A program made the position numbers and the translations under genes. The notes beneath the pieces are model-generated. The model had not been told where the DNA came from. It saw only the letters and a program-made list of their open reading frames with translations, and did no database searches. A DNA stretch of 64,000 nt from an uncultured Acidimicrobiaceae bacterium (GTDB lineage Bacteria > Actinomycetota > Acidimicrobiia > Acidimicrobiales > RAAP-2): the NCBI GenBank assembly GCA_963716515.1, contig OY970319.1:2013290-2077289 (forward strand), in the 5' to 3' direction. Positions 1 through 64,000 of the stretch are shown here, piece by piece. Position 1 is the stretch's first letter. Every line of letters starts with the position of its first letter.

Positions 1-700
1 GATCGCCGATCACCTCGACCTCTCCCTGAACTACGGCGCGTCGTCCGAGAATGACGAGCAGCAAATTAACCGGAGCACCGACCAGCTGAGCGTCGAACTG
101 GTCCTCTTTGTGCGACACGCTGAAACCGTCCTCGCCCAACGTGATCGACCAAAGCGATCCCGAGTCGACGTCACGAAACGCCAGTTTCTCACCGTGACCA
201 CGAAGCACGGCGAGTTCCGAGGAGTGCTTCGCGACTTTTTCGATGTTCGAAAGGTATTCGTCAATAGCGTCCAGGGCGATAGCCGGCTCGGCTTGCGGCA
301 GTGCGTGGGCCGCAATCTCGAGGTCCATGCGATGGACCAGCGTCTCGTGAAGTTGGCGACGAGACCAGAATCGGACCCGTTGATCGAGTCCCCACGCCCA
401 CATCTCTTCATTGGGATCAGCAGCGAGCAGTGTGGCCACCAGCTTTCGGCCCCCCTCTTCAATCCACGCCGGACTCACGTCGTTTTGATTCGCCAGCGAC
501 TCTCGCGCGATCCGCTCCGGAGAGCGCAACCGGACCAATTCCTCGGCCCAGCGGTGAATGACGCCCAGATGTTCGGCGAGGTCACCGACCGTCCAACCGG
601 GACACGTGGGGACCTCGTCATCCAACGTCAGAGAGGACATCACGTTCGCGAAACGCGCGACCTCGATCGTCAGCGCATTGCAGTCTTCAATATGATTCAC
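1..700 (-). CDS. Maleylpyruvate isomerase family mycothiol-dependent enzyme (MDMPI); 3' end runs off the window
   Basis: Not in the ORF track (no stop in window). Manual translation from GTG at 700 gives MNHIEDCNALTIEVARF...VPTCPGWTVGDLAEHLGVIHRW...MWAWG...FWSRRQLHETLVHRMDLE; the CPGW..DL..H and HE..VH motifs are typical of this family. Confidence 0.85.
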   Translation of the reverse strand, partial: MNHIEDCNALTIEVARFANVMSSLTLDDEVPTCPGWTVGDLAEHLGVIHRWAEELVRLRSPERIARESLANQNDVSPAWIEEGGRKLVATLLAADPNEEMWAWGLDQRVRFWSRRQLHETLVHRMDLEIAAHALPQAEPAIALDAIDEYLSNIEKVAKHSSELAVLRGHGEKLAFRDVDSGSLWSITLGEDGFSVSHKEDQFDAQLVGAPVNLLLVILGRRAVVQGEVEVIGD

Positions 701-798
701 GATTCTCTCCACGCGCTCGTCGCCTCGCGCGACATCGTAGCGGCGAGGGGCAGCCGCCCCGATTGATCGAGGTCGACGGGCCTACCTTGATCGTGGCG

Positions 799-1317
799 CT
801 AGTGGTGGATGACACGGGACAGCTCGGCGGCGGACGCCGTCGCCAGCCAGCCTCCGGTGTACGCTTCCTCGTTCGTCACCTCGGCAATCGCGAACTCCGG
901 TCCCTTCGTTCGAGGTTCGTCTTCGCCGAGTTCGATTTCGGCCAGCACCAGGCCCGAATGTCGACCTTTGAACTCATCGATGGCGTAGTCCACGCCGTTT
1001 GACGTCAACGACCATCGACTCTTGGCAACGATGGACGCCGGCGTCACCGAGAGCGCGTGGAACTCACGTTCACCCAAATAGATATTGGTTATCTTCACGA
1101 ATTCGGGATCATTCGACTGGCGTCGAACCTTCTGACAGAGTTTGTAGACCACCTCGTCGCCCGCTTGAATCATCCGTAGCCGCAGTGACGTGCCCGTCCA
1201 GTAGTGGTCGACGATGACTCTCTCGTTCGCGACACCCCGCGGCAGCCCCTCGAGCAACCAGCGCTGTTCGCGTTCCAGTCGCGCGTAGCGGCCTTCACCG
1301 GGGCGACGACTGGTCAC
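799..1317 (-). CDS. CYTH-domain (adenylate cyclase/triphosphatase-like) protein
   Basis: N-terminal E-R-E-x-R-W motif, IDEF...GLVLAEIEL and EVT motifs; TAGACT -10 lies 6 nt upstream of the GTG. Confidence 0.75.
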   Translation of the reverse strand: MTSRRPGEGRYARLEREQRWLLEGLPRGVANERVIVDHYWTGTSLRLRMIQAGDEVVYKLCQKVRRQSNDPEFVKITNIYLGEREFHALSVTPASIVAKSRWSLTSNGVDYAIDEFKGRHSGLVLAEIELGEDEPRTKGPEFAIAEVTNEEAYTGGWLATASAAELSRVIHH

Positions 1318-1397
1318 GTGAGGAGTCTAAGTAGGTCCATCGTTCCTTGACGACTTTCAAGGTGATATCGGTCGGTCTCAAGGAAAACTATCAATAA

Positions 1398-1694
1398 ATG
1401 GTCGATCACCGTCGCGCTACACTCGCCTCGGTGAAGCACGCTTCGGAGTCCACCCTCGAAGGATTGTCCGCATTTCTCGATCAACTTCGCTCGGTCGACG
1501 GACTGGTCGAAAAGCGACCGGGCGTGTTCTACCGACGGTCCAAGGCGTTCTTGCACTTCCACGAGGACCCTTCGGGGATCTTCGTCGACATTCGACTGAT
1601 GATCAATGATCCTTTCAACCGGGTGCCCGTGACGACGCGAAGTCAGCAGTCCGAACTCATCGCCACGATCCATCAGGCACTTCGCTCTGAATAG
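1398..1694 (+). CDS. Small conserved hypothetical protein
   Basis: Protein-like 98 aa ORF (EKRPGVFYRRSKAFLHFHEDPSGIFVDIRL) filling the gap between two annotated genes. Confidence 0.6.
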   Translation: MVDHRRATLASVKHASESTLEGLSAFLDQLRSVDGLVEKRPGVFYRRSKAFLHFHEDPSGIFVDIRLMINDPFNRVPVTTRSQQSELIATIHQALRSE

Positions 1695-1724
1695 CTCGTG
1701 ACCCCTTGGTAAACGACGTCTCTG

Positions 1725-2201
1725 CTAGATCGGAGCGCAGATGAGGACAACCGAATCACTCGACTCGGGATCGAAACGTTCGTCGTAGATCTCTAGGTGG
1801 TAGCCGTCTCGAATTTCGAGGCCCAGCGACGGAACGTGCTGCGCGTAAAACCACTCCGTGGTCTGTCCGAGCGTTTCGAGTGATCCGACGTGTTCGCACG
1901 CGAGATAGGAGCCGCCGGGAAGGTTCACGACCTCGAGGTCGTCCGATCGGCCACCGTTGTCGTCAAGTCGAATGGCCGCGAGATAGTTCATCTTCGAACT
2001 TCCCTCCACGTCGTTCATTACTCCGACCGCCCAGTGTGCATCATGCAGGGCGCCTCCGACCGCCGTCATGAGGCGTTGCCACAACTGCGGGATTATCTCG
2101 TGCGCGTCCGGATCGGGCTGGAGTCCGCTGGTGAATTGACCGGACACCCCCACGAGCGTGGTGGTCGGAACATCAATGGTGATGACGTTCGGCGTCGCCA
2201 T
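1725..2201 (-). CDS. GyrI-like/AraC effector-binding domain protein
   Basis: IPQLWQRL, NYLAAI, LPGGSYLACEHVGSLETLGQT..WFY and LEIYDERF pattern; TAATCT -10 lies 7 nt upstream. Confidence 0.85.
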   Translation of the reverse strand: MATPNVITIDVPTTTLVGVSGQFTSGLQPDPDAHEIIPQLWQRLMTAVGGALHDAHWAVGVMNDVEGSSKMNYLAAIRLDDNGGRSDDLEVVNLPGGSYLACEHVGSLETLGQTTEWFYAQHVPSLGLEIRDGYHLEIYDERFDPESSDSVVLICAPI

Positions 2202-2255
2202 TCCGCCGAGATTAGCGGAGCGAGTGAACGCGCGCCGGCTGTCGCGGCGCTGACA

Positions 2256-2669
2256 TCAGTGCGGGTGGGAGTGCTCCGCGCCTCGGTAGGTCCCGAAGGA
2301 CCAGCGGTTGCCCTCGGGATCCATCACGGCAAACTCCCGTGATCCGTAGTCCGTGTCGTTGAGAGCGCGCAACAACTTCGCCCCCGCGGCGATGGCCCGA
2401 TCGTGAAGGGCGTCGGGATTGTCGGTCACCACGTAGACGCCGAAGCTGCCGGGCTTCAGTGCCCCGTCCTGACCGTCGGGCGCTTCGTCACCCAACATGA
2501 TGCCGCCGCCCAGGGGCCACCGGATTTCGCAGTGGTCGACGTGGTCCCCTTCGCCGTAGAGAGCCGAGATGGTGAAGCCGAACGCCTCGACGTAGAAGTC
2601 GACGAGGGCGCGCGCGTTTCGCGCCGCCAGGGACGGCCACACGTAAGTGGTTGACGGCTCAGATGACAT
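2256..2669 (-). CDS. VOC/glyoxalase family protein (PhnB-like)
   Basis: FYVEAFGF, YVVTDNPDALHDRAIAAGA, TDYGSREFAVMDPEGNRWSFG; AGGAG RBS upstream of the ATG at 2669. Confidence 0.9.
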   Translation of the reverse strand: MSSEPSTTYVWPSLAARNARALVDFYVEAFGFTISALYGEGDHVDHCEIRWPLGGGIMLGDEAPDGQDGALKPGSFGVYVVTDNPDALHDRAIAAGAKLLRALNDTDYGSREFAVMDPEGNRWSFGTYRGAEHSHPH

Positions 2670-2738
2670 GGTTGACACTCCTGACTTTCCGGTGGTGCCG
2701 GACAGGTATTTCGTTGCGAACCGACGTGGCCGGTGTGG

Positions 2739-3122
2739 TCACGGCGCGGCGCCGCTCGGCGGCTCTCGAAGGATAATGCCGTTGCCATCCGGGTCGTCAA
2801 ACATCACGAATCGACCCCACGGCTGCTCGTCGATGTCGCCGTCGATCACGAATCCTCTCGCGGCGATGTCGGCGATGGTTCCTTCCAAATCATGGACCTC
2901 GAGTACCAGACCTTTGAGCGAACCGGCGGGCATCGAAGGAAACCAGGTAACGAGCGTGAGTGACGCTTCCGAACCATGCGGGCTAAGTTGAATCCATCGC
3001 ATGTCGTTCTCCATCGGCATGTCCTGGAGCAGATCCATACCCAGCACGTTCACATAAAACTCCTTCGACCGTTCGGGATCGCTCACCGGAACTGACACGA
3101 CTTGAACCTTAGAAATGGTCAT
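2739..3122 (-). CDS. VOC/glyoxalase family protein
   Basis: VSVPVSDPERSKEFYVNVLG...QPWGRFVMFDDPDGNGIIL; start trimmed to ATG 3122. Confidence 0.9.
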   Translation of the reverse strand: MTISKVQVVSVPVSDPERSKEFYVNVLGMDLLQDMPMENDMRWIQLSPHGSEASLTLVTWFPSMPAGSLKGLVLEVHDLEGTIADIAARGFVIDGDIDEQPWGRFVMFDDPDGNGIILREPPSGAAP

Positions 3123-3177
3123 GGTCGAATCCAAACACAACGGACTATCGGTGTCAACCGTGCGGGTCGTCGCTGGC

Positions 3178-3735
3178 TCACTCGTGTAGCTTGACGATCC
3201 GCTCAATCGTGTTCCAGTTGCGAGTCGTCGCGGCACACGACAACGCCTTCTCAATCATGCGATTTACGTTGCCACCGCGACCGTCGATGAGCCGCGTCAC
3301 GGACATCAGGTCCGTGCCATCGGCGGCAAAAATGTACGCATCCTCCCGCGACGAGACAATCGGCAGCTCCAAATGCGCTACCGACTTCTCCGTGAACGTC
3401 ACGCAGCGGTGTCCCACGTCAGAGATCGGTGGGTCTCGAAAAGGCAGGGATTGTATGGACCTTTGAAGAGCCACGACGCTCCGGACAAAGACAGGCTCAA
3501 AGCGTCCGATGGTCCGTTCGATTCCCGTTTGCGTCGCTTCGATCAGACCCGCCAGCGAACTCGCGTTCCATTCAAAGGAAACGTTGCCCGTGGCGAGGTG
3601 CGACCGCGGTTCAATCGCGCCGGCATCAGCGAAGATGCCGAGAAGAACGTCACGGTGGAGACCCTCTCTTCCAATCATCACGTACCGAATAAATGCGACG
3701 TGTCGCGAGCCGATGTCAGCCATTTCTCGGCCCAA
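3178..3735 (-). CDS. DUF1697-family protein
   Basis: VAFIR.V..G, SHLATGNVSF and C-terminal ATTRNWNTIERI motifs. Confidence 0.8.
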   Translation of the reverse strand: MGREMADIGSRHVAFIRYVMIGREGLHRDVLLGIFADAGAIEPRSHLATGNVSFEWNASSLAGLIEATQTGIERTIGRFEPVFVRSVVALQRSIQSLPFRDPPISDVGHRCVTFTEKSVAHLELPIVSSREDAYIFAADGTDLMSVTRLIDGRGGNVNRMIEKALSCAATTRNWNTIERIVKLHE

Positions 3736-3801
3736 TCACACTTCCTTCACTTGAGATCAACGACACGTCTCTCATAGCCCATCTCCAATTGCGGTCGGCA
3801 A

Positions 3802-4203
3802 TCACTGAGGTTTCGCGTTACCGAGGAGGTCCCATTTGTTGCCGTATAGATCTTGGAACACCGCGACCTGCCCGTACGATTCAGTTCGAGGTGCCGTAAG
3901 GAACTCGACACCGGCACCGGTCATGCGCGCAAATGACTCGTTGAAGTCTTCCACGCGCAAGAAGAGGCCGACCCGCCCGGCGAACTGACGACCAATGAGC
4001 GCGATCTGTTCCTCTCCTCGAGCCTGAGCGAGCAAGATGCCGCTGCCCGAACCCCTGGGGCGCACCACGACCCACCGCTTGGGTTGACCGTCACCGTCGA
4101 GTGACGGCGAATCCTCTTCCAGAACGCATCCGAGTACGCTCACGAAGAACTCAATGGCCTCGTCGTACTCCCTCACGATGACGCTGACGAGCTCCAGTCC
4201 CAT
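3802..4203 (-). CDS. VOC/glyoxalase family protein
   Basis: VREYDEAIEFFVSVLG, RWVVVRP, YGQVAVFQDLYGNKWDL; TAGTCT -10 lies 6 nt upstream. Confidence 0.9.
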   Translation of the reverse strand: MGLELVSVIVREYDEAIEFFVSVLGCVLEEDSPSLDGDGQPKRWVVVRPRGSGSGILLAQARGEEQIALIGRQFAGRVGLFLRVEDFNESFARMTGAGVEFLTAPRTESYGQVAVFQDLYGNKWDLLGNAKPQ

Positions 4204-4261
4204 GGGGTCAGACTACGGCGCGTCACGGCAGACGCCGAGCTCGATTCACTATCGTGGCACC

Positions 4262-4615
4262 ATGACTTCTGATTGGGCGCGGCCCGTGGTCCATTGGTCC
4301 ATCGTGGCGATCGACCCGGATCGCCAACGAAGTTTTTACTCCGCGTTGTTCAATTGGGAGATCGGCGACGGACCGATCATGACGATCCCGGCGGGCATCG
4401 GGGGTCCGGAGCCGGGGCCGGCGGGGCACATCCAGGCCGGGGCAAAGTCTGACGTGTCGCTGTACGTCCAAGTTGGTGATTTGCGTTCGACGATTGACCA
4501 GGCAATTGAACTCGGAGGGAAGGAGACTATTCCACCCTTCGATCTGGAGAACGGTCAAACTCTGGCGGCCATCGAGGATCCCGAGGGCAACTTCGTGATG
4601 TTGGTTCAGCAGTAA
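4262..4615 (+). CDS. VOC/glyoxalase family protein
   Basis: PVVHWSI, FYSALFNW, LYVQVGDL, IEDPEGNFVML; TATCGT -10 lies 6 nt before ATG 4262. Confidence 0.88.
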   Translation: MTSDWARPVVHWSIVAIDPDRQRSFYSALFNWEIGDGPIMTIPAGIGGPEPGPAGHIQAGAKSDVSLYVQVGDLRSTIDQAIELGGKETIPPFDLENGQTLAAIEDPEGNFVMLVQQ

Positions 4616-4620
4616 ATCAG

Positions 4621-4944
4621 TTACCCCGGTAATTCTTTGAAGTACTGGGTGTCGATCGATGTTGGCTCTACCAGTGAACTGAACGCAATCGCGATCGGCG
4701 ACGTCGATGCTTCCGACGCGGATCGTCTCGCGTCCTTCATGGATCTCCACCACGTAATCGCCACCCACTCACCGTCGAGACCGCTGGCGACCGTTCGACG
4801 CAGTAGGCCGTCCTGTTGGTAGACGAAGTGCTGTTGATAGTCGGCGTTCTTCTGCAGAAAGTCTTCCGGAGATACGTCGCCGGTCAATTGAAACCTTGAG
4901 ACTTCAATCATTCTTGGAAGACTACAAGCGATATCCGAACTCAC
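4621..4944 (-). CDS. Dimeric alpha/beta-barrel (ABM-like) protein
   Basis: F..QQDGLLRRTVA...WVAITWWRS..DA pattern; the start may be the internal MIEVS. Confidence 0.6.
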   Translation of the reverse strand: MSSDIACSLPRMIEVSRFQLTGDVSPEDFLQKNADYQQHFVYQQDGLLRRTVASGLDGEWVAITWWRSMKDARRSASEASTSPIAIAFSSLVEPTSIDTQYFKELPG

Positions 4945-5001
4945 CGAAATTCAATTGACACGAGCAGTCCTTAGTGAATGTCGCGATTTCGCCGCGGATC
5001 C

Positions 5002-5613
5002 TCAACCCATGATTTCCGTTCGCAGTGGGCGTGCGGGATCACTTCCAGAGACGCCGGGGACTATTGGATTCACTGTGACGCCTATTCCGCAGTAGGGCCA
5101 CGATGAAAAACCGCGCGGCACGGGAATCACCGCTCGTCCCGACAACGATCGTACCGACACCACCAATCGACTGGCGTTGGGGCACGGCGTTTGCACGTCG
5201 TTTCCGAAGACCCAAAACGAAGCGATTCCGCCGTGAGGCGCCAGCCGAACCGTCGGTGGCCGCCCGTGTACGACCCCCATCTGGTCATTACCCACGTGGC
5301 CGACCACGTCGTCAGTTTTCGTAACGAGCGGTTTGCCGTTCTTGTAGAAGGCCACGGTGGCGAAGCCGCTGACGACGCACGAGTGTCCGCCTTCGTTGCG
5401 GATCCAGAAAAGATCGCCGAAGGTGCCAGCGAGACCTCCGGTGGTGCCGCGCCACACCACGTTCAAGGCATCGGTTCCGCAGCGCAGTGTGGATGTTGGC
5501 GGAGCCGTCGCGCCGGCTGGGACAGTAGCGATGAAATCGAGAGCAGACACGACGAGCAGTACTCGAATAGCTCGGCTTCCAAATCTCAAGAGATCCCGTG
5601 GCACCGGCGCCAA
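5002..5613 (-). CDS. Secreted DUF4232-like protein
   Basis: Signal-like N-terminus, then C...L......G.AG......RNEGGHSCVVSGFATV and V.LAPHGG.ASF. Confidence 0.7.
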   Translation of the reverse strand: MAPVPRDLLRFGSRAIRVLLVVSALDFIATVPAGATAPPTSTLRCGTDALNVVWRGTTGGLAGTFGDLFWIRNEGGHSCVVSGFATVAFYKNGKPLVTKTDDVVGHVGNDQMGVVHGRPPTVRLAPHGGIASFWVFGNDVQTPCPNASRLVVSVRSLSGRAVIPVPRGFSSWPYCGIGVTVNPIVPGVSGSDPARPLRTEIMG

Positions 5614-5632
5614 CCTAGCGCGAGAGCGAAGA

Positions 5633-5995
5633 CTACTGAATCAATGGTCCATCAAGACCAAATACATTGCCGAATGGATCGATCAGTTGAGCGATCGATC
5701 GTGAAGCGCCTATGGCAAGTGGTCCTCGATGCAATCGCGCACCTTTCGACTCGGCTCGAGCAACTGCGGCCGAATGATCTTCGACCCGTAGATAGACGAC
5801 CGGACTACCGCCAGCAGAGTTCTTCAGCGCATCAGAGGGATGAAACCCAAATTCGATGTCGCCGACACCGAACCAGACGAATCCGCCTTCGAGCGACACT
5901 CGGTCATTTGGACACCCGAGCAAATCCGCCCACCAAGAAGCGACCACAATGGGATCGTCCGCAAATATCATCACCGCGCGCACTATCGATGGCAT
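5633..5995 (-). CDS. VOC/glyoxalase family protein
   Basis: VYLRVEDHSAAVARAESKGA, AQLIDPFGNVFGL; TAGCGT -10 lies 6 nt upstream. Confidence 0.88.
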   Translation of the reverse strand: MPSIVRAVMIFADDPIVVASWWADLLGCPNDRVSLEGGFVWFGVGDIEFGFHPSDALKNSAGGSPVVYLRVEDHSAAVARAESKGARLHRGPLAIGASRSIAQLIDPFGNVFGLDGPLIQ

Positions 5996-6082
5996 GTTAA
6001 AACGCTACCCAACGCACGAGACTCTTAAAGGCTCAATCTGTACACGCTGGACCGGCGATTGAAGTTGCGATGCGCCTCAGAA

Positions 6083-7030
6083 CTAGAGAGAAGAGAGGAA
6101 TCCCAACAGCGCCTTGAAGTAGGCCTCCTGGTCGTCGTACATCGCCAGGTGGCCACCGTTCTCGCAGATGTAGGACGAGCCCTCGGGAATACGGGTTGCC
6201 ATCATTTCGAGGAACGTGGGGTCCATCGTGTCGTGACGACCGCCGATGACCAGCGTGGGCACCGTGATGTACTGAAGATCGTTCGTGCGATCCCAATCGG
6301 CCAAACTGGCCTCTTCCGACATGCCCAACTCACTTGGGCCCTGCATCGCCAGGTACAGATCACGATTGATGTTCGAGGAGGTAAAATTCAACGGCTCTGG
6401 CCACTCCTCAGGGTTCATTCGCAAAATGTGGTCGACGTAGTACGAGCGAACCAGCAGCTCATCGTAGCGAGGATTGGCAAAGTCCTTGGCGGCTTCGATC
6501 TCTCGGATTTCGGCAAGGTCGTCCTGATTCATCGCCGGCATCAATACCTCGGCGGCGTAACGCGTATAGGCCGGGGCGCTCGACATCATGTTGGAGATCA
6601 CCAAACCTTTGAGTTCATTGCCGTATTTAAGGGCGTACTCCATCGCCAAAAGGCCGCCCCAGGACTGGCCAAAGAGGACGAAGTTGTCGGGCCCCAGTCC
6701 CAGCGCACTACGGACCTGCTCGACCTCATCTACGAAGCGGTCCAAGTCCCACATGCGTGAATCGGCCGGGTTGTCACTGCGACCCGATCCCAATTGGTCG
6801 TAGTAGTAGTACTCGAGGCCCGCTGCCGGCAAGAAACTGTCAAAGGCCTCAAAGTAGTCGTGCGTCGCGCCGGGGCCGCCGTGTAACAGCAGCACCTTGA
6901 GTGCGGGATTGTTGCCAATCCTCTTGGTCCAGACGTTGAACGGGCCCAACGGCGTCGTGATTGGAATCATCCTGACGCCACCGGCGATCGCGTCGGGTCG
7001 GTCGGTTCGGTCGTAGTACTGCTCGGTCAC
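6083..7030 (-). CDS. Proline iminopeptidase-family alpha/beta hydrolase
   Basis: LLLHGGPG, YDQLGSGRSD, GQSWGG nucleophile elbow, C-terminal GH. Confidence 0.9.
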   Translation of the reverse strand: MTEQYYDRTDRPDAIAGGVRMIPITTPLGPFNVWTKRIGNNPALKVLLLHGGPGATHDYFEAFDSFLPAAGLEYYYYDQLGSGRSDNPADSRMWDLDRFVDEVEQVRSALGLGPDNFVLFGQSWGGLLAMEYALKYGNELKGLVISNMMSSAPAYTRYAAEVLMPAMNQDDLAEIREIEAAKDFANPRYDELLVRSYYVDHILRMNPEEWPEPLNFTSSNINRDLYLAMQGPSELGMSEEASLADWDRTNDLQYITVPTLVIGGRHDTMDPTFLEMMATRIPEGSSYICENGGHLAMYDDQEAYFKALLGFLSSL

Positions 7031-7140
7031 GTGGCCCCCAGTCCGTAAATGCCGAGGAGTCTAGGTTGGCGACAGTTTCGGTGGCCGATCAGACCTCTAA
7101 TTGGAGTTGTCGAATTCAAGAATGTGCGACCAAGTCGGTT

Positions 7141-7593
7141 CTAGTTCTCCAGTTCTTTACTTTCTAGGAAAAAACGGTACACATTGGTTTCGCGGAGTTC
7201 AAATCCCAGACGTGCGTACAGTTGATTGGCCGCCTCGCGTGAGGGCCTCGTGGTGAGGTCAAGTGATCGAACGCGACGACGGCGCGACTCTTCGATTGCC
7301 GCGTTCGTCAAGGCCTCGCCGACCCCAGCCCCGCGAGCGGATTCGTCAACGACCACGTCCTCGATCCACGCTCGCAGCCCGGTAGGAATCGGAAAGACCA
7401 CCAGCGTCAACGAACCGACGATCCGCCCTTCGTCGCGAGCGATGAACACGATCGTCGCCGGCGACTCGACCAGCGATTGCACATCGGCCGTCGTGAGCGG
7501 CACCGCGTTGGTGGAGAGCTGGGGCAACAGCATGTTTAGGGCGGACACCAGCTCTTCAGTGACCTCGTTCACGATCTCCACGTGCACGCTCAC
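7141..7593 (-). CDS. GNAT N-acetyltransferase
   Basis: WIEDVVVDESARGAGVGEAL, TRPSREAANQLYARLGF; the GTG start overlaps the upstream NUDIX stop (GTGA). Confidence 0.9.
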   Translation of the reverse strand: MSVHVEIVNEVTEELVSALNMLLPQLSTNAVPLTTADVQSLVESPATIVFIARDEGRIVGSLTLVVFPIPTGLRAWIEDVVVDESARGAGVGEALTNAAIEESRRRRVRSLDLTTRPSREAANQLYARLGFELRETNVYRFFLESKELEN

Positions 7594-8276
7594 GGTTCCC
7601 CTCTCCACACTGGTCGACGTAAGTCGTCGTAGAAGACGTCGCGATGCTCGCCGTCGATGGCCGCGAAGATGGGGTCGGCCCATCGCTCCGCGCCGATGAT
7701 CGGCGACGGCAGGTTGTCGCGTGTGAACCAGCCGGCGTCGGTGCATTCCAGAGGATGGATCTTCAACTCCCCGCCCACGGCGCGGCAAAAGAACAACAGC
7801 GAGTACAAGGGGATGCGTGACGAACCGAGCCGCATGCCGTCGAGAACGCCAATGAGTCGCACCGGCTCGGCCTCGATGCCCGTCTCTTCCAGGACCTCTT
7901 TCACCACGACTTCGGCGGCCGAGTAGCCCACGTCGCACCAACCGGTGGGGTAGAGCCAGACGCCGGAGTCGGCGCGCTGAATGAGGAGCAGCTCGTGGCG
8001 GTCATTGGTCACGGCCGCCCCGACCGCGACCTTGGGCGTCTGGTAGCCCGCGACCCCGGAACCGACTTCCGTCATCCACTCCGCGATGTACCCGTCGGCG
8101 TCGAGCACGCCGTCCAGGCCCACTTCGGCCGCCGCCTTGATGTCGCCGGCGATCTTGAGGACCTCTTCGAAACGTTCGCGCTCGTACTGGCTCTCGCTGA
8201 AACCGAGGCCCGTTCGCGCCACGCCGGCCAACGACTCGGCCCAGCGCAGGAGTGTTTTTTCGGGTACCGGTTCCAC
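7590..8276 (-). CDS. NUDIX hydrolase with N-terminal Nudix_N domain (YjhB-like)
   Basis: GLGFS...YERERFEE, YQTPKVAV, GWCDVGYSAAEVVVKEVLEETG; TAGCGT -10 lies 7 nt before GTG 8276. Confidence 0.85.
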   Translation of the reverse strand: MEPVPEKTLLRWAESLAGVARTGLGFSESQYERERFEEVLKIAGDIKAAAEVGLDGVLDADGYIAEWMTEVGSGVAGYQTPKVAVGAAVTNDRHELLLIQRADSGVWLYPTGWCDVGYSAAEVVVKEVLEETGIEAEPVRLIGVLDGMRLGSSRIPLYSLLFFCRAVGGELKIHPLECTDAGWFTRDNLPSPIIGAERWADPIFAAIDGEHRDVFYDDLRRPVWRGEP

Positions 8277-8299
8277 GGTCATGACGCTACCAACGCGTC

Positions 8300-8983
8300 C
8301 TAGGTCAACGTGGCGTCAAGTACCTCGTCCAGCGTGCCCACCAGTCCGGTGTAGAACGCTCCGAACTCGGCGTACAGCGTGGAGGCCTCGTCGTAACGCA
8401 TGGTGTAGACGCACTCTTTGAGATCATCGACGTGCACCCCGAAGAGCGTGACGCCCCACTCCCAGTCGTCCAGGCCCGTCGAACCGGTGATGACCTGGAG
8501 GATGCGGCCCTTGAACTCGCGTCCGAGCGCCCCGTGCTGACGCATGAGTCGCTCGCGCTCGTCGTAGGGAAGCGCGTACCAGTTGTTCGTCGCGTCGCGA
8601 CGTTTGGTCATCGGGTAGAAGCAGAAGGCTCGCTTTCCGTCGGGCGGCAGCGTCGGGAAGAGGCGGTCCTGGAGCATCTTCTCGGGCATGCCGGCCGCGT
8701 ACTCGCTCACTTCGGTGACCGAGACGTAGCTCTCGGCCACGAGGAACCCGGCCGCCTGGATCTTCGACTGCAGTTGGCGCAACGTCCAGAGGTCTTCGCC
8801 GAGGATCATGAAACCGACGTCGGCCTTAGCGCCCATGATGGCCACGCTCACGACCTGGAGACCGATGGCGCGGGCGTCGTCCACGGCCTTTCGCACCGCG
8901 CCGGCGTCAACGTCAGCACCGGGATGACAGAAAAGATGCAGGACGTTGAGCCCCCGAGAGGGCGCGAGCGGTTCGGGCGTCAT
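8300..8983 (-). CDS. chdC: Coproheme decarboxylase (HemQ/ChdC, chlorite dismutase-like family)
   Basis: FYPMTKRR...NWYALPYDERERLMRQHG, ITGSTGLDDWEWGVTLF, MRYDEASTLYAEFGAFYTG. Confidence 0.85.
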   Translation of the reverse strand: MTPEPLAPSRGLNVLHLFCHPGADVDAGAVRKAVDDARAIGLQVVSVAIMGAKADVGFMILGEDLWTLRQLQSKIQAAGFLVAESYVSVTEVSEYAAGMPEKMLQDRLFPTLPPDGKRAFCFYPMTKRRDATNNWYALPYDERERLMRQHGALGREFKGRILQVITGSTGLDDWEWGVTLFGVHVDDLKECVYTMRYDEASTLYAEFGAFYTGLVGTLDEVLDATLT

Positions 8984-9038
8984 GGCTCAATGCTAGGACT
9001 AGTCCGCAATGGCCGAACCCGGGCCGCGACCAAAGAAG

Positions 9039-9066
9039 AACCGTGGGGCCCGAAGGCCCCACGGTT
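9039..9066 (-). terminator. Intrinsic terminator downstream of groEL
   Basis: Perfect 12-bp stem AACCGTGGGGCC/GGCCCCACGGTT with a 4-nt loop, followed by a T-rich tract on the minus strand. Confidence 0.8.
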
Positions 9067-9092
9067 TCTACAGCGTTCGAGAAGCGGACGCT

Positions 9093-10760
<1,668 letters not shown>

Positions 10761-10787
10761 TTAGCAGTCTAGGTTGGCGAGTGCTAA
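10761..10787. promoter_or_regulatory. CIRCE element (HrcA operator) overlapping the groEL -10
   Basis: TTAGCAGTC-N9-GAGTGCTAA, one mismatch to TTAGCACTC-N9-GAGTGCTAA; minus-strand TAGACT at 10766-10771 lies inside it. Confidence 0.9.
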
Positions 10788-10793
10788 CGGCGA

Positions 10794-11069
10794 TCAGCCG
10801 CCGGCCACGGCCGGCACGAGCGACACGGTCTGGCCCGATTCGAGCGCGGTGTCCAGGCCGTCAAGGAAACGGACGTCCTCGTCGGCCACGAAGACGTTGA
10901 CGAAACGGCGCAAGGCGCCGCGATCATCGAGGACTCGAAAGGCGATTCCCGGATAGGCCGCGTCCACCGCGACGATGGCTTCGCGCACCGTGGCGGCTTC
11001 AACCGGCACTTCGCCGGCTCCTCCGACAAGGGTCCGCAACTGGCTGGGCAGGCGGACGGTGACGCTCAT
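10794..11069 (-). CDS. MoaD/ThiS/CysO-family sulfur carrier protein
   Basis: MSVTVRLPSQLR..., RRFVNVFVADEDVRFLDGLDT, free C-terminal AVAGG; the ATG overlaps the upstream stop. Confidence 0.92.
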   Translation of the reverse strand: MSVTVRLPSQLRTLVGGAGEVPVEAATVREAIVAVDAAYPGIAFRVLDDRGALRRFVNVFVADEDVRFLDGLDTALESGQTVSLVPAVAGG

Positions 11070-12313
11070 GACGCGGCCACCAACTGGTGGAAGCGCAGCG
11101 CCTCTTCGGCCGCCGCCAGCGAGGGCGTGATCGTCGAGCTGACGGTCGCGGTGTCGACGATGGCGTCGAGCGTCTTCAGTCCGTGGCCCGAGATAATCGC
11201 CACGATCGATTTGTCGCGGTCGATCGTGCCGCGGTTGATCATCTGACGCAACGAGGCGATCGTGACGCCGCCGGCCGTCTCGGCGAAGATGCCTTCGGTC
11301 TCGGCGAGCAGTCCGATGCACTCGAGGATCTCGGAGTCGGGCACCGAACCACAGTCACCGCCGTGGGCGCGCAGTTCGTCGAGCACGTACGGACCGTCGG
11401 CCGGATTGCCGATGGCCAGCGAGCGCGCGATCGTGTTGGGACGTTGCGGCGTGACGACGTCGGCTCCCGAGGCGAAGGCGCTGGCGATCGGCGAGCAGCC
11501 GGTCGCCTGGGCACCGAAGAGCACGGGCTCGTCGCCCTCGACGAGGCCGAGCTCGACGAACTGCTTGAACCCCTTGGCGACCTTGGTGAACTGACTGCCC
11601 GAGGCCAAGGGCACCACCACTTGGGCCGGCGTGCGCCACCCCAGCTGTTCGCAGATCTCGAAGGACAAGGTCTTGGACCCTTCGGCGTAGTAGGGGCGAA
11701 GATTCACGTTGAGAAAGGCCCAGTCGTCGTGCTCGGCGACCAACTCCACGCACAGTCGATTGACGTCGTCGTAGTTGCCCTCGACGCCGAGGACCGTACC
11801 GCCGAAGATCGCCGCCATCGCGATCTTGGACTTCTCGAGGTCGGCCGGGATAATGGTCACGCTGGGCCATCCGATGAAGGCGGCGTGCGCCGCCACCGAC
11901 GTCGCCAGGTTGCCGGTCGACGCGCAGGCCGCGGTCGTGAACCCGAGGCGTCGGGCGCTGGAGAGCGCCACCGACACCACGCGGTCCTTGAAGGAACCGG
12001 TGGGATTGCGCGTGTCGTCTTTCAACCACAGTTCGCGCACGCCCAGTACCTCAGCCAGACGACTGGAGCGACGAAGCGGCGTCCAGCCGGCCCCGAGGTC
12101 GACCGGTTCGGCACCGGGATCGGGCAACAACGCGCCGTAGCGCCAGATGGAAGTGGGGCCACCGGCGATTGACTCGCGGGTCACGACGCGTCGAGCCGCG
12201 TCGAGGTCGTAATCGACCTCTAGGGGACCGAAGCAGAAATCACACGAGTACCGCGCCTCACTGGGATAGTTGGCCCCGCACTCTCGACATAGAAGACCTG
12301 TAGCGAAACTCAT
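11066..12313 (-). CDS. thrC: Threonine synthase-family PLP enzyme, probably an O-phosphohomoserine sulfhydrylase-type paralog
   Basis: N-terminal CxxC..CxxC, NPTGSFKDR (PLP Lys), CASTGNLA; start at ATG 12313 behind an AAGGGAG RBS. The functional refinement is inferred from the riboswitch and the sulfur carrier. Confidence 0.85.
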   Translation of the reverse strand: MSFATGLLCRECGANYPSEARYSCDFCFGPLEVDYDLDAARRVVTRESIAGGPTSIWRYGALLPDPGAEPVDLGAGWTPLRRSSRLAEVLGVRELWLKDDTRNPTGSFKDRVVSVALSSARRLGFTTAACASTGNLATSVAAHAAFIGWPSVTIIPADLEKSKIAMAAIFGGTVLGVEGNYDDVNRLCVELVAEHDDWAFLNVNLRPYYAEGSKTLSFEICEQLGWRTPAQVVVPLASGSQFTKVAKGFKQFVELGLVEGDEPVLFGAQATGCSPIASAFASGADVVTPQRPNTIARSLAIGNPADGPYVLDELRAHGGDCGSVPDSEILECIGLLAETEGIFAETAGGVTIASLRQMINRGTIDRDKSIVAIISGHGLKTLDAIVDTATVSSTITPSLAAAEEALRFHQLVAAS

Positions 12314-12321
12314 AACTCCCT

Positions 12322-12428
12322 TTTCATCGTTCGGCCTTTGGCACCTGGTGTGATGAGCGGGTCGCTCGAGTATCACACTGGTTGTCGCGACTTCAACGGG
12401 GCCGTCCCTCAGTCGCTCTTGATGACCC
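12322..12428 (-). ncRNA. SAM-I-superfamily (S-box) riboswitch with short or absent P4
   Basis: Minus strand reads GGTCATC-AAGAG-CGACT-GAGGGACGGCCC-CGTTGA-AGTCG-CGACAACC...GGTGCCAAA...GATGA. P1 is TCATC/GATGA, P2a CGACT/AGTCG, P3 extension GTGTGAT/ATCACAC. The P1 3' strand abuts the RBS. Confidence 0.82.
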
Positions 12429-12500
12429 CTCAATTCTCGCCGACCGCGCAGGCCCGTGTCAAGTGCGGTCGCGCCGGTCGGGACCCCTAACCTCTTACGA

Positions 12501-13277
12501 GTGAGCAGCCCTGACGTCCCGTGGACGCTGAGCCGTGAGGAGTTCAGTCTCGAGCGCGTCTTCAAATTGAAGGTGGCGACGACCGTCGCGGTCGTCGTCC
12601 CGGCGCGCAACGAGTCGGCCACCGTAGGCGCCGTGCTTGACGCCGTCCTCGCCCATCGTGAACTGGTCGACGAACTGGTCGTGGTCAACGACGGTTCGGT
12701 CGACGACACCTCCACGGTCGCGGACCACCACGGCGCTCGCGTCGTTCGTTTCGAGGGACCCAGCGGCAAGGGCGAGGCCATGCGAGCCGGGCTCGCCGCG
12801 ACCTCTTCGGAGTTGATCGTCTTCCTCGACGCCGACGTCGTCAACACGACGTCGGAGTTCGTGGCCCGCCTGATCCAACCGCTCCTCGAACGCTCGGAAA
12901 CCCAATTGGTAAAGGGATATTACGAGCGGCCGCTGCACAACATGCCGACCGGAGGCGGGCGGGTCAACGAGCTGGCGGCTCGCCCCATCCTCTCGCTGCT
13001 CTACCCCGGACTCGGCGAAATACGACAGCCCCTCGCCGGCGAAACCGCCGGACGACGCAGCGCCTTCGACGCCATCACCTTGGAGAAGGCCTACGGCGTC
13101 GAGATCGCCCTCTTGATCGACATCGCTCGTCAGTTCGGTGTGCGCAGTTTGGCGCAAGTCGACCTCGGTGTGCGACGCCATCGCAATCGTCCACTCGAAG
13201 AGTTGCGCCCGATGTCGATGGACGTGTTGCGCGCCGCGCTGAAGCGTTACTCCGTGCACCTGCCGCCGCAGACGTAG
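12501..13277 (+). CDS. gpgS: Glucosyl-3-phosphoglycerate synthase
   Basis: VVPARNE, GKGEAM, FLDAD, GGRVNELAARP, QPLAGE, RRHRNRPL; TAACCT -10 lies 7 nt before GTG 12501. Confidence 0.9.
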   Translation: MSSPDVPWTLSREEFSLERVFKLKVATTVAVVVPARNESATVGAVLDAVLAHRELVDELVVVNDGSVDDTSTVADHHGARVVRFEGPSGKGEAMRAGLAATSSELIVFLDADVVNTTSEFVARLIQPLLERSETQLVKGYYERPLHNMPTGGGRVNELAARPILSLLYPGLGEIRQPLAGETAGRRSAFDAITLEKAYGVEIALLIDIARQFGVRSLAQVDLGVRRHRNRPLEELRPMSMDVLRAALKRYSVHLPPQT

Positions 13278-13784
13278 TTAGCCCCTGTTGGCGGAGTTTT
13301 GCCCGAGGATGACGATGACGTCGTCACTCGACGCACCGGGCACCGGACGTTGACCGTTGAGCGCTTGGACGGAGTGAAGGCCGGCGTGGATCTTGTTGGC
13401 GATCTGAATCGCGGCCCACTTGAAATTGGGGTTGAAATATACGATGGTCGTTTTCTCTTTGGGTCCGTTGACACCGGGCAGCGTGTTCCAACCCTGCGTT
13501 AGCAATTCCTGTGAGTAACCACGCGCCAAGTTCGGGACCTTCGTGCCGTTGGCCACCTGCACCCGCACCGTTGACTTGGCGACGGTGCGGTGATGAAGGG
13601 TCGTCGTGGTTTGCGAAGGAGGAATCGTCGTCGTACTCGAGGTCGCGGCCGGGTTGACGTATCGAAGCATCAGGAACGCAGCCGCGACGAAAAGGACGAC
13701 GATGATCAGCACGACACTTAAGGCAGGTTGGTAGTGAGATCCAGGCGGGTTGGCCCCGTGTTGCGGCTGGGATGAATCGCTCAT
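13278..13784 (-). CDS. Membrane-anchored LytR C-terminal domain protein
   Basis: One TM helix, Thr-rich linker, then VRVQVANGT...LA, TIVYF and DVIVILG. Confidence 0.8.
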   Translation of the reverse strand: MSDSSQPQHGANPPGSHYQPALSVVLIIVVLFVAAAFLMLRYVNPAATSSTTTIPPSQTTTTLHHRTVAKSTVRVQVANGTKVPNLARGYSQELLTQGWNTLPGVNGPKEKTTIVYFNPNFKWAAIQIANKIHAGLHSVQALNGQRPVPGASSDDVIVILGQNSANRG

Positions 13785-13838
13785 TCGTCTCAGCCTACAT
13801 ATTGAGCCGAGTCGTTTTCACTAACCTTGGACTTCCAA

Positions 13839-13912
13839 GCCGGTGTGGCGCAGTCTGGTAGCGCAGGCGATTTGTAATCGTCAGGTCGTGGGTTCGAATC
13901 CCTCCACCGGCT
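13839..13912 (+). tRNA. tRNA-Thr(TGT)
   Basis: Acceptor stem GCCGGTG/CACCGGC, anticodon loop TT-TGT-AA, TTCGAAT T-loop; CCA not encoded. Confidence 0.95.
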
Positions 13913-14056
13913 CCCCAAAAAAATTTTGGAGATCGAACGACGGGCGAATTTATATCAGTCGAGTTGCTCATTTCCGACCCCAATCAGCCGTGGTCACGAT
14001 TCAGCGGGTTAAGACTGCCACGCCCCACGGCTCTTCGATTGAGAATTCGAGTGAAG

Positions 14057-15727
14057 TCAGACTCCGAACACTTCCACTCTCGAGTACGAAGAGCTCGACT
14101 GGCCCGCGATTGCACCTTCTCCAGCTGAAGATATTGAGACCCCATGATCTTTCAGGATGTTTAGGTCGTGGCGCAAAAAGATTGCAGCATTCGCGGCGCG
14201 CGAACGACTAAGAGCCACGTTCAAAGATCTGAGACCGGTGGCGGCTGTATACCCAAAGAGCGTGACCGTGTGGTATTTCCTCGAGACGATCGTGTGAGCA
14301 ATGCGATTTATCTGGCTTTTCAATGCCGCGGAAAGCAACGATGAATTAGATTTGAAAACTCCAATCGCACTGAACAATGTTGCGAGCTTGTGGCCGCTCC
14401 ACTGCGCGTAAAGAAGGATCGAGGCCGTCACCGATACATGAGAACCAACAAGATACTTAGTTCCCGTTCCGTTGGCGCTCGTATTCCAATTATCTAATAG
14501 AAATCCTGCGCGAATTATCCCGGCCTGTCCCGGCACAGTAATAGTCGAACCTGGCGACGCCGAGATTGAAGCAACAGAACCATTACCACCATTGGCGTTG
14601 AACGACAAAGTATCGACGACCGGAAGGGTCCATTGGGCATACAACACCAAGTCCAATTTGAATGAGAATTGCGATCCATCGATATAAGAAGTGCCACTGC
14701 CGTCACGAGAGGTGTTCCATCCAGCAAACGAATGTGTGGTGTCCACAAATTCTGGCCGGAGATTTACAAATGGTGTTAACGGAGTTGGAGCACTTTCGGT
14801 CAAATCGGTGCTAACAGAGTCCGAAGCACTGTCATTTTCGTTGAAGGTCACAGTGTGAAAAGTAGGCACTACCGCTATTAGGGACCATTGGGCGTAAAGG
14901 CTCATGTCGGAAGCAAAAGAGTATTGGGATCCGTCTCCGTAGGAGATGCCCGATCCGGTGGCCGTTGTATTCCAACCGGAAAAACTGTAACCGGGATAAG
15001 TGAATGCGGGCTGAAGGCTCGCAAAACTCGTCAATTGAGTTGGAGCACTTTCGGTCAAATCGGTGCTAACTGAGTCCGAAGCACTGTCATTTTCGTTGAA
15101 GGTCACAGTGTGAAAAGTAGGCACTACCGCTATTAGGGACCATTGGGCGTAAAGGCTCATGTCGGAAGCAAAAGAGTATTGGGATCCGTCTCCGTAGGAG
15201 ATGCCCGATCCGGTGGCCGTTGTATTCCAACCGGAAAAACTGTAACCGGGATAAGTGAATGCGGGCTGAAGGCTCGCAAAACTCGTCAATTGAGTTGGAG
15301 CACTTTCGGTCAAATCGGTGCTAACTGAGTCCGAAGCACTGTCATTTTCGTTGAAGGTCACAGTGTGAAAAGTAACTATTGCAATCCATTGAGCGTAGAG
15401 ACCAATGTCTGAACTGAATGTGTACGTTGAACCGTCTGCATATGAGGCACCGCCGCCATCAGCTGACGTGTTCCAGCCCTGAAATGTGTACCCAGCGTTC
15501 GAGAAACCTGGACTGAGATTTTGAATCAGAGTAAGAGATTTGAGTGAAGATCCATTCTCGAAAGCTGTCACCGAGTCAGATGCGCTTGCATTTTCGGAAA
15601 AAGTCACAGTGTGCACTTCTGGGAATGCGTTCGCCGGTGTTGATATTGCGAAAGTCATCAATATCAGCAGGAAAACGCTGGCAACATTCAATATTGATGC
15701 GATCCGCGAGGTGGATTTGGAAGTCAT
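14057..15727 (-). CDS. Secreted InlB B-repeat (Listeria-Bacteroides repeat) protein with C-terminal OmpA-like domain
   Basis: Signal peptide ending ANA, five [HTVTF.EN...GY.F.GWNT...G.G..Y..G....LYAQW] units, then F...S..L...GYT...N..LS..RA...RVEV; lower GC than the flanks. Confidence 0.8.
   Translation of the reverse strand: MTSKSTSRIASILNVASVFLLILMTFAISTPANAFPEVHTVTFSENASASDSVTAFENGSSLKSLTLIQNLSPGFSNAGYTFQGWNTSADGGGASYADGSTYTFSSDIGLYAQWIAIVTFHTVTFNENDSASDSVSTDLTESAPTQLTSFASLQPAFTYPGYSFSGWNTTATGSGISYGDGSQYSFASDMSLYAQWSLIAVVPTFHTVTFNENDSASDSVSTDLTESAPTQLTSFASLQPAFTYPGYSFSGWNTTATGSGISYGDGSQYSFASDMSLYAQWSLIAVVPTFHTVTFNENDSASDSVSTDLTESAPTPLTPFVNLRPEFVDTTHSFAGWNTSRDGSGTSYIDGSQFSFKLDLVLYAQWTLPVVDTLSFNANGGNGSVASISASPGSTITVPGQAGIIRAGFLLDNWNTSANGTGTKYLVGSHVSVTASILLYAQWSGHKLATLFSAIGVFKSNSSLLSAALKSQINRIAHTIVSRKYHTVTLFGYTAATGLRSLNVALSRSRAANAAIFLRHDLNILKDHGVSISSAGEGAIAGQSSSSYSRVEVFGV
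14782..15374. repeat. 255-bp tandem duplication (about 2.3 near-identical copies) inside the InlB-repeat gene
   Basis: GAGTTGGAGCACTTTCGG recurs at 14782, 15037 and 15292; only one mismatch noticed across the aligned span. Confidence 0.95.
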
Positions 15728-15996
15728 GACGACAACCCATTGCTCGTCATGGCGAAACCGCTGATGGACAAAAAGCGCATGGGAAATCCTTCGTTGAAGA
15801 TGGGCGCTCTTGAAGAAACGAGCGTGATTCCTGCAGCCGACACACCGAAGGGGGCCAATAGAACTCAAACGGTGTGCGACGCCTCCAATTTGCATTTGGG
15901 GACGATTAAATCCTGCTGCAGTGTTTCCCTTGCGTGGCAAGACTAGGCAACGTATCTTTGTAATTCGTAGGGCCTTAGGTCCCTATTTGATCCGCC

Positions 15997-16860
15997 TTAC
16001 GAACGTCGACTTCGTTGTCGCGCTACTTCGAACGCCGCCACCGACACCGCGACGCCGGCGTTCAACGAACTGATCTTGCCCAACTGGGGTATCGACACAA
16101 CGGCCGCGCACCGCTTGCGGGTGAGCACGGAAAGTCCCTTTTCTTCTCCCCCGACGACGAGGGCCACCGGCGTTGATCCGAGATCGAGGTCGTAGATGGA
16201 GTCTTTCGACTCACCGGCGAGTCCGACCGTCAACACGCCGGCCTTGTTAAGGACGTCGAGGGCCGCGGGGATGCCGCCCACGTCACAAAAGGTGAGGTAC
16301 TCGATGGCCCCGGCCGCGGTCTTGGTGACCGAAGGGGAGATGCGCGCCGAGCGGTGGCGGGGGACGACGACGCCGGTCACGCCCGCACCGTCGGCACTGC
16401 GCAGCATGGCACCGAGATTGCGCGGATCGGTCACGCCGTCGCAGACGAGCAGGAACGGACGGCGGTGTTCGAGCAGCGCGTCGAGCGTCTCCGTCTCGAG
16501 CCGGGCCGCGACCGCCATGACGCCTTGGTGCCCTTCGGTGCGCGCTTCGCGATCCAGACGAGCCATCGATATGACCTGGACCGGCACACGCTGTCGCTGG
16601 GCTTCGAACTCAATGGCGTCGAGCGTCTCGCTGGCGTCTTGGGCGTCGGCGATGTAGATCTTCTGGATTTGGCGACGACGGGCTTTTAAGAGCTCGAGCA
16701 CGGCGTGACGTCCTTCGACTTGTTCGCCCCCGAGACCTTCCTTCTCGCGCGCGCTCGGCGAGCGCCTCGGTCCCCCGACCTGACCGCCGGTCATCGGGCG
16801 TCCCCCTTGACGCGATGATCGCCCGGGCGGACCCTTTCGCGGTGCGGGACGGGGGCTCAC
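15997..16860 (-). CDS. rlmB: 23S rRNA (Gm2251) 2'-O-methyltransferase, TrmH family
   Basis: EGRHAVLE, HQGVMA, CDGVTDPRNLGAMLRSA, GGEEKGL, SSLNAGVA. Confidence 0.93.
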   Translation of the reverse strand: MSPRPAPRKGPPGRSSRQGGRPMTGGQVGGPRRSPSAREKEGLGGEQVEGRHAVLELLKARRRQIQKIYIADAQDASETLDAIEFEAQRQRVPVQVISMARLDREARTEGHQGVMAVAARLETETLDALLEHRRPFLLVCDGVTDPRNLGAMLRSADGAGVTGVVVPRHRSARISPSVTKTAAGAIEYLTFCDVGGIPAALDVLNKAGVLTVGLAGESKDSIYDLDLGSTPVALVVGGEEKGLSVLTRKRCAAVVSIPQLGKISSLNAGVAVSVAAFEVARQRSRRS

Positions 16861-17330
16861 GTCGTTTCGTCCAAGAGCGCGACGGCGCTCGCGCCAATGC
16901 CTTCGACGCGTCCGAGGGCTCCCAGGCCTTCGGCGGTTGTCGCCTTCACCGTGACGAGAGCACCGACGACCGCGGACAGTTCATCGGACATCTGTTTCAT
17001 GTAACTCGACAGTTTTGGACGTTCGGCGATGATCGTGACGTCGGCCGAGATCGTGCGCAGTCCCACGCCCGCCACCAGGGCCACCGTTCCTTCGAGCAGT
17101 CGACGGGACGACGCGCCTTCGAACTGGGGATCGGTGTCTGGAAAATGTCGGCCCAGGTCACCGAGATTGGCCGCCCCGAGCAGGGCGTCGCAGAGCGCGT
17201 GGGTCGCGACGTCGGCGTCGGAGTGTCCGACCAGTCCCGGAGCGTCCGGAATCTCGACCAGACCGAGCCAGAGCGAACGCGAGGCGTCGTCACTGACGCG
17301 ATGCACGTCGATGCCGTGACCGATCCTCAT
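16857..17330 (-). CDS. ispF: 2-C-methyl-D-erythritol 2,4-cyclodiphosphate synthase
   Basis: MRIGHGIDVH, GHSDADVATHALCDALLGA, DLGRHFP, KATTAEGLG. Confidence 0.97.
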   Translation of the reverse strand: MRIGHGIDVHRVSDDASRSLWLGLVEIPDAPGLVGHSDADVATHALCDALLGAANLGDLGRHFPDTDPQFEGASSRRLLEGTVALVAGVGLRTISADVTIIAERPKLSSYMKQMSDELSAVVGALVTVKATTAEGLGALGRVEGIGASAVALLDETT

Positions 17331-17968
17331 CGGCGCAACTCGATTGACGCGGCCCGGGCGAGGTCGCCGGGCACGGTGATCTTCACGTTGTCGACTTCGC
17401 CGGCGACCACCACGACGCGTCCGCCCAGTGCTTCGACGAGCGCGGCGTCGTCGGTGGCGTCGTCACCGTTGGCGTGCGCGCGAATCAAGACGTCGCGGGC
17501 GAAGGCTTGGGGTGTCTGCACGGTCACCAGCTCCTCGCGCTCCACGGTCTGGCCTACGACCATCAGCGGACCTTCGTGTTGAATGTGTTTCACGGTGTCG
17601 GAGATTGGTAAACCCGGGATCGCCCCGTCGGCGCCCGCCTTCACCGCGGCGACGACCGAAGCAAAGAGTGAGGTCGTGGCCATTGGTCGAGCCGCGTCGT
17701 GCACGACGATCACGTCGGCGTCACCGCATTCCTCCAGCCCGGCGCGTACCGAGGCCGCGCGCGTCAGTCCCCCGACCACCACGACGTCGGCGCCCTCGCC
17801 GTTGCCCTGATAGTTCGGGGGCACGACCAGCACGACGCGTTCGGCTACCGACCGGGCCGCGCGAACGCTGTGGGCGGTGACGGTGTCGTGATTCAAGACG
17901 GCGAACTGCTTGGGTCCGCCGAAGCGCTGGCCCTGGCCGGCGGCAACGACGACGGCCGCGACCGACAT
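17327..17968 (-). CDS. ispD: 2-C-methyl-D-erythritol 4-phosphate cytidylyltransferase
   Basis: AAGQGQRFGGPKQF, HDAARP, QTPQAF, TDDAALVE, NVKIT. Confidence 0.96.
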   Translation of the reverse strand: MSVAAVVVAAGQGQRFGGPKQFAVLNHDTVTAHSVRAARSVAERVVLVVPPNYQGNGEGADVVVVGGLTRAASVRAGLEECGDADVIVVHDAARPMATTSLFASVVAAVKAGADGAIPGLPISDTVKHIQHEGPLMVVGQTVEREELVTVQTPQAFARDVLIRAHANGDDATDDAALVEALGGRVVVVAGEVDNVKITVPGDLARAASIELRR

Positions 17969-17970
17969 GA

Positions 17971-18459
17971 CTACGGCAGGACCGAGGCGAGCTTTTCTTC
18001 CGCCGCTTCCGTGTCAACGTTCAGCGCGAAGGTCAGCTCGGAGACGAGGATCTGGCGGGCCCGGGTGAGCATGCGCTTCTCGCCGGCCGACAGCCCCTTG
18101 TCCTTGTCGCGGATCGAGAGGTTTCGCACGACTTCGGCCACCTGGTAGATGTCGCCGGAGCGCAGCTTCTCCGAGTGGTTCTTGAAGCGACGCGACCAGT
18201 TGGTGGGCATGCGGGCTTCCTTCTTGCGAAGCACCGCGAAGACCTCTTCGACCTCTTCGTCGTTGATGACGTCGCGAAGGCCGACCGACTCGGCGTTGGC
18301 GACCGGGACCATCAAGACCAGGTCGGTGTAGGCGACCTTGAGCTTCAAATAGTCCTGTTTCACGTCAAATGCGGTCATTTTCTCGATCTTTTCCACGGTG
18401 CAGGCGCCGTGGTGGGGGTAGACGAGACGATCGCCCTTTTTGTACTTGCGAACAGTCAT
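17971..18459 (-). CDS. carD: CarD transcription factor
   Basis: YKKGDRLVYPHHGA, NWSRRFK..EKLRSGD, GLSAGEKRML; GAGGAG RBS supports ATG 18459. Confidence 0.96.
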   Translation of the reverse strand: MTVRKYKKGDRLVYPHHGACTVEKIEKMTAFDVKQDYLKLKVAYTDLVLMVPVANAESVGLRDVINDEEVEEVFAVLRKKEARMPTNWSRRFKNHSEKLRSGDIYQVAEVVRNLSIRDKDKGLSAGEKRMLTRARQILVSELTFALNVDTEAAEEKLASVLP

Positions 18460-18530
18460 AAACGAGGTTCTCCTCAATGAAAATCTGCCTGAAAGGCGTT
18501 AGGGGGATTAATTATTCTACCAGATATTGG

Positions 18531-19865
18531 TCAATTCGTGACTGACTGGATCGCAACGATTGCCTCGGCCAGCGTTCGACAGCGAATTACTTGCACGCCC
18601 GCAACGTCGTCCAACTCCCCGTCACTGGGCACCACCGTGACCGTCGCTCCGAGGCGCTGGGCTTCGCGGACCCGACGAGTGAGGCCGGTGACCGCGCGCA
18701 GCTCCCCGGCGAGGCCCACCTCACCCATCGCGGCCACCGTGCGGGGCACCGCGAAATTCAGGGCCGCCGACGCGACCGCCAGCGCTAGCGCCACGTCGAC
18801 GCCGGGTTCATTGGCCGGCAGTCCACCGGCGGTCGCGGCGAAAACGTCGAGATTGCTGGTGTCGATGGCGCAGCGCGACTCGAGGACCGCGAGCAACAGG
18901 GCGAGTCGCTGGGAGGAGACCTGGTGGGCGACCCGGCGCGGCGAACCGGAACCGCTGGCGACCAGCGCCTGCATCTCGATCAGGAACGAACGCGATCCGT
19001 CGTTGGTGACGGTCAAGACCACGCCGGGCACGTCGAGGTCGGGACCGCGCAGGACCGTGGCGTCGGTCATCTCGCGCAGTCCGTCGGGCACCATCTCGAG
19101 TAGTCCGACCTCGCCGGTCGGGCCGAATCGATGCTTCAGCGCGCGAATGAGTCGCGGCGAGCCGTGCCGATCGCCTTCGATCCGTATGACGGTGTCGACC
19201 AGATGTTCGAGCGCGCGCGGACCGGCCAGCTCCCCGTCCTTGGTGACGTGGCCGACGATGATCAGCGCCACGCCGGTCTCCTTGGCGACGGCGCACAGTC
19301 GTTCGGCCGCACGGCGGATCTGCGACACCGAACCGGCCACGCTGCCCACCGCGTCGTCGCTCATCGCCGAGATGGAATCCACCACGCAAAAGGTCGGTCG
19401 ACGCTCGCGCAGCAGTTCTTCGGCGGCGTCCACGTTGGTCGACGCCGCAACGTCGAGACCCTTGGGCACGTCACCGAGTCGACGGGCCCGTTGAGCCACC
19501 TGGGCGACCGACTCCTCGGCCGCGATCAAGAGGACCGGCGTCGCGCGCTCGGCCAACGCACGAAGGGACATGAGCGCGAGCGTCGATTTGCCCACGCCCG
19601 GCTCGCCGAAGAGCAGGGTCGTCGAGCCGGCGATGAAGCCGCCGCCCAGGACGCGATCCAACTCGCCAACGCCGGTCGAGTGCACCGCGGCGGTCGTGGC
19701 GGCGACGTCGCGCAGCGAGGTGGTCGACGCGATCGAGACGCGAGGTGATCGGGCCGATCGTTCTTCGTCGAGCGTGTTCCATTCGCCACAGCCCGAGCAA
19801 CGGCCGCTCCAACGAGGTGACGTCGTGCCGCATTCGCGACAGACGTGGACGGAGTGGGTCTTCAC
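18531..19865 (-). CDS. radA: DNA repair protein RadA/Sms
   Basis: C4 Zn finger, GEPGVGKST, VDSI, LEHLVDTV, KHRFG (KNRFG variant), GEVGLAGE. Confidence 0.95.
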   Translation of the reverse strand: MKTHSVHVCRECGTTSPRWSGRCSGCGEWNTLDEERSARSPRVSIASTTSLRDVAATTAAVHSTGVGELDRVLGGGFIAGSTTLLFGEPGVGKSTLALMSLRALAERATPVLLIAAEESVAQVAQRARRLGDVPKGLDVAASTNVDAAEELLRERRPTFCVVDSISAMSDDAVGSVAGSVSQIRRAAERLCAVAKETGVALIIVGHVTKDGELAGPRALEHLVDTVIRIEGDRHGSPRLIRALKHRFGPTGEVGLLEMVPDGLREMTDATVLRGPDLDVPGVVLTVTNDGSRSFLIEMQALVASGSGSPRRVAHQVSSQRLALLLAVLESRCAIDTSNLDVFAATAGGLPANEPGVDVALALAVASAALNFAVPRTVAAMGEVGLAGELRAVTGLTRRVREAQRLGATVTVVPSDGELDDVAGVQVIRCRTLAEAIVAIQSVTN

Positions 19866-19894
19866 TCCCGTGAGGCTAGGAGAGCGCTGTGACG

Positions 19895-22399
19895 CTAGGC
19901 GTTGTCGGAGAGGTCTTCGAAGTCGACCGATGGCGGCAGGCCTTCGACGCCTTCGAAGGTCAAGTACGCACCGTCGGGACCCTCGGCGATGTCACCGACG
20001 ATGGTCTGTCCGGCGTGGAACTCCTTGAAGAGGATCTTCTCGCTCAGCGCGTCTTCGACGTACTGCTGCACGGCGCGGCGAAGGGGACGCGCGCCGAGTT
20101 CGGGGTCGTACCCCTTCTCGGCGAGGAAGCCCTGGGCCGCGGCGGAGAGTTCGAGTCCCAAGCCCTGGACGGCCAACTGGTCGCGCAAACGGGCGATGAA
20201 CATGTCGGCGATCAGGATCACCTCTTCGCGGCTCAGCTCGTGGAACACGATGGTGTCGTCGATGCGGTTGAGGAACTCCGGGCGGAAGTGCGCCTTCAGG
20301 GCCGTGTGGACCTTCTCTTTCATCCGCTCGTAGTCCGCCACGTCCGAGGCCTTGCCGAATCCGATGGCCGCCTTTCGCAGGTCGGCGGTGCCGAGGTTCG
20401 AGGTCATGATCAGAATCGTGTTCTTGAAGTCCACGGCCCGACCCTGCGCGTCGGTGAGACGACCGTCTTCGAGGATCTGCAACAGCGTGTTGAAGACGTC
20501 GGGGTGGGCCTTCTCGACCTCGTCGAAGAGCACGACGGAGAAGGGCTTGCGGCGAACGGCCTCGGTGAGCTGACCGCCTTCGTCGTAGCCGATGTAGCCG
20601 GGGGGCGAACCGACCAGGCGGCTCACCGAATGCTTCTCCATGTACTCGGACATGTCGAGCTGGATGAGGGCGTCTTCGTCGTCGAAGAGGAACTCGGCCA
20701 GGGTCTTGGCCAACTCGGTCTTGCCGACGCCCGTCGGTCCGAGGAAGATGAACGAACCGCCGGGGCGCTTCGGGTCCTTCAGGCCGGCGCGCGTCCGGCG
20801 AATGGCGCGGCTAATCGAGATGACGGCCTCTTCTTGGCCGACGATGCGCTTGTGGAGTTCGTCCTCCATGCGCAAGAGCTTGGTGGTCTCCTCTTCGGTG
20901 AGGCGATAGACCGGGATACCGGTCCACACCGCCAGCACCTCGGCGATGGTGTCCTCGTCGACGAGGTCGAAGACCACGCCGCCCGAGGCCTGGATGGTCA
21001 GTTCGAGCTCGTCGCGCTTGGCGATCAGTTCTCGCTCTTGTTCGTCGAGGGCCTTGGCCTGTTCGAGGGCGCCGCTGGCCATCGCGCTCTCTTTGTCGGC
21101 GCGCACGCGCATGATGTCTTCGTCGAACTTCTTCTGCTGCGGGGGCGTGTCCATGCGACGGATGCGCAGGCGACTACCGGCCTCGTCGATGAGGTCGATC
21201 GCCTTGTCGGGCAGGAATCGGTCCGAGATGTAGCGATCGGCCAAGTTCGCCGCGGCGATCAACGCCTGGTCGGTGATCTTGACGGCGTGGAACTCTTCGT
21301 AGACCTCGCGCAGCCCCTTCAAGATGTCGATGGTCATGGCGACCGACGGCTGCTCGACCTTGACCGGCTGGAAGCGGCGCTCGAGCGCGGCGTCCTTTTC
21401 GATGTGCTTTCGATACTCGTCGATCGTGGTCGCGCCGATGGTCTGGAGTTCACCGCGCGCCAACATCGGCTTCAGGATCGACGCGGCGTCGATGGCGCCC
21501 TCGGCGGCCCCGGCGCCGACGAGGGTGTGAATCTCGTCGATGAACAAGATGATGTCGCCGCGCGTGCGGATCTCCTTCAGGACCTTCTTCAGACGCTCTT
21601 CGAAGTCACCGCGGTAGCGGCTACCGGCGACGAGCGCGCCGAGGTCGAGGGTGTAGAGCTGCTTGTCGGCCAGAGTGACCGGCACCTGGTTGGCGACGAT
21701 CTTCTGGGCCAGGCCCTCGACGATCGCGGTCTTGCCGACGCCGGGCTCGCCAATCAACACCGGGTTGTTCTTGGTGCGACGTGACAGCACCTGCATCACG
21801 CGCTCGACTTCCTTCTCTCGTCCCACGAGCGGGTCGAGCTTACCCTCGCGGGCGAACTGGGTGAGGTTGCGACCGAACTGATCGAGCACGGCCGAACCGC
21901 CCGCGCCCTCGGGGTCACTCTTTTGGCTACCGGACGAGCTCTGGCCGCCGGTCTCCTTGCCGGCCTGACCGGACATCATCTGGATTACCTGGGTGCGCAC
22001 GCGCGCCATGTCGGCCCCGAGGTCCGAGAGGACCTGGGCCGCCACGCCGTCGCCTTCGCGCACCAAGCCGAGGAGCATGTGCTCGGTGCCGATGTAGGAG
22101 TGGCCGAGCTGCAGGGCTTCGCGCAGGGACAGTTCGAGGACCTTCTTCGCGCGCGGCGTGAAGGGCGGCGAGCCGGGCGAAGGATTGGTGTTGGCCCCAA
22201 TGGCCTCTTCCACCTTCTCGCGCACGACGTCGAAGGTGACCCCCAGGGCGTCCAGCGCCTTGGCCGCAACGCCCTCGCCCTCGCGGATCAGTCCGAGCAG
22301 GATGTGCTCGGTGCCGATGAACGCGTGGTTGAGGTCACGTGCTTCTTCCTGCGCGAGCACGAGTACTCGGCGGGCACGGTCAGTAAATCGTTCGAACAA
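19895..22399 (-). CDS. clpC: ATP-dependent Clp protease ATP-binding subunit ClpC
   Basis: [12 protein letters not shown], two Clp-N repeats, GEPGVGKT and GPTGVGKT Walker A motifs. Confidence 0.99.
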
Positions 22400-22511
22400 T
22401 TGTCATCCTTTGTGCGTCAATACATAAAAGTGTACCGGTGAGGTGTGGCAGTTACGCCCCACCCCTCGGACCACAGAGAATGGCCAACGGACCCTCAATT
22501 AGTGTGGGAAC

Positions 22512-23489
22512 GTGAACCCTCACGAGCGACTGCGGCTGATATCGGTCGAACGCGACCTCACGAGTCTGGAGACTCTACTCGCCGAATCGGTCATCTTCGG
22601 CGACCCGTACCTCGATTCGGTCACCACGCACCTCATTTACGCCGGGGGGAAGCGCCTGCGCCCCCTGCTGGCGGTCGCCTCGGCGACCAGCGGCGAGCGC
22701 GCCGGTACCCCGCAAGACCTCCTCGGCGGCGTGGCCCTCGAGTTGATGCACCTCGCCTCGCTGTACCACGACGACGTCATGGACGAGGCGGAAGTGCGCC
22801 GCAACGTCGACAGCGTCAACGCGCGCTACGGCAATCTCATCGCCATCGTGGCCGGTGACTACTTGATGGCCCGTTCGGCCGCGATCGCGGCCGACCTCGG
22901 CACCGACGTCGCGGGACTGTTGGCGCGAACCCTGGCGGCGTTGACCCGGGGCCAGATCTCCGAGGTGCGCACGGCCTTTTCGGTCGAGCGCACCGAAGAG
23001 GACTATTTCGCGGCCATCGAGGGAAAGACCGCGGCCCTGATGGCGTCGAGTTGTCACGTGGGGGCGCTCACGGCGCGCCTACCGGTCGACGAGCGAGTGG
23101 CCCTGACCGAATTCGGCCGCTGTTTCGGCATGATCTATCAGTTGCGCGACGACATCTTGGACGTCATCGCCACGGAGAACGAGCTAGGCAAACCGGCCGG
23201 CCAAGACCTGGCCGAGGGGATCTATAACCTGCCCACGATCTTCGCGTTGCGCGACGCCCGGGTGGGCGAAGAACTGCGCGGGGTCCTCGGGGCGATCCTG
23301 GATGACGAAGACCGCGAACGCGCGCGCAAGCTGGTCGTCTCCACCGACGGCATCGAGCGCACCATCGCGTCGGCCCAGACCTACCTCGCCCAGGCGCACG
23401 TCACGTTGAAGAGCGTACCGAGCGTGGCCTTGCGCGACGGCTTCTCGTCGCTGATCGAGTCACTGCTCGAGGACCTGCCGAGTTACTAG
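22512..23489 (+). CDS. Polyprenyl diphosphate synthase (HepT/IdsA family)
   Basis: GGKRLRP, HDDVMDEAEVRR, GKTA, QLRDDILD, GKPAGQDL. Confidence 0.93.
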   Translation: MNPHERLRLISVERDLTSLETLLAESVIFGDPYLDSVTTHLIYAGGKRLRPLLAVASATSGERAGTPQDLLGGVALELMHLASLYHDDVMDEAEVRRNVDSVNARYGNLIAIVAGDYLMARSAAIAADLGTDVAGLLARTLAALTRGQISEVRTAFSVERTEEDYFAAIEGKTAALMASSCHVGALTARLPVDERVALTEFGRCFGMIYQLRDDILDVIATENELGKPAGQDLAEGIYNLPTIFALRDARVGEELRGVLGAILDDEDRERARKLVVSTDGIERTIASAQTYLAQAHVTLKSVPSVALRDGFSSLIESLLEDLPSY

Positions 23490-24889
23490 TCGGCCAGGGG
23501 CTTGAGCGTCGGAAAGGCGATCACCTCGCGGATGTTCGACTCGTCGGCGATCAGCATGGCCAGTCGGTCGATGCCGAGACCGAGACCGGCGGTGGGCGGT
23601 AGTCCCCACTCCAGCGCTTTGATGTAGTCCTCGTCGATGTGCATCGTCTCCGGTTCACCCTCGGCGGCCAGTCGGGCCTGATCCTCGAAGCGGGCGCGCT
23701 GATCCAGCGGGTCGACCAGTTCGGAGAACCCGTTGGAGAGTTCGCGTCCGACGGCGTAGGACTCGAAGCGCTCGACGAGGTCGGGGTCGCTCTGGTGGCG
23801 TCGCGCCAGCGGCGAGATCTCGACCGGAAAGTCCGTCACGAAGATCGGATTCCACAGGGACGTCTCGCAGGTGACCTCGAACAGTTCGGCCAGGCACCGT
23901 CCGGCGCCCCAGGCGCGGTGCACGTCGACGCCGCGGTCACGGAGCATCGTCGCGAGATGTTCGCGCGGCGTGTGGACCGAGACGTCCTCCCCGACCGCTT
24001 CGCTGGCCAGTTCGGCCATGGTGCGACGGGGCCAGGGCGTGGCGAAGGAGAAGGGCCGGCCCTGGTACTCGACTTCGGTGGTGCCCAGCACGTCCATGGC
24101 CACGCCCGCGGTCAACTCCTCGGTGAAGTTCATCATGTCCTCGTAGTTCCAGTAGGCCGCGTAGATCTCGAGCATCGTGAACTCGGGGTTATGGCGCGGA
24201 CTGACGCCCTCGTTGCGAAAGACCCGCCCAATCTCGAAGACGCGTTCGAACCCGCCGACCACCAGACGCTTCAACCACAGCTCGGGGGCGATGCGCAGGA
24301 AGAAGTCCGTGTCGAGGGCGTTGTGGTGGGTGGCGAACGGTCGCGCGTCAGATCCCGACGCGATCGCGTTCAAGATCGGCGTCTCGACCTCCATGAAGTC
24401 GGCCGCCCAGCACCGCTCGCGCACCGCGCGCATCACGTCGTTGCGACGTTTGATCGTCGTGCGCGACATCGGATTGGCCCAGAGGTCGGCCTCGCGATGG
24501 CGATAGCGCAGATCGAAGTCGGCGATGCCGGCCCACTTGTCCCCGAAGTTGCGCTGGGCGGTCGCCAAGGTCACCCACGTCGCCACCTTGACCGACAGCT
24601 CGCCGCGCTTGGTGCGCACCACCTCGCCGCCCACGCCCACCCAGTCCCCCAAGTGGAGCTTCGTGAACTCGTCGAAGTCCGAGGTCACGGACTCCAGGGC
24701 GAAGAGTTGGATCTCCCCGCTGGAGTCGCGCATGGTGGCGAACGCCAACTTTCCCTGGCGACGAAGGAGCATCAGGCGTCCCGCAACGTTGACCGAATCG
24801 CCCGACTCCTCGCCGTCGGCGAGGTGGTCGTAGCTGCTCTGAAGCGCCGCGGCGAACGCGTTGTGAGCAAATGAGTACGGCACAGTCAC
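23486..24889 (-). CDS. lysS: Lysine--tRNA ligase (class II)
   Basis: OB fold, RYRHRE.DL, LRIAPELWLKRL, FRNEG..PRHNPEFT, PPTAGLGLGIDRL. Confidence 0.98.
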   Translation of the reverse strand: MTVPYSFAHNAFAAALQSSYDHLADGEESGDSVNVAGRLMLLRRQGKLAFATMRDSSGEIQLFALESVTSDFDEFTKLHLGDWVGVGGEVVRTKRGELSVKVATWVTLATAQRNFGDKWAGIADFDLRYRHREADLWANPMSRTTIKRRNDVMRAVRERCWAADFMEVETPILNAIASGSDARPFATHHNALDTDFFLRIAPELWLKRLVVGGFERVFEIGRVFRNEGVSPRHNPEFTMLEIYAAYWNYEDMMNFTEELTAGVAMDVLGTTEVEYQGRPFSFATPWPRRTMAELASEAVGEDVSVHTPREHLATMLRDRGVDVHRAWGAGRCLAELFEVTCETSLWNPIFVTDFPVEISPLARRHQSDPDLVERFESYAVGRELSNGFSELVDPLDQRARFEDQARLAAEGEPETMHIDEDYIKALEWGLPPTAGLGLGIDRLAMLIADESNIREVIAFPTLKPLAD

Positions 24890-24891
24890 GA

Positions 24892-25722
24892 TTACTCTCC
24901 CGAATGATTCCGTTCATGCACGATACGCAATCCGTGGAGGGTAAGCCAGGGTTCGACGTGTTGCACGTGCTTGGTGTGCGGCGCGATGAGGCCGGCCAGG
25001 CCGCCGGTCGCGATCACGGTCGCCTCGCCCAGCTCCTCGAGGATCCGTTCCACCATGCCGTCGACTTGGGCGGCGAAGCCGTAGAGCACACCGGACTGGA
25101 TCGATTCGATCATCGAGCGGCCGATGACCGAGCGGGGACGCACCAGCTCCACCGAGCGCAGCGCCGCGGCGTGCGAGTAGAGCGCGTCGAGGGAGATGGC
25201 CACGCCCGGGGAGATGGCCCCGCCCAGGTACTCACCCTTCGCACTGATCACGTCAAAGACCGTCGCGGTCCCGAGGTCCACCACGATCGAGGCCCCGGGG
25301 TAGAGGTCGTAGGCGCCGACGGCGTTGGCGATGCGGTCCGGTCCGACCTCGCGGGGATTGTCGTAGAGAATCGGCATGCCCGATTTGGTCCCCGGGCCGA
25401 TCACCGTGAAGTCGAGCGCCGAGAACCAACGGTTGGCCATGCGACGCAGTTGGGTGTTTGCCATCGGCGACGACGAGGAGATGGCGATCGCCGTCACCGC
25501 CGTACGAAGGTCCAAGCCTTCGAGGTCGAGCAGTTGGGTGAGCACCATCGCGTGTTCGTCGGGTGTGCGATCGGCGACCGTCGAGATCCGCCAGTGAAAC
25601 GCCAGCCCCCGTTCGTCGGTGGCGCGCGCGAAGCCCATCGCGTCCGGGGTTTCCGGCGTCTCCGGTCCGAAGAGACCGATGACGGTCTCGGTGTTACCCA
25701 CGTCCATGGCCAGCAGCATCAC
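24892..25722 (-). CDS. coaX: Type III pantothenate kinase
   Basis: DVGNTETVIG, VGPDR.AN, VDLGTATVFD, GGAISPG, ATGG. Confidence 0.96.
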   Translation of the reverse strand: MMLLAMDVGNTETVIGLFGPETPETPDAMGFARATDERGLAFHWRISTVADRTPDEHAMVLTQLLDLEGLDLRTAVTAIAISSSSPMANTQLRRMANRWFSALDFTVIGPGTKSGMPILYDNPREVGPDRIANAVGAYDLYPGASIVVDLGTATVFDVISAKGEYLGGAISPGVAISLDALYSHAAALRSVELVRPRSVIGRSMIESIQSGVLYGFAAQVDGMVERILEELGEATVIATGGLAGLIAPHTKHVQHVEPWLTLHGLRIVHERNHSGE

Positions 25723-26573
25723 TGTTCTCCTTTGAGGACGACCGGTCCGTTGTCAATGAGTCGCACGCCGTCCACCCTCGCCGCGACGAGCGCTCGGGCC
25801 TCACCCGAGTCGCCGTCATCGCACGACGCGAAGGTCACGGGGTTGACGACCTCGGCGTAGACCACGTCGAGGTCGTCGCCCTCGAGCACCTCGCGAAGAC
25901 GGCGTCGGTGCTCGGACGCGGGAGCCGGCGCCTCGGCCACGGCCGCCACGGCCCGAGACAGCGCGAGGGCACGACGGCGCGCGACGTCACCTAGTTGGAC
26001 GTTGCGGCTCGAGAGCGCCAGTCCGTCCGCGTCGCGCACGATCGCGCACCCGACGACCTCGACGTCGAAGGAGAGGTCGGACACCATCTGGCGGATAACC
26101 GCCAGCTGTTGGAAATCCTTCTCGCCGAAGTAGACCCGACACGGTCCGGTCACGACCAACAGTTTCGCCACGACGCTCGCCACGCCGTCGAGGTGTCCCG
26201 GTCGCGCGGCGCCCTCGAGGACGTCGCTCAGTCCCCGCACCGACACCGTGGTGGGCGTGGGATCCGGATAGGCGGGCCACATCGCGGCGAGGGTCGGTTC
26301 GACGAGACAGTCGACGCCGTGGGCCTCGGCGAGGGCCCGATCGATCTCGGGCGTGTGCGGATAGCGTTCGAGGTCGCCCGGGTCATCGAACTGTCGCGGA
26401 TTCACGAACATCGTCGCGATCACGACGTCGCCACGTTCCCTGGCCGCATCGAAGAGTGACGTGTGGCCCGCGTGCAGCGCACCCATCGTGGGTACCAGGC
26501 CCACGCGCCGGCCGGCTCGTCGCTGGGCCTCGGCGAAGGAGCGCCACTCCTCCACCGCGCTGATCAAGCGCAT
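25719..26573 (-). CDS. panC: Pantoate--beta-alanine ligase
   Basis: VPTMGALHAGH, FVNPRQF, GEKDFQQL, ALSSRN, RLIDN. Confidence 0.97.
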   Translation of the reverse strand: MRLISAVEEWRSFAEAQRRAGRRVGLVPTMGALHAGHTSLFDAARERGDVVIATMFVNPRQFDDPGDLERYPHTPEIDRALAEAHGVDCLVEPTLAAMWPAYPDPTPTTVSVRGLSDVLEGAARPGHLDGVASVVAKLLVVTGPCRVYFGEKDFQQLAVIRQMVSDLSFDVEVVGCAIVRDADGLALSSRNVQLGDVARRRALALSRAVAAVAEAPAPASEHRRRLREVLEGDDLDVVYAEVVNPVTFASCDDGDSGEARALVAARVDGVRLIDNGPVVLKGEQ

Positions 26574-27289
26574 CAGGCCGGCGTTTGTGAGCGGCGCAGT
26601 TCTGAGAGTTCGAAGGCGGCGTTGGCGAGCGCCACGTAGGTCGAGCGTTCCGATTCCGGAATCGCCGCCAGGTGCGCGTCGATCGTCGCCATGTCACCCC
26701 TCGAGGCCGGTCCCGTCAAGGCGTCGTCCGGCCCGAAGCGCGCGACGTCGACCAGCGACTGTTGCGCCAACGGCAAAAAGTCCTCCAGCGTGAGTCCGAT
26801 CGATTCGGCGAGCGTTCGGACCTGACCCATCAGCGCCACCAGATGATTCGACGCGACCACCGCGGCGGCGTGATAGATCGTGCGCTGATCGTCGCGCAAG
26901 GTGATGACGCGTCCGGCCAACGACAGCGCCACCGATCGCATCAGATCATCGCCGGCCACGCAGTACGTGGCACCGATGAGTCGATCGGCCTCACTCCCCG
27001 ACGGCAACGCCATCAGGGGATGTAGTGACCCGACCCGAGGATGCGGGGCGAGGACGTCAAGGTTCCGCGAGCCGGCGACGTGGGCCACCACGCGATCGTC
27101 GCGAGGAGGGATCGTCGCGGCGACGCTCGCAATGGCGTCGTCGGGCACGCACAGGATGATCAGCGCCGAGCTAGAGAGCGACGACACGTCCTCGTGATGG
27201 ATCACTTCCACCTGGTGGCCCGCGCGTTCCAGAGCGGTCGCGAAGGACGAGCCCGCTCGACCGGCTCCCACAATTGAGATATTCATCAC
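26573..27289 (-). CDS. Rossmann-like/DUF2520 oxidoreductase (PanG-like ketopantoate reductase candidate)
   Basis: IVGAGRAG, LCVPDDAI, HVAGS, LHPLM, YHAAAVVASN, LTGP.SRGD; adjacent to panC. Confidence 0.88.
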   Translation of the reverse strand: MMNISIVGAGRAGSSFATALERAGHQVEVIHHEDVSSLSSSALIILCVPDDAIASVAATIPPRDDRVVAHVAGSRNLDVLAPHPRVGSLHPLMALPSGSEADRLIGATYCVAGDDLMRSVALSLAGRVITLRDDQRTIYHAAAVVASNHLVALMGQVRTLAESIGLTLEDFLPLAQQSLVDVARFGPDDALTGPASRGDMATIDAHLAAIPESERSTYVALANAAFELSELRRSQTPA

Positions 27290-27331
27290 TGCTCCTGTCC
27301 GTTCCAGCCCCTCGCGGGTGCCGTTCGGTAA

Positions 27332-27799
27332 TTAGCGCAACGATTCGAGTGTACCCAGTCGCGCGACCGCTCCGCCGCCAGCGTCGAGCTCTTCGCGAGT
27401 CACCAACGCCGGGGCCAATTCGTGCAACGGCACCAGCACGAAGGACCGTTCGTACATGCGCGGGTGGGGCAGCGTGAGTTCGGGGTCGTCGCTGCGCTCC
27501 TCGCCCACGAGGAGGACGTCCACGTCGAGGGTGCGCGGCCCCCAGCGCACGTCGCGGACTCGTCCGCGCGCCTCTTCGGCGCGGTGAGCTCGTGCCAACA
27601 ACTCGCGCGCGGTGGCTTCGGTGTCGAGTTCTATCACCAGGTTCCAGTACGGATCTTGGACCACGCCGCCGACCGGTTCGGTCTCGTAAACCGACGAGAC
27701 GCGGTGGACCTCGTTCTCCACCACGTGGTCGACGCCTACGGCCAGGTGTTCGGCCCGATCACCGAGGTTCGAGCCCAACGAGAGGTAGGCCCGGCGCAC
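27332..27799 (-). CDS. folK: 2-amino-4-hydroxy-6-hydroxymethyldihydropteridine diphosphokinase
   Basis: LSLGSNLGDR, SSVYETEP, RWGPRTLDVD, LPHPRMYERSFVL. Confidence 0.97.
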   Translation of the reverse strand: MRRAYLSLGSNLGDRAEHLAVGVDHVVENEVHRVSSVYETEPVGGVVQDPYWNLVIELDTEATARELLARAHRAEEARGRVRDVRWGPRTLDVDVLLVGEERSDDPELTLPHPRMYERSFVLVPLHELAPALVTREELDAGGGAVARLGTLESLR

Positions 27800-28164
27800 T
27801 ACGGACGTTGCACGGTGCAGCGCACGCCGACCGACGCGACGTCTTCGACGACCGGTGGACGGACCTTGCGCACCGAGACCGTGACCGAGGCGATCTCTTC
27901 GTCGATCGCCAGCACTTCGTAGGCGACGCGGTAGGCCAACGTCTCGAGCAAGAGGTAGCGACCTTCGGTCGCGGTGCGACAGGTGAGGGTCAAGACGTCG
28001 GCGTAGTTCGTGGTCTCGGCGATGTCGTCGTTGATGGCGGCCTCTTCGAAGGGGCGCACCAACTCGAGGTCGAAGACGAGGGGCTGCGCCCGTTCTCGTT
28101 CCTCGGCGAGCACGCCCACGACCGCGCTGCAGCGAAGTTCGCGCAGCTCGATCACGTCGTTCAC
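27799..28164 (-). CDS. folB: Dihydroneopterin aldolase
   Basis: VGVLAEERERAQP, TTNYADV, LLETLA, VRKVRPP; GTG start at 28164 overlaps the upstream stop. Confidence 0.93.
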   Translation of the reverse strand: MNDVIELRELRCSAVVGVLAEERERAQPLVFDLELVRPFEEAAINDDIAETTNYADVLTLTCRTATEGRYLLLETLAYRVAYEVLAIDEEIASVTVSVRKVRPPVVEDVASVGVRCTVQRP

Positions 28165-28661
28165 GCGCTCACCTCGGGCAGGTCGAAGAGCACCGTTCGA
28201 CCGTCGGGACCGATCGAGCGCTTGAAGAGACGCTCCACGTAGGCGATCGAGAGCGGGACGTTGGGGACGCGCTGGCTCCACACCAGGTAGCCGGCGATCA
28301 CCCCCAGCAGTCGATCCGACACCTCGTCACTGTGCAACAGGACCATGGTCTTGTTGGACATCGAATTCGCCAGGTCCAGGTAACAGGCTTCTAGGACCTC
28401 GCGCTGTTGCGGTCCCCCGCGCAGGGCGTAGTGACTCGCCGTGAGGCCGTGTTCGAAGTAGGCGCTGAGGTTCTGCATCACCGGCAGGATCGAGATCACC
28501 CGACCGAAGCCCTGGTGCTTCAGCCAGAGCAACTCTTCGTCGCGTCGAACGCGGCGGTGAACGGTGGTGGAGCCGCCGGGACGCTCGGAAACCGCCAGAA
28601 TCCCTTTGTAGACCCAGGTAAAACTTCGCGGCTCGATACCCGCAGCCCACTTGCCCCTCAC
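28161..28661 (-). CDS. Dual-specificity/PTP-fold protein with catalytic Cys replaced by Ser
   Basis: FTWV...LAVSERPG, WLKHQGF..VISIL, VLLH-SDEVSDR (S-x5-R in place of C-x5-R), then AGYLV; fold assigned by motif spacing only. Confidence 0.65.
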   Translation of the reverse strand: MRGKWAAGIEPRSFTWVYKGILAVSERPGGSTTVHRRVRRDEELLWLKHQGFGRVISILPVMQNLSAYFEHGLTASHYALRGGPQQREVLEACYLDLANSMSNKTMVLLHSDEVSDRLLGVIAGYLVWSQRVPNVPLSIAYVERLFKRSIGPDGRTVLFDLPEVSA

Positions 28662-29458
28662 GCGACCACCTCCTCGACGGGACGGACGAGCAGCTCACGG
28701 AGCTGAACGGCGGCCGTGGCGTCGTGTACTCGTACCATACTGACACCTTGCAAGAAGGCCCACGCCTCGGTGGCGATCGAGCCCTCCAATCGCTGGTCCG
28801 CGTCGAGCCCTTCGCCGCGAAAGTCACCCAGGAATCGCTTGCGACTAGTGCCGATCAAGACCCCGGCGTGGTAGTGGCCGGCGAGGTCCACGAAGTGCGA
28901 CAGGTGGGCCAGCAGCGCAATGTTGTGCTCCGTCGTCTTGCCGAATCCGATGCCCGGATCGAGCCAGAGTGACTTGACGCCCGCTCCATGGGCGCGCTCG
29001 GCCATGTCCGCCAAGAACTCTCCGATCTCGGCGACGACGTCGTCGTAGGTCGGATTCAGTTGCATCGTCGTCGAATCGCCTTGTCGGTGCATGGCCACGT
29101 AGCCCACCGCCAGTTCACCGGCCACGTCGACCAACGTGCTCGACACGTCGTTGAGGAGGCTGGCGCCGGCCGCGATCGCCGCGCGCGCGACCGACTCCTT
29201 TTGCGTATCGACCGAGACCGGCCCGTAGGCGCGTAACTGCTCGATGACCGGCACCACGCGCGCGATCTCTTCGTCGGCCTCGACCGGTGTCGCGCCCGGT
29301 CGCGTCGACTCCCCGCCGACGTCGACGAGGTCACAGCCAGCGTCGAAGTGCGCCCGACCCCGCGCCACGGCGTCGACCGTGGCGAGCGTGCGCGATTCGG
29401 CAAAGAACGAGTCCGGGGTGACGTTGACGATGCCCATGACGCTGGGGCTTAGCGCCAT
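28658..29458 (-). CDS. folP: Dihydropteroate synthase
   Basis: MGIVNVTPDSF, DVGGESTRPG, DPGIGFGKT, GTSRKRF, VRVHD. Confidence 0.97.
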   Translation of the reverse strand: MALSPSVMGIVNVTPDSFFAESRTLATVDAVARGRAHFDAGCDLVDVGGESTRPGATPVEADEEIARVVPVIEQLRAYGPVSVDTQKESVARAAIAAGASLLNDVSSTLVDVAGELAVGYVAMHRQGDSTTMQLNPTYDDVVAEIGEFLADMAERAHGAGVKSLWLDPGIGFGKTTEHNIALLAHLSHFVDLAGHYHAGVLIGTSRKRFLGDFRGEGLDADQRLEGSIATEAWAFLQGVSMVRVHDATAAVQLRELLVRPVEEVVA

Positions 29459-30030
29459 GCCGACCGACGTTGATGGATGAACTGCAACGCCTCGGCGCGA
29501 CTCGCGGCGTCAGTGCGAAACGATCCGCGAACGGCCGAGGTGACGGTGGTCGCGCCGGCCTTCTTCACGCCGCGCATCGACATGCAGAAGTGCTCGGCCT
29601 CGATCACCACGATCGAGCCGCGGGGTTGCAGCTCGCGTTCCATCGCTTCGACGATCTCGGTGGTCATGCGCTCTTGGACCTGCAAGCGGCGCGCGTAACC
29701 CTCGACCATTCGCGCCAACTTCGATAGTCCGGTGATGTGGCCCTCGGGACCGGGCAGGTACGCCACGTGCGCGAAACCGACGAAGGGCACGAGGTGGTGC
29801 TCGCAGAGCGAGGTGAAAGCGATGTCGCGAACCATCACCATTTCGTCGTGACCGGCCTCGAAGGTCACGCGAAGGTGTTCGCCGGGATCGGCTTCGATCC
29901 CTTCGAAGAGCTCAACGTACATCTCGGCCACTCGTCGCGGCGTCTCCAAGAGACCCGTGCGGGTGGGATCCTCCCCGATCGCATCGAGCAGCTCGCGCAC
30001 GAGACGCTGCACGCGCGCCTGATCGACCAC
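29449..30030 (-). CDS. folE: GTP cyclohydrolase I
   Basis: GLLETPRRVA, SLCEHHLVPF, GLSKLAR, QVQERMT, HFCMSMRGV. Confidence 0.98.
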   Translation of the reverse strand: MVDQARVQRLVRELLDAIGEDPTRTGLLETPRRVAEMYVELFEGIEADPGEHLRVTFEAGHDEMVMVRDIAFTSLCEHHLVPFVGFAHVAYLPGPEGHITGLSKLARMVEGYARRLQVQERMTTEIVEAMERELQPRGSIVVIEAEHFCMSMRGVKKAGATTVTSAVRGSFRTDAASRAEALQFIHQRRSAWR

Positions 30031-30032
30031 GT

Positions 30033-30602
30033 CTAGGCCTCGCCGGTGAAGGTGTAAATCGCGTCGAGGTTGCGGTAGCGCTCGTTCACGTCGAGGCCGT
30101 AGCCCACGACGAAGTCCGATGGGATCGTGAAGCCGACGTACTTCAACGACTGTTCGACGCGCTGCTCGCCCTCTTTCAAGAGCAGAGCGCAGACCTCCAG
30201 ACTGCGGGGATTGCGCGCGCCCAGGTACTGACGCAGGTAATTGAGCGTGAGTCCCGAATCAACTACGTCTTCGACGATCAGAACCTCGCGATCGAGCAGG
30301 TCGACGTCGAGGTCCTTCACGATGCGCACGACGCCGCTGGTCTTGGTCGCCGCCCCGTAGGACGAGACGGCCATGAAATCGACCTCGACCGGCAGTTCGA
30401 TGGCGCGCATGAGATCGGACATGAAATTGATCGCGCCCTTCAAGACGCCCACCAGCAGCGGCGGACTCTCGGCGTAGTCACTGGTGATCTGGCGACCCAG
30501 TTCGAGCACCCGGTCGTGCACCTCTTTGGCCGAGACGACGACCTCGCCGAGGTCGTGTTGCGCCCATCGAGCGGTGAAATCGTCAGAAGAATAGCTACCC
30601 AT
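30033..30602 (-). CDS. hpt: Hypoxanthine phosphoribosyltransferase
   Basis: VGVLKGA, SSYG, LIVEDVVDSGLTL, FVVGYGLD. Confidence 0.97.
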   Translation of the reverse strand: MGSYSSDDFTARWAQHDLGEVVVSAKEVHDRVLELGRQITSDYAESPPLLVGVLKGAINFMSDLMRAIELPVEVDFMAVSSYGAATKTSGVVRIVKDLDVDLLDREVLIVEDVVDSGLTLNYLRQYLGARNPRSLEVCALLLKEGEQRVEQSLKYVGFTIPSDFVVGYGLDVNERYRNLDAIYTFTGEA

Positions 30603-30626
30603 GAATGGCCAGCGTACCTGTTGTCC

Positions 30627-31508
30627 TTACTGCAACGACAGGTGTTGGCCTCGTCGAGACAGTCGGCGCCCCCCGCTCAACTCCGTGGCGACCACGTCGC
30701 CCGTCACGACGTCGATGGCCCGTTCGACTTCGTCGGCGCTCGGTGGATGGCTTCCGTCACCTCGATCGGGTGCGCGAAGTCGGGCCCGCAACCATCGTCG
30801 AAGACGAGCGCGCGGCCACGTGCGCAGCACCCGACAGTCGCCCTCTTCGAGCGTTACCGCCTCATCGTCCCGGGCGAGTTCGTCCAGCCAGGTTCGTTCG
30901 TCAAACAAGAGACCGGCCTGACGGGCCAGGATCGGAACGACGTCGCGATCCGCGACGTCGTCGAGCATCGCCATCACTTCGTGACGGACTCGATTTCGTC
31001 GAAAGGCCGGGCTTTCGTTGGTCTCGTCGTGGAGTGCGACGTAGGGTGACTCGGCGACGAAATCGTGTAGTTCCCGTCTTCGCAGGTCGCGAAGCGGTTT
31101 GGTGGGGTCGTTCACCATCGGCGACAGACCATCGAGTCCGGCGCCGCGCAGCATATTGAGCAGTACCGTTTCGGCGAGGTCGTCCATCGTGTGACCGGTG
31201 AGGACTCCGGAGGGCATGGCGCCGCGCCGAGCCGAACGGGCGCGGGCCTCAAAGTTTCCGCCCGGTTCCACGATGACGTCGTGGCGAACGAATGCGACGT
31301 TCAGTTTCTGGCAGATTTCCTCCACGTAATCGCCGTCCGCGCCGCTGGTCGCCCGGGCGTGGTGGTCAACGTGGTGCACGGAGATGACCAGTTCGGCCTC
31401 GAGAGCGAGGAGGAGGAGCCCGAGGGAGTCGGGTCCTCCGGAGACCGCGAGATCGACCGAGGATCCCGCTTCACCAAAGTGGCACCGCGCCAAAAGTCCG
31501 GAAGTCAT
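30627..31508 (-). CDS. tilS: tRNA(Ile)-lysidine synthetase
   Basis: AVSGGPDSLGL, HVDH, EARARSARR, TGHTMDDLAETVL, DETN...RRNRVR; TAACCT -10 lies 7 nt before ATG 31508. Confidence 0.93.
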   Translation of the reverse strand: MTSGLLARCHFGEAGSSVDLAVSGGPDSLGLLLLALEAELVISVHHVDHHARATSGADGDYVEEICQKLNVAFVRHDVIVEPGGNFEARARSARRGAMPSGVLTGHTMDDLAETVLLNMLRGAGLDGLSPMVNDPTKPLRDLRRRELHDFVAESPYVALHDETNESPAFRRNRVRHEVMAMLDDVADRDVVPILARQAGLLFDERTWLDELARDDEAVTLEEGDCRVLRTWPRARLRRWLRARLRAPDRGDGSHPPSADEVERAIDVVTGDVVATELSGGRRLSRRGQHLSLQ

Positions 31509-31761
31509 TTTCAAGAGGTTAGGCACGTCCTTGAGGGACGTACACTCCGAGCCCGACGCCGGCCCCGGAGTCCGGGAACGAGTGCACCACGGCGATGCCG
31601 TGGTGCACAGCGACGAGTCGGTACTGCGGCCATAGGCTTTCCACGGTGAGCCCCTCGCGAAACATCAACCGTCAACGCCACGACGCAGGACCTATTAATC
31701 AGTGGCGTTTCACCTGGCACGCCTGCGGGGCTACCGACAGTTCGAACGGAATCCGCGAAGC

Positions 31762-32529
31762 GTGCCCGTCGAACTAACCCTCTCGGAGAAAGCCCACGGA
31801 GAGCTCAGCGTCTACCCGGTGGAGTTCGCGCGCCACTTCGGCGTCCGAGCGTTCGTCACCGGCCTGTTCGGCGGCGTGAGTCCCGCCCCGTACGAATCGC
31901 TGAATCTGGGCGACCACGTCGACGATGATCCGACGAACGTTGCGGAAAACCGGCGTCGCGTCGCCGAGGCGATCGGCGTCGACGTTGGTCGCCTCGTCAT
32001 CATCAACCAGGTCCACGGGCGCGACGTGGTGAACGCCAATGAAGCGACCGCCGACAGTGCCGGAGACGTCATCATCGACTACGGCGACGGCTTCGCGGTG
32101 GCGGTGTTGGTCGCCGACTGCCTGCCCGTTCTCTTGGTCGACGAGGACTCGCCGACCCTCGCGGTCGTCCACGCCGGATGGCGGGGGCTCCAGAACAACG
32201 TGCTCGAGAACGCGCTGGAGAACTTCGAACATCACGACGCGGTGCACGCGTTCCTAGGACCGTGCATCTCCGCCGCGTCCTATCAAGTCGGCCCGGAAGT
32301 GGCCGAACATTTCACGACGGTTCCCGGGGCGGTGACGCCCGATACCGGCGATCGCTCGCGGCTCGACCTGCGCCGCGTGGCCGTCGCCCAGCTCCTCGCG
32401 CTCAAGGTCACCGACCACCACATCACGGTGGCCAGCCAATCGACCGACGGGGGCGAGACCTTCTTCAGTGACCGGGCGGCGCGCCCGTGTGGTCGATTCG
32501 CACTGGTCGCGCGACGGGTCGTCGCGTGA
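31762..32529 (+). CDS. pgeF: PgeF/YfiH-family purine nucleoside phosphorylase-like protein (peptidoglycan editing factor)
   Basis: SLNLGDHVDDD..V.ENR, NQVHG, VADCLPV, HAGWRG, LGPCIS...Y.VG, FFSDR; start uncertain (31702 or 31762). Confidence 0.9.
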   Translation: MPVELTLSEKAHGELSVYPVEFARHFGVRAFVTGLFGGVSPAPYESLNLGDHVDDDPTNVAENRRRVAEAIGVDVGRLVIINQVHGRDVVNANEATADSAGDVIIDYGDGFAVAVLVADCLPVLLVDEDSPTLAVVHAGWRGLQNNVLENALENFEHHDAVHAFLGPCISAASYQVGPEVAEHFTTVPGAVTPDTGDRSRLDLRRVAVAQLLALKVTDHHITVASQSTDGGETFFSDRAARPCGRFALVARRVVA

Positions 32530-33812
32530 AAGACCGCGCCGAACTCTTCAGCTACGTCGACCTCGACGTCTCGGCGGACACGCTGACGGGGACCTACGAC
32601 CTCGACGGTCGGACCTTCGTCGAAACCGTCACCTTCGAAGGGGTGAAGTCCCTCGAAGCGCCGGCCGTGGTCGCGCTGGCCCAGCTCTGGTATCTGGTCG
32701 CCGGGCTTTCGTACTACAAGGCCGGCGCGGCGCGGCGCATCGACGTGGGCACGACGCCCCTCGGAACCCAGGGCCGCCGACTCCTCAAGGCCGCGCTCTC
32801 CGACGGGCTGGGCGAGTTCGCCTATCGCAATCAGATTCCACTCAGTGACGTCACGATCGAAGGGCGAACCGGCATCGAGCCGTTCGAGCCGTTCGTCGAC
32901 CCCAGTCGCGTTCTCACGCCCTTCGGGGGCGGCATCGACTCGGTGGTGACGACCGAGCGGTTGCGCGGGGCCGTCGATCAGACGCTGTTCGTGGTCAGTC
33001 CCTCGACGGGCCGTTTCGCCCCGCTCGAGGAGACCGCCGCCGTCACCGGGCTCGAGATCGTGCGGGCGTCGCGAACGCTCGACCCCCAAATCGTGCGCGG
33101 CGACGAATCCTTCTTCAACGGTCACGTGCCGGTCACGGCGATGGTGACCTTGTTGGCCGCGGTGGCGGCCGTCGCCTCGGGGCGCGGCGGCGTCGCGCTC
33201 AGCAACGAATATTCGTCGTCGGCCGCGAACTTGCGCTGGTACAACTCGGATATCAACCACCAGTGGAGCAAGTCCTGGCACGCGGAGAATCTGATAGGTC
33301 ACGCGATCGCCGAACGCGTCGGCGACGAACTGGTGGTGGCCAGCTTTTTGCGCGACCGCAGTGAACTGTGGGTCGCCCAAGTGTTCAGCGAACTCGAGCA
33401 GTACCATCACGTCTTTCGGAGCTGCAATCGGGCCTTCGCTCAAGTCCCGGGTCAACGCTCGCCCCAGTGGTGCGGCGAATGCGACAAGTGCCTCTTCGTC
33501 AACCTGGTGTTGGCGCCGTTCATGTCCCGGCCGGCCCTGCGCGCCATCTTCTCGAGCGAACCGTTGAGCGATCCGGCGCGCGACGCACAACTTCGCACCC
33601 TCGTCGGACTGGGGGCCGAACACAAACCCTTCGAGTGCGTGGGCGACCCCGATGAGAGCGCCGTCGCGCTGACCGAAGTGAGCCACCACGAGGAATGGAG
33701 CGACGTGACCGCCCTGGTCGTACTGGCGCACGAGTTACACACCGAGCGAGAACTCTCCGACCTGCTCGAACCCCAAGGAACCAGCCGTGTCCCGGCTCAC
33801 TGGCTTCGCTGA
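32526..33812 (+). CDS. murL: UDP-MurNAc-L-Ala-L-Glu epimerase
   Basis: GLSYYKA, GLGEFAYRN, PFGGGIDS, NGHVPVTA, SNEYS, NHQWSKS, FRSCNRAF, WCGECDKC, KPFECVG; directly followed by a MurD paralog. Confidence 0.85.
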   Translation: MKDRAELFSYVDLDVSADTLTGTYDLDGRTFVETVTFEGVKSLEAPAVVALAQLWYLVAGLSYYKAGAARRIDVGTTPLGTQGRRLLKAALSDGLGEFAYRNQIPLSDVTIEGRTGIEPFEPFVDPSRVLTPFGGGIDSVVTTERLRGAVDQTLFVVSPSTGRFAPLEETAAVTGLEIVRASRTLDPQIVRGDESFFNGHVPVTAMVTLLAAVAAVASGRGGVALSNEYSSSAANLRWYNSDINHQWSKSWHAENLIGHAIAERVGDELVVASFLRDRSELWVAQVFSELEQYHHVFRSCNRAFAQVPGQRSPQWCGECDKCLFVNLVLAPFMSRPALRAIFSSEPLSDPARDAQLRTLVGLGAEHKPFECVGDPDESAVALTEVSHHEEWSDVTALVVLAHELHTERELSDLLEPQGTSRVPAHWLR

Positions 33813-35097
33813 CCTCGCCGGCAAACGCGTCGGTATCTTCGGCTACGGCGTCGAGGGGCGCGCGACCCAGCGACGGTTGGCGCACCTGGCCCAGACCATC
33901 GTGCTCGTCGACGACGCGTCGGACGTCGGCCCGAGCGTGATCGCGTCGCACGACGGCGGTCACGAGGCGCTACTCACCTGCGACGTCGTCTTGAAGAGCC
34001 CCGGAATACCGCGCCGTCGCGCCGACGTCCTGGACCTGGAAGAGCACGGCGTCACCGTCACGTCAGCGCTCAACCTCTGGCTTCACGACGTCGATCGAAC
34101 GAGAGTGATGGCGATCACCGGGACGAAGGGAAAGTCGACGACGACCGCCCTCGCGACCTTCTTCTTCCATTGTCTAGGCGAGCCGGCGTTGGGTCTGGGA
34201 AACTTCGGTCAACCGCCCTACGACCCCGACGTCGACGTCGCACACGGATGGCTGGTCCTCGAAGTCTCGAGCTTTCAGTGCGCCGATATCGACGTTGCCC
34301 CCAGCCTCGTCATCGTGACCTCACTCGGGGCGGATCATCTCGACTGGCACGGCACGCTCGAGAACTATCGACGCGACAAACTGTCACTCACGCGAGCAAA
34401 CGGGGAGCATTACACCCTGGTACCCGATACCACCACGTTCCGCCAGCTGGCCGGCGAGCTCGGCGGCGACGTGTCGTTCATCGCCCCCGACGAGACGCAA
34501 CTGGCCGCCGCCCTGGGACTCCTAGGGGCGCACAGCGATTCCAATGTCGCCCTCGCTCTTCACGGCGTCGCACTCCTCACTCGCCGAAGTGTCGACGACG
34601 TGCGAGCACGGGTTCTCGACTCGGCCTCCGCGTTCGAACCACTTCGCGGTCGACTCACGTTGGTGGCCAGCGAGGACGTTGACGGCGTGACTCGTCATTA
34701 CGTCGACGACGGACTGGCGACGTCGGCCCTTCCGGTGGTTGCCGCCCTCGAGGTCTTCGGCCATGATTCGGTCGCCCTCATCGCGGGCGGCTACGACCGG
34801 GGTGTTGACTACAGCCCTCTGGCTGAAGCAATCGCGATGCGACTCGCGTCGACGGTCCTCATCACCTTGGGCGAGGCCGGTCGACGAATTGGTGTCGAGG
34901 TGACACGCCTGTCGCCCGGGTTGCGACAGATTCCGGTGTCCACAATGCGCGAAGCGGTTTCTGAGGCTCACCGGTCGCTCAGCGATGGTGGCGTCATCCT
35001 GCTCTCCCCCGGTGCCCCGAGCTTCGATCAGTACCAAAACTGGGAGGAGCGATCAGAGGACTTCACGACGATCGTCCACGAAATGATTGGAAAGTAG
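33787..35097 (+). CDS. murD2: MurD-family ligase, MurD2 (L-Glu-adding) type
   Basis: LKSPGI, ITGTKGKSTT, LEVSSFQ, DHLDWHG, LIAGGYDRG, LLSPGAPSFDQY..WEER; the MurD2 assignment rests on adjacency to murL. Confidence 0.85.
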   Translation: MSRLTGFADLAGKRVGIFGYGVEGRATQRRLAHLAQTIVLVDDASDVGPSVIASHDGGHEALLTCDVVLKSPGIPRRRADVLDLEEHGVTVTSALNLWLHDVDRTRVMAITGTKGKSTTTALATFFFHCLGEPALGLGNFGQPPYDPDVDVAHGWLVLEVSSFQCADIDVAPSLVIVTSLGADHLDWHGTLENYRRDKLSLTRANGEHYTLVPDTTTFRQLAGELGGDVSFIAPDETQLAAALGLLGAHSDSNVALALHGVALLTRRSVDDVRARVLDSASAFEPLRGRLTLVASEDVDGVTRHYVDDGLATSALPVVAALEVFGHDSVALIAGGYDRGVDYSPLAEAIAMRLASTVLITLGEAGRRIGVEVTRLSPGLRQIPVSTMREAVSEAHRSLSDGGVILLSPGAPSFDQYQNWEERSEDFTTIVHEMIGK

Positions 35098-35130
35098 CGA
35101 GTTTCAGCGGGTCAACATAGCCGAAGGGTG

Positions 35131-35196
35131 TCAAGGATCAGCGGTTGTCGTGTAAAGGATCAGGTGTTGTTGCGTCCAGTATCAGGTGATGTTGAA
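35131..35196. repeat. Three imperfect 22-bp direct repeats just beyond the tRNA-Thr(CGT) 3' end
   Basis: TCAAGGATCAGCGGTTGTCGTG / TAAAGGATCAGGTGTTGTTGCG / TCCAGTATCAGGTGATGTTGAA; 17/22 and 16/22 identity between neighbours. Confidence 0.65.
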
Positions 35197-35231
35197 ATGT
35201 CGATCTTCAACCGTTGCAATACATCTCGGGG

Positions 35232-35304
<73 letters not shown>

Positions 35305-35354
35305 GCAAGCAGCAACCTTACTTGATGGGTCTCTGCGGGCGACCTCGACGGCCC

Positions 35355-36443
35355 CTAGAACTCCATCAACGAGAGCATGAGATCGTTCAACAACAGTGTC
35401 TCGTCGACGTTCGACGAGAGGCGACGCGACGCCTCCGACACGACGCCGATCGCTCGGATCGAGGCACCGACGCGGTACTGATCACGCGCCTCACCGAGCT
35501 CGCTCCCCTCCAGACTCTCGACCATGCGATCGCGATACACGTTGGTGAGGGCGGTGAGGCCGAAGCGCAGTTCGTCGATGCGAAACCGTCGCTGCTCCCG
35601 CTTGAACTGCGCTTCGATGTCGCGTCGATTCGAGACCGACCGCTGGCCCATCTGCCGCGACTCTTGAAGGCGCTGCTCCATCTCCTCGTCCTGGATCAGT
35701 TGCAGGGGCGCCACGGCGTCTTCCAGGGCGCGCGCGATCTCGCTGGCCAGCGCGGCCGACGTGGCGGGTGTCCCGTTGAGTCGATCGGGAACGGAACGCC
35801 ACTGCGCAATGCGTTGAGCCAGTTCGTCGTCGTGTCCTAGTATCCGCGCGCGCCGGAGATTGCCGTTGGCCGCGCTCGCCGCGGCTCGAGCGGCGAGCGC
35901 CGTCGCGCCCTCTCGAATCAGCACCTCCGCGATGGCCTCCTCGCTCAGGCCCTTCAGTTTCAACTCCACGCATCGAGAGGCAATCGTGTCCATGGCCGGG
36001 GGCACGTCTTCGGCGGTTAGGAGAAATATCGTGCGGGTGGGCGTCTCTTCCAACGATTTCAACAGGGCCGGCGCGCTCGGGGAGGCGCCCGTCGTCGTCA
36101 ACTCCACGTCGTCGATGATCACGATCTGATAGCCCGAGCCCAGGGGGCGTCGTCGACTGACGCGGTCCGCTTCACGCAGTTCGTCAATGCGCCACGACAG
36201 TCCCGCGCGCTCCGCGACGTAGACGTCGGCGTCACCCTCGCTCAAGACCAATCGACAGGTATCGCAGTGACCGCAGCCGTTCTCGGGACACTGCAACGCG
36301 GCCGCGAACGCGAGTGCGGTGTCGTGCAGACTCGACCCCACCGGTCCGCTGATCAAATAGGCGTGGACCGGCGACTTGACGTACTGGCGCATCGCGGCCA
36401 CCGCCGAATCCTGTCCCACCAGGGCGTCGAAGACGTCAGTCAT
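35355..36443 (-). CDS. holB: DNA polymerase III subunit delta'
   Basis: LVGQ, HAYL.SGP, C4 Zn motif CPENGCGHCDTC, ALLKSLEE, TIASRC; downstream of tmk. Confidence 0.88.
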   Translation of the reverse strand: MTDVFDALVGQDSAVAAMRQYVKSPVHAYLISGPVGSSLHDTALAFAAALQCPENGCGHCDTCRLVLSEGDADVYVAERAGLSWRIDELREADRVSRRRPLGSGYQIVIIDDVELTTTGASPSAPALLKSLEETPTRTIFLLTAEDVPPAMDTIASRCVELKLKGLSEEAIAEVLIREGATALAARAAASAANGNLRRARILGHDDELAQRIAQWRSVPDRLNGTPATSAALASEIARALEDAVAPLQLIQDEEMEQRLQESRQMGQRSVSNRRDIEAQFKREQRRFRIDELRFGLTALTNVYRDRMVESLEGSELGEARDQYRVGASIRAIGVVSEASRRLSSNVDETLLLNDLMLSLMEF

Positions 36444-36444
36444 C

Positions 36445-37050
36445 TCACCATGGTAAAGAGGCGAGTCGTTGGTCGACCATGTCGGCGACCTCCGCTTCGC
36501 TGCGCGAACCGTCGATCACGCACCACAGATCGCCCCACTTGGCCGCGATGGCGAGATAGCCCTCGCGCACTCGCTGGTGGAAGTCCAGGTCGGCCGATTC
36601 GAAGCGGTCTCGGACGTCCGGCGTGCGCCGTTCGTTCGCGACGTCGAGCGGCGTGTCGATCAGGACGGTCAAGTCCGGGCGACAGTCGCCGATGGCCAGT
36701 TCGGTCGCCGCTTCGAGCCTCGCGAGATCGACGCCGCGACCGTAGCCCTGGTAGGCCAAGGTCGAGGCGAAGAAGCGGTCACTGACGACCGAGCGGCCAG
36801 CGGCCAGTGCCGGCTCGATGACCGTGCGCACGTGATGCGACCGGTCGGCCAGCATCAACAGCGCCTCGGTGATCGGCGTCATGGGCGTCGCGGCGTCGAG
36901 AACCCAGCGTCGAAGATCGACGCCGAGCGGCGTGTCGCCCGGTTCGAACGTGAAGTGCGCGTCACGCAGTTCCGCGACGCGACGGGCCTGGGTGCTCTTG
37001 CCGCTCGCGTCGATCCCTTCGAAGACCACGAAGAGGCCGCGGCGCATCAC
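36445..37050 (-). CDS. tmk: Thymidylate kinase
   Basis: FEGIDASGKSTQ, EPG, ADR..H, SDRF..STLAYQG.GRG, RFE. Confidence 0.97.
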   Translation of the reverse strand: MMRRGLFVVFEGIDASGKSTQARRVAELRDAHFTFEPGDTPLGVDLRRWVLDAATPMTPITEALLMLADRSHHVRTVIEPALAAGRSVVSDRFFASTLAYQGYGRGVDLARLEAATELAIGDCRPDLTVLIDTPLDVANERRTPDVRDRFESADLDFHQRVREGYLAIAAKWGDLWCVIDGSRSEAEVADMVDQRLASLPW

Positions 37051-39812
37051 TCCTCCGGGTGCGTCGCCGCGATCAGGGCGGCGTTGGACTTCGCGCCCTG
37101 GGCCACCGCCGCGCGCTTGGCCGTGCCGGTGGCTTTCTTCGCCGGCGACTTCTTGGTCGTCTTGTTGGCGGGCTTCTTGGTGGCCTTCTTCGTCGGACGG
37201 GCGGCCTTTCGCGGACGGGTCGACGGTTCGGCGTTACGTCGTTCGGCGAGCAACTCACAGGCGCGATCGAGCGAGATGGTCTCGGGCGTGTCGCCCAGTC
37301 GCAGCGTGGCGTTCGTCTCGCCGTCGGTGACGTAGAGACCGAAGCGGCCGGTGCGCACGACGACGTGGCGTTTGGTGACCGGGTCCTCGCCGAGATCCTT
37401 CAATGGTCCGGCCGCCGCGCGCCGTCCGCGCTGCTTCGGCTGGGCCAGCAAGGCGAGCGCCCCGGCCAGGTCGATGGTGAAGATCTGTTCCTCGTCCTCG
37501 AGCGAACGGGTCTCCTTGCCCCAGGTGATGTAGGGGCCGTAGCGGCCGTTTTGGGCGATGATCGCCTCGCCCTCGGGGTGCTCGCCGACCACGCGCGGCA
37601 GCGACAGCAGCTTCTTGGCGTCGGCCAGCGTGACCGACTCGGGCGACATGGTGGTGAGCAGCGAGGCGGTCTTGGGCTTCTCCTTCGGGTCGGTCAACTC
37701 GCCGACCTGAACGTAGGGGCCGTAGCGACCGGCCTTCAAGAAGATCGGCTGACCGGTCTCCTCGTCGAGCCCGAGTTCACGGTCGTTGCTCGGCGCCGAG
37801 AGGAGTTCCAGCGCCTTCGCCACACTGAGTGAGTCGGGCTCGGTCGCTTCGGGAATAGAGACGCGCTCGTCGCCGTGCACCAGGTAGGGGCCGTAACGAC
37901 CGGAGCGCACGCTGACCGCGACACCGTCGTCGGCCACGCCGAGCGGTATCGAGTTGATGGCGGCGAAATCGAACTCGTGCGGTTCGTGGGTCATGTGCTC
38001 GAGCCCGAGCTTGGCCAACTCGGTGGTGGCCGCGGGATTGCCGAAGTAGAACTTCTGCAACCACGGCTCGAGGTCCTGGTTGCCCTGGGCGATCTCGTCG
38101 AGTTCGTCCTCCATCGCGGCCGTGAACTGATAGTCAACGAGGTCGGCGAAGTACTGCTGAAGCAGATTGACGACGGCGAAGGCACGAAAGGCCGGCACCA
38201 GGGACTTGCCCTTCTTCCAGACGTAGCCGCGACGATCGATCGTCTTCATGACCGACGCGTAGGTCGAGGGTCGTCCAATGCCGAGGTCCTCAAGTTTCTT
38301 GATCAAGGTCGCTTCGGAGTAGCGGTCCGGCGGCTGGGTGTCGTGGCCCTTGGCCTCGGCGCTGGTGACGGGCACGACCTCGCCCTCGGCGAGCGACGGC
38401 AGGATGCGCTCCTGGTCGGCCAGTTCGGCTTCGGGGTCGTCGGTTCCTTCCACGTAGGCCCGTCGAAACCCGGGAAACTCAATGCGCAGCCCCGTCGCGC
38501 TGAGTCCGACGTTCACCGCAGCGTCGAAACCGGTGACGTCGCGCAGGGTCGATTCCAGACGAACCTTGTCCTGGGTTAGCCGGGCGTCGACCATCTGGGA
38601 GGCCAGGGTGCGCTTCCACACCAGGTCGTAGACGGCCAGCTCGTCGCCCCCGAGTTGGGACTGGGCCTCTTCGAGGGAGCGGAACGACTCGCCGGCCGGT
38701 CGGATCGCCTCGTGCGCCTCTTGCGCGTTCTTCACCTTGCGGTCGTAGCGGCGCGGGGCGTCGGCGACGTAGTCGTCGCCGAACATCGACGCCGCCGTCG
38801 CGCGCGCCGCGTGAATCGCCTCGTCCGACAGCGTCGTGGAGTCGGTGCGCATGTAGGTGATCCAACCCTGTTCGTAGAGTCGCTGGGCCGCGCGCATCGT
38901 TCGTTCCGGGTCGAAACGCAGTTTGCGGCTGGCCTCGATCTGCAGCGACGACGTCATGAACGGGGGCTGGGGGCGCTGCGTGCGAGGGGTCGAGGCCACC
39001 GAGGTCACGGTTACCGTGGCCCCGGGCAACGCCTCGGCGATGGACGTCGCCGAGGCCTGGCTCAGGACCCGGACGTTGGCCTTGGCGTCGAGCACGCCGC
39101 CGGCGTCGAAGTTCTTGCCCGTCGCCAGTGACGAGCCGTCGACCGACTCGAGCGTGGCGTCGAAGGCGTTCCCCCGGGCGTCCAGGTTCGCCGTGACGTC
39201 AAACCAGGTCGCCGAGGTGAAGTCCATTCGCTCGCGTTCGCGTTCGCACACCAGTCGAATCGCCACCGACTGGACCCGGCCGGCCGAACGGGCCTTGTCG
39301 ACCGCGCGCCACAAGACCGGCGACACCTCGTAACCCACCAGGCGGTCGAGGAAGCGGCGGCCCTCCTGGGCGTCGACCAGTCGCAGGTCGAGGTCCCGTG
39401 TCTCACTGACCGCCTTGGCGATCGCCGCGGGCGTGATCTCGTGAAAGACCATGCGCTTCACCGGCACCTTGGGATTGAGCACCTCTTGGAGGTGCCAGGC
39501 GATCGCCTCGCCCTCGCGGTCTTCGTCGGTCGCCAGGTAGAGCTCGTCGACCTGTTTCAAGGCGGCCTTGAGTTCAGCGACGATCTTCTTGCGGTCGCTG
39601 GAGACGACGTAGACCGGCTTGAAATGGTCGTGCACGTTGATGCCGAGGCGGGCCCACTTCTCCCCCTTCACCGACGCCGGGATGTCCGCGGCGCTCTGCG
39701 GGAGGTCCCGAATGTGACCGATCGAAGGCTTGACGATGTAGTCGGGACCGAGCATGTCCTGGATACGCGTCGCTTTCGCGATCGATTCGACGATGACGAG
39801 AGCTCGGGCCAT
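37047..39812 (-). CDS. topA: DNA topoisomerase I with Topo_C repeats and Lys-rich tail
   Basis: LVIVES..KA, ATDEDREGE, SAGRVQS, ITYMRTDS, AHEAIRP, three GRYGPY-type repeats, basic C-terminus. Confidence 0.98.
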   Translation of the reverse strand: MARALVIVESIAKATRIQDMLGPDYIVKPSIGHIRDLPQSAADIPASVKGEKWARLGINVHDHFKPVYVVSSDRKKIVAELKAALKQVDELYLATDEDREGEAIAWHLQEVLNPKVPVKRMVFHEITPAAIAKAVSETRDLDLRLVDAQEGRRFLDRLVGYEVSPVLWRAVDKARSAGRVQSVAIRLVCERERERMDFTSATWFDVTANLDARGNAFDATLESVDGSSLATGKNFDAGGVLDAKANVRVLSQASATSIAEALPGATVTVTSVASTPRTQRPQPPFMTSSLQIEASRKLRFDPERTMRAAQRLYEQGWITYMRTDSTTLSDEAIHAARATAASMFGDDYVADAPRRYDRKVKNAQEAHEAIRPAGESFRSLEEAQSQLGGDELAVYDLVWKRTLASQMVDARLTQDKVRLESTLRDVTGFDAAVNVGLSATGLRIEFPGFRRAYVEGTDDPEAELADQERILPSLAEGEVVPVTSAEAKGHDTQPPDRYSEATLIKKLEDLGIGRPSTYASVMKTIDRRGYVWKKGKSLVPAFRAFAVVNLLQQYFADLVDYQFTAAMEDELDEIAQGNQDLEPWLQKFYFGNPAATTELAKLGLEHMTHEPHEFDFAAINSIPLGVADDGVAVSVRSGRYGPYLVHGDERVSIPEATEPDSLSVAKALELLSAPSNDRELGLDEETGQPIFLKAGRYGPYVQVGELTDPKEKPKTASLLTTMSPESVTLADAKKLLSLPRVVGEHPEGEAIIAQNGRYGPYITWGKETRSLEDEEQIFTIDLAGALALLAQPKQRGRRAAAGPLKDLGEDPVTKRHVVVRTGRFGLYVTDGETNATLRLGDTPETISLDRACELLAERRNAEPSTRPRKAARPTKKATKKPANKTTKKSPAKKATGTAKRAAVAQGAKSNAALIAATHPEE

Positions 39813-39975
39813 GCTCCTCCTTCCCTACGATGACGCGGCGGCGTGCTCGCCACCACTCCTTGCGCTTTACAAGATAGACAGGTCTTCGACCCTACCGGCG
39901 TCATGCTCGACGTCCGCGACCCATCGGTCGCGCGATTCACTGGGCGCGCACTGGCGATTCGTTCTCCAACGTTTC

Positions 39976-42351
39976 TTACGAACCGTCCGCCGGCGCCGCC
40001 ACAATCTCGTACTGGGGATTGAGAATCACCGCTTCACGACGCAGCGACGTGACCGTACCGCGAACGAGCAGGCGCGTACCGCGTTCGATGCCGGGGATGT
40101 TCGAGCGCCCCTGGAAGACCAAGGTGACCGAACCGGAGTTGTCGGCGATGACGCAGCGCAGTTCGTGGCCGCCACTCTCATGGTTGATCGCCATCGAGCG
40201 GACCCGCCCGGCGATCTCGGCGAACTGACGCTCGACCAGTCCCCCGATCGGTTCGGAGTCGGCGGAGCGCTCGGCCAGTTTCACGTCGGCCACCAGATGC
40301 GCGCTGTCGCGCACGCCGCCGCGGACCACTTCGTCGCTGCGCGGCGCCTCTTGCATGGCGCCTTCGGAGAGCTTGCGCACCGCGCGATAGGGCACGATCG
40401 TGGCGGCCGTGCGTGGCACGTGCATGACCGCGCCGGCGATGGCGTCGGCGCTGCGGTCGTGCAAGAACCGCTGCAGCCTCGACACGTAGCCCCGGCGCGG
40501 CAGGATGACCATGCAGAAGACCTCGGGGTCGCGCACGATGTCGGCCACCAGTTCCAGGGCCGCGCGGTCCACGCGCCGGTCGTCACATTCGACGATCTCG
40601 AGCGTGATGCCGGCCGACGCCGTGCCGGGTGAACCCCATTTCTCCTCGAGACGGGCGGTGACGACCGGGTCGATATCGAAGTGGACCGCGCGAATGGAGT
40701 AGGCGTTCAGCGAGAGGCAGTAGAGCAACGAGCGCTCGGTCACCAGGTCGTAGGTGTCGACGAAGACCACGACCCGGTTCATCCGGATGTTCATGGTCGC
40801 GCCCTTGCCACTCACGGCTTCGAAGGCCCGCTCTTCGCGCATGTACTGCTTGTTGAGACGAATCAGTGCGTAGTACATCAACGGACCGACCACGGCAATG
40901 ATCCAGGCACCCTCTTTGAACTTGGCGATCAAGAAGATGAGGACCACCAACGAGGTGACCGACGCGGAGAGCGCGTTCACGAAGACGCCGAAACGCCACT
41001 TGCCCGTCTTCTCGCGCAGGTGCCGCGCCACCATGCCCGCGCCGGCGAGGGTGAAACCGGTGAAGACGCCGATGGCGTACAGCGCGACCAGGGCGTTCAC
41101 GCTGGCGTTGAAGACGATGATGAGCGTCAAGGCCACGACGCCCAACACGATGATGCCGTTGGAGAAGGCCAGGCGGTGACCTCGCTTGGTCAACTGGCGG
41201 GGTAGGTACTTGTCGGTGGCGACGTAGTTCGCCAGGAACGGGAATCCGTTGAAGGAGGTGTTGCCCCCGGTATAGAGGATCAGGATCGTCGCGAACAGAA
41301 CGGCGTAGTAGATGAAGTGTCCCAGTCCGTGGCCGCCGAAGATGTCGAGCACCTCTTGACTCACGACCGTGGGCGAGCCGGCCGCGTAAGGAATCGCGTG
41401 CGTCCACGCCGCGATCAGAGTGATGCCGAGCAGCAGGAACGCCAGGATGCTGGACATCGTCACGAGGGTCTTTCGAGCGTTGGGCGACTCGGGTCGTCGG
41501 AAGCTGGCCACCCCGTTCGAGATCGCTTCGAGACCGGTGAGCGACGAGCCGCCGTTGGCGTAAGCGCGCAGCAGCGAGATGAAGGCGAGGCCCATCAAGA
41601 CGCCGGTGCCCTTCGATCCGAGATGATGATCGATGAGATCCCTTTGCAGCGGCAACGGGATGCGATGCAGGGTGCCGGCGAACTTCTTGGAGACCCCCAC
41701 GATGATGGTCGCGCCCATCATCAAAACGTAAAAGTACGTCGGGAAGGCGAAGTAACTCCCGGCCTCCTTCAAGCCTCGAAGGTTGCCGTAGATCAGTACC
41801 AGCACCACCCCGATGGTGATGAGCAACGGAGCGGGCGGGTGACGCAGTCCCGGGAGCGCGCTGGTGAGCACGGCGGTGCCGGCCGAACATTGGACCGCGA
41901 CCGTCACGGTGTAGTCAATCAAGAGCGCCACCGCGGCGATCTGGGCGATCTTGGGACCGAAGTTGTCGCGCGCCACCACGTAGGACCCACCGGCGGTCGT
42001 GTAGTACTTGATGACGTCCATATAGCTGGTGGTGACGAAGAACAACACGCCGAGAATGACGAACATGATCGGTACGACGAGGGCGAAGGCGGCCAGTCCG
42101 ATGAACGGCGTCATCTGAGTGAGGATCTCTTCGGTGCCGTACGCGGAGGACGAGATGCAGTCCGGCGCCAAGACGCCGAGGGCGATCGCCCGATTGAGCC
42201 GCTCACCGCTCAACTGCTCGGTCACGAACGGCTTGCCCAGGAAGATCCGCTTGATCCGGTAGCCCAGCGTCTCGGGATAGACGTCGGTCAGATTCGCGTG
42301 GGACGTCAGAATCAGCGAACTATTGGTTATCTGCTTATCGGCGTCTGACAC
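39976..42351 (-). CDS. KimA-like APC-family K+ transporter fused to a C-terminal OB-fold domain
   Basis: SSSAYGTEEIL, Y..GGGSY.VA..NFG, LTGLEAISNG, GNTSFNGFP, LYAIGVFTGFTL, cytosolic domain, then IAGRVRS...LVFQGRSNIPGIERGTRLLVRG.V...ILNPQYEI. Confidence 0.8.
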   Translation of the reverse strand: MSDADKQITNSSLILTSHANLTDVYPETLGYRIKRIFLGKPFVTEQLSGERLNRAIALGVLAPDCISSSAYGTEEILTQMTPFIGLAAFALVVPIMFVILGVLFFVTTSYMDVIKYYTTAGGSYVVARDNFGPKIAQIAAVALLIDYTVTVAVQCSAGTAVLTSALPGLRHPPAPLLITIGVVLVLIYGNLRGLKEAGSYFAFPTYFYVLMMGATIIVGVSKKFAGTLHRIPLPLQRDLIDHHLGSKGTGVLMGLAFISLLRAYANGGSSLTGLEAISNGVASFRRPESPNARKTLVTMSSILAFLLLGITLIAAWTHAIPYAAGSPTVVSQEVLDIFGGHGLGHFIYYAVLFATILILYTGGNTSFNGFPFLANYVATDKYLPRQLTKRGHRLAFSNGIIVLGVVALTLIIVFNASVNALVALYAIGVFTGFTLAGAGMVARHLREKTGKWRFGVFVNALSASVTSLVVLIFLIAKFKEGAWIIAVVGPLMYYALIRLNKQYMREERAFEAVSGKGATMNIRMNRVVVFVDTYDLVTERSLLYCLSLNAYSIRAVHFDIDPVVTARLEEKWGSPGTASAGITLEIVECDDRRVDRAALELVADIVRDPEVFCMVILPRRGYVSRLQRFLHDRSADAIAGAVMHVPRTAATIVPYRAVRKLSEGAMQEAPRSDEVVRGGVRDSAHLVADVKLAERSADSEPIGGLVERQFAEIAGRVRSMAINHESGGHELRCVIADNSGSVTLVFQGRSNIPGIERGTRLLVRGTVTSLRREAVILNPQYEIVAAPADGS

Positions 42352-42449
42352 TCATTCGATACTAAACGAGGCCTTACAACGGCTTTGGCGACGCCGCGCG
42401 GGCACTTCGTTAGTTGCGCCTTTATCGCGAAGTGTGTTCAGATGACGTG

Positions 42450-43103
42450 GTGCATATCGTTGTCGTCGGCTGTGGTCGAGTGGGATCAGAGCTCGCGATG
42501 CAGCTCTCCGAAGAGGGCCACTCGGTGGTCGTGGTCGACAAAAATCGCGATGCCTTCCGGCGATTGCACCACTTTCACGGCAAAACTATCGTCGGATCGG
42601 GCTTCGACCGTGACGTACTCTTCCAAGCCGACGCCCGTCGAGCCAACGCGTTGGCGGCGGTGACCAGTGGCGACAACACGAACATCCTCTGTGCGCGCAT
42701 CGCGCGTGATAACTACGAAATCAAGAACGTCGTGGCGCGAATCTACGACCCCGCTCGGGCCGATATCTACATGAAACTCGGCATCCCGACGGTGGCCACG
42801 TCGCTCTGGACGACCCAGCAGGTCAAGCGCTGGCTGCTGCCCGCCGACGACTCGGTCGAGTGGACGGCGAGCTCGGGCACGCTGCATTTGGTGGAGCGCA
42901 TCGTGCCCGACGTGCTGGCCGGCAAGCCGATCAGTTTCTACGACCACGGCGACAGCATCCGGGTGGTGGGACTCATTCGCGGCGGTCAGGGCCGCGTGCA
43001 CATCGACGGTCTGTTCGCCCAAGAAGACGACGTGCTCGAGTTCCTCGTCACCACCGAGGGACTCGACGAGTTGAAGTCCCTCATCGAGAACGGTCAGCGA
43101 TGA
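42450..43103 (+). CDS. trkA: TrkA/KtrA-family RCK protein (CeoB-like)
   Basis: IVVVGCGRVG, GSGFDRDVL, AAVTSGDNTNIL, VVARIYDP, LGIPTV. Confidence 0.92.
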   Translation: MHIVVVGCGRVGSELAMQLSEEGHSVVVVDKNRDAFRRLHHFHGKTIVGSGFDRDVLFQADARRANALAAVTSGDNTNILCARIARDNYEIKNVVARIYDPARADIYMKLGIPTVATSLWTTQQVKRWLLPADDSVEWTASSGTLHLVERIVPDVLAGKPISFYDHGDSIRVVGLIRGGQGRVHIDGLFAQEDDVLEFLVTTEGLDELKSLIENGQR

Positions 43104-43768
43104 GAGTCATGATCGCCGGCGGCGGCTCGGTGGGCGTCTCGATCGCGCTGGACATGGTGGACCGTCACCACGACGTCACGTTGCTCGAGCAGGTCTCCAC
43201 GACGGCCGAGCGCTTGAAGGCCATGATGCCGGGCGTCAACGTGATGGCGGCCGACGCGTGCGAATACGCGAACCTCGCCGCGGCCGACCTGCGAAGCGTT
43301 GACGTGGTCATCGCGGCCACCGGCGACGACGAGGACAACCTCGTCATCAGTTGGCTCTCGAAACAGGAGTTCGGCGTTCCCCGGGTCATCAGTCGCATCA
43401 ACAACTCGCGAAACGAATGGCTCTTCAACGAGAGTTGGGGCGTGGACGTCTCGGTGTCGACGCCGGCGCTCATTACCTCGCTGGTCGACGAAGCCGTCGA
43501 GGTCGGCGCGATCATCAACCTGATGGATCTGGCGCAGGGACGGATGCGACTCATCGAGGTGACGCTCGCGGAGAACGCGCCCGCGGTCACCAATCACCTC
43601 ACGCTCGACGAACTGCACCTGCCCGATTCGGTGCGCGTGGTGGCCGTCGTTCGCAGCTCCCAGCCGTTGGTGCCGTCGCCCTCCATGCACTTCTTGGAAC
43701 ACGATCACGTGATACTGATCACTCGCGCCGACGCCGCACAGGAGTGCGCGTCGGCCTTCGTCGGTTGA
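43100..43768 (+). CDS. trkA: TrkA/KtrA-family RCK protein (CeoC-like)
   Basis: MIAGGGSVG, AATGDDEDNLV, FGVPRVISRINN, WGVDVSVSTP; ATGA overlap with the preceding gene. Confidence 0.92.
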   Translation: MRVMIAGGGSVGVSIALDMVDRHHDVTLLEQVSTTAERLKAMMPGVNVMAADACEYANLAAADLRSVDVVIAATGDDEDNLVISWLSKQEFGVPRVISRINNSRNEWLFNESWGVDVSVSTPALITSLVDEAVEVGAIINLMDLAQGRMRLIEVTLAENAPAVTNHLTLDELHLPDSVRVVAVVRSSQPLVPSPSMHFLEHDHVILITRADAAQECASAFVG

Positions 43769-43809
43769 TCGACGGACCACGCAAATCTGACCGGACCTAG
43801 CATGGATGA

Positions 43810-44574
43810 GTGCGAGCGGCCTTCTTTGACCTAGATAAGACCGTGATCGCCAAGTCGTCGCTGGTGGCCTTCGGCCCGGAATTCCACGCCCGCGGACTGT
43901 TGCACCGTCGCACGCTGGTCTGGGGAGTGCTGAGTCAGATGATGTTTATGCGCTTCGGCGCCGACGATGAGAAACTCGAGAAAATTCGCGAGTCGGTCTT
44001 GCAGATCACCAAAGGGTGGGACCACCTCGAGGTAAAGAAACTGGTGGCCGAGACCATCAACGAGGTCATCGAGCCGTTGATCTACGAAGAGGCCCTCGAG
44101 CTGATCGACCACCACCTGGCCCAGGGCGACGAAGTGTGGCTGGTGAGCATGTCCCCGGCCGAGATCGTCGAGCCCTTCGCCGAACTGCTCGGCATCACGG
44201 GCTCCATATCGTCACGCGCGAAGATCGACGAGGAGGGCAAGTTCACGGGCGAGATGGAGTTCTTCGCCCAAGGGGAGAACAAAGCGATCGCGATTCGCGA
44301 ACTGGCCCAGAAGCGCAACATCGACCTCAACGAGTCCTTCGCGTACTCCGACTCCGAGACCGATATTCCGATGCTCGAATCGGTCGGGCACGCGTACGCC
44401 GTCAACGCCGATCGTCACCTGGCCAAGGCCGCGCACGAGAGCCAGTGGCCGCTCCTGAGTTTCACGCACCCGGTGCGGGCCCACGACCGGGCGAAGTCGC
44501 ACACGCCGTTTTTACTGAGCGCCATCGTGATCGGTGCGGCGGCCGTCCTCGGACGGACCTACCAGCGCCGTTAG
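43810..44574 (+). CDS. HAD-IB subfamily hydrolase (SerB-like)
   Basis: AAFFDLDKTVI, YEEALELI..H, AYSDS.TD.PML..VG....VN.D. Confidence 0.9.
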   Translation: MRAAFFDLDKTVIAKSSLVAFGPEFHARGLLHRRTLVWGVLSQMMFMRFGADDEKLEKIRESVLQITKGWDHLEVKKLVAETINEVIEPLIYEEALELIDHHLAQGDEVWLVSMSPAEIVEPFAELLGITGSISSRAKIDEEGKFTGEMEFFAQGENKAIAIRELAQKRNIDLNESFAYSDSETDIPMLESVGHAYAVNADRHLAKAAHESQWPLLSFTHPVRAHDRAKSHTPFLLSAIVIGAAAVLGRTYQRR

Positions 44575-45524
44575 AGCGTCAAGAGGTCGCGCGCGCCGGT
44601 GTCGGACGAGGGGTGACGAAGTTTGCTCATCGCCCGGGCCTCGATCTGGCGAATGCGCTCGCGCGTCAGGTTCATCTCGGCGCCGACGTCTTCGAGGGTA
44701 CGGATCTCTCCGGCCCCGTCGAGGCCGAATCGCATGCGCAGGATCTTCTGCTCGCGCTCATCGAGCGGCTGGAGCAGCTTCTCGATCGCGGCCGGCATCA
44801 TCTTCACGGCGGCCACGTCGAAGGGCGACTCGGCCGAACGGTCTTCGACGACGTCGCCTAGTTCGGCGTCACCGTCTTCGCGCAGCGGCTCGGAGAGGGA
44901 GATCGGTTCGGAGCGGAATCGCAAGGCCTCGATCAACTTGTCCTCGGGCATCTCACACTCGTCGCAGAGTTCCTTGATGGTCGGGGGACGGCCGAACTTG
45001 AGTTCAAGACGGGACTGGGCCTTCTGGACCCGGGCCAGGGTGTCGCCGGCGTGCACCGGGAGCCGGATGGTGCGACCGGTATTGGCGATGCCGCGGGTGA
45101 TGGCCTGGCGAATCCACCACGTGGCGTAGGTCGAGAACTTGAAGCCCTTGCGCCAGTCGAACTTCTCGACGGCGTGCATCAGCCCGAGGTTGCCCTCTTG
45201 AATAAGGTCGAGCAACGGCAGACCCGAGGCCTGGTACTTCTTGGCGATGGAGACCACCAGTCGCAGGTTCGACTGCACGAAGTCGCGTTCGGCCTGGTCC
45301 CCGCGGTGAACGGAGCGCTTCAGCGCCAGCTTCTTGCTCGGCGTGAGCTTGATCTTCTTGTCGTTTTCGGCGCCGTCGAGCTCGGCCTTGGCTTCGCGAC
45401 CCTCTTCGATGGTCTGGGCCAGGCGAACCTCATCGTCCTTGGTCAAGAGGGTGTATTGACCAATATCGGAGAGGTAGAGACGTACGAGGTCCTCGTCATC
45501 CCTATCGACGCGATCTTTTGCCAT
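44571..45524 (-). CDS. Group-2 sigma-70 factor (SigB/Hrd-like; no region 1.1)
   Basis: Region 1.2 LYLSDIG, NLRLVVSIAKKY, DLIQEGNLGL, FSTYATWWIRQAITR, LTRERIRQIE. Confidence 0.92.
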   Translation of the reverse strand: MAKDRVDRDDEDLVRLYLSDIGQYTLLTKDDEVRLAQTIEEGREAKAELDGAENDKKIKLTPSKKLALKRSVHRGDQAERDFVQSNLRLVVSIAKKYQASGLPLLDLIQEGNLGLMHAVEKFDWRKGFKFSTYATWWIRQAITRGIANTGRTIRLPVHAGDTLARVQKAQSRLELKFGRPPTIKELCDECEMPEDKLIEALRFRSEPISLSEPLREDGDAELGDVVEDRSAESPFDVAAVKMMPAAIEKLLQPLDEREQKILRMRFGLDGAGEIRTLEDVGAEMNLTRERIRQIEARAMSKLRHPSSDTGARDLLTL

Positions 45525-45587
45525 GGCTCTCCCTTGATACCCGACACCGGAGATTCCGGTACTACTAGTTATACGGGCATAGGCAAC

Positions 45588-46103
45588 TTACCGGGATAGG
45601 CCCAAACTCTCAGCGTTTCCGGCCGCGTCGAAGGTCTCGGAGAGCGCTCGGGCCAACGCCTGCCACTCGATATCGTCGATCGGCGCCTGGTCCTGGGCGA
45701 CCTCGCCCGTGGCTCGGATCTCTTTCACGCAGACCATCGAGGCGTGATTACTCAGCTCGGTCAGGGCCGACTCGTTCGTCAAGGCCGCACGCGCGTCCAA
45801 CAGGGTCACCAGGAGTCGTGGCCCCACGACCATCGCCATGGCGTAGAGCACCAGGGCGCCCGAGGCGTCGCCGGCGACCGCGCGGCGCAAGACGTCGTCG
45901 AGCACCGGGAGCGGCGCCACGTCGGGGTCGTCGAGGTGTTCTCGCATCTCGAGCGCCAGTTCGCCGTAGGCCCGAGCCGTCTCGTAGGCGCGCACCACGT
46001 ACGCGTCGTTGGTGAGCGCCGGGGCACTCTCGCCGAGGACAATATAAATAGTGTCGTAACAAGCGAGGAGGTGTTGGCCGATCTCGCGATTCGACAGCGT
46101 CAC
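45588..46103 (-). CDS. Hypothetical helical protein coupled to nadE
   Basis: 171 aa protein-like ORF; GTGA overlap with the nadE stop. Confidence 0.6.
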   Translation of the reverse strand: MTLSNREIGQHLLACYDTIYIVLGESAPALTNDAYVVRAYETARAYGELALEMREHLDDPDVAPLPVLDDVLRRAVAGDASGALVLYAMAMVVGPRLLVTLLDARAALTNESALTELSNHASMVCVKEIRATGEVAQDQAPIDDIEWQALARALSETFDAAGNAESLGLSR

Positions 46104-47875
46104 AAGGTCTCTTGGCGGAAGGCGTTGGTAATCGGCATGCGTCGGTCTCGACCAAAGGCCTTTTTGGAGATCCGCACCCCCGGCGCCATCTGGCGGCGCT
46201 TGTACTCACTGCGGTCCACCAGTCGGGTGATCTGCAGGACGAGATCGGGGTCGTGGCCACTGGCGATCATGGTTTCGGCCGTGGCGTCGTCCTCCACGTA
46301 GAGCTCGAGCAGGGGATCGAGCACGTCGTAGGGCGGCAGCGACTGGTCGTCGCGTTGGTCCGGTCGAAGCTCGGCCGACGGCGCCTTGGTCAACACCTGG
46401 GCGGGAATTGGCTCGGGATCGCCGACCTTGGCCGCGATGTCGTTGCGGTAGCGACAGAGTTCATAGACCAGCGTCTTGGGCACGTCCTTGATGACCGCGA
46501 ACCCGCCGACCGAGTCGCCGTACAGCGTGGAGTATCCCGTCGCTATCTCGGACTTGTTGCCCGTGGTCAACACGATCGCCCCCGTGTCGTTCGAGATGGC
46601 CATCAGCAGGACACCGCGTATGCGCGACTGAAGGTTCTCGTCGGTGATCCCCGTGGGCTCGCCGTCGAGGACGGCGCCGAGGGCCGTGCCGAGGGCCGTA
46701 TGGGCGCCCTCGATCGCGATGGTGGTGATGTCGATATCGAGTCGCCTCGCCAACTCTTCGGCGTCGGCGACGGAGTGGTCCGACGAGTAGCGCGAGGGCA
46801 TGGCGAAACCCCGTACCGCGCGCGCCCCGACGGCGTCGACGGCGATGGCGGCCACTAACGAAGAGTCGACGCCGCCTGAGAGCGCGATGACCGCCGTGCG
46901 AAAACCGTTCTTGCGTAGGTAGTCACGCGTTCCCATGACCAACGCCTGGTAGACCTCTTCGACCTCGCTCAACGGTTCGGCGATCCGGTTCACGTGCAGC
47001 GCGGTCAATCGTTCGTCGTCTCGGGCGTAGCCGATGTTGAGGGGCACGCCGTGCGTCGATGCGCGAGCGTCGATGTCGCAGACCAACAACTCCTCACTGA
47101 ATGCCGGGGCGCGAGCGATGACGTCACCTTGCGCGTTCACGACCATGCTCTGCCCGTCGTACACGAGTTCGTCTTGACCACCCGCCAGGTTCACGTAGGC
47201 GATGGGACAGTTCGTCTCCAGCGCGCGCTCGCGCAGCACCGCCTCACGTTCCTCGCGTCGTCCTCGCGCGTACGGTGACGCGTTCGCGACGACCAACATC
47301 GTGGCACCCTGACGGGCCAACTCGGCGGCCGGACCGTTTCGTGTCCAGACGTCCTCGCAGATCAAGAGACCGACGGCGACGCCTCGAACGTTGATGATCG
47401 TGTGGGGCCCGACGCCCGGATGAAAGTAACGCTGCTCGTCAAAGACGTCGTAGTTCGGGAGCAGACGCTTGGTGGCGATGGCGACGACGCCGTCGTCGCT
47501 CAAGGCGACCAGGGCGTTGGCGATATGGGGCGATCCGAGTTCGCCGAAGGCCGGTCGCGCCACGTCGCGACCGTCACTCGAGGGCGCCAGGGCAATGTCT
47601 TCCAGACCCTCACTCACGACCGTGCCGACCAGGACCGGCGGCACATTGTCCAGGAGCGCCATTTCAATCAGAGCCACTCGGGAGGCCTCGATGAAGCCCT
47701 CTTTTAAAAGCAGGTCCTCCGGCGGATAGCCCATCAACGACAGTTCTGGCGTGAGCACGAGGTCGGCACCGGCCGAGGCGGCCTGGGTGCGAAAACGCCC
47801 CAGGGTTTCGACGTTCTGTGCAAATCCGCCCACGACCGCATTCATTTGGGCCATTGCGAGTCTGATCACCGGCAC
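46100..47875 (-). CDS. nadE: Glutamine-dependent NAD+ synthetase
   Basis: Nitrilase triad (PELSLMGY, K.LLPNYDVFDE, ICEDVW) plus SGGVDSS, ENLQSRIRG, GNKSE...GY.TLYGD, PSAEL; TAGGCT -10 lies 7 nt before GTG 47875. Confidence 0.96.
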   Translation of the reverse strand: MPVIRLAMAQMNAVVGGFAQNVETLGRFRTQAASAGADLVLTPELSLMGYPPEDLLLKEGFIEASRVALIEMALLDNVPPVLVGTVVSEGLEDIALAPSSDGRDVARPAFGELGSPHIANALVALSDDGVVAIATKRLLPNYDVFDEQRYFHPGVGPHTIINVRGVAVGLLICEDVWTRNGPAAELARQGATMLVVANASPYARGRREEREAVLRERALETNCPIAYVNLAGGQDELVYDGQSMVVNAQGDVIARAPAFSEELLVCDIDARASTHGVPLNIGYARDDERLTALHVNRIAEPLSEVEEVYQALVMGTRDYLRKNGFRTAVIALSGGVDSSLVAAIAVDAVGARAVRGFAMPSRYSSDHSVADAEELARRLDIDITTIAIEGAHTALGTALGAVLDGEPTGITDENLQSRIRGVLLMAISNDTGAIVLTTGNKSEIATGYSTLYGDSVGGFAVIKDVPKTLVYELCRYRNDIAAKVGDPEPIPAQVLTKAPSAELRPDQRDDQSLPPYDVLDPLLELYVEDDATAETMIASGHDPDLVLQITRLVDRSEYKRRQMAPGVRISKKAFGRDRRMPITNAFRQETL

Positions 47876-47919
47876 GAACGTGAGCCTAATGGGGCACGGC
47901 TCTGCAGACTCTGGCGAAC

Positions 47920-47942
47920 GTTCACACGCGGTTAACAAAACT
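47920..47942 (+). promoter_or_regulatory. Candidate GlnR box between nadE and glnII
   Basis: TTCAC-n6-TTAAC, resembling the 11-bp-phased GTNAC/GAAAC actinobacterial GlnR site, upstream of a glutamine synthetase; a short motif, so weak evidence. Confidence 0.35.
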
Positions 47943-48020
47943 GAGGGTGCCGCATGATCTCGCTGGACCAGACTGGACGGGAACGCACGCGGTGCGTAAT
48001 GAAATCTGTGAGGAGCGATT

Positions 48021-49125
48021 TTGAAGTATCAGGCCGAATACATCTGGATTGACGGAAGCGAGCCCACCCGCAAGTTGCGCAGCAAGACCAAGATCGTGAC
48101 GGCCGGAGAGAAGCCGCCCGTATGGGGCTTCGACGGGTCGAGCACGAACCAGGCGACCGGCCACTTCTCGGACTGCGTCTTGAAGCCGGTCTTCACGGTC
48201 CCGGACCCCCTACGGGGACCCAACGACGTACTGGTGATGTGCGAAGTACTCAACGCCGACATGACCCCTCACGTCACCAACGAGCGCGCCGCCACGGCCG
48301 CCGTCGCCAAGCAGTACGCCAGCTTCGAACCGAAGTTCGGTATCGAACAGGAGTACACCTTCTTCGAGGACGGGCGACCCTACGGGTGGCCCGAGGACGG
48401 ATACCCCGCCCCCCAGGGCCCGTACTACTGCGGCGTCGGCGGCGCCAAGATGCCCGGACGCGACATCGTCGAAGCGCACACCTTGGCCTGTATGCGCGCC
48501 GGCCTCGGCATCGAGGGCACGAACGCCGAAGTCATGATGGGTCAGTGGGAGTTTCAGGTCGGTGTGCTCGGCCCGGTCGAGATCGGCGACCAACTCTGGC
48601 TCGCGCGTTGGTTGCTCGTGCGCATCGCCGAGGAGTTCGGGGTCGACGTCAGTTTCGACGCCAAGCCCGTCAAGGGTGACTGGAACGGCGCCGGGGCGCA
48701 CACCAACTTTTCGACCAAGCGATGCGGGCGCCCGGTGGCTACGCCGCCGTGGTGGCGGCGGCCGAATCATCGGGCACCCGCATCAAAGAGCACATCGCCG
48801 CGTACGGCGACGGCATCGAAGATCGGCTCACCGGGGTGCACGAGACCGAACACTGGTCGAAGTTCACCTACGGCGTGTCGGACCGCGGTGCCTCGGTGCG
48901 CATCCCCGGCCAGGTCGCTCGCGGAAAAAAGGCTGCATCGAGGATCGACGCCCGAACTCCAACGTGGACCCCTACGTCGTCGCTCGTCTGATTACCGAGA
49001 CGGCGTGCGGCGCGGCGAGCGCCAAGGCGAAGGCACCCGCCAAGAAAGTAGCGGCCAAAAAGACGCCGGCGAAGAAGGTGGTCGCGAAGAAGGCTCCGGC
49101 GAAGAAAGCGGCCAGTCGACGCTAA
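48021..49125 (+). pseudogene. glnII: Glutamine synthetase type II with two apparent frameshifts (about 48720 and 48930; probably sequencing errors) and a Lys/Ala-rich tail
   Basis: AEYIWIDG, LRSKT, WGFDGSST.QA, GIEQEY, QGPYYCG, QWEFQVG, DWNGAGAHTNFSTK; continues in other frames as GVSDRGASVRIP and EDRRPNSNVDPY; GAGGAG RBS before TTG. Confidence 0.88.
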
Positions 49126-49133
49126 ACCCGTGG

Positions 49134-49169
49134 AACGAAACCCGCCGCCAAGGTGCGGCGGGTTTCGTT
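49134..49169 (+). terminator. Intrinsic terminator after glnII
   Basis: AACGAAACCCGCCGC-CAAGGT-GCGGCGGGTTTCGTT, a 15-bp stem. Confidence 0.8.
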
Positions 49170-49218
49170 GATTGCGGACCAGAAGTGAGACTGGCGGGAA
49201 GGTGCGAGAATGGCTCCT

Positions 49219-50524
49219 ATGAAAGCCAGGCTGAGTACGTACTGCGAACCGTCGAGGAGCGCGGCATCCGCTTCGTCCAACTCTGGTTCACCGACGTGCT
49301 CGGTACGCCACAAGGCGTTCCACGTCACCCCGGCCGAACTGGAGGACGCCCTCGACCAGGGCATGACCTTCGACGGCGGCTCCATCGACGGCTTCTGCCG
49401 GGTCCAGGAGTCCGACGTCTTGGCCCGACCGGACCTCACGACGTTTCAGCTCCTCCCCTGGTACGGCCAGGAGAGGGCGGCCCGGCCGTGGCGCGGGTCT
49501 TTTGCGACATCGTCAACATCGACGGCACGCCCTTCGACGGCTGTCCTCGTCAGCAACTGCGACGGGTACTCGACCGGGCCCGGACCGAGGGTTACACCTT
49601 CTTCGTCGCGCCTGAGATCGAGTACTTCTACTTCGAAGGCGCTTGACCCGTCGAGGGCGCCCGTGCCGATCGACCGGGGCAGCTACTTCGACCTGACTGC
49701 CCGATGACACGGCGAGTCAACTCCGCCAGCCGTACCGTCTTGACCCTCGAGGAGATGGGCATCGGCGTCGAGCACGCGCAACACGAGGACGCTCCCGGTC
49801 AACAAGAGATCGACCTGCGCTACACCGACGCCCTGACCATGGCCGACACCGTGATGACGGTGCGACGCGTGGTGAAGGAGACTGGCCCGCCAAGCCGACG
49901 TCTCGCCGAGCTTCATGCCCAAGCCCTTGGCGAACGTCCAAGGTCGGGCATGCACACCCACCTGTCGCTTTCGGGGCGACAACCAGAACGCCTTCATCGG
50001 CGACGGTCCCTACGGCCTCAGTGAGATCGCCACCAAGTTCATCGCCGGACTGGTGCGTCACGCGCCCGAGATCACCGCGGTGACCAACCAGTGGGTCAAC
50101 TCCTACAAGCGACTGGTGCCCGGCGCCGAAGCGCCGGTCGAAGCCAAGTGGGCGCGCTTCGACGCCGCGGCCCTCGTGCGCATCCCTTCGGTCAAGCCCG
50201 GACGCGTCGACTCGACACGTATCGAGTACCGCTCGCCGGACCCGGCCGCCAACCCCTATCTCGCCTTCGCGGTCATTCTGGCGGCCGGTCTTCGCGGAGT
50301 ACAGGGTGACTACGACCTACCCAACGAAGGCGAACGCACCGCTCCCGTTAGCCCCAGTCGCTCGCCGAGGCGTCTGGACCTCATGGAGAGCTCAAGAGTT
50401 GTTGCACGAGACGCTGGGCGAACACCAGGTGGAGTGGTTCTTGCGCAACAAGCGGGCCGAATGGGACGCCTACCGCGGTCAAGTCACCCCGTTCGAACTC
50501 GAGCGTTACCTCCCGTTGCTGTGA
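49219..50524 (+). pseudogene. glnA2: Glutamine synthetase I-like GlnA2 family gene, broken by about ten single-base indels
   Basis: Motifs spread over three frames: IRFVQLWFTDVLG, FDGGSIDGF..VQESD, APEIEYFYF, HEDAPGQQEIDLRY, FMPKP, GMHTHLSL, TNQWVNSYKRLVPG, RIEYRSPDPAANPYL, TPFELERYL. Confidence 0.85.
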
Positions 50525-51220
50525 ACTACGACGTCGTTCTCTGCGTGCCCTCGTGCGAAGGGCCAGTGCGAAAAGCGTTCGACGTCACGGGAGTGACGCC
50601 CGCGGTGGCCGTCAGCGGACGACTTAATGAGGTCACCGCGCTCGAACCGACCGACGGCTTCGCCGGGGCGGTCATCAACGCGGCCGCGTTCCCCTTCACC
50701 GAGGCCATGAACCTCTGTCGGCAGCTTCGGGCCCGCAGTCGCGGCGTCGGTCCGATCATCTTGCTCCTCGACCACTACCAACTCGACGAGCTCACCTTCC
50801 GCGAGGACCTCTTCGACGACTTCGTCGTCGGGCCCTTCGACGTGAGTGAACTGGCGACTCGGTTGCGCCATCGTTCTGCGCCGCGCCGGCAACGAGAGCG
50901 TGGCGCCGCGCATCGAGCACGGCGGCCTCTCGATGAACTTAGAGACCTACCAGGCCTCTATCGCCGGACGCGTCATGGACCTCACCTACATGGAGTACGA
51001 GTTGCTGCGTTTTCTCGCCACCAACCCGAATCGCGTCTTCACTCGCGAGACCTTGCTCAGTCGGGTCTGGGGCTACGAGTACTACGGCGGGGCGCGAACG
51101 GTGGACGTGCACGTGCGGCGACTGCGCGCGAAGTTAGGTGAGGAGCACGCCCACCTGATCCAGACGGTGCGCTCGGTCGGTTACAAGTTTGGCACGTCGC
51201 CGAACGAGTACGCCGTCTAA
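50521..51220 (+). pseudogene. glnR: GlnR-like OmpR-family regulator with one apparent frameshift near 50872
   Basis: C-terminal LTYMEYELLRFLA..P.RVFTRE.LL..VWGYEYYGGARTVDVHVRRLRAKLGEE...IQTVRSVGY; atypical receiver domain in another frame from GTG 50521, overlapping the glnA2 stop. Confidence 0.78.
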
Positions 51221-51582
51221 TCGAGGGGCGCGTACGCCCAGAGCTCGACCTCGGCGAGCGCGCCGAGTGGGAGCTGGTGGACGGCGACGGCCGAACGCGT
51301 GGGGCGCGGCGGTTGGAACGCTTCGATCCACACTTCGTTACACGCCGCGAATACGGCCATGTCGGTGAGGAACAATATCGCCTTGACAACTTGATCGAAC
51401 GTGGCGCCGGCTTCGGCGAGCACGGCGCGGGCGTTGACCAGCGCCTGGCGTAACTGTTCGGGAGCGCCACCGTCGATCATGGTCGGCTTGTCGGGGCTCG
51501 GCACCATACCGAGTTGGCCCGATATCACGACCAGGTCGCCCGCGCGACGCCAATGAGAGTAAGGGCCGAACGCTTCGGGCAT
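51217..51582 (-). CDS. RidA/YjgF family protein
   Basis: GPYS...AGDLV.ISGQLG, NARAVL, VVKA.LFL.DM..F...N, PTRSAVAV..LP.GALAEVE. Confidence 0.92.
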   Translation of the reverse strand: MPEAFGPYSHWRRAGDLVVISGQLGMVPSPDKPTMIDGGAPEQLRQALVNARAVLAEAGATFDQVVKAILFLTDMAVFAACNEVWIEAFQPPRPTRSAVAVHQLPLGALAEVELWAYAPLD

Positions 51583-51591
51583 GACCGCGTC

Positions 51592-51966
51592 TTAACTGAA
51601 GGAGTTGCCGCAGCCGCAGGTGCGCGTCGCGTTGGGATTCGTGATGTGAAATCCGGCGCCTTGCAACGAGTCGGAGTATTCCAGCGTCGAGCCGTTGAGC
51701 AGTTCCGCGCTTGAGGCGTCGACGACGACCTTGACCCCGGCGAACTCGCGCACGATGTCGTCCTCGGCGAACTCCGAGTCGAAGAACATGTCGTAGTTGA
51801 AGCCCGAGCAACCGCCCGGCTTCACCGATACGCGCAGCGCCAACACCTCGTCGACGCCTTCGGCGGCGATCAATTCGGCCACTTTCACGGCGGCGCCATC
51901 GGTCAAGTTGATCGGGTTGGGATCCTTCTTGGTCAAGTTCACGCTGGTGGTGGTCATGTTGGACAT
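51592..51966 (-). CDS. A-type Fe-S carrier (HesB/IscA/ErpA family)
   Basis: GGCSGFNY, LNGSTLEY, NPNATRTCGCGNSF; GAAGGAG RBS before ATG 51966. Confidence 0.94.
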   Translation of the reverse strand: MSNMTTTSVNLTKKDPNPINLTDGAAVKVAELIAAEGVDEVLALRVSVKPGGCSGFNYDMFFDSEFAEDDIVREFAGVKVVVDASSAELLNGSTLEYSDSLQGAGFHITNPNATRTCGCGNSFS

Positions 51967-52052
51967 GGCGCTCCTTCGAGAGTTCTCCAATCCATGATAG
52001 TGAGGGATTTCCTCATTGAACACCTCACTTCATTCGCCGGTAGCGTCGCTAC

Positions 52053-53198
52053 GTGCAAACCTCCGATCGACTGCGAGAACGCCTAAGTCAGGTGCTCGAT
52101 CCCGAACTCGGGGCCTCCATCGTCGAACTGGGCATGGTCGGCGACATCGCCGTTTCGGATGGGCGCGCGGTGGTCCACGTTTCGCTCACCACGGTCGGCT
52201 GTCCCTTGCGCGCGCAGATCGAACGCGACGTCAAAGAGGCCGCTCTTTCGCTCGACGAGATTGACTCGGTCGACCTCGTCATGGGCGTGCTGGACGCCCC
52301 GGCCAAAGCCGCGTTGATGCAACGAGCCCGGACCATCGCTCAAGCGAGCGCGCCGTCCACCTCCATTCCCACCCATACGCCGGTCCTGATGATCGCCTCG
52401 GGCAAGGGAGGCGTCGGCAAGTCGTCCATCACGGCCAACCTCGCGGTCGCCATCGCCGCGACCGGTCGAAGCGTGGGCGTGTTGGACGCTGACATCTGGG
52501 GATTCTCTTTGAGTCGACTGTTAGGTATTCACGGCGACGTGGAAGCGACCGGCGGGAAGATGCAGCCGCTCGAGCGGCGCGTGGGCACCGGATCCATCAA
52601 GTTGTTGTCGATGGGTCTGCTCGCCGACGAGGATCAGGCCCTCCTGTGGCGGGGACTCATGGTGCAAAAGGCCGTCGCGCAGTTCATCGAGGATGCCGAT
52701 TGGTCGGGTATCGACTACCTCTTAATCGACACCCCTCCGGGGACCGGCGACATCGCGATGACGCTCGCTCGACTGCTGCCGCAAATGGGCCAGTTGGTCG
52801 TGACCACGCCGACGATCGCCGCGCAACGCGTCGCCGCGCGCGCCGCCGACTTCGCGCGCAAATCGAACATCCGTGTCCTCGGCGTCATCGAGAACATGAG
52901 TGGCTTCACCTGCAGTTGTGGCGAACGACACAATTTTTTCGGCGAGGGCGGTGGTCGCTCGCTCAGTGAAGAGCTGAACGTGCCCCTCCTCGCGGAGATC
53001 GAACTCAACGCGGCCATCGCCGAGGGTGGCGATCACGGCGAGCCGGCGGTGTTGGCCGAGTCCGACGGTGGCGTCCTGCATCGACTGGCCCGACGAATAC
53101 TCGACGACGTAGCGCCGCCCTTCGGCGCCATCGGCTGTTCGGCCCGAATGCTCGACTCCATCAACAAGGCCGTCGCCGGCGGCACTCAGTCGTCGTAA
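52053..53198 (+). CDS. mrp: Mrp/NBP35 (ApbC) Fe-S carrier ATPase with N-terminal FeS_assembly_P domain
   Basis: VLDPELGASIVELGMV, ASGKGGVGKSS, DADIWG, LLWRG, DTPPGTGD, ENMS.F.C.CG. Confidence 0.93.
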   Translation: MQTSDRLRERLSQVLDPELGASIVELGMVGDIAVSDGRAVVHVSLTTVGCPLRAQIERDVKEAALSLDEIDSVDLVMGVLDAPAKAALMQRARTIAQASAPSTSIPTHTPVLMIASGKGGVGKSSITANLAVAIAATGRSVGVLDADIWGFSLSRLLGIHGDVEATGGKMQPLERRVGTGSIKLLSMGLLADEDQALLWRGLMVQKAVAQFIEDADWSGIDYLLIDTPPGTGDIAMTLARLLPQMGQLVVTTPTIAAQRVAARAADFARKSNIRVLGVIENMSGFTCSCGERHNFFGEGGGRSLSEELNVPLLAEIELNAAIAEGGDHGEPAVLAESDGGVLHRLARRILDDVAPPFGAIGCSARMLDSINKAVAGGTQSS

Positions 53199-53980
53199 CC
53201 GTCGTCACCCGGCAGCAGAATCTGCACCTCGCCGTTACTCGTCACGATCTTGGGCTCCACGCGCACGACGTCGTCGAGAGATCTCGCGTAGTCGAGTACG
53301 TCCTTCGACGAACGAAAGTGCGCGATGGCCTCGAGATTGCGAATCGTCGGGAAGATCATCTCCAGTTCGCCGCGGGCGTGCGCCGCCAAGGCGTCGGCGG
53401 GTCGAATCCACTGATCGGCCACGGTTTCACCGGCGTCGTGGGTGGCCAGTTGGTTGCTCGGCGCCAGCGCCACGAAGAAGCGGGTGTCGAATCGCCGGGG
53501 CGGCCCTACTGGTGTCACCCAGTGAGCGACGTACTCCAGCCCCCGAAGATCCAGTACGAGTCGCTCACGCTCCATCATCGAGATGAAGTCGAGCGTGCCG
53601 GCGTTCACCTCCCGGCGACTGGCCGCGAAACGACGAATCGATTCGTCGTCACGGATTTGGACCGGTTCGCCGTTCTCGTCACACGCGATGAGCAATCCGG
53701 CCTCTTCGAAGAGCTCGCGCAAGCAGGCGACGTAGAACGCGAGACCGCCTCGTTCCAGATCGAGACGTCGCGACGCCTCTTCGTCGTTCAGGCCACGCGT
53801 GCGACGCTGGGCCGCCGCTCCGGCGTCCGCTTCGTCGACGCGACCACCCGGAAAGACGTACGCGCCGCCGACGAAATCGCTGTTGAGGTTGCGACGGAGC
53901 ATAAGAATTTCGTAACCATTGGGACCGTCACGCACGGTGATCACGGTCGCGGCCGGACGGGGACTCAAAATTTCGACCAT
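53186..53980 (-). CDS. NUDIX hydrolase (NUDT19-like subgroup)
   Basis: PRPAATV, YVFPGGRVD, RELFEEAG, HWVTP...PRRFDTRFF, MIFPT..NL. Confidence 0.88.
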   Translation of the reverse strand: MVEILSPRPAATVITVRDGPNGYEILMLRRNLNSDFVGGAYVFPGGRVDEADAGAAAQRRTRGLNDEEASRRLDLERGGLAFYVACLRELFEEAGLLIACDENGEPVQIRDDESIRRFAASRREVNAGTLDFISMMERERLVLDLRGLEYVAHWVTPVGPPRRFDTRFFVALAPSNQLATHDAGETVADQWIRPADALAAHARGELEMIFPTIRNLEAIAHFRSSKDVLDYARSLDDVVRVEPKIVTSNGEVQILLPGDDGYDD

Positions 53981-54066
53981 AGCGAAAACTACTCAGCCGC
54001 GAGGCTGAAGTTGGCAGCGATGCCTGGTCCACTAAGTTTGTTGTCCTAAGCGCATCGAGGAGCATC

Positions 54067-55074
54067 GTGGCCAAGTCCCCCGCATCGAAGAAGAACATCG
54101 CCGCCAACCGCCCGGGCGCCAACCGCCCGAGCGCCAATCGCCCGGCGACACAGGCCGCCAAGCGAGCGCCCGCCCGGACTCCGGTGAAGTCCTCGAGTGG
54201 CCGACCGGCGGGCCTCTTCACGTGGCTGGCGATCGGACTCGTAGTGGTCATCGTGGCCACCCTCGTGCTGGTCAAGGTCATGAGCAGTACTCCCGCGGCG
54301 GCAGGTAAGGGAACCTTCACGCCGGTTGATCCCACGACCATGGCTCAGATCTCGGGCGTCCCGTTATCGGTCTTCAACACGGTCGGGGTGACCTCCCAGG
54401 TTGTGCAGGTATCGCCGCCGATCGCGGTGAAGGGCCAGCCTCTCTTAACCGCGCAGAGCAGTTCGGGCACGACGGTCCCGGAAGTCTTCTACCTGGGCGC
54501 CGAATACTGCCCGTACTGCGCCGCGCAGCGTTGGTCCACGATCATCGCCCTCAGTCGATTCGGCAAATGGTCGGGACTGGGCAACATGGCCAGTTACGCC
54601 CACGACACGTATCCCAACACACCGACGTTCACGTTCGTGAAGTCCTCCTACGCCTCGAAGTACATCGCCTTTAAGAGCGTCGAGGAGTACACCAACTACT
54701 TGAACGCCGCGGGCTCGAACTACCAGCTCCTCCAAACTCCGACCAAAGCGCAGTTGGCGCTGGTGGAGAAGTACGACACCGGGAAGTACATCAAGGGTCT
54801 CACCAAATCCAGCGGCAATCCGATTCCCTTCCTCTCCATGGACAACAAGTTCCTCGTCTCCGGAGCGAGTTTCTCTCCCGACGCCTTGACGAATCTGACG
54901 CGAGCCAACATCGCGACAGGACTCAGCGATCCGACGAGTCCCGTCACGGACGCAATTATCGCTTCGGCGAACTATCAGACGGCGGCGATCTGTTCGCTGA
55001 CCAACAACCTGCCGTCCAAGGTGTGCACGAGCTCCGGAGTGATGGCAGCAAAGACGGCCATGAAAATTAAATGA
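54067..55074 (+). CDS. Membrane-anchored DUF929-family thioredoxin-like protein
   Basis: Basic N-terminus, one TM helix, [13 protein letters not shown]...ALSRFG...[15 protein letters not shown]; CPYC redox motif. Confidence 0.8.
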
Positions 55075-55541
55075 GTCGAACGCTGGGGCCGGTTCCCGCT
55101 TGGGCGGTCGCCACGACGTTCGCCTTAAGTCTCATCGGCCTCGCCCTGGCGACCTATCTCACGATCACCCACTTCGAACCGCAAGCGCTTTTCTGCACCG
55201 ATCGGGGATTCATTAACTGTGGAGCGGTCACCACGTCGGGCGAATCGCGATTGCTCGGCGTACCGGTCGCCTTCCTCGGTCTCGGCACCTACCTGGTGAT
55301 GACGGTGCTCAATTCGCCGTGGGGATGGCGGGCGAAGAGCTATTGGATTCACGTCGCGCGCTTCGTGATCGCGATCGTGTCGATGTGCTTCGTACTGTGG
55401 CTGCTCTACGCCGAACTCATCATCATCGACAACCTCTGCCTGTACTGCACCGGAGTTCACGTCGTGACGTTCGCGCTGCTCATCGTCCTCACCCGTGTGA
55501 GTCCAGCCCAACTCGGCTGGGCGAAGTCAGGTACGGAGTAA
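55071..55541 (+). CDS. Vitamin K epoxide reductase (VKOR) family protein
   Basis: Four TM helices, loop cysteines LFC...INC..V..S, CLYC active site; ATGA overlap with DUF929. Confidence 0.92.
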
Positions 55542-55775
55542 TCCCCTACGTTCGAACTCGTTCAGGCCGCCCCAGATCCCGTAGGACTCGTGACGGGCGA
55601 GCGCCGCCTCCAGGCAGTCCTCCCGGACCCCGCAACTCGCGCAGATGCGCTTGGCCACCAACTCTCGCTCCAACCGATCCTCTTTGCGCTCCGCACTGTC
55701 GGCCGGATAAAACAGCGCAGCTTCACTATTCCGACATGCGGCGGCGTCAGTCCAATCCAAAGGCGTAATCGCCAT
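55527..55775 (-). CDS. whiB: WhiB-family Fe-S transcription factor
   Basis: DW...AAC, AKRICASC.VREDC, GIWGG. Confidence 0.93.
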   Translation of the reverse strand: MAITPLDWTDAAACRNSEAALFYPADSAERKEDRLERELVAKRICASCGVREDCLEAALARHESYGIWGGLNEFERRGLLRT

Positions 55776-55903
55776 AAGTCACTCCCCCTCGGTTTGACCT
55801 AGAACCGCAGGATAACCACTCACCGGCGAACGGGCAAGAGTAATTTTTGTTCCGACGTCTCCACCCTCAAAGAGGCATTTTCTTGCTCCGCTACGCTGAC
55901 GCC

Positions 55904-56335
55904 ATGGCCATTGTTCTTCTGGCGAGCGACCTCGCCTCACTGCGCAAGGACCTGCGCGCCAACCTGGAAGGGCCGGACCTCTTCATTGAAGAGGTCGCCA
56001 GTGGCCCCGAAGTCATCGCCCGAGTGGAGCGCGGCGGGGTCGACCTGGTGGTGGTGGACCTGCAGATCGGCACCATGGGCGGCATGGCCATCTGCATGGA
56101 ACTGCGCCACGAGGAGTCCTACGGGGCGGCCGAACCGGTCGCCGTGTTGATGCTGCTCGATCGCCGACCCGACGTCTTCCTCGCTCGCCGCAGTGGCGCC
56201 GAAGGCTTCTTGGTCAAGCCGCTCGACCCCCAGCGGCTGCGCAGCGCGGTACGCGCGCTCTTGCGCGGCGAAGAGTACGAGGACGACTCACTGCGCCCCG
56301 CGACCGTTCGCGTCGGGAGTGCCGACGTTCAATGA
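55904..56335 (+). CDS. Single-domain response regulator (receiver only)
   Basis: DLVVVD phosphoacceptor, SGAEGFLVKP; TACGCT -10 lies 6 nt before ATG 55904. Confidence 0.85.
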   Translation: MAIVLLASDLASLRKDLRANLEGPDLFIEEVASGPEVIARVERGGVDLVVVDLQIGTMGGMAICMELRHEESYGAAEPVAVLMLLDRRPDVFLARRSGAEGFLVKPLDPQRLRSAVRALLRGEEYEDDSLRPATVRVGSADVQ

Positions 56336-57165
56336 GCGCCCCACAGCCCCCCTCGTCGGGACTGTCTCGGCTTCGCAAGCGCATCGTCGGACGTGAAGAA
56401 TCGCGTCCGAAGTCGCCCGAGGCCCTCGCCATCCACCGCCGGGTCGACCTGCTCAGCGAACTCGAACTTCGTGACGTCATGACGCCGCGGACCGACGTCG
56501 ACTTCCTCACCACGCCCGTGACGCCCGAACTCATCGCCGAAGCGATTCGCGACACCGGTCACTCCTGTTTCCCGGTGGTCAACGGCGACCTCGACGAGGT
56601 CGAAGGCGTCCTCTTCGTCAACGACCTGTTTCGCAGCACCACCGCCAAACGAGCCATCGGCGTCTCTTTGCCGTCGGCGAGTGAGATCGCGCGAAAGATC
56701 CGACGCCCCTTCATGTTGCCCGAAACGATGGACCTGTTGGAGAGTCTCAGCGAGATGCGAGAGAAGCGCCGGACGTTCGCACTGGTCCTCGACGAACACG
56801 GAGGTGTGGCGGGCGTGGTGTCGATCCGCGACATCCTCGAACAGTTGGTGGGCGATCTCAACGACGAGTTCGACGAGGACGAGGAACCGACGATCGTGCG
56901 CATCCGCCAAGACCGCTGGCTGGTCGACGGACAGACCCACGTCGACGAAGTGGAAGCGGCTCTCGGGATTTCGATTCCGGAGGGTGAGTACGTGACGATC
57001 GCCGGATTCATCCTCGATCTCGCCGGAGAGATCCCGCAGGCCGGCACGACCTACACCTACGAGGACTGGACGTTTCGAGTGCAATCGGTGGAACGTCGTC
57101 GGATTAGCGAGATTGTGATTGAGTATCACAAGCCGGTCGCGCCGGAGATTCCTTCGATCATGTGA
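56332..57165 (+). CDS. CBS-pair/CorC-HlyC transporter-associated protein
   Basis: DVMTPR, GHSCFPV, LVLDEHGGVAG.VS..DILEQLVG...DEFD, YVTIAGFI. Confidence 0.9.
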   Translation: MSAPQPPSSGLSRLRKRIVGREESRPKSPEALAIHRRVDLLSELELRDVMTPRTDVDFLTTPVTPELIAEAIRDTGHSCFPVVNGDLDEVEGVLFVNDLFRSTTAKRAIGVSLPSASEIARKIRRPFMLPETMDLLESLSEMREKRRTFALVLDEHGGVAGVVSIRDILEQLVGDLNDEFDEDEEPTIVRIRQDRWLVDGQTHVDEVEAALGISIPEGEYVTIAGFILDLAGEIPQAGTTYTYEDWTFRVQSVERRRISEIVIEYHKPVAPEIPSIM

Positions 57166-57223
57166 GCGTTGTTCGAATCATCGGCCAACGAGTAGCATTA
57201 TCGGGCTGCGAGGCAACTCGCTG

Positions 57224-57300
57224 CGGGCTGTAGCGCAGCTTGGTAGCGCGCTGCGTTCGGGACGCAGAGGTCCCGGGTTCAAATCCCGGCAGCCCGACCA
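57224..57300 (+). tRNA. tRNA-Pro(CGG)
   Basis: CGGGCTG/CAGCCCG acceptor stem, CTGCG-TT-CGG-GA-CGCAG, encoded CCA. Confidence 0.96.
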
Positions 57301-57331
57301 CCGACGAAGTACCAGGTGACACGCAGTGCAG

Positions 57332-57404
57332 GCCCCCATCGTCTAGCGGCCTAGGACACCACCCTTTCAAGGTGGCGGCACGGGTTCGAATCCCGTTGGG
57401 GGTG
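57332..57404 (+). tRNA. tRNA-Glu(TTC)
   Basis: GCCCCCA/TGGGGGT acceptor stem, CCACC-CT-TTC-AA-GGTGG, GGTTCGAATCCC. Confidence 0.96.
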
Positions 57405-57419
57405 CTCTGGAAAATCTCC

Positions 57420-57448
57420 CCAAAATCCTTTATTTACAAGGGTTTTGG
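57420..57448. repeat. 11-bp inverted repeat 15 nt after tRNA-Glu
   Basis: CCAAAATCCTT-TATTTAC-AAGGGTTTTGG (one G:T pair); could be a terminator or a recombinase site. Confidence 0.65.
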
Positions 57449-57458
57449 TGTGTCCGCG

Positions 57459-57543
57459 AGTGACCAACAGTGACCACGAGTAACCACCAATTACCACTGC
57501 TACATGCCCGTTATATGCCCGCAGTATGCCCGCAGTATGCCCG
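57459..57543. repeat. Two helically phased direct-repeat arrays (4 x 10 bp and 4 x 11 bp)
   Basis: AGTGACCAAC/AGTGACCACG/AGTAACCACC/AATTACCACT at 57459-57498; ATGCCCG at 57504, 57515, 57526 and 57537. Confidence 0.85.
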
Positions 57544-57642
57544 AAAAGGTTCGCCAAGGAAATGAATCGAACTCGGCTACCCCGACGTTTGAAGCTCTAA
57601 CCCCCGAGCCACGACAACGAGGGCGCGGTGCCATAGTGAGGC

Positions 57643-58893
57643 GTGGCCATCCTTCGCCGAGTCCTCCTAGTCATCGCCACAATCGGGCTGAGCGCCTCTA
57701 ACGCGGCGTCTTCGGGTGCGGCGACGACTGGCCATTCGATCACGTGGGCGTCATTGGGAGTTGTCCGGCCCACGCTCATCCAGCCCGCGGGTTGGGGAAG
57801 CCCTATCGCCGCCGAGCCCCGCAGCTCGACCCTCGGTTGGTGTTCGCCGAAAGGCGTGGAGATTGCTCGAGGTGGCGAATCGCCAACTCTCGTCTCAGTG
57901 AGCTCCGTCGGCCGGTTACTCCAGAGTTCCCACCTTGGACTGCATGATTCACCAGAGAGCTTGAAGATCGCCGTAACGTGCGAGGACGTCGCGCTGAACC
58001 CAAGCCATCCGAAGACCGTTTACGCCGGATTCGAAGCGAGTCGGGGTGGATCGATTCCTCCGGTCTACAACGTCGCGCTTGTAAGTTCGAACTTCGGTAA
58101 GAGCTGGCGATTCATACCTCCCCCGCGTGCTTACCCGCTGACGGCCTTTGCCGGCTTCATCGAGCGTCCGGGCGGAGTCGAGGTGCTCTATTCGCGCAAA
58201 ATCTTCTTCCCAATGAAGCCGGGTCAATCGGCCACGATCGTTGCCGCGACATCACCAACGGGTGGACAGTCCTGGATGGACACGCACTTGGGTTGCTCAG
58301 CAAATGGGACCTGTGTGATCTTCGGCCCGCAGGCCCCGCAGGGAGCGTGTGGGATGTCAGAGTGGCAGCAGTCAGTACTTGTCATTGCGACTGGACAGGG
58401 AACGAAGACAGCACGATGGCGTTCAGCCGGTGCAGTCAAGTCGGTGAGCCAATGCGGCAGTCAGCAGCTTGTCGCCACGACTTCAGGAGACGAATTCCTT
58501 GTCGATCGCAGCAGAGCCAACGCCCTCATCTTCACACGCGATGGAATCCACTGGACAACGGTCTCACTACCAAAGATGAACGGAGTGCCTGTCGGAGGGC
58601 AATTCGCTCCGTTCGGCGAGGTAATGACGATCGCAGCCGACGGGACTCTCGTCGCGGTATCCGGATCCGCGCTTCAGACGGCCGAGCACCTTGTTATCCT
58701 CAAGCCCGGATCGAACTCCTGGTGCGCCGCAACCGCAGCCCTTCCAGCAGCGACGATGCACGATCCAGTTGCCGCCATTCAGTCCAGCAAGTCGACGTTG
58801 GTGGTGGCATTCCTAACGCCAATCGCAACGACTCACGGAAAGAAGTCAATTGCCCTAACCTTCCCGCTCTCAACATTGAGATGTCGAAATTGA
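57643..58893 (+). CDS. Secreted protein with Asp-box/BNR-like repeats (probable beta-propeller)
   Basis: Signal peptide; SSNFGKSW, SPTGGQSW, TRDGIHW motifs; several paired Cys. Confidence 0.65.
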   Translation: MAILRRVLLVIATIGLSASNAASSGAATTGHSITWASLGVVRPTLIQPAGWGSPIAAEPRSSTLGWCSPKGVEIARGGESPTLVSVSSVGRLLQSSHLGLHDSPESLKIAVTCEDVALNPSHPKTVYAGFEASRGGSIPPVYNVALVSSNFGKSWRFIPPPRAYPLTAFAGFIERPGGVEVLYSRKIFFPMKPGQSATIVAATSPTGGQSWMDTHLGCSANGTCVIFGPQAPQGACGMSEWQQSVLVIATGQGTKTARWRSAGAVKSVSQCGSQQLVATTSGDEFLVDRSRANALIFTRDGIHWTTVSLPKMNGVPVGGQFAPFGEVMTIAADGTLVAVSGSALQTAEHLVILKPGSNSWCAATAALPAATMHDPVAAIQSSKSTLVVAFLTPIATTHGKKSIALTFPLSTLRCRN

Positions 58894-58909
58894 CTTCGAA
58901 AGTGCATCT

Positions 58910-59998
58910 CTAATTCTCTTGGTCGCGAATCATGGCCTCTAGCGCTTCCGACAAGCGCCGATCCCGATCTCTCGAAGCGTGCTGATACCGCAGTGCCGCG
59001 GGTGATGAGGCGTGGCCCGCTCGGTGCATCAATTCGGCGGTGGTGGCTCCTGTAGCAGCCGCAAGCGTCAAACCTGTGTGACGCATGTCGTGTAGCCGTA
59101 GATCAGGTCGGCCGATAGCGAGTCGCGCTCTTTCCCACGATCCTTGGAGGGCGTCCCTGGACAGGTTTGAGTCTCCTCTCCCGACTACTACAAGGGCTTC
59201 CGGTTCAGGCGGAGTGAATGTTTCAAGATGTTGGATGAGCGCGTTCATAACGGGTCGAGGAACTGAGATTGTCCGTCGACCGGCGTTCGATTTAGGGAGC
59301 TTCACAATTGGCTTGCCATCCATGGCGAATGTGCGGCTTTGGAGAATGTGGATCACACCCTGTTTGAGATCAATGTCCATCTTCCGCAGACCGAGAATCT
59401 CTCCCCGTCGCAACTGACACCATGTGGCCAGCAGAACAACGATTCGGAGATGTTCTGGCATCGCCCGAGTCAGCAAGTCGACCTCGTCGACGGAAGCAAT
59501 CGGCCTCTCAGCTGCATGCTCGGTGCCGGCTCCTTCCACCTTGCAAGGAGATGTCGAGATGAAGCCGTCGGCAACGGCCGTTCGCATAATGGAAGACAAA
59601 AGTCGATATGCCTTCGACGCCGTGGGGGGATGATCCTTCGCAATGTTTGCATGCCAGGAACGGATTTTGGTCGGACTGAGTTCAGCCAGCGTCAAGGCGC
59701 CAAGATCTGAAAGTACGTGCTTATCCAGAACGTGCCGGTAAAGTTCCACGGTTCGCTCCGCCAAATCAGTTCGTTGACTCAGCCACTCGTTGGCGTAGTC
59801 ACGAAGTGTCCCCTGACCTCCTCGAGGGTCAATCCACTTACCTCGTCGCAGATCCGTCTCCATCGCGGAGAGACACGCCTGGGCGTCAGCTTTCGTTGCG
59901 AATGTGCCCGCGGATTGGACACGTTCGTCTTGCCAATAGAGAGCCTGCCAGCGACCCGATGGACGCTTCCTGACCGATCCGAAGTGTCGCCGAGTCAT
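58910..59998 (-). CDS. int: Tyrosine recombinase/integrase
   Basis: Arm-binding N-terminus FGSVRKRPSGRWQA, FATKADAQ; catalytic R (LRRGEILGL), K (PKSNAG), HDMRH, AGH, RYQH. The frame is open to 60178, but ATG 59998 fits the family N-terminus. Confidence 0.95.
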   Translation of the reverse strand: MTRRHFGSVRKRPSGRWQALYWQDERVQSAGTFATKADAQACLSAMETDLRRGKWIDPRGGQGTLRDYANEWLSQRTDLAERTVELYRHVLDKHVLSDLGALTLAELSPTKIRSWHANIAKDHPPTASKAYRLLSSIMRTAVADGFISTSPCKVEGAGTEHAAERPIASVDEVDLLTRAMPEHLRIVVLLATWCQLRRGEILGLRKMDIDLKQGVIHILQSRTFAMDGKPIVKLPKSNAGRRTISVPRPVMNALIQHLETFTPPEPEALVVVGRGDSNLSRDALQGSWERARLAIGRPDLRLHDMRHTGLTLAAATGATTAELMHRAGHASSPAALRYQHASRDRDRRLSEALEAMIRDQEN

Positions 59999-60489
59999 CG
60001 AGTTTGGGTTCCTGTCTAGATAGCCATTGACAACGGTCGTGTGGATCTCGAAGTCATTCAAGAAGGTCTGTTCGACGACATGATCTGCTTCCCCAGGACT
60101 CGCAGCTCGATCCAATCCGCGTTGATTCCAGTGCGCATTTCCGTTTCTGCGAATCGATGCGATATCCAGCCACTGCATACTTCAAAAATCCGCAGTCAAT
60201 TGGCAATTTCATAGTGCTCCCCCATGAAGATCGAATATTTGGCCCCCTATAAGACAGCCACACAAATTTCCGCGTTTTCGAACAGAAACTTTGTGAGCGC
60301 ATTCAAATATCTTCAGGAATTGCGAAATGTGCACTGATTTTGATGATCACCCAGGTTGCCCGTACGGACGGCTTTGGCGCTTCGCGCCCGCCGTCCTCGG
60401 GCTATTGGACCTAGCAAGACCAAAGGCCAAGGGAAAGAAGCGTGATGAACTCACATATACGTCAATCAAGAGGGATACTTCTTCGCCCT

Positions 60490-62286
60490 TTAGTTGGGCG
60501 GCCCGTGCAGGTCGCCCGGATCGATCCCGAAACCTTCAGCCATGTCCCGGAACTCATCCGGCCACCATGCATCAAGTCGCTTCGGGCGTCTGAGTTCGAT
60601 ACCTTGTCGAAGGACCAAGTGGTCAAAGCCCAGTCCTGCATCGCCAAGGTCGATACCCCGGAGGATGACGTCAGCCACCGAATGACCCAGTTCGGCCAGA
60701 GACTCCATCGCCTCGACGCCTTTGATGTCAAGCACCATCAGCGACTTCACCCGCCCTTGCTGGAGTAGACCCTTGGCCCTCAACTGGCGCCAGATGACAG
60801 ACGAGGATGACACATTCCACGGGAAACCGCTTGTTGCGACGACGATCGGAATAACCGGGCGCCCGAATGAGGTCGGACCGAGCATCGACTCTTCGCTCTC
60901 AAGCAACGCTGTTGCGGATTGGTCCAATTGATCCGCTTTGCTAATGACCATCGTCTGGATCTCCTCGTCCACTGCAGCAAGTGAGACGCCGGAAACCGCC
61001 AATTCATTCAGGGGGTGCGAAATTACTTCGATGAGCAAGATGGCGCTTCCTCCGTCGACGAGGAAGTCGCACCGTCGTCCGCTCCAGAGCTCCTTCAACT
61101 CTTCGTCCGTCCAAACGCGCCGCGACAGGAGCGGCGAGCTGGGGAACGTCGCCTCGATTGACATGCCGACTAGGCGCTCGTGCGCACTGCCTCGAAACGT
61201 CCGGAACCGCTGACGGTCGTCCTTGTCAGAGTAAGACCAGACCACCCGCAGGTCGTAGTCAAAGTCGAAGATGTGGTCGACCAGAAAGCGCGGGTGCATC
61301 ACGAGATATCGGCCGTCACTGAGACGCAATACTGGAAATTGCCGGAACGCGTTAAACGCCCAACTCTTCAGTTCTTCAGGCAAGGCACCGAGCCGCTGGT
61401 GCTCTGCAAAAATCTCCTTCTTCATAGTCGCTGCATCTGCGGCGAAAGTGTCGATTGCAGCGAGTCGCTCCGCCTCCGGGATCAGCGCGTTGTAGCCGAA
61501 GTTCTCCGCCAGGAGTGACCCAGTCTGACTTCCCGCCCAGAATGAGGAAGCGATCACCCGCGCCGTCTTCGGCGACGTCCCGGTCAGTGCGCGATACACC
61601 TCGTCATACATCGCCGACTTTTCAGGATCATCCTCCTTGCGAAGTTGTTCGAGCTCTCGGAGTCGGGCGATTTGGGCCGCGTCATCGTCGTTCGCGTTGA
61701 GATTGTGATTTGCGAACATGTAGACGAAGAGGTCCGATGGATGCTCCCAATAAGGCCCTTCCTCGAGCATGTCCCGCTCAAGGTGGCTCGCCATGGCAAC
61801 CCCGTAGATCAAGATCGACGACAGCGGCATCTCGCTTTGCTGGGCCTCGGAGGGCTCATGGCGAATCAACACGATTTTCGCCAAGTTGAGCATTACTTGG
61901 GGCGCCGTCAGCACTCGCTCGGTAACGGGATCCGACGCCGGGATCGCATGAAAACGCTGTTGTAGCCCCGGAGGAAGCAAGGTCAGAAGCTCCCTCTCTC
62001 CAGCCTTCATCCCGCCCGAATGACGGAATAGCAGATGCATGATCTGAGCGATCGCGATGAGTACCGCGTCGAGCGTGTAATTACTCAGGCCCTCAGTTAT
62101 CTCGTCAATCGTGAACGACCGTCCAAGAAGCTCTTCGCTCGTCACGAACACAGCTATCGTGCCTTCGAGCGCGAACGACGTCGGTCGAATCGGAGCGGAG
62201 AGTCCCAATTCGGAGACGGGCCAGTTAATCTGACCGGCCTGCATCGCAGCCACGAGCTCAGCGAATGGGTCGCTGGACTGCGTCAT
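60490..62286 (-). CDS. Large hypothetical protein with C-terminal PD-(D/E)xK/NERD-like nuclease domain
   Basis: Helical N-terminus, F.QFPVL...GRYLV.HPRFL, then RGSAHERLV / CDFLVDGGSAILLIEV / KADQL; motif-based only. Confidence 0.55.
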   Translation of the reverse strand: MTQSSDPFAELVAAMQAGQINWPVSELGLSAPIRPTSFALEGTIAVFVTSEELLGRSFTIDEITEGLSNYTLDAVLIAIAQIMHLLFRHSGGMKAGERELLTLLPPGLQQRFHAIPASDPVTERVLTAPQVMLNLAKIVLIRHEPSEAQQSEMPLSSILIYGVAMASHLERDMLEEGPYWEHPSDLFVYMFANHNLNANDDDAAQIARLRELEQLRKEDDPEKSAMYDEVYRALTGTSPKTARVIASSFWAGSQTGSLLAENFGYNALIPEAERLAAIDTFAADAATMKKEIFAEHQRLGALPEELKSWAFNAFRQFPVLRLSDGRYLVMHPRFLVDHIFDFDYDLRVVWSYSDKDDRQRFRTFRGSAHERLVGMSIEATFPSSPLLSRRVWTDEELKELWSGRRCDFLVDGGSAILLIEVISHPLNELAVSGVSLAAVDEEIQTMVISKADQLDQSATALLESEESMLGPTSFGRPVIPIVVATSGFPWNVSSSSVIWRQLRAKGLLQQGRVKSLMVLDIKGVEAMESLAELGHSVADVILRGIDLGDAGLGFDHLVLRQGIELRRPKRLDAWWPDEFRDMAEGFGIDPGDLHGPPN

Positions 62287-62406
62287 CGGACCATGACGCC
62301 GCGTAGCAGTTCGAAATTACGATCGTCCACACGCAAGTTCACATGATTGAAAATGTCGCAGAGCAACACCGCATCGCGGCAGAGATGATGATTGCTCTTC
62401 GCGGAG

Positions 62407-62958
62407 TCACTCACCTGGGTTCGCCGTCTCATTTAAAAAATCCTTCAGCTCGTCAATGGATCCCTCCAAGTGAATCGTGCTCCAGAGATACGAAGTCGTT
62501 AGAAGGTGAGTTGGTGTCGCATTGTTGAATCGGTCGCCGAAGGGCACGATCCGGGCTTCCAGCTTTCGCATCAGAGCGAGTCGAGCGAGAGCTTCGGGGT
62601 CGTGCAATCCTGGTGTGAACGGCGGATGCCCCGGTTGCTGTTGAGCTATTTGTTCGTTGAATACCTCACGCATGTTGAGGACTATGTCCAACACCGATTC
62701 AATCCGTCGAAGTCGTGCGTCTTGAGCAGCCAGGGCTGCGGCCCGTTCAGATGCCACCACCGACCTTTCGGTCGCTTCCGCCGCGCGACTTGACGAGTTT
62801 GCCGACGCCTCCGTCGCTTTGGCGGCAACTTCGGCGGCCTTTGCCGACTCCTCAGACGCCTTCGCCGATCGCTCACCCAGCTTGATGGAACGGTAACCAA
62901 TGATGACGACCGCGATGAAACTCAGGCTTGAGACGATCAATGCAGCCAGATTCATCAC
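62407..62958 (-). CDS. Hypothetical membrane protein with Ala/Ser/Glu-rich coiled coil
   Basis: N-terminal TM (LAALIVSSLSFIAVVIIGY), then SAKASEESAKAAEVAAKATEAS... and a soluble tail. Confidence 0.65.
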   Translation of the reverse strand: MMNLAALIVSSLSFIAVVIIGYRSIKLGERSAKASEESAKAAEVAAKATEASANSSSRAAEATERSVVASERAAALAAQDARLRRIESVLDIVLNMREVFNEQIAQQQPGHPPFTPGLHDPEALARLALMRKLEARIVPFGDRFNNATPTHLLTTSYLWSTIHLEGSIDELKDFLNETANPGE

Positions 62959-63119
62959 GAAAGTATTGCACTACGATGTGCCGCGCTACTTAGACCGTGC
63001 TCGTTGGTCATCGGTCCTCTGGCGATTGAGTCAGCGCCTCAGTGTTCAATCAAGCACATGGACTGTCGGAATAGGCTCTTCGAATATTGTTGGATTCCTA
63101 TCGCGGTCCGCGACTTGCC

Positions 63120-63755
63120 TCACGTTATTAGAAACCAGTTGTCCATATCGCCAAGTGGCGATTCGGAGAGGTCCTTGACGATTGCTTCGACAGCGACCTT
63201 CTTCGAGCTCCGCTCACTTAAGAAAAACGTCACCTGATACAAGGCTTGCTCTTCGAGATTCACCTGGAGCCAAAGATACAGATCTGGGACGTACCTGTCC
63301 ACGAGCGAGTTCTTGTACGCGTCCGTTTTGTAGAAATCCGGAGGCAAGAGGGTCCCGTCGAAATGCAACATCCCTCCTTTTAGGGCGTCAGCAAAGTTGC
63401 TCCAGTTCATTTGAAAATGTGTCGAAGCAAAAGTGACTACCCACGGTTTCGAATGCAGTGGGTCGTGCGCTAGAAATTGCTTATTTGCGGTGTGAATGAA
63501 ACGCAGAAGCTTTGAGTTGGTTGTCTTAAATAAAAACATTCCTGTGTTCATATCGAGATGAAGTTCCGGTGACTTGAATTCGTTCAAGTAAAGTTCTTCA
63601 CGTATCTTCAATTCATAGTCCGGAGTTTTTGAAGTACCTTCGGGAATCCTCGAAGCGGCAATCCCTCGCTCAACGAGGTAGCGCTCATACATAGCGAAAT
63701 GTTGATTCTGGGAGAGTGAAGCCACTGCACCATTTTGCCTGCTGAGCACCTTCAT
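63120..63755 (-). CDS. Hypothetical protein, PD-(D/E)xK nuclease-like
   Basis: KTPDYELKIREELYLNEFKS (PD-x12-E-x-K) followed by IHTANKQF; the start may be M22 (63692). Confidence 0.55.
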   Translation of the reverse strand: MKVLSRQNGAVASLSQNQHFAMYERYLVERGIAASRIPEGTSKTPDYELKIREELYLNEFKSPELHLDMNTGMFLFKTTNSKLLRFIHTANKQFLAHDPLHSKPWVVTFASTHFQMNWSNFADALKGGMLHFDGTLLPPDFYKTDAYKNSLVDRYVPDLYLWLQVNLEEQALYQVTFFLSERSSKKVAVEAIVKDLSESPLGDMDNWFLIT

Positions 63756-64000
63756 GCGTTGCCGAAAAGTTCATCACGCCGTAAATCTGATGAGCAAACG
63801 GATCATTGTGAACGCTCATGAAGGGTTATCGAGCCAATGGCGCACAAGGTCATCATTTCAGCAGTGACTTCAGCCTCGAATGAATTAGATAATTGATCCC
63901 ATGGCGGAGACGACAATGCCCACCATGACCAAAGGTGCCGCCACCAACATTCACGGTTCTGCTGGTTCGCTATAGGTCAACCTCATTCAAGTCGACGATT

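Follow-up and report, generated by a model that had tools for sequence, protein, structure and literature searches.

The locus described here raises the question of which reaction is catalysed by an enzyme of the threonine synthase (ThrC) family whose gene lies behind a SAM riboswitch aptamer and directly in front of a gene for a ThiS/MoaD-family sulfur carrier. It is located in a window of 64,000 nucleotides, i.e. the whole stretch of DNA that was analysed, from an uncultured Acidimicrobiaceae bacterium (contig OY970319.1). We propose that the window carries a two-gene metM-metO operon that makes homocysteine from O-phosphohomoserine and is repressed by SAM via a SAM-I riboswitch, a reading to which we assign a probability of about 0.85. 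The initial annotation had suggested the same, i.e. the MetM/MetO route reported for Streptomyces, here in a different class of actinobacteria and controlled by a switch of the SAM-I type, and this proposal is supported by orthology, by the enzyme tree, by a second thrC in the genome and by the Rfam match. The features are collected in Table 1.

Table 1. Features of the metM-metO locus, numbered from the first nucleotide of the window.
Feature	Position	Strand	Basis or details
metO-like gene, 91-aa ThiS/MoaD-family sulfur carrier	10794-11069	minus	translation, Pfam
metM-like gene, 415-aa ThrC-family PLP enzyme	11066-12313	minus	Pfam, TIGRFAM, identity, tree
Shine-Dalgarno GGGAG	12316-12320	minus	3 A residues past last P1 pair; 2 nt before start codon
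SAM-I riboswitch aptamer, compact P4-less form	12321-12428	minus	RF00162
P1	12425-12421 with 12328-12324	minus	UCAUC paired with GAUGA (5 pairs)
P2a/K-turn/P2b	12416-12387	minus	
PK-1	12404-12401 with 12335-12332	minus	CGGC paired with GCCG
Extended P3 hairpin	12340-12386	minus	
Elements of P3	A12385/C12341; 12362-12360		A.C mismatch; 4-nt 5' bulge; pyrimidine-rich apical loop with ACC(C) at 12362-12360
Promoter-like site	12433-12462	minus	TTGACA, 18-nt spacer, GAGAAT; consensus scan
gpgS (glucosyl-3-phosphoglycerate synthase), divergent neighbour	12456-13277	plus	NF010496

In an Rfam model search of the window the metM leader matches RF00162 (SAM-I) with 49.4 bits, i.e. above the gathering score of 44.4, the E-value for the whole window being 2.6e-8. 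The alignment spans the full model (1-108) with the P4 positions deleted, and P3 contains a long insert together with an A.C mismatch, reading GACAACC instead of GGCAACC, while the internal loop of the K-turn (UGA/GUUGAA) fits the SAM-I consensus. Thus, the S-box-type aptamer that the initial annotation had placed upstream of the ThrC-family gene is present and passes the SAM-I model, and its description as having little or no P4 and a GACAACC variant in P3 is correct. RF01725 (SAM-I/IV), searched against the whole genome at E<=10, gives no match to the element, in line with the SAM-I-type reading, so that membership in this family was rejected; the sole match in that search is the genome's other riboswitch with 27.5 bits, below the cut-off of 41.1. 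The Rfam scan was run under clan competition, which retains only the best family. A P5 hairpin, which is a feature of SAM-IV (RF00634), is impossible in this leader because the start codon follows only 11 nt downstream of P1. On sequence grounds the metM leader RNA is a compact, P4-less SAM-I variant that has retained the K-turn and PK-1.

Compactness may also be a sign of decay, and the riboswitch might be a remnant that no longer responds to SAM, leaving the operon constitutive. The marginal score (49.4 against 44.4), the absence of P4, the short P1 and the A.C mismatch in P3 would all fit this view, as would the minimum-free-energy fold of the isolated leader, in which the aptamer does not form (z-score -1.17). 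In that minimum-free-energy structure a copy of UCAUC in P3 pairs with the 3' strand of P1, but the copy is not conserved among relatives and the alternative fold was rejected. However, the compact form is kept in 59 distinct relatives of the metM leader riboswitch, i.e. both the loss of P4 and the A.C mismatch (57/59) are maintained across the lineage. In this set 94.9% of the cells are paired as compared to 91.3% in shuffled controls, and none of 500 shuffles reaches the observed value; the structure of the aptamer exceeds chance expectation. Moreover, the core nucleotides are invariant, PK-1 is 100% paired, with one of its pairs alternating between G-C (38 sequences) and C-G (21), pair 55-75 of P3 occurs as AU (43), GC (8) and CG (4), the linker between PK-1 and P1 is AA(C) only in 59/59 relatives, and the window's layout from P1 to the Shine-Dalgarno sequence recurs in all of them. 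Since the form is kept in 59 sequences with an invariant core and compensatory changes in PK-1 and P3, these patterns indicate selection rather than decay. The genome also contains a second P4-less SAM-I element, which scores 57.6 bits. We thus regard a decaying remnant as very unlikely. The affinity of the aptamer for SAM could be weak, however, because the score exceeds the cut-off by just 5 bits, P4 is missing, P1 is limited to five pairs and P3 carries the A.C mismatch.

The position of the aptamer suggests how it may act. The 3' strand of P1, GAUGA (12328-12324), is followed by AAA, the GGGAG (12320-12316), UU and the ATG at 12313, i.e. three bases separate P1 from the ribosome-binding site (RBS), and the initial observation that the two abut was borne out. 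Because the RBS starts at the fourth base past P1 and no terminator is found, control of the operon is probably translational; direct occlusion of the RBS at the 3' side of P1 is common for SAM-I riboswitches in Actinobacteria (PMC2258182). The promoter-like site has 10 of 12 consensus matches, the region containing two sites where 0.2 are expected, and transcription from it would start a few bases upstream of P1. We infer that the RNA binds SAM and works as an OFF switch: high SAM would lock P1 and PK-1, the folded aptamer would most likely block binding of the 30S subunit, amounting to direct translation attenuation, and metO would be co-translated with metM via the ATGA overlap of the two genes.

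Two further devices for hiding the RBS were considered. An extension of P1 was rejected, the 5' flank being neither conserved nor complementary. Among the relatives the P3 loop is pyrimidine-rich (U76 C69 A36 G11). It is complementary to the RBS, a purine-rich part of the 3' tail, and 93% of the loops pair with the RBS better than the median random k-mer. Yet specific covariation of loop and RBS was not found when the RBSs were shuffled among the loops, the pairing energy being the same (mean -4.29, observed -4.26; 1144 of 2000 shuffles as good as observed), and was rejected, leaving general complementarity alone. One might speculate that the P4-less aptamers of this lineage constitute a branch of their own within the SAM clan, with a minimal set of three helices, in which the Shine-Dalgarno sequence is paired by the P3 loop, SAM hides the RBS directly and the A.C mismatch tunes affinity. 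We consider this idea doubtful; if it were true, the pairing would be a pseudoknot resembling PK-2, made by a kinked, extended P3 and lacking the P5 hairpin of SAM-IV.

The gene behind the aptamer belongs to the ThrC family, as the initial annotation had stated. Its 415-aa product matches Pfam PALP (235 bits) and TIGR00260 (260.5 bits, cut-off 167), has a CxxC...CxxC ribbon at the N-terminus and carries the PLP lysine as K109 in the motif SFKDR, as judged from the invariant residues. Hence, it might simply be a second threonine synthase, with the carrier serving molybdopterin, cysteine or another pathway, and not only the TIGR00260 (thrC) score but also the best solved relatives, which are threonine synthases, and the name that public databases give to all homologues agree with this. 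However, the label threonine synthase is one under which MetM is "often misannotated" (PMC13759103), and GapMind calls such misannotation routine. As anticipated, a canonical thrC with a higher score is present elsewhere in the genome in a hom-thrC arrangement, and the window enzyme is only 35% identical to its product. It is 56% identical to its ortholog in Streptomyces sp. MMG1121, the Streptomyces orthologs compared here being genes other than the characterised S. albulus MetM (A0A059WBP2) that share the structure of the locus, with the riboswitch, the carrier gene and the gpgS neighbour. In the tree it shares with these orthologs a 26-member Actinomycetota clade (SH-aLRT 99), whereas the canonical ThrCs of seven genomes form a separate clade, from which the enzyme clade differs by fixed changes in substrate-region motifs; the grouping proposed initially was thus recovered. 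Moreover, a SAM OFF switch would be the wrong logic for threonine synthesis. In plants, SAM activates the threonine synthase.

The carrier gene points in the same direction. The 91-aa protein matches PF02597 with 50 bits, ends in Gly-Gly (...PAVAGG) and is translationally coupled to the enzyme, its ATG overlapping the TGA of metM as ATGA (11066-11069), just as the initial annotation had described. Its identity to the MetO ortholog of Streptomyces amounts to 59%, as compared to 42% to the genome's own CysO. The coupling of enzyme and carrier is a conserved arrangement, and moaD, thiS and cysO each exist as separate genes in the genome, which argues against a role in another pathway. Altogether, a second threonine synthase with an unrelated carrier seems highly improbable. 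By analogy, we predict that the enzyme is a homocysteine synthase that acts on O-phosphohomoserine and depends on MetO thiocarboxylate.

Orthologous loci reach beyond Streptomyces and the present genome. RF00162 lies just upstream in 16 of 20 loci sampled from Streptomyces, Pseudonocardia, Solirubrobacterales, Acidimicrobiia and Chloroflexota, and a small ORF ending in GG directly follows the enzyme gene in 43 of 80 loci. The divergent gpgS (NF010496, 278.5 bits, cut-off 262), 37% identical to the same-position gene in L092, is outside the system and marks synteny conserved with the Streptomyces locus.

The remaining components of the route can be found elsewhere in the genome, i.e. thrB (184.7 bits), a rhodanese+ThiF E1 (C1:1495713-1496876) and a Prok-JAB (JAMM) protease gene adjoining cysO-cysM, and we infer that these serve MetO as well. 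On the model of the published Streptomyces system and of CysO/CysM, ThrB would supply O-phosphohomoserine and the rhodanese-E1 would adenylate the Gly-Gly end of MetO and convert it to the thiocarboxylate. MetM, using PLP on a threonine synthase fold, would eliminate phosphate and then add the thiocarboxylate sulfur at the γ carbon, giving homocysteine once the carrier is released.

Not everything in the genome is as had been expected. The initial annotation had anticipated that metX and metY would be absent, but metY is intact, metX is present, although its coding sequence is spread over two frames, and there is also a metA-like gene accompanied by a second sulfhydrylase. As metY and the metA-like/second sulfhydrylase pair make homocysteine synthesis redundant, the metM operon is, on paper, dispensable in this genome. 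None of these genes (metY, the metA-sulfhydrylase pair and the frame-broken metX) has a riboswitch, and at E<=0.1 none was found before metY-metX, metA-sulfhydrylase, CBS-CGL, cysM-cysO, hom-thrC or thrB.

This redundancy, together with the identity of only about 55% to the Streptomyces orthologs, would also be compatible with a MetM-like enzyme of different reaction, which might use free sulfide in place of the carrier or might yield some other sulfur amino acid instead of homocysteine, SAM then reporting general sulfur status. Here, the phyletic pattern is informative. Among 21 genomes of the order, many of them incomplete MAGs (73-100% complete), 17 contain metM, and the four that lack it all have metX and a sulfhydrylase. 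Eight of the 21 contain metM but neither metX nor metA (HTS) nor an O-acetylhomoserine sulfhydrylase, and a genome lacking both metM and the metX/sulfhydrylase route was not found (0/21). Because eight genomes have no other recognisable route and none lacks both, we argue that MetM supplies homocysteine. The conserved coupling to the carrier and the fact that cysteine is already covered by cysO-cysM also speak against a different reaction, which we consider unlikely.

If the enzyme is MetM, this has consequences beyond the window. In public databases the label threonine synthase is attached to thousands of members of this gene family, and reading them as MetM would alter reconstructions of methionine pathways; for eight related genomes of the Acidimicrobiales no homocysteine route other than MetM/MetO is recognisable, and without it the organisms would be classed as auxotrophic for methionine. 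The compact riboswitch may be viewed as a natural minimal form of SAM-I and could help to define which peripheral elements a SAM-binding core needs. Neither the re-reading of MetM nor a minimal SAM-I form is new in kind.

Among known RNAs, the aptamer resembles SAM-I/S-box (RF00162) in its core sequence, K-turn, PK-1 and the pocket nucleotides of P1 and P3, but differs by the lack of P4, which results in a three-way instead of a four-way junction, by the 5-bp P1, the A.C mismatch in P3, the RBS right behind P1 and the absence of a terminator. The internal P4 of SAM-I is also absent from SAM-IV and SAM-I/IV, and SAM-IV forms PK-2 between its P3 loop and the 3' tail (PMC6890682). The window element resembles SAM-IV (RF00634) and SAM-I/IV (RF01725) in the missing internal P4, and its own P3 loop is complementary to the RBS, but it has no P5, keeps the K-turn and PK-1 of SAM-I and shows no specific PK-2-like covariation.

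As to the enzyme, the CysO/CysM/Mec/MoeZ system of Mycobacterium tuberculosis follows the same principle, i.e. a PLP enzyme whose substrate is an O-phospho amino acid receives its sulfur from a thiocarboxylated ubiquitin-like carrier, and a cysM-cysO-mec cluster is also present in the source genome. There, however, an enzyme of the CysK/CysM family converts O-phosphoserine to cysteine, and the window carrier shares only 42% identity with the CysO of the genome.

The closest counterpart is the system of S. albulus, described by Hasebe et al. (2024, Appl Environ Microbiol 90:e01247-24, as cited in PMC13759103 and PMC12172450). According to PMC13759103 and its preprint, MetM, MetO, Mec and MoeZ turn O-phosphohomoserine into homocysteine in this organism, and PMC12172450, quoting Hasebe 2024, places a SAM riboswitch upstream of metM. 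The S. albulus system and the window share a ThrC-fold enzyme followed by a MoaD-like carrier with a GG motif, and a SAM riboswitch upstream. Differences from Streptomyces lie in the host class, here Acidimicrobiia, in the overlap of the two genes (ATGA), in the N-terminal position of the rhodanese domain in the E1 of the source genome and in the carrier end, as the window MetO ends in GG, whereas a GGC end, which needs trimming, occurs in four of eight Streptomyces orthologs inspected. Moreover, the window aptamer lacks P4 and abuts the RBS, whereas the Streptomyces aptamers retain P4 and are separated from the start codon by 20-90 nt. Similarities to Streptomyces lie in the identity to its orthologs (56% for MetM, 59% for MetO), the tree clade, the gpgS neighbour, E1 and JAMM genes located away from the locus and the coexistence with an acyl-homoserine route. 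Taken together, the pathway and its SAM riboswitch are already published for S. albulus, as these sources indicate, and the window presents a system of the same kind in a bacterium of the Acidimicrobiales.

The metM-like and metO-like genes of the window directly follow a SAM-I riboswitch, and the coordinates and description of this locus in the initial annotation proved right, with the RF00162 match and both ORFs inside the span it had given. The annotation had also proposed a MetM/MetO O-phosphohomoserine route under a SAM-I-type switch in another actinobacterial class, a prediction for which orthologs, tree, RF00162 match and phyletic pattern argue, and we put the probability that the locus is a SAM-repressed MetM/MetO homocysteine operon at about 0.85. 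The metO-like ATG overlaps the metM-like TGA, and groEL lies 78 nt downstream of the metO-like gene. The operon contains no NIL-domain gene. In the metM locus of Streptomyces sp. MMG1121 (L092) gpgS is also the divergent neighbour of riboswitch-metM-metO (L092:1181-2155 (-); 37% identity), and a groEL-like gene, judged only by its appearance in the ORF list, lies downstream.

Features in the window (own numbering) and elsewhere on the genome contig of the same organism (G000:C1)
Feature	Position	Strand	Basis or remark
MetO-like ThiS/MoaD-family protein, 91 aa	10794-11069	minus	translation, Pfam; C-terminal end ...PAVAGG
MetM-like ThrC-family PLP enzyme, 415 aa	11066-12313	minus	PALP 235 bits; TIGR00260 260.5 bits
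metM-like start codon ATG	12313	minus	UU between GGGAG and ATG
RBS GGGAG	12320-12316	minus	sequence; AAA between P1 and GGGAG
P1, UCAUC/GAUGA	3' strand end at 12324	minus	alignment to RF00162
SAM-I riboswitch	12321-12428	minus	RF00162, full-length match, 49.4 bits vs gathering score 44.4
Promoter-like TTGACA-18-GAGAAT	12462-12433	minus	consensus scan
gpgS (glucosyl-3-phosphoglycerate synthase)	12456-13277	plus	divergent upstream neighbour of riboswitch-metM-metO
627-aa ORF	14057-15940	minus	three near-identical ~85-aa repeats (FHTVTFNENDSASDSVS...YAQW); probably a surface repeat protein
Two identical 61-aa ORFs	14888-15073, 15143-15328	antisense to 627-aa ORF	mirror the DNA repeat in the 627-aa ORF
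Second P4-less SAM-I element	G000:C1:521779-521863	plus	57.6 bits; L006:1501-1585
mec(JAMM)-cysO-cysM cluster	G000:C1:1362315-1364071	minus	L017; adjoined by a tmRNA gene
Rhodanese-ThiF E1	G000:C1:1495713-1496876	minus	L015; PRK08762 type, 566 bits
metX	G000:C1:1829114-1830236	plus	L009; split between two frames

The window enzyme has thousands of near-identical metagenome relatives, every one named threonine synthase, and its relatives of named source are Acidimicrobiales; according to GapMind 2026 (PMC13759103 / preprint), MetM is often misannotated in this way. The enzyme shares 56% identity over 407 residues with the Streptomyces sp. MMG1121 ortholog vs 35% with the ThrC of its own genome, and for the carrier the values are 59% with the Streptomyces MetO ortholog and 42% with the CysO encoded by the same genome. 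Maximum-likelihood analysis places canonical ThrCs apart from a well-supported long clade, in which the window enzyme falls, as the initial annotation would predict, within a 26-row Actinomycetota group together with the Streptomyces orthologs (SH-aLRT 99). Diverse relatives all keep an N-terminal CxxC...CxxC ribbon and the lysine of SFKDR. Comparison of 34 MetM-clade proteins with eight canonical ThrCs revealed fixed differences in substrate-region motifs (residues 136-137, 204-213, 237-240 and 297-300 of the window enzyme), e.g. STGNLA, NLRPYYAEGSKT, ASGS and RSLAIGNP in the MetM clade vs STGNTS, N.NP.RIEGQKT, GNAG and TAIRIGNP in ThrC, which are candidate specificity determinants.

Among 80 related genome loci retrieved, 43 contain a 90-95-aa ORF that ends in GG and lies a few bases from the enzyme stop. 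Four of eight Streptomyces carriers end in GGC, which fits GapMind (PMC13759103 / preprint), where Mec is called a [MetO]-L-cysteine hydrolase. In three Chloroflexota loci (L042, L051, L081) an 80-aa ORF ending in ...RVDP(V/I)xGD(V/I)(L/V/I)(E/D)G just after the metM homologue occupies the place that the carrier gene has in Actinomycetota. RF00162 is found just upstream in 16 of 20 diverse loci, including 5/5 from Streptomyces as well as Pseudonocardia, Streptosporangium, Solirubrobacteraceae, Acidimicrobiia and two Chloroflexota. One Chloroflexi relative without a SAM riboswitch has a T-box leader just downstream of metM-metO (104 bits, L052:4205-4631 (+)).

The assembly, a single 2.58-Mb contig, encodes thrB and, as the initial annotation had considered, a second thrC within hom-thrC (309.7 bits; window enzyme, 260.5 bits with TIGR00260); six genomes with a metM-type locus each contain an additional, higher-scoring canonical thrC. 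A single E1 with a rhodanese domain is encoded; it carries this domain at the N-terminus, unlike MoeZ, where it is at the C-terminus, and presumably serves MoaD, CysO and MetO. Separate thiS and moaD genes are also present. CysO ends in GGTL and so must be trimmed; in the MetO-like carrier, by contrast, the terminal GG is free. Contrary to the absence of metX and metY that the initial annotation had envisaged, the genome offers further routes to homocysteine, through metY (768 bits) with adjoining metX, a metA-like gene paired with another sulfhydrylase, and CBS with cystathionine lyase; a genome search found no riboswitch ahead of any of these. metX is split after GRGRGG, with a family match broken into positions 3-284 and 281-350 and the end (SDRLYP...YGHDGFL) in the +1 frame, which points to a true pseudogene or to an error in the assembly; within the genus metX is intact in six genomes and absent in six.

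The best functional evidence short of an assay is the distribution of these genes in 21 genomes of the order, with the caveat that many of them are incomplete MAGs. metM is present in 17 (12 of 13 within the genus). Eight of the 21 (completeness up to 99%) carry metM and lack metX, HTS-family metA and O-acetylhomoserine sulfhydrylase. All four metM-less genomes have metX and sulfhydrylase, and not one of the 21 is without both. Such a distribution would be expected of a homocysteine route through MetM/MetO.

The SAM-I-type assignment, the small or absent P4 and the GACAACC variant, all part of the initial annotation, are borne out by the cmscan alignment, in which P4 is deleted, P3 has a long insert, the K-turn loop agrees with the SAM-I consensus, and consensus GGCAACC is replaced by GACAACC, with a non-standard pair in P3. 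A 20-nt pattern from the aptamer 5' half retrieved 111 metagenome stretches, which together with close genome relatives gave 59 distinct sequences of this compact form. In their alignment 94.9% of the cells in P1, P2a, P2b, PK-1 and P3 are paired, a level approached by none of 500 shuffles and by no slid register. A GGCC resembling a P4 remnant is the PK-1 3' strand. Where this strand pairs with the P2 loop, one position is G-C (38 sequences) or C-G (21), and unpaired in none. The A.C mismatch in P3 occurs in 57 of 59 and is thus a fixed trait of the lineage. As P4 is deleted, K-turn and PK-1 are kept and the SAM-I/IV model (RF01725) gives no match even at E<=10, we regard the element as a SAM-I aptamer pared to three helices plus PK-1. 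The similar second element has GGAGG right behind P1 and is followed by a 146-aa ORF (MSDIRRPKRCGLF...) without Pfam or NCBIfam match, which is under predicted SAM control.

No terminator was found between aptamer and ATG, and the gap from P1 to ATG is only 11 nt. The RBS often lies at the P1 3' side in SAM-I riboswitches, and Actinobacteria are the group in which direct translation attenuation is most frequent (Barrick and Breaker, PMC2258182); this is most likely also the mechanism at metM-metO. We also examined a possible pairing between the apical loop of P3 and the RBS, comparable to PK-2 in SAM-IV (PMC6890682). The loops are 75% pyrimidine with only 6% G (genome G, 31%), in 93% of 42 loop/RBS combinations the loop pairs better with its own RBS than a random k-mer does at the median, and lineages with AGAGA or GGAAA as RBS carry UCUCU- or UUUUC-type loops. 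However, mean pairing energy is unchanged when RBSs are shuffled among loops, so that specific covariation is not shown, and we consider such a pairing unlikely.

GapMind 2026 (PMC13759103 / preprint) lists MetO, Mec, MoeZ and MetM of Streptomyces albulus, with experimental support, for the steps of a thiocarboxylate pathway that leads from O-phosphohomoserine to homocysteine, and PMC12172450 places a SAM riboswitch upstream of S. albulus metM. With both reports the whole arrangement is already published. Our analysis makes a modest addition by describing a compact riboswitch form and by giving phyletic evidence from Acidimicrobiales for the pathway, and the window locus may be regarded as a new member of the S. 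albulus system in another class.
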